Shown: one piece after another, positions 1-32,000 of the stretch | Position numbering within the stretch: the stretch's first letter is position 1 | Layout of the letters: each line of letters begins with the position of its first letter | From: Collibacillus ludicampi | GTDB taxonomy: Bacteria > Bacillota > Bacilli > Tumebacillales > BOQE01 | Assembly: GCF_023705585.1 (NCBI RefSeq) | Contig: NZ_BOQE01000001.1 | Coordinates: 337,642 to 369,641, forward strand | Direction: 5' to 3' | DNA: 32,000 nucleotides | Program-made: the position numbers and the translations under genes | Notes under the pieces: generated by a model | What the model was told of the DNA's origin: nothing | Databases searched by the model: none | What the model saw: the letters and a program-made list of their open reading frames with translations, nothing else

Positions 1-2
1 CT

Positions 3-734
3 CCTTTATGTTTCGCATCTGCGTATGGTCCCGGATGGTTAATCGCTGGAACTTGGCAGATTACCATTGTCTCAGGTTCTCTACTGGCTCCATTTTTTTA
101 TGAATCCGTTCAATCCCCAAATGGAGTGATAAAAATGAAAGGAACAATCCCGTTGAAGGGACTTTCCATGTCATTCATTATCCTTTTGGGAATCGCTCTC
201 ATGCAAGTAGAGCAAGCGAGACATCTCTCTGTAAAAGATTTGTGTTTTGGTGTATTACCTGTAATCGTTGCATCTTTCGCATATCCACTTGGGAATCGCA
301 AAATGATGGAGTTATGTCAAGATCGTTTAGATTCTTATCAACGGGTCTTAGGCATGACGCTTGCGAGCATACCTTTTTGGTTACTGATTTCTATAGTTGG
401 TTTGTTTACAGATGGACTTCCAAGTCGAGGACAGATCGCACAGTCTCTAATTGTTGCCATTTCTTCGGGTATAGTTGCCACTGTTTTATTTTTCAGAGCT
501 ACTGATATGGTGAAAGACAATATACAAAAGTTAGCTTCTGTAGAAGCAACCCAATCCTTGGAAGTATTGTTTACTGTACTAGGAGAATTAGTGTTGTTTG
601 CTCGTCCAGCTCCAGCTTTCTTGTCTTGGATCGGCATGTTTCTTGTCATCATTGGTATGGTTATGCATAGTTATGTTTCACAAAAGAAAGCGCCGGTAAA
701 GATTCCAACAACTAACTCATCAAAAGCACTATAA
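3..734 (+). CDS. DMT/EamA-like multidrug-efflux-type membrane transporter, 5' end cut by the window edge
   Basis: The frame of ORF 126..734 stays open back to nt 3 (PLCFASAYGPGWLIAGTWQITIVSGSLLAPFFY...). The sequence is hydrophobic and helix-rich throughout, so the ATG at 126 is probably internal. Confidence 0.6.
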   Translation, partial: PLCFASAYGPGWLIAGTWQITIVSGSLLAPFFYESVQSPNGVIKMKGTIPLKGLSMSFIILLGIALMQVEQARHLSVKDLCFGVLPVIVASFAYPLGNRKMMELCQDRLDSYQRVLGMTLASIPFWLLISIVGLFTDGLPSRGQIAQSLIVAISSGIVATVLFFRATDMVKDNIQKLASVEATQSLEVLFTVLGELVLFARPAPAFLSWIGMFLVIIGMVMHSYVSQKKAPVKIPTTNSSKAL

Positions 735-802
735 ATCAATTTTAAAAGTCAAAAATTTTTTTCAGGCTCATCCGAATATCTGTGGGAAGTGGAGTCAGTC
801 GA

Positions 803-832
803 TTGTACTGATTTTCCCAAAAAGTGTAGAAT
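803..832 (+). promoter_or_regulatory. Candidate sigma-A promoter (TTGTAC - 18 nt - TAGAAT) for the small downstream ORF
   Basis: The hexamers were read directly at 803-808 and 827-832, about 40 nt upstream of the likely GTG start. Confidence 0.3.
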
Positions 833-869
833 GGAAAGAGAATTGTATATGTATAAGGGAGGGGTTACG

Positions 870-1127
870 GTGCCGGCAGAGCGCACATGGCACAACCTGG
901 AGCTTCCTGAAGAGGCACAACTGGTTCGAAAAGAATTATTCGAATACAGCAGTGACAAGGGAGACTTCATCATCGAATTATTTGAAAATGTAAAAGGTGA
1001 ATATTACGCGATAGGTACTCCACGCCATTCTGACAAACTGATCATTTATGGTTCGCCCGTGATGAGCGATTCATTTATGGCTATGCAAACCGTAATCGAA
1101 AAAATCGAGCGAGAAGGTGCCTGTTAG
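870..1127 (+). CDS. Small hypothetical protein of about 85 aa
   Basis: This is the ORF 789..1127 frame. AAGGGAGGGG at 855-864 sits 5 nt before the in-frame GTG at 870. No family was recognised. Confidence 0.5.
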   Translation: MPAERTWHNLELPEEAQLVRKELFEYSSDKGDFIIELFENVKGEYYAIGTPRHSDKLIIYGSPVMSDSFMAMQTVIEKIEREGAC

Positions 1128-1150
1128 TTTTGTCAATTTGAAATTGGCTA

Positions 1151-1375
1151 CCTTGAAAATGAGTGCTTGGGTGGGTGTATTGCTTTGCGCTTGGGTTCGA
1201 TGAAGGTCGTCCCGCCGGGATTCTTAACAGAGGTTGCGGAACGACCTTCAACTCACCTCTTCGTCGCAAAGCGATACAACCCACCCAAAAGCCACTCCGT
1301 TTCTTGAGATAGCCTTATACTTCTTCCCTCACAAGAAACTTTTCATCCTCTGATGGCGCCGCTTGCGGCATGGAG
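1151..1375. repeat. Long imperfect palindromic intergenic repeat, copy A (diverged, with a 44-nt internal insertion at 1295-1338)
   Basis: Left arm ...GGGTGGGTGTATTGCTTTGCG...GAAGGTCGTCCCGC pairs with right arm GCGGAACGACCTTC...CGCAAAGCGATACAACCCACCC. The tail TTTTCATCCTCTGATGGCGCCGCTTGCGGCATGG is shared with the copy at 18339-18517. Confidence 0.85.
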
Positions 1376-1425
1376 GGCCGTATCAAGAGTGCCGCCCTGG
1401 AGCAAATTCATCTTTCTTGGCTATG

Positions 1426-2505
1426 TTACGATTTGAGCCATTCCACCGTTTTCTGATCGAGCTTTTTCACAACGGCAGCCAACAATTTTGCCGCATGATG
1501 CAGATCGTCATGATGAATGATTGACGCATGACTATGGATATAGCGTGTAGGAAAACCGATCACCAGTGAGGGAACACCTTGGTGTACAAGATGAGCGCGC
1601 CCCGCGTCAGTTCCTCCACCGGAAATCGCATCATACTGATAAGGGATTCCTTCTTCTTCCGCCGTATCTATGACGAGATCACGCAGCTTTGTATGCGGCA
1701 CCATCGAGCCGTCATAGATCACAATCGTCGGGCCTTTCCCGCACTTGGCGTTCGGCATGTTTGCAGAGTCGGCAATCCCCGGCGTGTCCCCCGCGATACC
1801 TACATCCAAAGCAAAAAATACATCAGGTTCGATCATATATGTACTCGTTTGTGCACCGCGAAGACCTACTTCTTCCTGAACAGTGGCCCCGCTGTAGACC
1901 ACATTGGGGTGGTCAATTCCTTGCAAGTTTTTTAATACCTCAATGGCGACCGCACAGCCGGCACGGTTATCGAGAGCTTTTGCCATGTACATTTTTTCGT
2001 TTGCCATTACGGTAAATGGACAAATCGGTACGATTGGATCTCCGGGACGAATTCCCATCTCTTTGGCATGTTCGTCACTCGTGGCGCTTACATCGATAAA
2101 CATATGCTTGATATCGACAACCTTGTTTCTCTCTTCAGGCGGTAAAACATGCGGCGGCTTGGAACCGATCACACCGATGATATCCCCTTTGCGCGTTTTG
2201 ATTTTCACGCGCTGTGCCAGCATGACTTGAGACCACCACCCTCCGAGCGTTTGAAATTTGATAAAACCATCTTTCGTTATATGGGTCACAATAAATCCGA
2301 TCTCGTCCATGTGCCCCATCATCATGACCTTGGGACCGCCCGCCAGCCCTACCTTACGTCCTACGATGCTTCCCAGGTTATCTGTATACACTTCATCGGT
2401 GAGTGGCTTTAAATACGCCTGCATCAATTCGCGTATTTCTTGTTCCTGTCCCGGGACGCCCGAGGCCTCCGTCAGTTCCTTCAAAATGGTTGTCAGATCC
2501 TTCAT
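1426..2505 (-). CDS. M42 family glutamyl aminopeptidase (YsdC/YtoP/PepA-like)
   Basis: A 359-aa ORF with typical M42 motifs ([30 protein letters not shown]). RBS AAAGAGGG lies upstream of the ATG. Confidence 0.9.
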
Positions 2506-2757
2506 GATATCGCCCTCTTTCAGCTACTTTTCCTTATTTTACAAAACAGGATTTGATTTGTATATATCTTAGCCCCATTGCAACACTGCCAATCCCCCCG
2601 AATATACTTAAGCAAACGTAGTGTGTAATAATACGAGCCTCTTCATACCCATTTTAATCGCAACCTGGCTTTGAAAAATGTGTTCTCTTATGCGGGCGAA
2701 ACAAATGCGGCATGAGTGGTTACCGTGAAAATTGATGAACTGGCGAGGAGGATTCTC

Positions 2758-3090
2758 ATGGTTTCAATGATTCCTATGACCGTTGACGGGCAAACGGTCA
2801 TCGGTATTCATGTAGCCCTTCCCAAAACCAATCTGCTCGCGATTACAACGAACATTGGATACATCATGTGCGGGGCGCTTGATATCCAACTGTTAAATGA
2901 ACGTCTGAGCGAGAGGGAAATCATTGCGGCAAGGATGGTTGGTGTAAAAACGCTTGAGGAACTTTTGAAAGGAACGGTGGAATCTTCAACATTTAAGGCA
3001 CAGGAACTCGGAATCGTTCCCGGAACAAGCGGACGCGAAGCATTGCGTATCATGCTCTCGGCACAAACGAACACCCCTGCACGCTCTTGA
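2758..3090 (+). CDS. yunC: DUF1805 (YunC-like) protein
   Basis: LPKTNLLAITTNIGYIMCGALD resembles B. subtilis YunC. GAGGAGG lies 6 nt before the ATG at 2758, so the 2716 start of the ORF track is unlikely. Confidence 0.75.
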   Translation: MVSMIPMTVDGQTVIGIHVALPKTNLLAITTNIGYIMCGALDIQLLNERLSEREIIAARMVGVKTLEELLKGTVESSTFKAQELGIVPGTSGREALRIMLSAQTNTPARS

Positions 3091-3100
3091 ATATATGCGG

Positions 3101-3253
3101 CCAACGGGAGTATGCTTCGCTTTGATTCGGTGAGGTCGTCTCAGCGGGTATATGCTTTGCGCTTATGCTCCGTGAAGGTCGTCTCGCATATATTAATATT
3201 CAAAAGTTGCGAGACGATCTTCAAAGTCGCTATTACGTGCGAAGCATATGACC
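3101..3253. repeat. Palindromic repeat locus B: a partial outer left arm (about 3106-3145) followed by a complete inner unit (3146-3253)
   Basis: TATGCTTCGCTTTGATTCGGTGAGGTCGTCTCAGC is followed by GGGTATATGCTTTGCG...GAAGGTCGTCTCGC-loop-GCGAGACGATCTTCAAAGTCGCTATTACGTGCGAAGCATATGACC. The outer/inner junction is the same as at 30571-30586. Confidence 0.85.
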
Positions 3254-3314
3254 TCTTAATATATCAAAGAAGCGGAACAACCTTACCTCAATGAATCAGA
3301 TCGGTTCTAAGACC

Positions 3315-4010
3315 TTAGGCAGACGTTCTCGCTGCCTCCAACAGAGCATCCAGCAAAGACCGTAATTTTCCCTTTTCCTCCTCAGGTATAGTTTCAGAGA
3401 GTCGGGCCGCAGTAATTGGCAGCATCCATTCGTTGATCTGATCAATGGCCGAGCCGGAGATTTCCAAATACCTGTTTACATATTTATTGCAAATCCGCTT
3501 TCGTAATGATGGAATCAATAACTTAACAATTGCGGGTAGTCCTGATGGTAAAGCACCGTATTTCAGTATCAGAATGGTTCGGGCGACATCAGCTAAAGGA
3601 TTCCCGCTGGTTCCGGTCGTCCAGTCAATAATGACGGGACCTTGACGAGTCAACATGATATTATCAGGATGAAAATCCCCATGGCATATTTGATTTCCGT
3701 CAGGCAACCGATCGAGGTGCTCTCGAATCAATTGTTTATCGCTGTCCGTTAAACAGTCCACCTGTTCAATTCTTGCTCTTACGATATTCTTTTGTGAAGG
3801 TAAGCCGCTGCTTTCGGTTTTATGTAATTCATAATGAAGTTCGGCTAACCTTTTCGCTTCTTTGTCGACATTCCACAGATTCCTGGATATGTACGAAGTC
3901 ATCGTGATCCCAACTATTCGCTCATATACAATCCCTTTTTTTCCTTCGACGTCAACCATTCCAAAGACTTTCGGGACAGGAAGACCGAGTTTATCTACCG
4001 CCTGGCTCAC
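3315..4010 (-). CDS. Aminoglycoside/choline-kinase-type phosphotransferase (APH family). The called ORF lacks the N-lobe, and the frame is open further upstream to 4124 (see findings).
   Basis: HGDFHPDNIM catalytic-loop and IIDW motifs are present. The only canonical start is GTG 4010, yet the same frame upstream encodes RAKIGQGYTAEIYAWGEYEIVKLFY (Gly-loop plus Lys). Confidence 0.7.
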   Translation of the reverse strand: MSQAVDKLGLPVPKVFGMVDVEGKKGIVYERIVGITMTSYISRNLWNVDKEAKRLAELHYELHKTESSGLPSQKNIVRARIEQVDCLTDSDKQLIREHLDRLPDGNQICHGDFHPDNIMLTRQGPVIIDWTTGTSGNPLADVARTILILKYGALPSGLPAIVKLLIPSLRKRICNKYVNRYLEISGSAIDQINEWMLPITAARLSETIPEEEKGKLRSLLDALLEAARTSA

Positions 4011-4300
4011 ATTCAGTTCGTGGTCAATAATGAACTGGGGGATTGTTTTATAGAAAAGCTTTACGATTTCATATTCTCCCCAAGCATAAATTTCAGCCGT
4101 GTAACCCTGACCGATTTTGGCCCTTTATTCAAGCAAGTTCCCCTCTCACGATTCGATGAATAGTCCGAATGATTTTTCAAGCCTTGTTTTCCAATTTCTG
4201 TGATGCTTATGGTATTCATACTACATAATACCAAAGAGTTCCTCCCCACTCAATGTAAATTCATATGTTTCAAATTATTCGTTTTTTATGAGCGATAGCG

Positions 4301-4336
4301 AATAAAAAAACGAGACGTGTTTGACGTCTCGTTTTT
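4301..4336 (-). terminator. Rho-independent terminator, bidirectional in shape, downstream of the GT2 gene
   Basis: AACGAGACGT-GTTTG-ACGTCTCGTT stem-loop flanked by an A-run and a T-run. On the minus strand the stem is followed by TTTTTTTATT. Confidence 0.8.
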
Positions 4337-4354
4337 ACTGAAGTTCAATCCCAA

Positions 4355-5599
4355 TCAGTGAGAGATCTCCTCTAAACGAACAGCGCGAGTATGCACCGTG
4401 TGGCTCCATTCCCTGTTATTCCGGGTGAAATATCCTGCAACCGTGACTGGAAACCAAGTAAATACGAATAGAGGGAAGATAATCAGACCTAAATACGCTT
4501 TCCAAGGAACGCGTTCAAGCAACATGGCCAACGGCATCTGCAGATAAAGAAGCACGTTCACAACAATCCAGAACCAGTTCGGCAGGATCGCCGACAGGTT
4601 GGTCAATTGGAAAAACTCAGGATAACCGACTTGCAAGTAAAGCATGATCGATGTGAACAACACGATCAAAAGACGCATCGGCTGGAACAAGTACAATGCC
4701 GAATCAAACATGGACAAGTTTCGTGTAACAATCGCTTTGCGGAGCAGAGGGAACATGTATTTACGTGCACAGTCAAAATGCCCCTGCATCCAGCGAATCC
4801 GTTGACGCATAGAAGCCTTCAAAGTCAAAGGTTTCTCATCGTATACTTTCGCGTTATGTGCCCATACAGGATTAATGCCACGATCCACGCAACGCACGGT
4901 GAACTCCAGATCCTCTGTGAGGCTGGTAGCCCCCCATCCGATCTCTTTCAGGAGTGCCGTTTCGATGCAAATCCCGGTACCGCCTAGAGCATTCGGTAAA
5001 TTTAAATTATATCGGGCCAATTGCCACATACGGTTGGTAAACCAGTAGGCGACGGCGTACGAGATACTGATCCAGGAATCGAACGGGTTCTTCGTATCCA
5101 GGTACCCCTGAATCACACGCGCCCCCTGACATAACTTCTCGTTCATTTCACGGAGGAAGTTCTTCGCGACAAGGTTATCCGCGTCAAACATGACAACCGC
5201 ATCATACTCTTTCTCCATTTCCCAGAGGCGTTCTAACGCCCATTCGATCGCATAACCTTTCCCGCGTTTCTCTTTGTCATGACGTTCCAGTGCGATCGCA
5301 CCATGTTTTCTTACGATATCCGCCGTATGATCCGTGCAGTTATCGCAAATCACGAAGATATCATACATGTCTCTGGGATAATCAAGATTCTGTAGATTTT
5401 CGATCAGTGGCGCGATAACCTCTTCTTCGTTGTGCGCCGCAACAAGTACTGCAAATGTCTTCTCCGGTGGATTTTTTATTTCTTCACTTTTTTTCTTCAG
5501 CCCGGCCAGTGACAGCGCTACTTGGTAAGCACTAATCGCTCCAGTAAGCCCTTGTAATGCTATGAAAGCATCATTCGCCAGACTATGCAGAATCGACAT
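4355..5599 (-). CDS. Membrane-bound family-2 glycosyltransferase (processive beta-glycosyltransferase type)
   Basis: GT2 motifs VLVAAHNEE, DNCTD, FDADN and QRIRWMQG are flanked by N- and C-terminal hydrophobic segments. GAGGGAG lies 6 nt before the ATG at 5599. Confidence 0.85.
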   Translation of the reverse strand: MSILHSLANDAFIALQGLTGAISAYQVALSLAGLKKKSEEIKNPPEKTFAVLVAAHNEEEVIAPLIENLQNLDYPRDMYDIFVICDNCTDHTADIVRKHGAIALERHDKEKRGKGYAIEWALERLWEMEKEYDAVVMFDADNLVAKNFLREMNEKLCQGARVIQGYLDTKNPFDSWISISYAVAYWFTNRMWQLARYNLNLPNALGGTGICIETALLKEIGWGATSLTEDLEFTVRCVDRGINPVWAHNAKVYDEKPLTLKASMRQRIRWMQGHFDCARKYMFPLLRKAIVTRNLSMFDSALYLFQPMRLLIVLFTSIMLYLQVGYPEFFQLTNLSAILPNWFWIVVNVLLYLQMPLAMLLERVPWKAYLGLIIFPLFVFTWFPVTVAGYFTRNNREWSHTVHTRAVRLEEISH

Positions 5600-5909
5600 T
5601 GAAAACTCCCTCACTTTTTTTCGTGTGGCGTTTTTCCAATTTCGTTAAGATTCTACCACAACTTCAGCTTCTAAGAAACCTTGTTCATTCAATAACTTAC
5701 TATAACATTTATATATTTCACGTACAAGTAGATTCCATTGTTTCGAAAAATCCATTCTTTTACTTGCTCGAACGTTTTCTTGGTTACACTCTCCAAGTCT
5801 ATGATTGTTCGAATCTCGGTAGTACCCGGATGCGATTATTACAAGAGGGAAGATTCTTCTGAGAAAATCGTGTACAATGGGGAGGTGAATATATGTAGCA
5901 GAGGGTGAA

Positions 5910-6521
5910 ATGATGAGTCATCTGTTGGAGTATTTGGCCCATGTAACGAGTGACATCGTTGCAGGAGCCGGGTATTGGGGCATTTTCGTTGCTATGTTCG
6001 TTGAAAGCATGGGTATTCCTTTACCGAGCGAAGTCACCATGCCCTACGGAGGATATCTTGTTTCCTTGGGGAAACTCGGATTCTGGCCTGTCGTCATCGC
6101 CGGGACGATCGGGAATATTTTAGGTTCCCTTGTGTTTTATATCATCGGTGCTACAGGGGGAAGGGTCTTTCTCAAGAAATTCGGTAAATATATTTTGTTT
6201 AACGAAAAACATTTGGATACGGCAGATCGGTGGTTCTCCCACTACGGTGAAGCGACCGTATTCTTCGGCCGTCTATTGCCTGTGGTACGCACATATATCT
6301 CTCTCCCTGCTGGCATCTCTCGCATGCCGCTCGGCAAATTTTTATTTTACAGCACGATCGGTGTCATCCCTTGGTGCTGGTTATTTACTTACATCGGCAT
6401 CAAGCTTGGACAAAATTGGGAAGAAATTCACGGGATCTTTCACTATCTCAACTATGTGGTCTTACTCATCGTCATTCTCATCTTGCTTCTCTTTTGGAAA
6501 AAAGGTCTGCGCAAACGGTGA
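5910..6521 (+). CDS. DedA family membrane protein
   Basis: A 203-aa polytopic ORF with DedA-like FVESMGIPLPSE and GRLLPVVRTYISLPAG motifs. RBS AGAGGGTGAA precedes it. Confidence 0.85.
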   Translation: MMSHLLEYLAHVTSDIVAGAGYWGIFVAMFVESMGIPLPSEVTMPYGGYLVSLGKLGFWPVVIAGTIGNILGSLVFYIIGATGGRVFLKKFGKYILFNEKHLDTADRWFSHYGEATVFFGRLLPVVRTYISLPAGISRMPLGKFLFYSTIGVIPWCWLFTYIGIKLGQNWEEIHGIFHYLNYVVLLIVILILLLFWKKGLRKR

Positions 6522-6603
6522 TCGCCGTTTGTACAGACCTTTCTCCATAACGATTCTTTCTCCCGAACTGCTCAACCTTTTATCCTGTTTTCAATAGAGC
6601 CCT

Positions 6604-7779
6604 CTATACAGACGAGTCTTCACTCGTCTGAACAAGTTTCTGAAAATAAAAAAGCAGAAGTAAAGCGACTATAGACATGATCGCTCCTGAATAATAGGGC
6701 AAAGTCATTCCTTTCGCGTAAAGAAGGCCGCCGACCGGGGGACCGGCGATTCTGCCCAGAGAATCGAGTGATCCTAATAATCCCAACGCATTCCCCTGCC
6801 CAAATGTCGTCCGTTTTGAGATCAATGCACTGACGCTCGGTCGAATCATTCCGTTTCCGGCTCCAAATACAGCCAGGAAAATGGCGCCTGTTACCATATC
6901 GGTCACCCTGACGATCAATAAAAATCCGATCGCCGATACCAGTAAGCCGATCTGGATCACGCGGTCTTCACCGAAGCGCTTGATCAGCTTGCCGATCAAT
7001 CCTCCTTGAATAAAGGCGCCAACGACCCCCATGACCACAAACACATATCCCAATTGGACAGAAGTCATATGCAACTTATCGACAGCATAGAAAGCAAATG
7101 TGCTTTCAAGACCGGCCAGAGAAAAGCTCACAACGAACGACATGATATACAGATAGGCGAGAGAGCCACGAAATGCTGACCAGCGGGACGTTTTTTTACC
7201 AGGTGATTGGCGCTTCTCTTTCGGTAATGATTCTTTCAGAACGATCGACGCGACGATAAACGTTAACGCGGCTAACATCCCCGCGAAGAGAAACGGTTTA
7301 TCGTAACCCCATTTGGATAAAGAACCGCCAATGGCAGGACCAAAAATAAAACCTAGACCTGCCGCCGCACCGATCATCCCCATCCCTTTTCCGCGCGTCT
7401 CTTCTGTGGTTATGTCAGCCACGTAAGCCATCGCGGTCGGCATCGCAGCAGCTGACAAGGCTCCTGCCAGGATTCTCGAAACGAACAGTTGCCACAATTC
7501 CGTCGCTAGACCAAAAGCGACGTACGCGATACCAAATCCAAACAATCCGATCAACATCACAGGTTTTCTGCCCATCCGGTCGGAGATATTTCCCCATATG
7601 GGTGAAAAAAGCAAGTTCATGAAAGAATAGGTAGCCATGAGCCAACCGAGAGTCAGAGAACTGGCACCAAGTTCGCGTGCATACAAAGGAAGAACCGGAA
7701 TGACAATGCCGAAACCGAGCATGACCAAAAACATGACGAGAAAAAGGACGGGCAAGGCTTTTCGGGTAGAACTCATCAT
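6604..7779 (-). CDS. MFS transporter (drug/H+ antiporter-like, 12 TM)
   Basis: A 391-aa hydrophobic ORF with the MFS motif GNISDRMGRKPV. RBS GGAGAGTGAGGTGAGG precedes it. Confidence 0.9.
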   Translation of the reverse strand: MMSSTRKALPVLFLVMFLVMLGFGIVIPVLPLYARELGASSLTLGWLMATYSFMNLLFSPIWGNISDRMGRKPVMLIGLFGFGIAYVAFGLATELWQLFVSRILAGALSAAAMPTAMAYVADITTEETRGKGMGMIGAAAGLGFIFGPAIGGSLSKWGYDKPFLFAGMLAALTFIVASIVLKESLPKEKRQSPGKKTSRWSAFRGSLAYLYIMSFVVSFSLAGLESTFAFYAVDKLHMTSVQLGYVFVVMGVVGAFIQGGLIGKLIKRFGEDRVIQIGLLVSAIGFLLIVRVTDMVTGAIFLAVFGAGNGMIRPSVSALISKRTTFGQGNALGLLGSLDSLGRIAGPPVGGLLYAKGMTLPYYSGAIMSIVALLLLFYFQKLVQTSEDSSV

Positions 7780-7867
7780 CCCTCACCTCACTCTCCGTGT
7801 TCGATTTACACGTACTCGATCATTCATCATTTTCGTCTTCAAACTCTCACTTTCCAGCGCAGATCTC

Positions 7868-9136
7868 TTATCGTTGTAGCTTATGTAACAACTCGACAAG
7901 CGTATGCCGATCATGATTTGCCTCGACCAGGTCTTTCGGATAATAGAAACGATGATACACTTCAGGAACCAATGAATGAATGAGTTTAGATGCTTCGCAT
8001 ACATCACGAAGTCTCCCGTCATCCCCCACATATTTTATCCCTTGTTTATAAAGATACCCTCCTGTGGAGATCGCTTTGTAAGACAAATAAGAGTCTGAAG
8101 GAATGCCGGCATCGTCAAAAGCATGTTGAATTTCAAGGAGAGTATCCACATCCAATGGGTGCCGACAAGCGACTGAAGAGAGTAAACGTCTGTCGCGAAA
8201 CCTAGCCGCCAAATCACGGAGCGAAAGGTCTTCTTCTTCCCTCCAGCATGAAAATGCATAATGCATGACCGTGTCATCCAACTGCAGAAACTCCTCAACT
8301 GTGATTTCCGATTCCGGTTTTTCAAAGAATGGAACCAATTCTTTTGGACAATACTTCAGTTGTCCCTCCTGGAACAGATCACGGGCACGGCTTAAAATTT
8401 TCCCTAAAAGCACGTCGCTTCCAATGGTCGTGGAATGAAGATACACCTGTGTATACATGAAGTAGCGTGCCAACAAATACTGTTCGACCGTATGCATCCC
8501 GGATTGCTTGATAACAATATCATGCCCGAATGGTCTCATGATTCGTATCAGACGCTCCAACTCAAACCGTCCGTACGTCACGCCTGTATGTAACGCATCA
8601 CGCAACAGATAATCCATGCGGTCAACATCCATTTCTGAGGCGATGAGACGCTCCAACAGGGGAAATTTCTGCCCTTTACTGATCACGGAGAGAAGGTCGG
8701 AAGGGAAATCTGTATCGATCTGAGACAAGATGCCGTGAATCTCGCGATCCTCCATGAGAATACGCCTCGTCCACGTTTCATGGTGGGTTTTGAAAACGCC
8801 CTCGAATGCATGAGAAAAGGGTCCGTGCCCGATGTCATGAAGCAACGCGGAAGCCAGAGCCAATCGTACCATTCTCTCATCTTGCGGCCAATTATGATTG
8901 CGGGAAAAATGGGAGAGCACTTGCCGCATGATTTCATAGGTTCCCAACGAATGTGTAAATCGGCTATGTTCAGCTCCGTGAAACACAAGAAACGATGTTC
9001 CCATTTGCCGGATCCTGCGAAGCCGTTGGAATGCACGTGTGTTTATTAATGACCAAACGAACGGGTCTTTGACATAAATGTAATCGTGCACAGGATCTTT
9101 AAATACTTTTTCTTCGCGAAAATGCAGGTCGGCCAC
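7868..9136 (-). CDS. HD-domain phosphohydrolase (YwfO / dNTP-triphosphohydrolase-like)
   Basis: HSLGT...LLHDIGHGPFSH HD signature in a 422-aa ORF. GTG start is preceded by GGGGGGAG. Confidence 0.85.
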   Translation of the reverse strand: MADLHFREEKVFKDPVHDYIYVKDPFVWSLINTRAFQRLRRIRQMGTSFLVFHGAEHSRFTHSLGTYEIMRQVLSHFSRNHNWPQDERMVRLALASALLHDIGHGPFSHAFEGVFKTHHETWTRRILMEDREIHGILSQIDTDFPSDLLSVISKGQKFPLLERLIASEMDVDRMDYLLRDALHTGVTYGRFELERLIRIMRPFGHDIVIKQSGMHTVEQYLLARYFMYTQVYLHSTTIGSDVLLGKILSRARDLFQEGQLKYCPKELVPFFEKPESEITVEEFLQLDDTVMHYAFSCWREEEDLSLRDLAARFRDRRLLSSVACRHPLDVDTLLEIQHAFDDAGIPSDSYLSYKAISTGGYLYKQGIKYVGDDGRLRDVCEASKLIHSLVPEVYHRFYYPKDLVEANHDRHTLVELLHKLQR

Positions 9137-9304
9137 GCTTCTCCCCCCTGCTTAAACATTTGTAGTCATTCAGATTGAACACCATAAACCTAGTTTACCA
9201 TATTTAGGGTGGCTGTTTAACCTCTTTTGCGGCCATGGTATTTTTGAGAAATAATTCGTATAATGATTGGAGACGACTATCTCTTGCGAGAAGGAGCAAA
9301 AACG

Positions 9305-9742
9305 ATGATAGTGAACCGGGAACGTTTCCTTGAACTCCTCGAACAGATCACTCCGGAACAACAGGAAGATCTGTTGCGCTTGATGGAAAAATGGGCGGCT
9401 ATGCCGAAACCGGGTCATAACGCGACGGATGGGGAGCTATCACCTTCTCACTCTGTGTTATCCAATCCCATTCTCTCTAAGGAATGGCATTGCTTGTCCG
9501 CGTTGAAGAAAGTGGTTGAAAAACATTTTCCGGCCCAGATTGAACTTGCATATATCGCTTTCCATCCTGACTTAAACAGTATCTCGACTGCCAAGACGAA
9601 ACCCGCGGCACGTAAAATGTACGCATTGGAAGCCGCCTATGAATTAAAAAGCATCCTTGAACATTCACCGGATTCCGACCTTTTGGACGAGGATGTACTC
9701 AAAACATTACATGATTATCTGCACTTAAAACATGATGACTAA
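9305..9742 (+). CDS. Hypothetical acidic protein of about 145 aa
   Basis: AAGGAG lies 8 nt before the ATG at 9305, inside ORF 9263..9742. No family was recognised. Confidence 0.55.
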   Translation: MIVNRERFLELLEQITPEQQEDLLRLMEKWAAMPKPGHNATDGELSPSHSVLSNPILSKEWHCLSALKKVVEKHFPAQIELAYIAFHPDLNSISTAKTKPAARKMYALEAAYELKSILEHSPDSDLLDEDVLKTLHDYLHLKHDD

Positions 9743-9745
9743 AGA

Positions 9746-9781
9746 CAAAGAGCGTATCTCAGAAGCAAGATACGCTCTTTG
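9746..9781. terminator. Shared 14-bp stem-loop between convergent genes
   Basis: CAAAGAGCGTATCT-CAGAAGCA-AGATACGCTCTTTG. The U-tracts are weak on both strands, so efficiency is uncertain. Confidence 0.55.
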
Positions 9782-9791
9782 TTATGCAGGT

Positions 9792-10145
9792 TCAACAACA
9801 AGAACCCGGTTGACCGTGTTCCTTTGCAGTTCGGAAAGAGCTTCCGCACCCGCAGGTTGAAACGGCGTTAGGATTGTCGATTTTGAAGCCTCCGCCCATC
9901 ATGTTTTCAACATAATCGATCGTTGCCCCTTCTACAAAGGGTGCGCTGTTCGGATCGACAAAGATGTTGATTTCATGTTGCGTAAAGGTCTGATCATCCT
10001 CTTTTTGCACATCCAGCGCAAGACCATAGTTAAAACCACTGCAACCGCCCGGTTTGATAAAGAGACGAAGACCAAGCTCTGGCTTGTTCTTTTGCTCAAT
10101 CAAAGCGCGCACTTTATCGGCTGCCGCTTCTGTCAATGTGATCAT
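9792..10145 (-). CDS. IscA/HesB-family Fe-S cluster insertion protein (YutM/SufA-like)
   Basis: GGCSGF and C-terminal CGCGSSF signature. AAAGGGGTGAG lies upstream of the ATG at 10145 (MITLTEAA...). Confidence 0.85.
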   Translation of the reverse strand: MITLTEAAADKVRALIEQKNKPELGLRLFIKPGGCSGFNYGLALDVQKEDDQTFTQHEINIFVDPNSAPFVEGATIDYVENMMGGGFKIDNPNAVSTCGCGSSFRTAKEHGQPGSCC

Positions 10146-10287
10146 GTTTCTCACCCCTTTACTTACTATTCTATACCCTTTATCAATCATTCGGCAAACT
10201 CATGTTCACCAGTTATTTTGTGAAGGCTCATCAAAGATGTTGTTTGTTAAACATCTCGACTTCTTTGTATGGGGCTGTGAACACTCT

Positions 10288-10755
10288 TTATAAAGTTTTC
10301 ACAAAAGCGAGAACCTCTTCCATATGTCCATTTACCTTGACTTTTGGATAAATCTTGCGGATTACACCAGTTTTGTCAATCACAAATGTCGTCCGCTCAA
10401 TCCCCATATAGGTTCGTCCGTAATTTTTCTTCTCCTTCCATACACCGTAAAGCTCAGCCACTCGATGTTCTGTATCCGCCAGCAACAAAAATGGCAACCC
10501 ATACTTTTCAATAAATTTCACATGTTTGTTCACTGGATCGGGGCTGACACCTAAGATGACCGCATCTGCACTCGCAAAATCATCATGAAGATCGCGGAAA
10601 CCGCATGCTTCCGTCGTACATCCAGGCGTATCATCTTTCGGATAAAAATAAAGAACCACATGTTTCCCGCGGAAGGAAGAGAGTGTTACATCTTCTCCGT
10701 TGGATGCAGGCAAAGTGAAATCAGAAGCAGACATGCCTTCTTGTATGTTTTCCAT
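10288..10755 (-). CDS. bcp: Thiol peroxidase Bcp (peroxiredoxin, AhpC/TSA family)
   Basis: YFYPKDDTPGCTTEAC active-site motif. AAAGGAG lies 8 nt before the ATG at 10755, so the longer ORF-track start at 10911 is unlikely. Confidence 0.85.
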   Translation of the reverse strand: MENIQEGMSASDFTLPASNGEDVTLSSFRGKHVVLYFYPKDDTPGCTTEACGFRDLHDDFASADAVILGVSPDPVNKHVKFIEKYGLPFLLLADTEHRVAELYGVWKEKKNYGRTYMGIERTTFVIDKTGVIRKIYPKVKVNGHMEEVLAFVKTL

Positions 10756-10789
10756 ACGAAATACTCCTTTCGTTTTTACACTATTAACC

Positions 10790-10818
10790 ATTCTAACACA
10801 GAAACGAATGCTTGTCTT
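10790..10818 (-). promoter_or_regulatory. Candidate promoter for bcp (AAGACA - 17 nt - TGtTAGAAT, extended -10)
   Basis: Read on the minus strand: -35 at 10818-10813 and -10 at 10795-10790, preceded by TGt. Confidence 0.4.
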
Positions 10819-10984
10819 TTCTCGTGAAACCGAAAGAAAATCCTCTATAAAGCCATGATCCTTTTGATTCGACACTTCTTTCCATGCAGAGATGTATAAA
10901 AATTGATACACTAATTGCTGGAGACTTCCGGTATGTTTGGCAAAGCCGGCAAACCAATCTCTCTATTCGAGAAAGGAGTAGACG

Positions 10985-11734
10985 ATGAGCAAACGTGTCG
11001 TACTGATCACAGGAGGAGCACAAGGGATCGGCGAGGCGATCGTACGTTCTTTTGTGCAAGCTGGAGAGCAAGTGGTATTTATTGATGTAAACGAAGAAAA
11101 AGGTTTGTCTTTACTCGCCCAATTGAGGGAAATGGGCGGGCATGCCCATTTTATCTGTGCTGATGTGGCAAAAGCAGATGATGTCAAACGTGTGATCAAA
11201 GAGATCGAGACGAAATTCGGAAACTTGCATGTCCTGATCAACAATGCTGGAGTTTCATGGTTTCACCCCCTCGAAGAGATCGAGATCGAAACGTTTGATC
11301 GCATATTGGCCATCAATCTGCGCGGTCCGTTCCTCTTGGCTAAATTTGCTGCTCCATTGATCAAAAAAAGTGTTCAACAAAATGGGGAAGGTGCCATCAT
11401 AAATATCGCCTCGACACGAGCTTTGATGTCCGAACCGCACAACGAAGCGTATGCCGCATCCAAAGGCGGACTGCTGGCATTGACACACGCACTCGCCAAC
11501 TCCTTGGGGCCAGCCATTCGCGTGAATGCAATCTGCCCGGGATGGATCGATACGACCGGCGGAAAAGATATACGCCCGGAAGATCATTCCCAACATCCGG
11601 TGGGACGGGTAGGAACTCCTTGCGACATCGCCGAAGCCTGCCGTTTTCTCGCGAGTGAGGCGGCCGGCTTCATTACAGGACAAAAGATCGTCATCGACGG
11701 CGGCATGACGATCAAGATGCAATATGTGGAGTAG
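10985..11734 (+). CDS. Short-chain dehydrogenase/reductase (SDR) family oxidoreductase
   Basis: TGGAQGIG cofactor motif, NNAG, and a YAASK catalytic dyad. RBS GAAAGGAG precedes it. Confidence 0.9.
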   Translation: MSKRVVLITGGAQGIGEAIVRSFVQAGEQVVFIDVNEEKGLSLLAQLREMGGHAHFICADVAKADDVKRVIKEIETKFGNLHVLINNAGVSWFHPLEEIEIETFDRILAINLRGPFLLAKFAAPLIKKSVQQNGEGAIINIASTRALMSEPHNEAYAASKGGLLALTHALANSLGPAIRVNAICPGWIDTTGGKDIRPEDHSQHPVGRVGTPCDIAEACRFLASEAAGFITGQKIVIDGGMTIKMQYVE

Positions 11735-11835
11735 CGGCCCCTCCGACAACCACAACCAGGCGAAATAGACCGCTACGATACTTCCGCTTCCCGGCCAAAG
11801 GCTTCCTCTTCGTTCCGTAGTAAAGGCCGGGGGGA

Positions 11836-14046
11836 TTATCTTTCATATCCGATGACTGGAACGACCATATACAAAAGAACACTAGCAGCGGCCACGACTC
11901 CCGAATCATTAAGTGCGAAAACGGCGAGACCTGTGACGAGCGCAGTCAATAACCCTTTCTTCCAGAGTGAACTCAGGGTGAACCACTTGCTTCTCATGGG
12001 ACTGAACAGGAAGAAACATACGCCAGCGAGTGTGATTAGAAATAATTTCCCCCATAATGAAACGGCGAGTAAACGCAAATTCAATTCCGCCTTACGGACG
12101 ATAATAGAAGCGATCGCATGCAGATCACCCTGTAACAATACAAATCCCGCTCTACCGATATGCGTCTGTTCCCCGTTCGGGACGATCAGATTAAGGGCCA
12201 GCAAGGCGATAAAACCGAGAATTGTCGCTCCCGTCAAAAGCCATCCTTTTTGTTTCGGAGTCTGCACATGGGCAAACAGACAGAGCGAATACGTATAGCC
12301 GATCACGGCGGCTAGCGCTCCCCCCGCATTGGTACCGAATTGGGGAGCGGCCAACAGGTAGATCACCCCGAGAAAAAGAAGAAATGAAAACGCATACGTC
12401 TGTTTTTTGTGGCGCGGATACAATTCTAATAACGTATACACAAACAAAAGAGAAGCTCCGATCAATACTCCCATATACTCATTACCGATTCCGTAATAAC
12501 GCGCTCCTCCGATCACGTCATACCCCAAGAGGGATTGTCTGACACAGGAAGCTCCTGTTAACATATCGAGCAACAGGGCTCCGGTGGTGAGTCCCCCGAT
12601 GATCATCAAACGCCGCATTCTCATCTTTACGAAGGAAAGTGTGGCGATCGTCGTCATACTGATTAGAAACAACCATTCGAGAGTAGCCGAAGCTGTCTCC
12701 GGATGGAAGACCGGAACGACAACCATAGCGAGAGGAACGACGAGCAGGCGTTCCAGGAAGGATCGGATCATGTGAAACAATCGCCATTTCAATGGATGTG
12801 CCAGGAACGCCAGCATGAGAAGAGCGATCAAAAGTTCCACATAGAAACGCAGCACGGGTATCCGCACCAGATTGGGAAGCTCCCATTCTGACGACCATCG
12901 GCGCAAATCAGTGAGTGAAAATCCGTCATGCCGCACGCTTGTCATGGGCTGCCCCAAAACGAATTCGCTGCCCGCTGTCCCGCCTAGAAAGGAAAGTATA
13001 GTGTGGGCAAGATCATAATTCGTAACGAGTCCTTGGATCTTCGTCGTATTTGAATAAAGGACTCCCGACGGCTTGAAGTCTCCGCCCGCCATGACTAATG
13101 GGGTGATCCCTTCTTGCCCGATACCCATGTCCGAGAATGACAGTGGACTCGCAACGATCAATAACGTTTGCGAATCAATTTCAGAGAACAAACGGCCAAT
13201 CAGACTATCCATGCGTGCGAGATCCTGCATATATACATGTTCCGCGACCGCAGAGTCGATTTGCTCTTTTTCCGCATGTAAGCGCAACAAATCCCCTGTC
13301 TCAATCACCGTTAATGTCGCCTTGTCCCGCACTCGTAAATAGGATTGATATAACTTCTCATAATCTGTGCGGATTCCGAAAGGCTGGACAGGGTCTTTAC
13401 ACAACACCTCGTTTCCCACTTGACCGAAATCCGTTTGACCCGCTTGGTTCATTGTAATCAAGGGCGCCAAACGATAGTAACGATTTCCTAGGTCGCTGTT
13501 CCCGATCACGGCGGTTTTACCGCCCATGTCTTTGATCTGTTCCCCCATCCAACCGAGTTGAAAACGATAAGGAAGGGACTGGTTCACGTTTGTAAGCGGC
13601 ATCATATACGGAAAGACCACATCACCAAGAGCGGGAGATCCAAGGTTTCGTTCATACAAGTCACGTCCCTTGATCGCCTGATACTCGTCGGGCAAGATGA
13701 CCCGTTCATCCTTTTCAAATGACAAACATGCCTGTTTTTCGCCCGTCACTTTGTTTCCGGCACCTATCGTCGCATAAGCGGCTTCCTCCGAACGTATCCC
13801 GGCCGTATTGGTACTCATCATTCCAATGGATCCTTTTTTCATCAATGTATATAGATTGGGCGTTTTTTCAGGTGAAATATGTTCAAGGGAGAGACCTGCA
13901 GCCAAAACGAGGATCACCCGTTTGTGCGATCGAATGCTTTCCGCGAGCACCGATTTCTGCGGGATAAGCATCATCAAAATGGAGAGCAGAGAGAGAAAGA
14001 TCAGTTCCTTTCTCCCTTTGTTATAAAGAAACTTTCTCTTCATCAA
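11836..14046 (-). CDS. Large envelope protein: signal/anchor, then an extracytoplasmic domain of about 370 aa (possibly alkaline-phosphatase-superfamily-like), then a C-terminal polytopic membrane domain
   Basis: A 736-aa ORF. The N-terminus MMKRKF...LIFLSLLSILMMLI..VLA-ES is signal-like. The VILVLAAGLS..TPNLYTLMKKG segment recalls the AlkP/NPP fold. At least 9 hydrophobic helices occupy the C-terminal half. The start overlaps the upstream GT4 stop by 26 nt, with AAAGGGGAG as RBS. Confidence 0.75.
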   Translation of the reverse strand: MMKRKFLYNKGRKELIFLSLLSILMMLIPQKSVLAESIRSHKRVILVLAAGLSLEHISPEKTPNLYTLMKKGSIGMMSTNTAGIRSEEAAYATIGAGNKVTGEKQACLSFEKDERVILPDEYQAIKGRDLYERNLGSPALGDVVFPYMMPLTNVNQSLPYRFQLGWMGEQIKDMGGKTAVIGNSDLGNRYYRLAPLITMNQAGQTDFGQVGNEVLCKDPVQPFGIRTDYEKLYQSYLRVRDKATLTVIETGDLLRLHAEKEQIDSAVAEHVYMQDLARMDSLIGRLFSEIDSQTLLIVASPLSFSDMGIGQEGITPLVMAGGDFKPSGVLYSNTTKIQGLVTNYDLAHTILSFLGGTAGSEFVLGQPMTSVRHDGFSLTDLRRWSSEWELPNLVRIPVLRFYVELLIALLMLAFLAHPLKWRLFHMIRSFLERLLVVPLAMVVVPVFHPETASATLEWLFLISMTTIATLSFVKMRMRRLMIIGGLTTGALLLDMLTGASCVRQSLLGYDVIGGARYYGIGNEYMGVLIGASLLFVYTLLELYPRHKKQTYAFSFLLFLGVIYLLAAPQFGTNAGGALAAVIGYTYSLCLFAHVQTPKQKGWLLTGATILGFIALLALNLIVPNGEQTHIGRAGFVLLQGDLHAIASIIVRKAELNLRLLAVSLWGKLFLITLAGVCFFLFSPMRSKWFTLSSLWKKGLLTALVTGLAVFALNDSGVVAAASVLLYMVVPVIGYER

Positions 14047-15175
14047 ACGCTCCCCTTTCTTTCATGCAAGCACGATACACTTCTAACGTTTCTTGTAACA
14101 TTTTGGAAACCGTAAAATAGGCAGTCGCATACTCCTTTCCTTTCATTGCCAATTGTCGTTTCAAAGGCGGATCCATATACATTCGTTCCACCGCTTTTGC
14201 CAGTGCACACGCATCTCCCGGTTGGACAAGCAGGCCGGTTTCTCCGTCTTGTACAACTTCTTCTAATCCCCCCACGAATGTAGCGATCAGGGGAACACCC
14301 GCAAGCATCGACTCGGCCGCGACAAGACCAAAACCTTCTTGCAAAGAAGGAATCACGCAAAGATCGAATCCTCTGAGAAAACGAACTGCGTCGGGGACGT
14401 GTCCGAGAAAACGGATACGACCTTTTGTATCGATTTTTGCTGCCATTCTTTCCAACTTGTCTCGTTCAGGCCCGTCACCGATGATGACGAGATCCATATC
14501 ATAACCACAACGCAGAAGCGTATGGAATGCGTCTAGCAAGAAGGAAACTCCTTTTTCATAGATCAGACGACTGATCGTCCCGATGACAAAACGGTCGTTT
14601 GCTACCCCAAGAAATTTCCTTGCATCAGTAACTGTAAAAGGTTCCCTGGGTAGAGCAACTCCATTATGGATGATACGGATTTTCTCCTCAGACACATCGA
14701 GTCGAGATCCGCAATGTTTTGCCAATGCATGAGAAACTGTGATCAAACAATCGGTATCACGCAGCAGCCATTGTTCCAATCCCTGATAGACCCTTTTCCG
14801 CCACCTATTCTTCGGTTCTATAAAGTTATGTATGGTATACACGAGACGAGGGGTTTTTTTCATCATTCGTGCAGCCAATCTTCCGACAAGCCCCGCTTTT
14901 GCTCCGTGCATATGCAGAATATCCACTGGATTGTTCTCCATCCATTCTTTCAAACGTAAGGACGCCAAGAGATCATGATATGGCGCCCATCCATCATAAA
15001 TAGGAATACCCACTCGTCTGACTCCTTCAGGAGCTTCACGAAAGAGACGTGAATCAGGCGGACAGGCAACGGAAACTTGAAAGGAAGCGGAAGACCCTCT
15101 GAGCAGATGCTGTACATGCTGCAGCATGCCTCCTTCCGCGGGACGAACAAGATGAAGAATATGGATGGATTGCAT
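14021..15175 (-). CDS. Family-4 (GT-B) glycosyltransferase
   Basis: PSLQEGFGLVAAESMLAGVPLIATFVGGLEEVV (E-x7-E motif) in a 384-aa ORF. RBS GAAGGTGG precedes it. Confidence 0.9.
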   Translation of the reverse strand: MQSIHILHLVRPAEGGMLQHVQHLLRGSSASFQVSVACPPDSRLFREAPEGVRRVGIPIYDGWAPYHDLLASLRLKEWMENNPVDILHMHGAKAGLVGRLAARMMKKTPRLVYTIHNFIEPKNRWRKRVYQGLEQWLLRDTDCLITVSHALAKHCGSRLDVSEEKIRIIHNGVALPREPFTVTDARKFLGVANDRFVIGTISRLIYEKGVSFLLDAFHTLLRCGYDMDLVIIGDGPERDKLERMAAKIDTKGRIRFLGHVPDAVRFLRGFDLCVIPSLQEGFGLVAAESMLAGVPLIATFVGGLEEVVQDGETGLLVQPGDACALAKAVERMYMDPPLKRQLAMKGKEYATAYFTVSKMLQETLEVYRACMKERGAFDEEKVSL

Positions 15176-15230
15176 AAGTACACCACCTTCGTTTCCAGTA
15201 TTCCCCTCTTATTTCGAAAATATGTAGCAT

Positions 15231-15270
15231 GCAAAAAAGGGCTTCCCTCTCAAAAAGAAGAAGCCCTTTT
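15231..15270 (-). terminator. Rho-independent terminator after the LysM/3D gene
   Basis: AAAGGGCTTC...GAAGCCCTTT stem, followed on the minus strand by TTTTTTGC. Confidence 0.7.
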
Positions 15271-15284
15271 TACCCACTGAAATC

Positions 15285-16061
15285 TCACTTCAGTACTTTT
15301 ACTGTTACATTTTGTACGCCAAATTTACGCACCGTAGCGTCATCCGCATGAATATAGATATCGATACGGTTGCCACGAATCGCCCCGCCGGTATCTTCAG
15401 CAGTGGCCATGAAGCCACCGGCCGGGAGGTTCGGATCGTTATAGCCGGAAATCCACACTTTGGATCCCAGTGGAATCACATTCGGATCCACGGCGATCAT
15501 TCCCTGTGCTACGTGCTTGCCTGTCTTTGTCAAACCGCCCCATCCTGTAGAATCTGCAGGACCGTATGCAGTCGCTACACAATCAAGCGTCTTTACGACT
15601 TGCGCATCGGCAACAGGTGAAGCTTGATCCGTATGAACCGGAGCGGTCTTGTTCCCCTCTGTTGGTTCTTCCGGTGTAGCAGAGGCTGCAGCCGTTACCT
15701 CCTTGCTGCCAACAGGAAGCTGTAAGACTTGTCCAACCAAGATCAAGGACCCTTGCAAACCGTTTGCTCGTTGAATTTCTTCCACAGTCGTGTTGTATCT
15801 CTGCGATAGCTTCCAAAGGGTATCCCCTTCAACAACACGATACGACATCGGTTGATTCATTTCTTTTCCCGACTGAATTTTATCGCTTGTAAGATGATTC
15901 GCAATCTTCCAGGCGCTCACAGTCGTTCCTGTCTTCTTCGAGAGGTCATAAAGTGTGTCACCCTTTTGTACCGTATATGTTGTCGCGGACGCTTGTGCAG
16001 ATCCAAACAAAGCACCACACAGAATGGCTCCCATAGCCAGTGCTTTGACACGTTCTTTCAT
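15285..16061 (-). CDS. Secreted cell-wall protein with two LysM repeats and a C-terminal 3D domain (YocH/MltA-like)
   Basis: A signal peptide is followed by two YTVQKGDTLYDLS / YRVVEGDTLWKLS LysM-type repeats. The 3D-domain tail is ATAYGP...IAVDPNVIPLGSKVWISGY...AEDTGGAIRGNRIDIY. GAAGGAGG lies before the ATG at 16061. Confidence 0.85.
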   Translation of the reverse strand: MKERVKALAMGAILCGALFGSAQASATTYTVQKGDTLYDLSKKTGTTVSAWKIANHLTSDKIQSGKEMNQPMSYRVVEGDTLWKLSQRYNTTVEEIQRANGLQGSLILVGQVLQLPVGSKEVTAAASATPEEPTEGNKTAPVHTDQASPVADAQVVKTLDCVATAYGPADSTGWGGLTKTGKHVAQGMIAVDPNVIPLGSKVWISGYNDPNLPAGGFMATAEDTGGAIRGNRIDIYIHADDATVRKFGVQNVTVKVLK

Positions 16062-16080
16062 ATTCACTTCCTCCTTCAAA

Positions 16081-16192
16081 GGCCTCCGGAGTTAGCTGAC
16101 GGGTTCGGGTGAAGGATCCCCCGCCTGTTGGTTACCAATAGGTTCACCCCAAAAGTTGGTTCCTCCGTACTTGATCAACAAGATTCGGCCAT
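16081..16192 (-). promoter_or_regulatory. c-di-AMP riboswitch (ydaO-yuaA class)
   Basis: The minus strand reads GGCCGAATC...ACGGAGGAACC...GGGGTGAACC...CACCCGAACCCGTCAGCTAACTCCGGAGGCC. This matches the remembered conserved blocks of the ydaO motif, and it abuts the RBS of the LysM/3D gene. Confidence 0.75.
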
Positions 16193-16275
16193 AAAATGTA
16201 CGCAGAATAGTATACCGATTACCGATCAAAACTTCATTAGTAATCGAATGGTGCAGGAGGAAGAAAGTACATATC

Positions 16276-16310
16276 AATAAAAAACAGTCTATCTGCAATC
16301 AGATAGACTG
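16276..16310 (-). terminator. Rho-independent terminator of the speA-like gene
   Basis: CAGTCTATCTG-ATTG-CAGATAGACTG followed by TTTTTTATT on the minus strand. The 5' arm overlaps the last codons and the stop codon. Confidence 0.8.
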
Positions 16311-17762
16311 TGCAACCACCTTCACGTACTCGATATTCGGATCATCCGTTCCTTGTACGGGCAAACCCGCTTTCATATGTTCGCGGATATAATCCACGTT
16401 CTCTTGTGTGACGATTTCGCCGGGAAGCAAAATCGGAATCCCCGGTGGATAGACCATCACGAGTTCCGCAAACGTGCGACCGATCGCTTCATCGAGAGGA
16501 ACGACTTCCGTTTTTGCATAAAAAGCGTCCCTTGGGGACATTGCGAGGAGGGGTACCGCCGGTATCTTCACACGAACTTCTGTTTTATCGCGCTGCCCCA
16601 CAAATTTCTCCGAAATGCGACGCAAGGCGGATACAAGAATGTCGATCGTTTCGTCCGTATCTCCGAATGTAACGATACAAAGGATGTTATAAAGATCGGA
16701 AAGTTCCACTTCAATATTAAATTCTTCCCGTAAGATCTCCTCCACCTGATGACCCGTAATGCCCAATTCTTTCACAGAGATCGTTAATTTGGTGGGGTCG
16801 AAGGCAAACTTCGAGGACGAATCCAGAATTTCCTCGCCAAAACAATAGAGCCCGGGGATTTCGTTGATCTCCTTACGCGCCCGTTCCGCCAAACGGATCG
16901 CGGTATCGATCAATTCATGCCCGTGCATATAAAGATTCTTGCGCGCCACATCCAGTGATGCTAGCAATAAATAAGAAGTCGATGTCGTATGAAGCATCGA
17001 TAAGATCGCATGAACATGTGATGGATTGACCAGTCCCTCACGAACGTTCAAGATGGATGACTGTGTCAACGATCCACCCAATTTATGAACCGAGGTAGCT
17101 GCCATGTCAGCCCCCGCCTTCATGGAAGAAAGAGGGAGTTTCTCGTGAAAAGGAAGATGCGCGCCGTGCGCTTCATCCACGATCACGGGAATGTTGCGCG
17201 CATGTGCCAGTTCCACGATGGCTTGCAAGTCACACGCCACACCAAAATAAGTCGGGTTGATGAGAAGTATCGCTTTCACATCCGGATGGTGTGTCAGCAT
17301 CATAGAAACAGTCTCTACGGATACACCGTGCGCGATTCCAAGATTGTGATCCACGTCCGGATGCATGAAGATCGGTTGTGCACCCGATAAGATAATCGCC
17401 GTCAATACCGATTTGTGCAAATTACGCGGAACGAGAATCTTGTCCCCGGGGCCGACAACCGACATGATCATCGTCATGATCGCGCCGGACGTTCCTTGAA
17501 CGGAAAAAAACGTGTAATCGGCACCGAACGCTTCCGCAGCCAACTCTTGTGCATCACGGATCATCCCCATTGGATGATGGAGATCATCCATCGGTGCGAT
17601 GTTGATCAGATCGATCGACAAAGCGTTTTGTCCGATAAATTCACGGAATTCGGAAGGCATTCCGCTCCCTTTTTTATGACCGGGTATATGGAACTGAATC
17701 GGGTTTTTTTTCGCGTGTTCAACAAGCGCCGAAAAGAGAGGAGTTTCATTCTGTTTATTCAT
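16299..17762 (-). CDS. speA: Orn/Lys/Arg decarboxylase family PLP enzyme, closest in my memory to B. subtilis arginine decarboxylase SpeA
   Basis: The 487-aa ORF is collinear with the remembered SpeA sequence (PIQFHIPGHKKG, ATSVHKLGGSLTQSS, VMVYPPGIPI). Confidence 0.8.
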   Translation of the reverse strand: MNKQNETPLFSALVEHAKKNPIQFHIPGHKKGSGMPSEFREFIGQNALSIDLINIAPMDDLHHPMGMIRDAQELAAEAFGADYTFFSVQGTSGAIMTMIMSVVGPGDKILVPRNLHKSVLTAIILSGAQPIFMHPDVDHNLGIAHGVSVETVSMMLTHHPDVKAILLINPTYFGVACDLQAIVELAHARNIPVIVDEAHGAHLPFHEKLPLSSMKAGADMAATSVHKLGGSLTQSSILNVREGLVNPSHVHAILSMLHTTSTSYLLLASLDVARKNLYMHGHELIDTAIRLAERARKEINEIPGLYCFGEEILDSSSKFAFDPTKLTISVKELGITGHQVEEILREEFNIEVELSDLYNILCIVTFGDTDETIDILVSALRRISEKFVGQRDKTEVRVKIPAVPLLAMSPRDAFYAKTEVVPLDEAIGRTFAELVMVYPPGIPILLPGEIVTQENVDYIREHMKAGLPVQGTDDPNIEYVKVVAQSI

Positions 17763-17853
17763 AAGGCAATTTCCTTTCTCACGTACATAACGAACTGATT
17801 ATATCAGAACCACCTCTGTAACGGAATGTATTTTTACAAAAATATGTTCATTT

Positions 17854-18318
17854 TTATGAAAGAGAGGATTTTACATTTTCATCCGTATTTTTCCACAGTT
17901 CCCCGCCGCGAAATTCCCGCAAGAAATCGGACAAAAGTTTTTTTTCCTTCTCCGTCAAGGCATCTACCTGTACTTTGCCTTTCATCGCTGCATCCATCTT
18001 GTTCACTTGATCAGGAAGACTCTTGTAGCCGGTTCGCGCTTCCTTATCAATCACGAGTACGGAACCGCAAATCCCCGAGTAGCCGAAGCCCCCTTCCGTA
18101 CGACGCAAAGTGACCCAAATAACAGGGATACGGATGCCCCCCGGTACTTCATCGGGACTTTTAGCTGAAAATGAGATGCCTCGTTCCACGCGGCTCTTCC
18201 CGTGAATCGCGCCATTATCAATGAACACCTCTTCTCCGTCAATGATAACCGCCGATAAGGTAGCAAATTCGTCGGGGGTATCATGTCGGGAACGACCTGT
18301 GATTCCCAATTGTTCCAT
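17854..18318 (-). CDS. Hypothetical protein, possibly YwhD family
   Basis: A 154-aa ORF with GGAAGGGAG 8 nt before the ATG. The segment EARTGYKSLPDQVNKMD resembles my recollection of YwhD-family proteins, which I could not verify. Confidence 0.55.
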   Translation of the reverse strand: MEQLGITGRSRHDTPDEFATLSAVIIDGEEVFIDNGAIHGKSRVERGISFSAKSPDEVPGGIRIPVIWVTLRRTEGGFGYSGICGSVLVIDKEARTGYKSLPDQVNKMDAAMKGKVQVDALTEKEKKLLSDFLREFRGGELWKNTDENVKSSLS

Positions 18319-18338
18319 ATGTTCAACTCCCTTCCAAT

Positions 18339-18517
18339 CTTGAAAAATATGTAGTTTGGCGGCGTATGCTTTGCGTTCGTGCTCCGTGGAGGTCGTCTCG
18401 CTGGGAATATGTTTAGTCGTTGCGAGACGACCTCCAAAGTCGCTGTCTCACGCAAAGCATTACGCCCACCCAAAGTCACTTTTCATCCTCTGATGGTGCC
18501 GCTTGCGACATGGGGTA
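18339..18517. repeat. Palindromic repeat, copy D (the cleanest single unit), filling the dapF to downstream-gene spacer
   Basis: CTTGAAAAAT..GGCGGCGTATGCTTTGCG-TTCGTGCTCCGT-GGAGGTCGTCTCGC-loop-GCGAGACGACCTCC-AAAGTCGCTGTCTCA-CGCAAAGCATTACGCCCACCC..ACTTTTCATCCTCTGATGGTGCCGCTTGCGACATGG. It starts right after the dapF stop and ends 20 nt before the next start codon. Confidence 0.9.
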
Positions 18518-19363
18518 CTACTTATAAAATATTCCGTCACAAACGAATGTGGCAGGACCCGTCATATACACTTTTCCGTTTTCTTCGCTCCATTCGATCT
18601 CAAGATCGCCACCGAGTAAATGAACGAGAACTTTGCGGTTCAATTTCCCATTGAGGATGCCTGCGACGACCGCCGCGCAAGCACCTGTCCCGCAAGCTTG
18701 TGTGACGCCGGAACCTCTTTCCCATACGCGGAAGATGATTTCATCGCGCGAGACCACTTGAATAAACTCCACATTGACCCGTTCGGGAAACAAGGGGTGA
18801 TGTTCCAATTTTGGCCCCAAGTTTGTTACGTCGATTGTTTCCACGTCATCAACAAAGATGACCGCATGGGGATTGCCCATGGACACACAGGTAATCCGAT
18901 ACGTATTTCCATCGACTTCAACCGGTTCCATGATCATCTCCGATTCCGGATCCCCTACAACGGGGATGTCTTTCTTACGTAAGCGGGGCTTTCCCATATC
19001 GACTGTGATCGATTCCACCCGATTCTCACCGTTTAGATGCAACCTCGCCTCAACGATTCCCCCCAGGGTCTCGATCGAGAATATTTTTTTATCGGTAAGC
19101 CCTCTCTCATACACAAATTTCGCCACACAGCGCAAGCCGTTTCCACAGTTCTTTCCTTCCGACCCATCCTGGTTAAAGATGCGCATTTTAAAATCGGCCT
19201 GTTCGGAGGGAGCGATTAAGATCATGCCATCAGAACCGATGCCCGTATTCACATCACTTACACGGATCGCTACATCCGCCAATTCCTCTTCCCGTAAAGT
19301 TTCTTCAAATAAATTGACATAAATATAATTGTTCCCCAACCCGTGCATTTTTGTAAATTTCAC
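18518..19363 (-). CDS. dapF: Diaminopimelate epimerase
   Basis: [15 protein letters not shown] and the two catalytic-Cys contexts ([14 protein letters not shown]). A GTG at 19363 behind GGTGGGGGGG is the likely start, with the ATG at 19384 as the alternative. Confidence 0.9.
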
Positions 19364-19394
19364 AAATACCCCCCCACCACTCATGCTAGGCAGG

Positions 19395-20021
19395 TTATGC
19401 TACCATCGCTTTTTCAAAAGATGTTCGCGGTTGTAAGTTTTCCGGCAGAATCAAGAGACCCGGGGTCTCCGAGATCCCCAATTCTTTCGCGGAACATAAC
19501 ATCCCTTTTGAAACGACGCCGCGGAGTTTGGCTTCTTTGATTTCCATTCCGTTTGGCAAAATCGCTCCGATCAACGCGGTAGGAACCTTGATTCCTTCCG
19601 CCACATTGGAAGCACCGCAGACGATTTGTAACTCTTCCCCATTTCCGATTGATACCCGACAAACTTTTAGCTTGTCCGCATCGGGATGTTTCTTCACTTC
19701 AATCACTTCCCCCACCACGACATGCAGATAGGGATCGTATTCGATCGTCAGATCCACTCCGTTCTTATGTAACGCCCGTTCGATTTCTCCGACTTGTTCC
19801 CCATTCGCCTGTACCAAGCCATTCGTTTTTGGCCAGGAAAAATAGTCAGATGCCGAAAAAATGTTCAGGCCAACCACTTCACCCGATTCTTTGCAACGGA
19901 TCAGGGCAACATCACCCTTGCGTTCATAGACAGTCTCTCCCCTAGAGGAGTTCAGTTCAACGAGCAGAACGTCCCCGATACCTTCCGGATTATAGCAAAT
20001 ACGTACACGATTGGTCTTCAA
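19395..20021 (-). CDS. ytpR: YtpR-like protein with a C-terminal tRNA-binding (OB-fold) domain
   Basis: [15 protein letters not shown]...QIVCGASNV is a tRNA_bind-type motif. The start is uncertain: TTG at 20021 lies 10 nt after GGAAGGAG, the ATG at 20051 is an alternative, and the ORF track extends to 20093. Confidence 0.7.
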
Positions 20022-20093
20022 CGTTGAAACACTCCTTCCATATCTATTCATTATATCTCGTTTCTCATGAAGCCGCACCCGATTTATCATCAA

Positions 20094-20125
20094 TGAAAAG
20101 GAAAAACTCCCGAGTCGATCGGGAG
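20094..20125 (-). terminator. Rho-independent terminator after the ArsC-family gene
   Basis: CTCCCGA-TCGAC-TCGGGAG followed by TTTTTCCTTTTC on the minus strand. Confidence 0.7.
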
Positions 20126-20161
20126 GTCATTCGGCGATATATTTGAAGTACGGGAATCTGC

Positions 20162-20521
20162 TTATGAAAGAACTTTGTCCACTTCTTCAGGCTTGAATCC
20201 CACGGTGACCTTATCGCCCGATTGGATGATCGGTCTCTTCACCAACATGCCGTCAGATGCCAAAAGTTCGAGCATTTCTTCTTCCGTCATCGTTTTTAAC
20301 TTGTCTTTCAAACCGAGTTCTCTGTACTTTTGACCACTCGTATTAAAAAATTTGCGTATATCCAATCCGCTTTTCTCGATAAAAGAACGCAACTCCTCTT
20401 TCGTCGGCGGATTTTCTACGATATTTCTCTCCGTATATGAGACATCTTTGCTTTCAAGATACTGTTTCGCTTTCCGACAGGTGCCGCACTTCGGGTATTG
20501 TAGAAAGAGAACTTCACTCAT
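20162..20521 (-). CDS. ArsC/Spx-family thioredoxin-fold protein (YusI/YffB-like)
   Basis: N-terminal YPKCGTCRKA motif in a protein of about 119 aa. GGAGGGA lies 5 nt before the ATG at 20521. Confidence 0.8.
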   Translation of the reverse strand: MSEVLFLQYPKCGTCRKAKQYLESKDVSYTERNIVENPPTKEELRSFIEKSGLDIRKFFNTSGQKYRELGLKDKLKTMTEEEMLELLASDGMLVKRPIIQSGDKVTVGFKPEEVDKVLS

Positions 20522-20590
20522 TGTTGTCCCTCCAATCACAGCTTCATCGAAGCAAACATATCAGAAATTGAATGCTGATCATTCCAGTTT

Positions 20591-21769
20591 CTACGCTTTC
20601 AGTTCTTTCACCGCTTTTTCCAGACGCAACATGGCCTCTTCGAGAGTTTTTCGCGAACATGCGAAATTGATGCGTTGAAATCCTTCTCCTTGAGCGCCGA
20701 ACATCATTCCGTCATTCAATCCCAATTTCGCTTTCCGTATGATAAATTCCTTTAATTCTTCCCCTCGAAGCCCTAATTCACGAAAGTCCATCCAACCCAA
20801 GTAGGTTCCCTCCGGAACCTGCATTTTGACTTGAGGAATCCTTTCTCGCAAAAAATTGCTGATATACTCGGCGTTTCCTTTCAAATACAGCAACAGTTCT
20901 TCCAGCCAGTCCTCGCCTTCATTATAAGCGGCAATCAAAGCTTCGATTCCGAACAAATTGATATCTTCCATGCTGGCTTTATGTATCGCCATTTTCAATT
21001 CACGCAAAATCTTTGGATTTTCAGTAAAGGCAATCGAGGTGAATAACCCCGCCAAATTAAATGTCTTACTCACGGAGATAAATGTGATACAATGATTCGA
21101 AATCTCCGGAGAGAGAGAGAAGAGTGGAATATGTTTCCCTTTCTCATACACTAAATCCGAATGTATCTCATCGGAGATGATGATGATATCGTTTTTCATA
21201 CAGATATCGGCCAATTCCAACAACTCATCTCTTTCCCATACTCGTCCCACGGGATTATGAGGGCTGCACAAAATCAGCATCCGTGTTCTTTCATCGATTT
21301 TCTCCCTCAAATCTGCGAAATCCATATAATATCGGCCGTCTTTTTCCATCAACGGATTCTCGACAATTTGACGCCCACGGTTTCGTATCGCACGGAAGAA
21401 CGGATGATAGACTGGCGGTTGTACAACGACTTTGTCCCCCGGATTCGTAAAAGCTTCAATAGCAATATGTATGCCAGGAACAACTCCGGGAACCGTAGCC
21501 ATCCATTCCGGTTGGACATCAACACCAAATCTACGTTTGAGCCAATGGACAGCAGCAGCGTAAAACTCACGCGGCTTACCCGGATACCCGTATATCGGAT
21601 GCTGCGCCCGTTTGATGATCGCTTCCACAACGCATGGCGGACACGGAAAATCCATATCGGCCACCCATAAGGGGAGTACATCTTCCGTACCAAAAATCTT
21701 CTCGCGATAATCCCACTTACTCGAGTTTGTTCCTATACGATCTATCACTTCATCGAAGTTATATTTCAT
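20591..21769 (-). CDS. patB: PatB/MalY-type cystathionine beta-lyase (class I/II aminotransferase fold C-S lyase)
   Basis: MKYNFDEVIDRIGTNSSKWDY is a typical PatB/MalY N-terminus, and SVSKTFNLAGL carries the PLP lysine. GGAGGAAGAAT precedes the ATG at 21769, so the 21937 start of the ORF track is rejected. Confidence 0.85.
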   Translation of the reverse strand: MKYNFDEVIDRIGTNSSKWDYREKIFGTEDVLPLWVADMDFPCPPCVVEAIIKRAQHPIYGYPGKPREFYAAAVHWLKRRFGVDVQPEWMATVPGVVPGIHIAIEAFTNPGDKVVVQPPVYHPFFRAIRNRGRQIVENPLMEKDGRYYMDFADLREKIDERTRMLILCSPHNPVGRVWERDELLELADICMKNDIIIISDEIHSDLVYEKGKHIPLFSLSPEISNHCITFISVSKTFNLAGLFTSIAFTENPKILRELKMAIHKASMEDINLFGIEALIAAYNEGEDWLEELLLYLKGNAEYISNFLRERIPQVKMQVPEGTYLGWMDFRELGLRGEELKEFIIRKAKLGLNDGMMFGAQGEGFQRINFACSRKTLEEAMLRLEKAVKELKA

Positions 21770-22158
21770 GATTCTTCCTCCTTTTGCTAACCTATATTCC
21801 TTTCGAGGAGACTGATTCATGAGTCCGAATACTAACAAAATCACATGTATATTTGTTCCATAATTTATGATTTTACTACAAATCATCAACGAGAACAAAA
21901 CAATACTCTCCCGTGTCAAATCATATCTTTCATCCAATATCGTTCTATCTACTCACCCATGGTAATATCTTTCCGGAATGAATCCGGACACGCGACCCAA
22001 ATGGGAATCAGACCGGATACTCCTTTCGTTGTCGGGGCCAGTGATGGAGTTCTTCGCGATCTGGTCGGATCGGTCGACGATCCGTTCACATAAAATCCCG
22101 GATGATCCGGGGTTTTCGTATCATGAAATCGTTGTATCCCCACTTTCCCTGAGAGCTC

Positions 22159-22187
22159 TTGACGAAGAATCAAAGAGGGAATAAAAT
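22159..22187 (+). promoter_or_regulatory. Candidate sigma-A promoter TTGACG - 17 nt - TAAAAT for the iron permease gene
   Basis: The hexamers were read at 22159-22164 and 22182-22187. Confidence 0.55.
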
Positions 22188-22197
22188 ACCATTGTAA

Positions 22198-22212
22198 TGA
22201 AAATGATTCTCA
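22198..22212 (+). promoter_or_regulatory. Candidate Fur box
   Basis: TGAAAATGATTCTCA differs at 2 positions from the 7-1-7 consensus TGATAATNATTATCA. It lies just downstream of the -10 box and 25 nt before the start codon of an iron permease. Confidence 0.55.
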
Positions 22213-22236
22213 TTATTAATAAAGGGGATGAAATCT

Positions 22237-23202
22237 ATGTTACGCACATTTCTTAATGCCAAATCAATTCTCGTATGTATAGCAGCATTTCTGGTAGTAG
22301 GTGTCTTCGTCTGGCAGGGCGTTACCGCTCATGGAGCCCCTGATCCCACCGATCAAAACCTGAGTCCAACGGCTGCTATCATAGACACGGGTATTCTTGT
22401 TTTTCGTGAGGGACTTGAGGCCATTTTGGTGTTATCTGCAATTATAGCGAGTCTCGTACGTGCCAAAAGCGATTATTGGAAGCCGATTTCTCTTGGTGCA
22501 GGATTGTCTTTCTTGGCAACACTAGTCACCTGGTTTGTGGTTGTAGGGATCATCAACTTAGTCGGCAGCACCACATCAGAACTCAATATTCAGGCAGCAA
22601 CCGGCCTCCTGGCGAACGTGGTACTGCTTGTGATCATGAACTGGTTCTTTCACAAGATCTACTGGACGGGTTGGATCACCCATCATAACCAAAGGAAGCG
22701 CGAGATCATCGAATCATCGGGTAACGACCAATCGATTACATACAAGGGACTCATTATTCTAGGACTGACATCCATGTACCGTGAAGGGTTCGAAGTTGTA
22801 CTTTTCCTACAGACGATACGGTTGCAGGTCGGCACTCATGCGGTTCTCCTTGGGTCAGCGATTGGTCTGGGCTTAACGATGCTCGTTGCCGTGCTTACCT
22901 TCTTCGCGCATCAACGCCTCCCTTACAAGAAAATGCTCGTAATCACTGGCATCATGCTGGGAGTTGTCCTCTTTGTCATGACTGGAGAGACCGTTCAGGA
23001 GATGCAGCAAGCCGGGTGGATTTCGACAACTCAGATCGACTTAGATATCCCCGATTGGATGGGCTTGTGGTTCTCGGTAATCCCCACTGTTGAAACTCTC
23101 GCGTCACAAGTTTTTGCAGTCATTGTTGTCATCGGCTCGTATTTAGCCTACCAATACTTACATGTGTGGCAACCACGTAAACAAGAAAAATTGTCAAACT
23201 GA
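22237..23202 (+). CDS. FTR1/EfeU-family high-affinity iron permease
   Basis: Two REGxE motifs sit in TM helices (FREGLEAILV, YREGFEVVLF). AAAGGGGA lies 8 nt before the ATG at 22237. Confidence 0.85.
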   Translation: MLRTFLNAKSILVCIAAFLVVGVFVWQGVTAHGAPDPTDQNLSPTAAIIDTGILVFREGLEAILVLSAIIASLVRAKSDYWKPISLGAGLSFLATLVTWFVVVGIINLVGSTTSELNIQAATGLLANVVLLVIMNWFFHKIYWTGWITHHNQRKREIIESSGNDQSITYKGLIILGLTSMYREGFEVVLFLQTIRLQVGTHAVLLGSAIGLGLTMLVAVLTFFAHQRLPYKKMLVITGIMLGVVLFVMTGETVQEMQQAGWISTTQIDLDIPDWMGLWFSVIPTVETLASQVFAVIVVIGSYLAYQYLHVWQPRKQEKLSN

Positions 23203-23230
23203 ATCTTCTAGATTCTCCTGTACACATAGC

Positions 23231-23253
23231 TGCATCCGGAATTCCCGGATGCA
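23231..23253 (+). terminator. Stem-loop after the permease gene (weak terminator candidate)
   Basis: TGCATCCGG-AATTC-CCGGATGCA is followed by TTCATTGTATTT, an interrupted U-tract. Confidence 0.4.
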
Positions 23254-23469
23254 TTCATTGTATTTCTGCACAAGAAAATTTTTCATGTTCTGATTGCCGC
23301 TTGAGCATCATGGGGTAACCATTCGGTTGAATCGTGACTGTTGAACGGTCACCAGTTCAAAATATGTTGAATGCGAGAACTCAATGTTAGGTTTTAGACG
23401 TTAAATCGAGAGTTAGTTGTAAAATTTTTCGAGTTGCATCGCGCTTATACTATGGTACAGTAAGAAAAG

Positions 23470-23590
23470 AATAGCCGAATCTTCAAATGTGAAGAACGGG
23501 GGACTTTTTTTAGGGGTGAATCTTAAAACTTCGAGTTTTAAGTAGGGTGACTCCTTGACCCGAACCCGTCAACTAACCTCGTAGGCAATT
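23470..23590 (+). promoter_or_regulatory. c-di-AMP riboswitch (ydaO-yuaA class)
   Basis: AGCCGAATC...ACGGGGGAC...GGGGTGAATC...GACCCGAACCCGTCAACTAACCTCGTAGGC. It aligns block for block with the copy at 16081-16192 and sits directly upstream of the RBS of the second LysM/3D gene. Confidence 0.75.
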
Positions 23591-23613
23591 GATAAAGGAG
23601 AGTTGTACTAGGA

Positions 23614-24249
23614 ATGAAGAAAGTGAAAACAATGTTGTTGTCAACTGTATTGGGACTTTCCATGGCTGGAATTTCTTCCCAAGCCTTCGCAGCCGCACCA
23701 ATGAATTTGCAAACCGGACAAGAAAGTTGGACGTATTCCATCAAAAAAGGAGATACGCTCTGGAAACTCTCTAGAAAATTCCATGTCCCGCTTGCAAATT
23801 TATTGTCCACCAATCCCGGCGTTCGTCCGCGGAATCTGCAAATTGGCGAAAAGATACGAATTCCTTCTCGCACTTCCAAAAAGAATAGTTCCACAAACTC
23901 TCGCGTGGAATCAACTTCTCGGCAAACACTTCCGCATAAAAAGGAATTGTCCATGGTAGCGACCGCTTATACGGCTGCCCCTGGCGAAAACGGAGGATAT
24001 GCAGGTATTGATTACATGGGAAATCCTCTTCATGTAGGAACCGTTGCCGTAGACCCTTCCGTGATCCCGCTTGGATCTACCCTTTATATCACAGGGTACG
24101 ATTTCCCGGGGCTTCCTAAAGGGGGAATGATTGCACATGCAACAGATATCGGCGTGCACGGAAATCGCATCGATATTTTTGTTCCAACGTCCCCGCAACA
24201 AGCAACAAAATTTGGAATGCAAAACATTAAGGTTTATGTATTAAAATAA
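23614..24249 (+). CDS. Secreted cell-wall protein with one LysM repeat and a 3D domain (YocH-like)
   Basis: A signal peptide (..SSQAFA-AAP) is followed by the LysM repeat YSIKKGDTLWKLS. The 3D-domain tail is ATAYTAAPGENGG...VAVDPSVIPLGSTLYITGY...ATDIGVHGNRIDIF. Confidence 0.85.
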   Translation: MKKVKTMLLSTVLGLSMAGISSQAFAAAPMNLQTGQESWTYSIKKGDTLWKLSRKFHVPLANLLSTNPGVRPRNLQIGEKIRIPSRTSKKNSSTNSRVESTSRQTLPHKKELSMVATAYTAAPGENGGYAGIDYMGNPLHVGTVAVDPSVIPLGSTLYITGYDFPGLPKGGMIAHATDIGVHGNRIDIFVPTSPQQATKFGMQNIKVYVLK

Positions 24250-24279
24250 GAAGGTCGTTGTACCTTCTTATTTTTTTTA
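24247..24279. terminator. Bidirectional rho-independent terminator between convergent genes
   Basis: TAAGAAGGT-CGTTGT-ACCTTCTTA is followed by TTTTTTTTT on the plus strand and preceded by an A-rich tract that serves the minus strand. Confidence 0.8.
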
Positions 24280-24286
24280 TCCCCAC

Positions 24287-25312
24287 TCAATCAACCCCAG
24301 CGCGTAGGAATCCGCACGACTCCCGAACAATCAGCTGGCAATCCATGATATGAACCGTACAGTGTTTCGAGTGTGGATTTTCGATCTTATTAAGAAGTAA
24401 TTCAGCGCTTTTCACACCCATATCATAGGTTTGCTGAACCACGGTCGTAAGCGGTGGCTCAAGAAGTTGCAGCCAAGGGGAATCATCGAATCCAATAACG
24501 GCTATATCGCTCGGTATATTCACCTTTTCTTCTTTGAGGACTTTTAGAGTTTCTATTGTGGTCAAATCATTAGTACAGAAGAGGGCCGTTGGCGGAACGG
24601 GCAAGTGTAACAGTTCCAAAATGATCTTTCTTGTATCCGAAATCTTATCAACAAATTTGATATATTGTTCTTGAATCTCGATGTGATGCTGGCTCAATGC
24701 TCGTAGATACCCTTCGTACCGTTCTTTTCTTTGTGATAATTTTTTGATGGCCGGTGAGAAGAGCGCAATCGATCGATGTCCCAGTTTGATGAAATGTGAG
24801 ATCGCATCAACAGAAGCCTTGACGTTGTTTGAAAATACTCCATCCGCTTCAATTCCATCTAATTTGCGATCAACCAGGACGAGTGGAAAGCCTCCCTCAA
24901 CCAGTTTTTTTAATAGGTCATTATTTTCATTCGTAGATGCAAGGATCAAACCGTCTACTTGCTTGGCAAGTAACATTTCGATATATTCACGTTCCTTAAC
25001 AGGATTGTCATCAGCATTACATACAATGACGTTGAAGCCGTGTTTATTGCAGTAATCTTCGATCCCTCTGCTTATCGCAGTTGAAAAATAGTGCAGAATA
25101 TTGGCTACTATAACTCCGATCGTATGGGTCTTCTTTACTTTTAGGCTTCTCGCTACAACATTTCGCTGATAGCCTGTTTCTTTGATCGCTTGTTCAATTC
25201 TTTGACGAGTTTCAATGCTCATATATTCATAACGTTTATTGAGGTACTGTGATACGGTGCTTTTCGATACTCCTGCCAGTTTTGCTACATCCTCCATCTT
25301 GACCCGCGCCAT
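24287..25312 (-). CDS. kdgR: LacI-family transcriptional regulator, KdgR-like by context
   Basis: N-terminal HTH VKMEDVAKLAGVSKSTVSQYLN plus a periplasmic-binding-fold body. It is the last gene of the kdgK-kdgA cluster. Confidence 0.8.
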   Translation of the reverse strand: MARVKMEDVAKLAGVSKSTVSQYLNKRYEYMSIETRQRIEQAIKETGYQRNVVARSLKVKKTHTIGVIVANILHYFSTAISRGIEDYCNKHGFNVIVCNADDNPVKEREYIEMLLAKQVDGLILASTNENNDLLKKLVEGGFPLVLVDRKLDGIEADGVFSNNVKASVDAISHFIKLGHRSIALFSPAIKKLSQRKERYEGYLRALSQHHIEIQEQYIKFVDKISDTRKIILELLHLPVPPTALFCTNDLTTIETLKVLKEEKVNIPSDIAVIGFDDSPWLQLLEPPLTTVVQQTYDMGVKSAELLLNKIENPHSKHCTVHIMDCQLIVRESCGFLRAGVD

Positions 25313-25359
25313 ACGCCTCCCCTCCTATTCATCAAACATACATGATATTTCATCCTCTT

Positions 25360-26019
25360 TCATCTTTGTAATTGTGCCAATGCTTCTTGTGCCTTGCACT
25401 TGACTTGATCCGCTGTCCCTTTTGTAAGTGCTCCTCCCATCCCAACAGCCACAGCGCCGGCGGCAAACCAATCATTCATGTCGGCAATGGAAATTCCACC
25501 GGTCGGCATAAACGATACCTGGGGAAACGGTTCTCTCAATCCTCTGAGATAACCAGGCCCCAAGACGTTCGCAGGAAACAGTTTCATCAAACGGTGACCT
25601 TGTGCCAAGGCAGCCATAATATCTGTAGGAGTGAGCACTCCAGGAATATACGGAACATTTGCATCCTTGGCCGCCATATCGACATCGAACGAGTATCCGG
25701 GGCTCACCAAAAAACGTGCACCGGCTGTTATTGCCTCTTGAACCTGTTGCGCGGTTACCACTGTACCAGCACCAACATGACAACCTTTACGTTTTACTAA
25801 GTATTGAATGACATCCCCGGCATTCGGGACAGTAAATGTCACCTCTATGCACGTAATACCCGCTTCAATTAAAGCATCCGCTTTTTCAATCGCGTCCTCG
25901 GCTGTCTCTGCTCGAAGAACCGCAACCAACGGATGATCAGCGAGAGTAGATCTGAATGATTCAGTTTCTTCATGGTTCTCGGGATTATGATTCCGATTAT
26001 CTTTCTGATCGCACATCAT
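25360..26019 (-). CDS. kdgA: KDPG / 4-hydroxy-2-oxoglutarate aldolase (Eda/KdgA)
   Basis: VAVLRA...GITCIEVTF...GAGTV...FLVSPG...PGV.TP.E...KLFPA is the typical Eda pattern. The N-terminal extension of about 25 aa is unusual. AAAGGGGAA precedes the ATG. Confidence 0.8.
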   Translation of the reverse strand: MMCDQKDNRNHNPENHEETESFRSTLADHPLVAVLRAETAEDAIEKADALIEAGITCIEVTFTVPNAGDVIQYLVKRKGCHVGAGTVVTAQQVQEAITAGARFLVSPGYSFDVDMAAKDANVPYIPGVLTPTDIMAALAQGHRLMKLFPANVLGPGYLRGLREPFPQVSFMPTGGISIADMNDWFAAGAVAVGMGGALTKGTADQVKCKAQEALAQLQR

Positions 26020-26030
26020 TCGATTCCCCT

Positions 26031-26987
26031 TTATCTTGTATTTGTCCGTTGATCCTGCATAAATGATTCGAGTTCATCACGCGTCGGTAACCCATCCATA
26101 TCACCGGGAGACATCACTGCCAGTGCACCGATCGCATTGGCCCGTGATACAATCTCCGTCAACGATAAGCCATCCAAAATTCCACTGATTATACCTACAG
26201 CGAACCCGTCTCCAGCACCAACTGTATCGATCACCCGTTCTACACGATAACCGGGAACCATCTCCTCTTCCTTTTCAGTCCTATAGTAAGCCCCTTCCGA
26301 GCCCAATTTCACAACAACAAGCTTCACGCCCTGATCCAAATAGAAAGCCGCAATATCTCGCGGTTGAGTATATCCCGTAAGAATTTCACCTTCCGAAATT
26401 CCCGGCAATACAATGTCTGCTTGCATGGCAAACTCGTTAATGACTTGGATCATTTCTTTTTCACTGTTCCATAACTGTGGGCGAAGGTTGGGATCAAATG
26501 AAACGGTTCGTTGCATCGACTTCATCAAACATAGAACATTTTTGGAAAAATCCCTCGCCGTAGTTGATAGAGCCGGAGGAATTCCCGTCATATGCAAATG
26601 GGAAGCACGAGAAAAATAATCGGGCACAACGTCTTCCGACCCTAGCTTGCTCGCGGCAGACCCTTTCCGAAAATACTCGACTTGAGGATCCCCTGATTCT
26701 ACTTTGGACTTCAACAGAAAACCTGTGGGGTTGTAAGGATCCATCTGTACATGGGAGGTATCGACACCTTCAGCTTTCAACGTTTCGATGATAAACCTTC
26801 CAAACGAATCATTTCCAACCTTACTCACCCATCCGACTTTATATCCTAAACGAGATAAACCTACAGCAACATTTGTTTCGGCTCCCGCTAAACCGCGCGT
26901 AAAATGGGTAACCCGATCTAACTCGCCCGTCTGATCCGCAATGAACATCGCCATGGCTTCTCCAAATGTCAGTACATCGAATGACAT
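26031..26987 (-). CDS. kdgK: 2-dehydro-3-deoxygluconokinase (PfkB family)
   Basis: FGEAMAMF...GAETNVAVGLSRLG at the N-terminus and DTVGAGDGFAVG at the C-terminus are PfkB motifs. It is adjacent to kdgA. Confidence 0.85.
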   Translation of the reverse strand: MSFDVLTFGEAMAMFIADQTGELDRVTHFTRGLAGAETNVAVGLSRLGYKVGWVSKVGNDSFGRFIIETLKAEGVDTSHVQMDPYNPTGFLLKSKVESGDPQVEYFRKGSAASKLGSEDVVPDYFSRASHLHMTGIPPALSTTARDFSKNVLCLMKSMQRTVSFDPNLRPQLWNSEKEMIQVINEFAMQADIVLPGISEGEILTGYTQPRDIAAFYLDQGVKLVVVKLGSEGAYYRTEKEEEMVPGYRVERVIDTVGAGDGFAVGIISGILDGLSLTEIVSRANAIGALAVMSPGDMDGLPTRDELESFMQDQRTNTR

Positions 26988-27066
26988 CCTAAAAACACCT
27001 CCATATTGAAAATAATGGGCAAGGAAAAACTCTCACCGAGAAGGCCAAGTATCCAAAGTTCTTTGA

Positions 27067-27080
27067 ATAAACCGATTTAG
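27067..27080. promoter_or_regulatory. Second LacI-type operator-like half-palindrome in the kdgK leader
   Basis: ATAAACCGATTTAG is closely related to the perfect palindrome at 27129-27142. The two are 62 bp apart centre to centre. Confidence 0.4.
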
Positions 27081-27125
27081 TTGCATAAAAAAATAAATAC
27101 TTTTTCGTCTTCTATTTTGAGTTTT

Positions 27126-27155
27126 ATTATAAACCGGTTTATGTAAAAATGTAAA
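27126..27155 (-). promoter_or_regulatory. Candidate kdgK promoter (TTTACA - 18 nt - TATAAT) overlapped by the perfect palindrome ATAAACCGGTTTAT (27129-27142), a likely KdgR operator
   Basis: The hexamers were read on the minus strand at 27155-27150 and 27131-27126. A 14-bp palindrome with a central CG is typical of LacI-family operators. Confidence 0.55.
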
Positions 27156-27221
27156 CGGTATCGTTCCGTCATCGTGAGGATTGCATTAGATGAGAAGGGC
27201 CCTGACGTCAATTTGAGACAT

Positions 27222-27257
27222 AAAAAAGACCTCTCCTAGTTTACCATCGAGAGGTCC
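27222..27257 (-). terminator. Rho-independent terminator of the mtn operon
   Basis: GGACCTCTCGATGG...GAGAGGTC stem followed by TTTTTTAT on the minus strand, about 70 nt after the mtnD stop. Confidence 0.8.
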
Positions 27258-27324
27258 GTAATACTTTTTCAGTCGAATCTTTCACCCGAATGGACGCAAG
27301 CTTTTTACTCATGCGTCCGCTCGA

Positions 27325-27852
27325 TTAAGCCGTCGCTTCCTCGTAAATCGCTGCCCAGCCTTCCGTAGATTCGAAAATGCGGATACATTTAATTTTTCTG
27401 TCATCCATCAACGTAAACCAATGACGTGTACCCGCCGGGACAGAAATCAAATCGCCCGGTTCCAGTTCGACATCAAAGTAGGTGCCATCTTTGCCTTTGA
27501 TCGCGAAAATCCCGTGACCGTCAACGACAAAACGAACTTCATCTTCTGTGTGATGGTGTTCCGCTTTAAACTTGTCGAGCAACGCGTCCAGGTTGGGAGT
27601 GGCATCCGACAGAACAACGATATCCTGGGAACGATATCCCCGTTTCGCGGACAAAGCGGCGATCTCATCTTTGTAGAGATCGATAATCGATTGTTTCTGT
27701 TCGTCGGTTAACGCATATTCCTCTTTCAACTCTCCTTGTACGCGCGAGATGTCCCAAGTTTCGTAAACAATCCCCTGCTTCGCCAAGTAGGCAGCCACTT
27801 TTTCTTTTCCTTCGATGCGTTCATTCGTTTCATGAATACGAATCGCTGTCAT
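27325..27852 (-). CDS. mtnD: Acireductone dioxygenase (cupin, ARD)
   Basis: HHHTEDEVRFVVDGHG...PAGTRHWF are cupin metal motifs. It occupies the last position of the mtnWXBD operon. Confidence 0.9.
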   Translation of the reverse strand: MTAIRIHETNERIEGKEKVAAYLAKQGIVYETWDISRVQGELKEEYALTDEQKQSIIDLYKDEIAALSAKRGYRSQDIVVLSDATPNLDALLDKFKAEHHHTEDEVRFVVDGHGIFAIKGKDGTYFDVELEPGDLISVPAGTRHWFTLMDDRKIKCIRIFESTEGWAAIYEEATA

Positions 27853-27896
27853 TTGACAAGCCTCCCTATTCCAATTATTTGATATATACTTAATTT

Positions 27897-28586
27897 TTAC
27901 AACAAACCAATTGAAACGTTCGCAACCTTAGCAGGTTCGACCGCTTGCAAAGTCCTCACATACCCTAACCATAAGAAGTGATACTGGAACATAAACTCGA
28001 ACGCTTCTACATGACGCTTCGCGGAAAAAGAATCTTCTCCCCATGCATAAATGCCGTGCTTACGGATCAAAACACCCGGAACTTGCGGATGGATCCGCTT
28101 GCCGATCTCTTCCGCAAGACGTGGGATGTCCGCATAGTTCTCAATGATGGGAATCTCGATCGCAGCCCCTTCCTCCCAGATATTCAACCCTTTAATCAGT
28201 TCCATATCAGAGAGTACGACCGATTTTTCTTCCGCATAGATCTCGGAAATCAGGTTGTTGTAGACCGTGTGCACATGCAACACAGAACCTGCCCCTGTGA
28301 GTTGATAGATTTTTGCATGGATCAAGGTCTCAGCTGACGGTTTTAAACGGGTAGGCTCAATGGGCGAACAATCTTCTTTAACAAAAACGATATCTTCCAA
28401 TTGCAGATTTTCTTTATCACGGCCGCTTGCAGTAACGCCGAACACGAGCGGGTCATGGCAGAGACTGATAGAAAGATTGCCTGATGTGGCAGGAAGCCAG
28501 CCTTTTTGGCTGAAATTGTGCGCAATCTCATTCAATTCCTTAACCACCCGTATGCGATCTTCCTGATAAAAAAGATACTGGCTCAT
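27897..28586 (-). CDS. mtnB: Methylthioribulose-1-phosphate dehydratase (class II aldolase fold)
   Basis: GWLPATSGNLS...VLHVHT are aldolase-II motifs. The start forms an ATGA overlap with the mtnX stop. Confidence 0.9.
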   Translation of the reverse strand: MSQYLFYQEDRIRVVKELNEIAHNFSQKGWLPATSGNLSISLCHDPLVFGVTASGRDKENLQLEDIVFVKEDCSPIEPTRLKPSAETLIHAKIYQLTGAGSVLHVHTVYNNLISEIYAEEKSVVLSDMELIKGLNIWEEGAAIEIPIIENYADIPRLAEEIGKRIHPQVPGVLIRKHGIYAWGEDSFSAKRHVEAFEFMFQYHFLWLGYVRTLQAVEPAKVANVSIGLL

Positions 28587-29263
28587 CGCGCAACCTCCTT
28601 ACATTCTTCTTCCCATTGCTTCAACGTTTCGATCACATCAATAAATGTGTGAAAAGGAGTATGGGGTATAGCGGATTCTCGGCATTTTTCCAACAACAGC
28701 GATCGAGCAAACACATGATCAGCCATCTGTGCAGCCTTCCAGTCGGTGATGCTGTCACCGATGACGATCCGTTTCGCATCATTTGCCCCGTATCTGCGGA
28801 GGATGGCCGGTTTGCAAAGTCCACATCCCCCATCGCAATGTTCGTCACATCCATACGGCCACAGGATGCGAATCGTTTCCCCTGAAAAATCGGATCCATT
28901 GCAAAAGATTCTATTTTCATCCACATACGGCGACAGGATCGGCTTGACGAAAAAATCGATGCCTCCGGAAGTCACCAGAAATAGAATCCCTTCCTGCCGA
29001 CAATACTGTAACAATTCTTTGAATCCGGAACGAATCTTCGCTGTCTTCTGAGCATATTTGACGATTTGTTCTTTTTCCTCACTGGGAATCTGTGCAAACA
29101 TTTGTCCGACTCCGCTCTCCACCGAGATTCGCCCCGCCAGTACGTCCTCTTTCAGCATTTCCCACCCAGGACGCCCAAACTTTTCCATAATCGAGATGAT
29201 CATATCCCGTTCTGTTATCGTGCCGTCAAAATCGCAAAAGATCATCCATTTTTTTCTCATCAT
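28583..29263 (-). CDS. mtnX: 2-hydroxy-3-keto-5-methylthiopentenyl-1-phosphate phosphatase (HAD family)
   Basis: The [12 protein letters not shown] motif I lies near the N-terminus. The ATG at 29263 overlaps the mtnW TGA (ATGA) and is preceded by GGAAGAGG, so the ORF-track start at 29287 is unlikely. Confidence 0.9.
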
Positions 29264-30498
29264 GACACCTCTTCCGGACAACCCCACAGCGCGAGTGCCT
29301 CTTCCAGCTCACGGCTCTCCGCTGCTGCCTCTTTGAATGGAATTCCTTTACAAGTTGCGTCGATGGCTGCTACAAAAGCACGTCCTCCCGCTGTCGCCCC
29401 TTGTGGATGACCATGGATTCCGCCTCCCGCGTTGACCACATGATCCACTCCAAAATCACGATATAACAAGGGTACCATCCCAGGATGAATCCCTGCTGAC
29501 GGAACCGGAAATGAGGTCTTCAACCCCTCTCGTTTGCCGCGAAGATGTGCAGCGATCTGGAGCGTCTCTTCTCTTTCCATAGCAACCGAACCATAAGGAG
29601 ACGGATAGAGAACGAAATCAGCGCCCGCGAGCCTCATCAGTTTTCCCAATAGAATAGGTGCAGAGATCCCGTAGCGGTCTGAAGCATAGAAAGCACCAGC
29701 CAGTGCGGGATGAGCGACCAGTGGGACTGTGATCTCCGGATCGGCCGCCAAACGATGCAAAACATCATAACCAAACGGTAGCACGTTGATGAGTAGAGCA
29801 TTGGCACCCGCCCGCACCGCCCGCTTGGCTTTCGTAAAAATCTCAGTGACAGGACCTGTTAAATTAGCCGCATAGAGAACTTTTTTCCCTGTTTCTCGCT
29901 CTGCATTCTCAGCCGCGCGCAGACACGCCTCGATCCGTTTCTCAAACGGTGCGTATGTTTCATCAAAGAGAATCTCATCGTCTTTCACCAGATCGACGCC
30001 ACCGGCCGCTTGCAAGTAAAACTGTTCAGCCATTGTTTTCAAATCATAACCGATACAAGACTTGAAAATCGACATGAGCAAGGGGCGATTGTACACACCG
30101 AGCAACTTCCTTATACCATCAATCCCGAATTTGGGACCGGGAAACTGTTTCACAAAGGCTTCAGGAAACGTCACGTCTACGAGACGAATCATCCCGTCCA
30201 TCGACAATTTGCCGAAGATCGTTGTAAGCAATGCCGGAATGTCAGGTGTCAGGTTGATCATCGGATAAGCAATCGTCAGTCGGGCCTTGATCCGTCCGTT
30301 CTCGTCCTTTCCCAATTCTTCAACCGAGACAACATGTCCGAGGTGTTTTTTCATCTCCTCTTTTTTCGTTTCCGGCAGTTCCGTCCATGTACCGACTGTC
30401 AATCCATGAGCGATACCCAAAGCTTTCTTATGGAGGTCTCCTCCCTTGCTATGTACAAGGTAGGTTGCCGTCACGAATTGGCTTGTATCTGTATGCAT
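29260..30498 (-). CDS. mtnW: 2,3-diketo-5-methylthiopentyl-1-phosphate enolase (RuBisCO-like protein, YkrW type)
   Basis: RuBisCO large-subunit-like motifs are present ([29 protein letters not shown]). The operon context is mtnXBD. RBS GAGGTGAAGG precedes it. Confidence 0.9.
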
Positions 30499-30512
30499 GC
30501 CTTCACCTCAAA

Positions 30513-30797
30513 CTTGAAAAATTTCAGTTTGGCGGTCTTATGCTTTGCGTTCGCGCTCCGTGGAGGTCATTTCAGTGGGTATATGCTTTGCGTTCATGCT
30601 CCGAGAAGGTCGTTTCTCATGAAATTATAATTATATGTTGCGAAACGGCCTTCAAAGTCGCTATTACGCGCAATGCATATACCCCCATATCGTTCATAAG
30701 GTAGCGATGCGACCTCCAAAGTCGCTGTCTCTCGCAAAGCATTACGCCCTCCTAAAGACACAATCCAATCTTGTGGTGGAGCCGTTTGCGGCTTGAA
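30513..30797. repeat. Composite palindromic repeat, locus E: an outer unit (30513-30797) with a complete inner unit (30577-30684) inserted in its loop
   Basis: The outer arms are TATGCTTTGCGTTCGCGCTCCGTGGAGGTC and GACCTCCAAAGTCGCTGTCTCTCGCAAAGCATTA. Between them lies GGGTATATGCTTTGCGTTCATGCTCCGAGAAGGTCGTTTC-loop-GAAACGGCCTTCAAAGTCGCTATTACGCGCAATGCATATACCC. Confidence 0.9.
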
Positions 30798-30807
30798 TAT
30801 CAGTCAA

Positions 30808-30977
30808 GCAGTAAAGAAGCCTCTTCCTGAGAGGAAGAGGCCGACTCACGATATGAGCAGCTCTTATCTCTCAGAATCCTGTGATTCTGCAGGAGTTAGC
30901 ACCGTGCATAAGCAGTCGCTCATGTCGGTTGCCGGGCTTCATCGGGCCAGTCCCTCAGCCTTCTCTTGATAAGAGGC
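30808..30977 (-). promoter_or_regulatory. S-box (SAM-I) riboswitch with an intrinsic terminator
   Basis: The minus strand reads CTCTTATCAAGAGAAGGCTGAGGGACTGGCCCGATGAAGCCCGGCAACC...GGTGCTAACTCCTGCAGA...GAGAGATAAGAGC. This is followed by the GCCTCTTCC-TCTC-AGGAAGAGGC hairpin (30819-30841) and TTCTTTAC. Confidence 0.9.
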
Positions 30978-31007
30978 AAATTTGATTATTTTCATAAAGT
31001 TACTCAA

Positions 31008-31036
31008 AATATACTACGAAAAGTCACCAGCGTCAA
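31008..31036 (-). promoter_or_regulatory. Candidate sigma-A promoter of the S-box/mtnW leader (TTGACG - 17 nt - TATATT)
   Basis: Read on the minus strand at 31036-31031 and 31013-31008, about 25 nt upstream of the first riboswitch helix. Confidence 0.6.
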
Positions 31037-31052
31037 TACACTCAACCCAACC

Positions 31053-32000
31053 TCAAGCAAAAAGTTTCAATCGGTCCAGACGATCGACCGCTTCCTGCAA
31101 ACGCCCTTCCGGTGCCAAAAGTCCGACACGCACATATCCTTCCCCATGCGGCCCGAAGCCGATCCCGGGAGCGACCACTAGGTGCGCTTGTTCCAACAAA
31201 TAGTCAGCGAACTTCGCTGATGACCATCCTTCAGGAACGGGCAACCACGTGAAAAATGATCCTTTCGGTGCCTGGCAATCCCATCCGATTTCTCGCAATC
31301 CTTGAATCCATGTGTCTCGGCGGCGTTGGTAAATGGCGACCAATTCCCTGACACAGTCTTGCGGTCCCTCCAAGGCGGCGATCGCGGCACGCTGAATCGC
31401 AGCGAAAAGGCTCACATAGTAGTGATCCTGAATCAAATTGATCAGACGAATCACTTCTTGGTTTCCGAGCGCAAAACCTACACGCCATCCCGCCATATTG
31501 TAAGTTTTGGACAGGGTATAAAACTCCACCCCTACATCTTTGGCACCCGGCACCTGCAGAAAAGATACAGGCTTGAGGCCGTCAAAACCGATGGCCCCAT
31601 AAGCGAAATCGTGCGCCACAATGATCTCATGCTGTTCTGCGAACGCAACCGTCTCTTTAAAAAAAGATAAAGAGGCGACCGCAGCCGTCGGATTAGCTGG
31701 GTAATTTAAAAACATCAACTTGGCCCTTCGCAAATCTTCAGTACGCAAGCGGCTGTAATCGGGCAGAAACTCATTTTCCTCAAGAAGAGGCATCATTACC
31801 ATATCTGCGCCGGAAAGGGCCACGCCCGACCAATAATCGGGATACCCGGGATCGGGAACCAAACAAGCGTCCCCCCGATTTAAAAGACACTGGCTGATCT
31901 CTACGAGGCCTGTTTTGCCGCCAAAGAGGATCGCCACTTCCGTCTCCGGATCCAGATCGACATCATATTCTCTCTTATACCATCCAGCGATCGCCTCTTT
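31053..32000 (-). CDS. Class I/II PLP aminotransferase (MtnE/PatA-like), 5' end beyond the window
   Basis: YTLSKTYNMAGWRVG carries the PLP-lysine motif. The frame stays open from 31937 to the window edge (KEAIAGWYKREYDVDLDPETE...). The position next to the mtn operon suggests, but does not prove, the KMTB transaminase. Confidence 0.8.
   Translation of the reverse strand, partial: KEAIAGWYKREYDVDLDPETEVAILFGGKTGLVEISQCLLNRGDACLVPDPGYPDYWSGVALSGADMVMMPLLEENEFLPDYSRLRTEDLRRAKLMFLNYPANPTAAVASLSFFKETVAFAEQHEIIVAHDFAYGAIGFDGLKPVSFLQVPGAKDVGVEFYTLSKTYNMAGWRVGFALGNQEVIRLINLIQDHYYVSLFAAIQRAAIAALEGPQDCVRELVAIYQRRRDTWIQGLREIGWDCQAPKGSFFTWLPVPEGWSSAKFADYLLEQAHLVVAPGIGFGPHGEGYVRVGLLAPEGRLQEAVDRLDRLKLFA

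Follow-up and report, generated by a model that had tools for sequence, protein, structure and literature searches.

The spacer between dapF and ywhD of Collibacillus ludicampi contains a long imperfect palindrome, and this locus raises the question of whether such palindromes form a mobile family and, if so, what moves them. We analyzed a 32,000-nucleotide stretch of the genome containing the locus (the window), for which the original prediction had proposed a family of palindromic repeats with four loci and at least six units. All four loci are present at the predicted coordinates, and the observation of a repeat family is confirmed. A covariance model made from eight units and searched against the window identified exactly four uninterrupted units, every one on the + strand, with scores of 95–108 bits (E 1e-26 to 1e-30) compared to 37–45 bits on the opposite strand. 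Two further "host" units are interrupted by nested inserts, giving a total of six long imperfect palindromes that fall into three subfamilies (A, B, and C). The coordinates of these units, and of the composite elements to which they belong, are listed in Table 1. The density is approximately one locus per 9 kb. Every copy is intergenic, as the original prediction had stated; two copies adjoin stop codons, those of dapF and of the DUF1805 gene (TGA, 3088-3090), and A1 lies between convergent genes (789-1127 on the + strand and the M42 peptidase gene, 1426-2505, on the − strand). The composites range in size from 45 to 440 nt and contain no transposase gene. Open frames across them lack start codons and ribosome-binding sites, and a six-frame "spurious ORF" protein search, aimed also at recovering more copies, found no homologous proteins.

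Because the assembly is of metagenome origin, the copies could be parts of one duplicated segment or misassembled repeats, but this explanation is refuted by the unrelated flanks of all loci and by a second assembly. An independent JGI contig (L002/L006) carries the same loci, differing by a few SNPs, and in L002 the arm pattern gave five matches against 0.03 expected by chance. In addition, the loci occupy fixed places between conserved single-copy genes, and the copies differ from each other by 10–34% (66–90% identity) and by subfamily. We therefore assign virtually no probability to duplication or misassembly, and the elements are dispersed, as had been claimed.

Table 1. Features of the repeat family in the window. 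For units, the strand is that of the covariance-model match.
Feature	Position	Strand	Description	Basis
Composite A1	1152..1376	−	read tail-first on the minus strand	sequence, covariance-model match, boundary table
A1 left end (tail, T)	1340-1376			
A1 small hairpin H2	1298-1339			
A1 long type-A palindrome	1161-1297		closed by GAGTG/CACTC	
A1 core unit	1174-1281	+	uninterrupted	94.8 bits
A1 right end	1152-1160		CTTGAAAAT	
Composite A3[C1]	3077..3300	−	type-A host degenerate	sequence, blastn of units, comparison with A2 host in L002
A3 right-end-like sequence	3077-3085		CTTGAATAT; overlaps DUF1805 stop codon	
A3 host unit	3107-3145 and 3254-3300		left arm 3107-3145; decayed right arm GCGGAACAACCTT from ~3275; degenerate, interrupted by C1	
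Type-C unit C1	3146..3253	+	uninterrupted; nested in A3; junctions gggTATATGC...GCATATGAcc	103.2 bits, E 6e-29
Composite B1 (focal)	18339..18517	−		sequence, covariance-model match (106.6 bits), folds, empty spacer in L003
B1 left end (tail)	18480-18515		directly after dapF stop codon (TAG, minus strand, 18518-18520)	
B1 extended stem and type-B unit	18349-18479			
B1 core unit	18360-18467	+	uninterrupted	
B1 right end	18339-18348		CTTGAAAAAT; 20 nt upstream of ywhD start codon	
Abutted end pair	23271..23315	−	no palindrome; minus strand reads CCCCATGATGCTCAAGCGGCAATCAGAACATGAAAAATTTTCTTG; either a minimal element or an unoccupied site	repeat family D4, tail alignment, boundary table
Composite B2[C2]	30513..30797	−	between S-box riboswitch terminator (30818-30842) and mtnW RBS/start codon (30498)	
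B2 tail	30756-30797		diverged	
B2 type-B host arms	30535-30576 and 30691-30750		interrupted by C2	
B2 right end	30513-30522		CTTGAAAAAT	
Type-C unit C2	30577..30684	+	uninterrupted; in B2 apical loop; junctions gtgggTATATGC...GCATATAccccc	107.9 bits, E 2e-30
SAM riboswitch	30861-30975		beside B2[C2]	Rfam

The palindromic units are single hairpins of approximately 108 nt, which, taken alone, are inverted repeats throughout. The two-stem architecture proposed for the units was borne out in the focal copy: an outer stem (TATGCTTTGCG / CGCAAAGCAT) and a perfect 14-bp inner stem (GGAGGTCGTCTCGC / GCGAGACGACCTCC) are separated by an asymmetric internal loop, and for the 191-nt unit the predicted folding energy was −79 kcal/mol (z = −6.6) with either strand. 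Paired cells amounted to 91.9%, compared to 84.3% in shuffles (0 of 500 reached 91.9%) and 38–48% in slid registers, and 13 of 34 pairs had changed on both sides, compared to 6.1 ± 1.5 in shuffles and 0–4 in slid registers. The hairpin is thus maintained by compensatory changes. The unpaired internal loops (86–97% identity within subfamilies) are conserved like the stems (83–89%), the apical loop being free to vary (42–67%). This bears out the original remark that the unpaired loops are conserved; they may, as then proposed, be a protein or RNA recognition site. The internal loop was originally described as recurring across copies; this holds within subfamilies, but the loop of type A is unlike that of B and C. 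When the internal loops of A, B, and C were compared with the element ends and with the flanks beyond the unit, no match of at least 6 nt was found in same-sense or antisense orientation, and the units showed no promoter or terminator signals. A wobble count of 18 G·T against 3 A·C on one strand is biased, since this strand was the one used for structure prediction; neither strand folded consistently more stably than the other, and strand-specific folding was rejected.

The repeat units at 3101-3253 and 30513-30797 are real; they do not stand in tandem but are units within units, with the younger located inside the apical loop of the older. In a neighboring locus immediately beyond the window, nesting reaches three levels. 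Nested inserts are all found at palindrome centers with TA on both sides, the junctions reading gggTA[TATGC...GCATA]TAccc; because TA is its own reverse complement, a target duplication is indistinguishable here from an extension of the palindrome. The orientation of every nested insert is that of its host, but the independent events are too few and nested composites may have been copied as units, so orientation was set aside as evidence. The A3 composite has no recognizable tail and carries a complete type-C unit within its apical loop. The inner C-type and B3 units lack the end pair described below, so that nesting requires either a second mechanism or the spread of already nested composites.

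Evidence for mobility came from close relatives, in which all three of the orthologous sites examined were empty (one in L003 and two in the sister species L007, which derives from the same sample as the host-species contig). The dapF-ywhD spacer is 43 nt in L003 compared to 199 nt here, the FtsW-aminotransferase interval is 77 nt in L007 compared to 613 nt in the host species, and the distance from the S-box terminator to the mtnW ATG is approximately 51 nt in L007 compared to approximately 330 nt here. The empty sites lack the entire composite, both ends included, and searches of 21 kb from L007 and of 27 kb from three further relatives found no copies. The family is young, limited to one lineage, and recently spread. 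The supposition that it matched no named repeat family stood up to searching. No Rfam family matched the repeats in gathering-threshold or permissive scans, permissive scans of two repeat loci giving noise, and in the window only a SAM riboswitch and a pair of c-di-AMP riboswitches exceeded their gathering thresholds. When the units and the tail were searched against plasmids, phages, and viruses, chance matches alone turned up; the left-arm pattern had a single chance match, in Enterobacter, among approximately 185,000 species genomes; the right-arm pattern had none in a metagenome collection that evidently lacks the source sample; and a literature search by sequence string found no match. 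The repeat family is previously undescribed, mobile, and hairpin-forming. The empty sites and nesting agree with the ERIC/Correia/REP/MITE-like behavior that had been suggested, but the ends point to mobilization of the IS110 type and not to ERIC/Correia-type TIR/TA or RAYT/IS200-IS605 transposition.

The "asymmetric tail" was originally taken to be part of one element. The tail and the CTTGAAAAT flank instead lie outside the palindrome, where they constitute the two unlike ends of a composite element, and they are a separate module, as is apparent from their occurrence abutted, with the palindrome absent, at 23271-23315. The left end is the tail CCATGCCGCAAGCGGCACCATCAGAGGATGAAAA (also written TCTGATGGYGCCGCTTGCGGCATGG), which has two mini-hairpins and is closed, immediately ahead of the junction, by the hairpin CATC-AGAG-GATG; ATTTTCA(A/G)G forms the right end. 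In the focal copy the tail is TTTTCATCCTCTGATGGTGCCGCTTGCGACATGG and the flank is CTTGAAAAAT. Two MAGs, L010 (Thermacetogeniaceae) and L011 (Peptococcaceae), carry an almost unchanged version of the 34-nt tail core. The end pair encloses 30 nt in L010 and a different 58-nt palindrome in L011, so that in distant Bacillota it is found around a different palindrome and around a 72-nt mini element; the right ends of these elements read TTTTCGAG or TTTTCAGGG. The ends are a separable module with wide conservation, their taxonomic spread being known from no more than three metagenome matches, as the scan of the genome collection used the palindrome arm, not the tail.

The third match, L009, links the ends to the IS110 family. 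In L009 the tail, which is essentially invariant with that of the window over alignment columns 12–47, lies approximately 250 nt upstream of an ORF with DEDD_Tnp_IS110 (E 2e-38) and Transposase_20 (E 9e-24) domains, and TTGTTTTCAGGGTAG, which is identical to the L011 right end at 13 of 15 positions, lies approximately 110 nt past the transposase stop codon. Both composite ends thus match sequences bracketing the IS110-family gene of this one autonomous copy, the boundaries of which are inferred. The left non-coding region of L009 is longer than the right, which agrees with the description of the IS110 subgroup (PMC11208160). The tail and CTTGAAAAT have only the 6-bp TGAAAA/TTTTCA in common, so the composites have no terminal inverted repeats; a multi-base target duplication is likewise absent, and a YAG at the two boundaries of roughly half the copies is all that they show. 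The absence of both features is expected of IS110 elements (PMC11208160). That the ends bracket an IS110-family gene and are not inverted points to site-specific mobilization of the IS110 type, which needs no TIRs. The YAG is found 6 nt before CATG in four of eight copies and directly after TTTTCNNGG in four of eight; the pairs match within L009 (TAG/TAG) and L011 (CAG/CAG), though not in every copy, and resemble the AG present at both ends of ISPpu9 (PMC12288879).

The non-coding region of L009 contains CAGGGTAG, which has the sense of its right end, and TAATACTA, which is antisense to the flank next to that end. These are possible guides, with the polarity described for left-donor and right-target guides (10.1101/2025.10.25.684509). 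The guide-like 8-mers at the right junction of L009 are suggestive, not significant (P ~0.07), and the left junction gave only chance-level 7-mers; no junction promoter in L009 reached 9/12 matches for either boundary placement. Other candidates for the tail were rejected. As a tiny ORF or peptide C-terminus it has no RBS or start codon, and it varies at third-codon positions in both candidate frames; resemblance to a hammerhead, K-turn, T-box, or CRISPR-repeat-like motif found no Rfam support. Homology of the units to the L009 non-coding region beyond the tail was likewise rejected, the alignment being unconvincing.

The explanation that we favor, and to which we give an even chance, is that the loci are transposase-less derivatives of an IS110-type insertion sequence with self-nesting hairpin modules, comparable to MITEPpu9. 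The outer layer, the unlike end pair, would represent the ends of an IS110-family insertion sequence, with a long hairpin taking the place of the recombinase gene and its non-coding RNA region in the host genome; the inner layer would consist of the ~108-nt modules A, B, and C, which have repeatedly ended up within the apical loops of other modules. A recombinase of the IS110 type, with its gene at another place in the genome, would recognize both ends and excise the element as a circle or strand-transfer intermediate, which would integrate at A/T-rich intergenic sites with an AG-type core. MITEPpu9 is mobilized by ISPpu9 in this manner (PMC12288879). Insertion would give the host spacer, as transcript or as DNA, a hairpin of great stability. 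Here we infer that the end pair lies inside the insertion sequence and is not its target, that the cognate recombinase is encoded by the host genome, that an AG core is present at the boundaries, and how the inner modules came to nest. Against this reading, the autonomous example is a single one, L009, and boundaries cannot be fixed from one copy; no IS110 gene or other transposase is found in the 46 kb of host-species sequence covered; and IS110 elements are strongly target-specific, yet the flanks of eight copies have no clear consensus beyond A/T-richness. A variant that we consider fairly unlikely would make the composites high-copy hitch-hikers of an RNA-guided IS110-type recombinase, freed from its usual strict target specificity either because DNA structure (palindrome centers or hairpin tips) takes the place of a fixed guide in directing integration or because the conserved internal loops of the hairpin modules are orphan bridge-RNA-like guide loops carried along by the element.

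The end pair could alternatively be a landing pad, which is the main rival explanation and which we regard as less likely. The tail plus ATTTTCAAG would be a small REP-like repeat with the 12-bp palindrome TGAAAA|TTTTCA at its center, serving as a preferred insertion target, and the L009 IS110 element, the A/B palindromes, and the L011 palindrome would be unrelated elements that landed there. Within the same explanation the units would be TIR-type MITEs, moved by some other transposase to the center or tip of small palindromes, namely to the TA of gggTAccc in the loops of other units and, in the pad, to AAAAT^TTTTC. Repeated intergenic palindromes are typical targets of the IS110 family, and ISPpu10 needs a hairpin in the left target flank (PMC11208160; 10.64898/2026.03.19.712850), much as the tail ends in a hairpin just before the junction; the sequence beyond the end pair is not conserved, as if the pair itself were a dispersed repeat; the same point is occupied by three different kinds of insert; and the location of nested inserts at palindrome centers between TAs also fits. 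But the pad is missing from all three orthologous empty sites, so that every site would require the separate arrival of a pad and of a palindrome, and no pad is found in the 21 kb of L007. Furthermore, A1 and A2 have every module in common, in matching register, and the same is true of B1 and B2, so that these look like copies of one composite and not like independent hits; the near-identity over 34 nt across Bacillota classes fits a horizontally moving IS end better than a passive target; and the matched YAG repeats flank the pair and do not occupy its center.

Two further explanations concern the hairpin. The hairpins might resemble REP doublets, with a single-copy Y1 transposase of the IS200/IS605 type (RAYT) spreading them by its action on hairpins in single-stranded DNA, which would suit long imperfect hairpins of ~100 nt with pairing held by compensation, the high density in a single lineage, the apparent preference of one strand for folding, and the common orientation of four of five loci on a replichore of uniform GC skew. 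Doublets of a short REP of 20–35 nt, with a conserved 5' GTAG-type tetranucleotide, would be expected of such a system, but the units here are not such doublets and have no such tetranucleotide. The 46 kb of host-species sequence contains no RAYT/Y1 transposase, the strand preference reflects the biased wobble count without a consistent energy difference, an orientation bias cannot rest on five loci, and the IS110-linked ends would be left unexplained, making this proposal improbable. Decidedly improbable, too, is that the units are selected cis-acting RNA structures of spacers and leaders (mRNA stabilizers, RNase III sites, or protein-binding sites), with the internal loop as the recognition site. 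The strong covariation, the conservation of internal loops while the apical loop drifts, and the location of two copies within transcription units (in the dapF-ywhD spacer and in the mtnW leader past the S-box terminator) would be consistent with such a role. The same spacers in close relatives lack the unit, however, which indicates that the neighboring genes do not need it; the units occur in both orientations relative to transcription and also between convergent genes, nest up to three deep, and have neither an Rfam family nor promoter or terminator signals; and the arms would be conserved just as well if multiplication were restricted to copies in which they are intact.

Comparison with known systems places the composites closest in organization to MITEPpu9 of Pseudomonas putida, the only transposase-less IS110 derivative that we found described in the literature. 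Like the elements here, MITEPpu9 is transposase-less, with two unlike IS110-family end boxes similar to those of ISPpu9, a small inverted repeat in the left box, no TIRs, and an intergenic location, and it is mobilized in trans through minicircles (PMC12288879). The AG-type dinucleotide at both of its boundaries has a putative counterpart in the YAG found here in about half of the copies. Unlike the elements here, it carries the sRNA gene ssr9, is present in approximately eight copies, and inserts strictly into REP sequences (PMC12288879). The window composites differ in their self-nesting long hairpin cargo, their density, their Bacillota host, and the absence of a common target; no sequence similarity to MITEPpu9 was seen, and their mobilization and cognate recombinase are predicted. 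The sequence-specific target of IS110-derived elements (conserved flanks, often REP; PMC12288879) was not found for the window composites. Of the features that characterize MITEs (PMC3184786), the composites have small size, no transposase, a long stable stem-loop, and filled versus empty sites; TIRs at the ends are absent.

ERIC/IRU and Correia (NEMIS) elements are also intergenic imperfect palindromes, of 100–170 bp, often in transcribed regions, that form long stem-loops, have size variants arising from internal insertions, and vary in copy number between related strains (PMC3184786, PMC2229807). They have true TIRs and a duplicated TA target and are found in Proteobacteria (PMC3184786, PMC2229807), whereas the composite ends here are not inverted repeats, TA is found only at nested junctions, and there is no sequence similarity. 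REP/BIME/REPIN elements, known targets of the IS110 family (PMC11208160; 10.64898/2026.03.19.712850), are intergenic hairpin repeats that likewise show compensatory change and mosaic combinations of modules. REPs are only 20–40 nt, however, REPINs are doublets of these, and a RAYT gene is required; the units here are single hairpins of ~108 nt with a large conserved internal loop, and the annotated loci contain no RAYT or other Y1 transposase. Among Firmicute intergenic repeats, BOX of Streptococcus pneumoniae is modular, its conserved end modules flanking middle modules that vary in number, and the Bacillus cereus group has the MITE-like bcr1, of ~155 bp (PMC3184786). The middle modules of BOX are tandem and not nested, and the window family shows no sequence similarity to BOX or bcr1, its left-arm pattern being absent from the ~185,000 species genomes apart from the chance match. 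TIRs and a specific target duplication characterize bcr1. The IS110 bridge RNA, or seekRNA, resembles the units in having a stem, a large conserved internal loop, and a distal stem-loop (PMC11208160, PMC11187229), and the units sit where an insertion sequence would hold its non-coding RNA region. Internal-loop guides matching target and donor around a core, as in bridge RNAs (PMC11208160), were not found in the units, neither has an Rfam family, and the L009 non-coding region has no alignable similarity to the units beyond the tail.

Hairpin repeats of small size are widespread in intergenic DNA, and one more lineage-specific family would by itself be routine. The copies can mislead gene callers, and those inside operons and riboswitch leaders (dapF-ywhD and S-box-mtnW) could therefore affect mRNA fate. 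The three-deep nesting with compensatory pairing provides a clean natural system for insertion at hairpin tips. If the IS110 origin is true, bridge-RNA-guided recombinases would be able to drive MITE-like expansions, in this case to approximately one locus per 9 kb in a member of the Bacillota, and the unconserved flanks raise the question of how an IS110-type recombinase chooses its target. Should the composites be hitch-hikers freed from target specificity, they would represent a new mode of mobilization by bridge recombinases and a natural self-inserting hairpin cargo.

Reading the sequence bore out the four repeat loci of the original prediction (1151-1375, 3101-3253, 18339-18517 and 30513-30797), whose arms a repeat finder sorted into families D1-D5. 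The focal copy (B1, 18339-18517) has an outer stem TATGCTTTGCG / CGCAAAGCAT, a perfect inner stem of 14 bp (GGAGGTCGTCTCGC / GCGAGACGACCTCC) and an asymmetric internal loop of 13 nt on one side and 15 nt on the other; outside the palindrome lie a left-end tail, TTTTCATCCTCTGATGGTGCCGCTTGCGACATGG, and a right-end flank, CTTGAAAAAT. Its fold energy was -79 kcal/mol (+ strand) and -77 kcal/mol (- strand), against an average of ~-50 kcal/mol for shuffled sequences (z = -6.6 on both strands). Five core units of the window were aligned with three more from a nearby locus in the same species, and a covariance model was made from the eight. It recovered exactly four uninterrupted units in the window, with opposite-strand scores of 37-45 bits; two more are split by inserts, giving the six units that had been claimed.

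The units sort into three types, A, B and C, and nest within one another. Each of the window's two type-C units sits in an older unit's apical loop, C2 inside B2 and C1 inside a decayed A-type host, and a triple nesting, A2[B3[C3]], lies ~0.8 kb past the right edge of the window on the close-relative contig L002. All inserts are positioned after the GGG of the host apical loop, with junctions of the form gggTATATGC...GCATATAccc or gggcaTATGC...GCATAtgcc. Inner stems are more decayed in the host units than in their inserts, consistent with the order of insertion. In type-A but not type-B composites, tail and long palindrome are separated by a further small hairpin (GTTTCTTGTGAG...CTCAAGAAAC).

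Coordinates of repeat units and associated features (L002 and L006, JGI contig of a close relative; L010 and L011, distant contigs bearing the tail)
Feature	Sequence	Position	Strand	Detail
Uninterrupted units	window	1174-1281, 3146-3253, 18360-18467, 30577-30684	+	covariance model, 95-108 bits
Type A	window	1161-1297
Type B	window	18349-18479; outer unit 30535-30750
Type C	window	3146-3253; 30577-30684
Extra small hairpin of type A	window; L002	1298-1339; about 8046-8088
Triple nesting A2[B3[C3]]	L002	7680-8120
Intrinsic terminator	L002	8120-8190		gaatctcc...gggagattc, then T run
Tail and flank without palindrome	window	23271-23315
L011 palindrome	L011	8860-8935
CTGACTA tandem	L011	8975-9000		four-fold
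Neighbours of L010 mini element	L010	6278-7609; 4945-5952	-; -
c-di-AMP (ydaO-type) riboswitches	window	16066-16200; 23463-23602	-; +	93 and 100 bits
SAM (S-box) riboswitch and terminator	window	30818-30975	-
APH-type phosphotransferase ORF	window	3315-4010	-	231 aa, GTG start
APH-type counterpart	L006	11361-12281		306 aa

The hairpin is maintained. Standard pairs fill 91.9% of the cells in the eight-unit alignment, compared with 84.3% in shuffles (0/500 reached 91.9%) and 38-48% in slid registers, and both sides have changed in 13 of the 34 pairs, the controls giving 6.1 +/- 1.5 (shuffles) and 0-4 (slid registers). Compensation can be seen in the single copies B3 (TGCTTGGCG / CGCCAAGCA) and C3 (TGCATTGCG / CGCAATGCA); C2 has the right-arm change only. 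The predicted conservation of the unpaired loops was confirmed within subfamilies, where identity was 86-97% for internal loops, 83-89% for stems and 42-67% for the apical loop. In comparisons of type A with types B/C, identity is lower in internal loops (67%) than in stems (77-80%). The + strand has 18 G.T wobbles vs 3 A.C mismatches, an excess that is weak evidence for a strand signal because the fold was predicted from the + strand itself and folding energies show no consistent difference between strands.

The asymmetric tail had been described as part of the repeat unit, but tail and flank constitute a separate module: in one palindrome-free copy in the window the tail directly abuts an CAAGAAAAT flank. 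A tail-pattern scan of metagenomes matched three contigs (L009, L010 and L011), which share with the window a near-identical 34-nt tail core in unrelated surroundings; they contained no palindromic units, and no Rfam family at the tail site. L010 belongs to a Thermacetogeniaceae MAG and L011 to a Peptococcaceae-like MAG, so conservation of the tail core extends across classes of Bacillota. A different palindrome, 58 nt long and of the GTCATCCTGAGCG...CGAAGGATC type, is bracketed in L011 by the tail and a CCTGAAAAT flank, and CTGACTA follows the tail in tandem. In L010, only 30 nt separate tail and flank; this 72-nt element is flanked by an rtcB RNA-ligase gene and a gene for an oxidoreductase of the old-yellow-enzyme type, whose start codon is ~50 nt downstream.

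Evidence that the repeat is mobile comes from three orthologous sites that were empty in relatives, independent insertion events being few overall. The interval from the dapF stop to the ywhD start is 199 nt in this species and 43 nt in L003 (DapF 82% identical). In L007, a sister species from the same sample (permease 92% identical), the FtsW-aminotransferase interval is 77 nt rather than 613 nt, and that from the S-box terminator to the mtnW ATG about 51 nt rather than about 330 nt. The covariance model found zero units in 21 kb of L007, in L008 and in 27 kb of L003-L005, and the tail was likewise missing from L007. The intrinsic terminator directly after the triple-nested composite is missing from the sister's 77-nt spacer, so this site differs by more than the repeat. 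Two copies lie within transcription units, one in the dapF-ywhD spacer and one downstream of the S-box terminator, ahead of the ribosome-binding site of mtnW; the units contain no promoter or terminator consensus. The S-box riboswitch, which controls the mtnW operon, is intact, and the 285-nt nested repeat lengthens the leader by ~280 nt relative to the sister species.

The gene content of the window is Bacillales-like (YwhD, DapF, and an S-box upstream of a MtnW-type RuBisCO-like protein), and the closest named DapF relatives are Effusibacillus species (72-75% identity). The window has a near-identical counterpart in Ga0618274_000035, a 142-kb contig of JGI metagenome 3300077723 (L002, L006). 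The few SNPs include some in repeat arms (window 1181, T in a T.G wobble vs C in a full pair at L006 14464; window 30593, T vs C at L002 about 9906), so the window represents a very close, non-identical strain or assembly. Five loci with a palindrome and one copy consisting of the ends only lie in the ~46 kb read of the host species. Nothing comparable to the repeat was found in Rfam at gathering and permissive thresholds, in plasmid and phage searches, in ~185,000 species-representative genomes with the left-arm palindrome pattern, or in the metagenome collection with the right-arm pattern. The longest inverted repeat in the window (I1) is explained by the two c-di-AMP riboswitches, each of which lies upstream of a LysM and 3D-domain gene, probably encoding a cell-wall hydrolase. 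The N-terminus of the APH-type ORF looks incomplete, the Pfam match starting only at profile position 45; another start codon or a frameshift may explain its difference in length from the JGI counterpart.

The link to IS110 comes from the only autonomous IS copy available, in L009, whose ORF has DEDD_Tnp_IS110 (E 2e-38) and Transposase_20 (E 9e-24) domains. About 250 nt upstream of this ORF is the tail in reverse complement, and ~110 nt beyond the stop codon is TTGTTTTCAGGGTAG; this right end matches L011 TTATTTTCAGGGCAG at 13/15 positions and resembles ATTTTCAAGG / ATTTTTCAAG of the window. IS110 elements are without terminal inverted repeats, have long non-coding ends (in the IS110 subgroup the left is the longer), recombine around a short core and frequently target repeated palindromes, an anatomy that fits the elements here (PMC11208160). 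In ISPpu9 the two end boxes, A and B, are unlike, the A box holds a small inverted repeat and AG is present at both boundaries; its transposase-less derivative MITEPpu9 is mobilised through minicircles (PMC12288879). Of the eight tail-bearing elements, four carry YAG 6 nt ahead of CATG and four carry it immediately after TTTTCNNGG, with matched pairs in L009 (TAG/TAG) and L011 (CAG/CAG). Within the non-coding region of L009 are CAGGGTAG, which has the sense of the right end, and TAATACTA, which is antisense to the flank that adjoins this end. These 8-mers have the senses described for donor and target guides (10.1101/2025.10.25.684509); guide-like matches in L009 were not in significant excess (P about 0.07).

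In our favoured reading, to which we give about even chances, an IS110-type element has the tail as its left end and ATTTTCARG as its right end, and the window loci are transposase-less derivatives with a self-nesting hairpin interior. In its favour, the whole composite, ends included, is missing at the empty sites, A1/A2 and B1/B2 share all modules in register and thus look like copies of one composite, both ends are missing from the sister species, and the cross-class identity of the tail suits a horizontally moving IS end. The main rival, possible but less likely, is that the end pair instead serves as a REP-like landing pad with TGAAAA|TTTTCA at its centre, into which an IS110 element and palindromic MITEs insert independently; this would agree with the target hairpin needed by ISPpu10 (10.64898/2026.03.19.712850), with the location of all insertions at palindrome centres and with the absence of any conserved motif beyond the end pair. 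A RAYT/REPIN system, a selected RNA function and segmental duplication are less likely explanations. No recombinase was found in the ~46 kb read of the host species.

C-type units, which sit in apical loops without tail or flank ends, are accounted for by neither IS110-type ends nor a landing pad. They could have entered through a second activity, possibly TA-targeting, or nesting could reflect the copying of already nested composites as units. Two element boundaries fall at stop codons of upstream genes: the TGA of the DUF1805 gene is overlapped by CTTGAATAT (window 3086-3090), and the focal tail directly follows the dapF TAG (window 18518-20), this stop codon being its left YAG. If the elements have IS110-type ends, the internal region of such an element would have been replaced by a long, self-nesting hairpin, and, if the core is of the AG type, TAG-type stop codons may themselves be integration points.

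Follow-up and report, generated by a model that had tools for sequence, protein, structure and literature searches.

The mtnW leader of Collibacillus ludicampi carries, between the terminator of its SAM riboswitch and the ribosome-binding site (RBS), a 285-nt double hairpin that we read as a degraded, non-autonomous, MITE-like copy with IS110-type ends, inserted into the leader and tolerated there as a passenger; we put the probability of this reading at roughly 0.6. The copy belongs to what appears, from its sequence features, to be a large, orphaned family of IS110-ended MITEs, non-coding and multicopy, comprising about 200 arrays. Such a family shows how RNA-guided insertion sequences could seed non-coding repeats that outlive them. 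It also places one hairpin family inside the leaders of a quarter of the S-box and T-box genes of this genome, although repeats of this kind are usually treated as intergenic filler.

The window, i.e., the whole 32,000-nt stretch of DNA analyzed here, holds the leader on its minus strand, and positions without a prefix refer to it. A promoter-like site, TTGACG-17-TATATT (31008-31036), lies 5' of the S-box leader and is kept in both element-free relatives described below (alignment A1). It is followed by a SAM-I (S-box) aptamer at 30861-30975 (RF00162, 84.6 bits against a gathering score of 44.4), by an 11-pair terminator stem-loop at 30818-30842 and, on the same strand, by mtnW. The terminator U-tract CTTCTTTAC (30811-30819) is remodeled with respect to TTTTTTCGT, found in both relatives (alignment A1), and the U-rich tail ends at about 30811 and not at about 30808, as had been annotated initially. 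The operon mtnW-mtnX-mtnB plus an ARD/cupin gene (mtnD-like) occupies 27325-30498, minus strand, with all frames intact; mtnW, mtnX and mtnB are clear NCBIfam equivalogs (for mtnW, NF007095 at 613 bits), and the fourth gene is cupin-like, with orthologues in the two relatives that carry ARD/cupin Pfam families.

About 310 nt separate the S-box terminator from the mtnW start (30498). The initial annotation had described this gap as filled by a nested repeat ending about 15 nt from the start codon, and both points were borne out: BLAST against the genome itself delimits a repeat of 285 nt on the minus strand (30797-30513), the minimum free energy (MFE) fold resolves it as a two-tier palindrome, and its 3' end ...TTTTTCAAG (30513), followed by TTTG, the Shine-Dalgarno sequence (SD) GAGGTG (30509-30504) and ATG (30498-30496), lies 14 nt from the ATG. 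L025, one of the two relatives, has this SD and start as well. At the left junction, ATATTCAAG (30792-30800) is the retained left half of the target, as judged from the empty L025 site GATTTTCAA... and from the left-flank logo. Next comes a degenerate head (30748-30791), homologous to an IS110-type left end (alignment A2), in which the first ~13 nt (ATAGCCCTCCATG) are gone, a small GCCGC/GCGGC-type hairpin is kept and the remainder is heavily substituted. The outer hairpin pairs 30747-30705 with 30574-30532 (31 bp, three helices), and the inner hairpin, or core palindrome (30577-30684), pairs 30684-30639 with 30619-30577 around an A/T-rich loop (34 bp, two helices). The tail, ...CCGCCAAACTGAAATTTTTCAAG plus TTTG, which we take as a diverged RTAG core, spans 30509-30535 and looks like the right end of an IS110-type element. 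For the 371-nt leader the predicted folding energy is -131 kcal/mol, versus -98 ± 5.5 in shuffled sequences (z = -5.9). No plausible gene lies within the 285-nt element, and neither the element nor its head gave an Rfam match, even at E-values up to 10.

Leaders of relatives were compared, and they include the site without the element. The metagenome contigs L025 and L026, whose MtnW proteins are 93% and 82% identical to that of C. ludicampi, respectively, share with it the gene order aminotransferase, S-box, mtnWXB and ARD; by comparison, the nearest named MtnW homologues, from Effusibacillus spp., are 71-73% identical. In both contigs the promoter, aptamer and terminator stem are nearly identical to those of C. 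ludicampi, the element is absent and the flanks align cleanly across the gap (alignment A1), so that the aminotransferase-mtnW intergenic region measures 275-288 nt, versus 554 nt here. The empty site in L025 reads ...CTTGACTGATTTTCAAATAAG followed directly by AGGTGAAAGCATG, whereas the occupied window reads ...CTTGACTGATATTCAAG, the element and then TTTGAGGTGAAGGCATG; compared with the empty site, the leader has gained a net 279 nt. In 16 of 17 more distant GTDB relatives, the distance from the aptamer end to the start codon is 49-125 nt, versus 362 nt here, a difference due to the insertion. The repeat is thus an insertion, as the initial annotation had proposed, and not an ancestral leader; the arrival of the mtnW copy after the lineage split from its closest sampled relative appears well supported by these alignments. 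A second empty site was found in the trpS T-box leader (empty in L131-L133) of the 95% relative from the same sample, which reads ...CTATTTTCAAAGTAG followed directly by GAGG. Presence/absence polymorphism with an intact empty site is therefore seen at two leaders, mtnW and trpS, and both targets are a near-consensus 12-mer directly 5' of the SD. Empty sites dated in this way in close relatives provide a natural before/after pair for a 285-nt double hairpin on a riboswitch-controlled mRNA.

The mtnW leader, used as a BLAST query on the whole genome, matches 166 loci, and the matches of six representative queries merge into 203 arrays that cover 60.9 kb, or 1.5% of the genome. A 22-mer from a hairpin arm has 208 matches here; 16 further genomes of the order lack it. 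Family members begin with a 5' head of ~45 nt (...TAG CCCTCC ATGCCGCAAGCGGCGCC ATCAGAGGATGAAAAG), continue with an optional small hairpin and then with one, two or three long hairpins, which are nested and belong to two related types, and end in a tail that closes with TTTTCAAGRTAG. No module is more frequent than the inner hairpin core; across its 34 full-length copies, standard pairs fill 98.6% of pair cells, and double changes occur at 6 of 35 pairs. Literature searches did not find a description of this family, the nearest published analogue being MITEPpu9/ISPpu9. In the window itself, a single-tier sister copy with intact head and tail (18327-18530, minus strand) fills the whole spacer between a stop codon and the RBS of gene 17854-18318, and the TAG stop of the upstream gene falls inside its left 12-mer (18518-18530, minus strand). 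At 23273-23313, about 150 nt upstream of a c-di-AMP riboswitch (23463-23602), a head-like sequence stands alone, with 66% identity to the head module; a second c-di-AMP riboswitch lies at 16066-16200 on the minus strand. Six near-identical coding copies (C1:553141, 1230192, 1861771, 2877436, 3538561 and 3955956), presumably of an IS66-family transposase, matched the tail query only through a chance 15-mer.

The ends of the family point to IS110. In other Bacilli, a 24-nt motif of the head is found again at the left end of a multicopy element. One genome of the same order, G006, has two copies, 99.8% identical, of a 1592-bp IS to whose left end the head can be aligned; the transposase of this IS has the domains PF01548 (DEDD_Tnp_IS110) and PF02371 (Transposase_20). 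Heads in C. ludicampi are 81-89% identical to that left end, and the tail TTTTCAAGATAG resembles, in a comparison made by eye, the right end of the G006 IS, ...ATTTTCAGGATAGAC. TAGAC stands at both ends of the G006 IS; the repeats here have RTAG at either junction. Apart from this core, 54 two-ended arrays show no duplicated target, flank matches being equal to the shuffled control in 51 of the 54. An exception is trpS, where a 16-nt repeat occurs: at C1:213823-213886 (L135), an extra 16-nt copy of the target, TCTATTATCAAGATAG, lies between the element and the SD. Similar second 12-mers are also found behind the tail at alaS and at a few further loci.

The genome does not encode a cognate IS110 transposase, the best homologue being 24% identical and some homologues broken. 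An autonomous copy in this genome was ruled out: neither head nor tail motifs lie near its IS110 loci, and no head-gene-tail unit was found. The family head had no match in plasmid records. Mobilization by an IS200/RAYT enzyme was likewise rejected, PF01797 (Y1) being absent from this 99.87%-complete genome. The lack of a cognate mover counts against the reading of the mtnW element as an IS110-ended passenger, as do the TTTG at the right junction and the truncated head, which depart from the clean junctions expected. It appears well supported that a pre-formed two-tier unit inserted into a TTTTCAAR-RTAG-like site, immediately 5' of the mtnW SD, and has since lost the first ~13 nt of its head; the copy is now probably immobile and fixed in place.

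Position and orientation of the arrays are far from even. The initial annotation had seen the same proximal end, followed by the RBS, at 18318-18348; this is indeed present, and the pattern is far more general. With gene calls that are crude ORF calls from our own scripts (~3850 crude genes), the tail lies at most 40 nt from an SD-led start codon in 39 of 185 arrays, while only 7 have the head that near a divergent start (Fisher 4e-7). Where the flanking genes are co-directional and on the leading strand, sense arrays outnumber antisense ones 74:23. Where they converge or diverge, the direction of replication is followed by 46 of 65 arrays (46:19, P 0.001; origin near 1.46 Mb and terminus near 3.58 Mb of genome C1), and we know of no report of a replication-direction bias for IS110-type elements. 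The 12-mer on its own was little enriched near starts: unoccupied 12-mer-like sites (at most two mismatches) near starts numbered 20 and 17 of 196 in the two orientations, and 9 of 133 for a scrambled 12-mer, counts in which the best sites may all be missing as already occupied. Terminators as a general landing site were considered and discarded, a terminator-like site being found upstream of 23 of 185 arrays and 41 of 600 controls.

The genome has 6 S-box and 14 T-box leaders, and five of these 20 (mtnW, trpS, hisS, alaS and proB) hold an array of at least 195 nt between terminator and RBS, all in sense orientation. Only 0.24 would be expected from 46 RBS-adjacent arrays among ~3850 genes (P 3e-6), and the enrichment persists without the index case mtnW (P 6e-5). 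The four T-box leader arrays lie at C1:213852-214046 (trpS), C1:199529-199805 (hisS), C1:1835629-1835873 (alaS) and C1:599247-599716 (proB), and tail-only remnants occur in two more leaders (C1:2773806-2773874 and 652928-652955). trpS, hisS and alaS are single-copy genes; the element copies at mtnW, hisS and proB have decayed heads. For 40 of the 41 other RBS-adjacent arrays the upstream region was examined, and it contained no Rfam leader or other riboswitch class; these arrays precede ordinary biosynthetic and housekeeping genes, including mtnA, hisG, purC, glyA and asnB. At mtnA, a second methionine-salvage gene, a 550-nt array (C1:3627662-3628211) ends 6 nt from the start, with no Rfam leader within 420 nt upstream. 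Because the same arrangement stands behind four T-box leaders, the element either prefers the attenuator-to-RBS niche or is tolerated there unusually well.

What the insertion would mean for mtnW was approached through its sequence context. A scan found no sigma-70-like promoter or terminator-like site within 30513-30797, and promoter-like matches are depleted in the arrays as a whole (0.15 per kb versus 0.68 per kb genome-wide). Since the element lies 3' of the S-box terminator and lacks a promoter or canonical terminator of its own, the SAM-dependent decision would be made at the riboswitch before the element is transcribed. Every read-through mtnWXB(D) mRNA would then carry an extra 285-nt double hairpin just before the RBS, an expectation of the initial annotation that gains support from the 14-nt gap to the start codon and from the missing internal sigma-70-like promoter. 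A strong block of mtnW by the element is argued against, indirectly, by three considerations: (i) trpS, hisS and alaS are essential in bacteria generally, and since these single-copy genes carry the element in the same place, it must allow sense transcription and translation; (ii) constraint on MtnWXBD in this lineage gives no sign of relaxation, because the own-unique amino-acid changes number 23 against 24 unique to L025; (iii) the predicted change at the SD is small, the mean P(unpaired) being 0.35 with the element and 0.52 or 0.46 without it, a fall from ~0.5 to 0.35 that does not predict strong occlusion. Most likely, then, the net effect on mtnW would be small, with the element as a tolerated passenger and S-box control kept.

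Alternatively, mtnW expression may be reduced by the element, which could act as a weak second terminator, be cut by RNase III or partly sequester the SD, and the S-box U-tract would have been weakened in compensation. Upstream of the insertion, 271 aligned leader columns contain six own-lineage substitutions, five of which fall in the 9-nt U-tract and change TTTTTTCGT to CTTCTTTAC (binomial P about 1e-10). The drop in SD accessibility goes in the same direction, the SD pairs in the MFE fold with CUCCACC of the head remnant, each tier forms a 31-34-bp duplex, and the base of the long hairpin runs into AUUUUUC, as a second terminator might. In this hairpin, however, the U-run begins ~10 nt past the G+C-rich stem, unlike in an intrinsic terminator, and the scan recovered no terminator-like site inside the element, although very long hairpins are beyond what it can score and a weak effect is possible. 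Single-copy aminoacyl-tRNA synthetase genes tolerate the element in this position with T-box U-tracts that look normal. The U-tract changes themselves are open to milder readings: one of them (T to C) gives the stem an additional G-C pair while 5 U in 8 remain, and the terminator may therefore still work; the whole cluster could be a single mutational event. Taken together, we regard lowered expression with compensation as unlikely.

The U-tract cluster also bears on the preferred reading, that of a tolerated passenger, since a purely neutral insertion is hard to reconcile with it unless one multi-base mutational event produced all five changes. At trpS, the T-box U-tract is unchanged with respect to the relative. 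The mtnW cluster may represent either one multi-base event or an adjustment of termination strength, and it is a concrete hint that a regulatory leader adjusted to an insertion.

Mere tolerance is further challenged by the sense bias, the RBS adjacency (39 versus 7) and the occupancy of 5 of 20 attenuator leaders, all of which could reflect selection for function. The element may, for instance, have been retained as helpful, a stable hairpin 5' of the RBS either shielding the mRNA from 5'-to-3' decay started in the leader or insulating the folding of the RBS. RNase Y in B. subtilis offers a precedent for leader-initiated decay of riboswitch-controlled mRNAs. A shielding or insulating role would explain the enrichment behind attenuators (five leaders against 0.24 expected), and the abutment of tail rather than head on the RBS, the 74:23 sense excess between leading-strand genes and the well-kept pairing of the inner cores (98.6% of cells, double changes at 6 of 35 pairs) are in keeping with it. 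The mtnW S-box spacer of G006, which belongs to another genus (L010:2760-2990), holds, in the same place, an unrelated dispersed hairpin repeat, which has 51 matches in G006 and a weak match to the Rfam family Bacillaceae-1 (38.9 bits). Decay of riboswitch-controlled mRNAs that begins in the leader has been described (PMC7913692).

Several points stand against such a role. At both empty sites a near-consensus 12-mer already adjoins the SD on its 5' side, so that target choice may by itself account for the position; none of the 40 further RBS-adjacent arrays looked at has a known leader upstream; the mtnW, hisS and proB copies are head-decayed, as expected for junk; and arm-to-arm conversion can keep palindromes paired without selection. 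Retention for such a benefit seems to us quite improbable. A broader form of the idea would have IS110-ended hairpins preferentially kept 5' of RBSs, above all behind S-box and T-box attenuators, as a portable 5'-UTR module with which the mtnW terminator co-evolved. Co-evolution with the insert would explain the remodeled U-tract, and a module of this kind would stabilize or insulate the coding mRNA after leader cleavage; we hold this, too, to be a rather doubtful proposition.

The two-tier layout raises the separate question of whether the element arrived whole. The initial annotation had described a second complete palindrome in the loop of the first, and two nested tiers are indeed present; the implied separate insertion of the inner one did not stand. 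Ten other loci are collinear with the two-tier composite over 267-298 nt at 79-85% identity, and in the mtnW copy head and tail are found at the outermost ends only, the inner hairpin carrying neither. Because ten loci share the layout and the inner hairpin lacks ends of its own, the two-tier unit spread as a whole, and most likely the composite reached mtnW as one pre-formed unit. Nesting in place, with one palindrome first and a second copy later inserted into its loop, could draw on the paralogy of inner and outer arms and on the existence of family copies in one-, two- and three-tier forms, but it has to account for an inner hairpin devoid of head and tail, for an identical collinear layout at ten other loci and for hairpin loops unlike the TTTTCAAGRTAG target, and we consider it very improbable. 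Least credible of all is that the element brought an outward promoter from which mtnW is now transcribed independently of the S-box. IS110-family ends are known to carry promoter parts and many genes lie at most 40 nt from a tail, but the mtnW copy has no sigma-70-like match, the 65 kb of arrays hold only 10 such matches with no recurrent position, and hairpin cargo has taken the place of the autonomous IS's -10 region.

The arrangement as a whole can be set beside known systems. The B. subtilis-type mtnW (ykrW) operon is under S-box control, and the order promoter, SAM-I aptamer, terminator and mtnWXB(D) is the same here; the differences are the 362-nt spacer and the altered U-tract. Small palindromic repeats co-transcribed with their neighbors are familiar from Correia elements (Neisseria), ERIC/IRU (enterobacteria), BOX/RUP (pneumococcus) and bcr1 (Bacillus cereus group). 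Like these, the present family consists of dispersed hairpins in 5' UTRs and intercistronic spacers that would form part of mRNAs, with a modular build that recalls BOX, but the sequences are unrelated, the ends here are IS110-like and the arrays have no recurrent sigma-70-like promoter of the Correia type. To our knowledge, a preference for attenuator-to-RBS spacers has not been reported for any of these families. With REP/BIME/REPIN-RAYT systems the family has in common abundant intergenic imperfect palindromes in arrays, and its strand bias (46:19) recalls single-strand mechanisms; it differs from them in its IS110-like ends and in the absence of a Y1_Tnp/RAYT gene.

Closer parallels are found within IS110 itself. 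MITEPpu9 of Pseudomonas putida, present in 8 copies, carries an sRNA gene and coexists with ISPpu9, of the IS110 family (PMC12288879). It resembles the family described here in being non-autonomous, with IS110-type left and right ends, and presumably moved in trans (PMC12288879), whereas the C. ludicampi family comprises ~200 arrays, its cargo consists of nested hairpins, no cognate IS accompanies it and its arrays abut RBSs with a pronounced sense bias. Likeness to IS621-type bridge-RNA elements (PMC11208160, PMC11208158) lies in the head, which corresponds to an IS110 left end, in the RTAG core at both junctions, in the lack of general target duplication and in site selectivity; unlike those elements, the one described here has no transposase or bridge-RNA region, and the left half of its target resembles its own right end. 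In distant Firmicutes, namely Desulfotomaculaceae (L030, L031 and L032) and the metagenome contigs L033 and L034, the ~45-nt IS110-type head of the family is found together with a TTTTCAG(G/A)-type tail around quite different hairpin cargo; in L034 and L030 a start codon again follows the tail, ~30-35 nt downstream.
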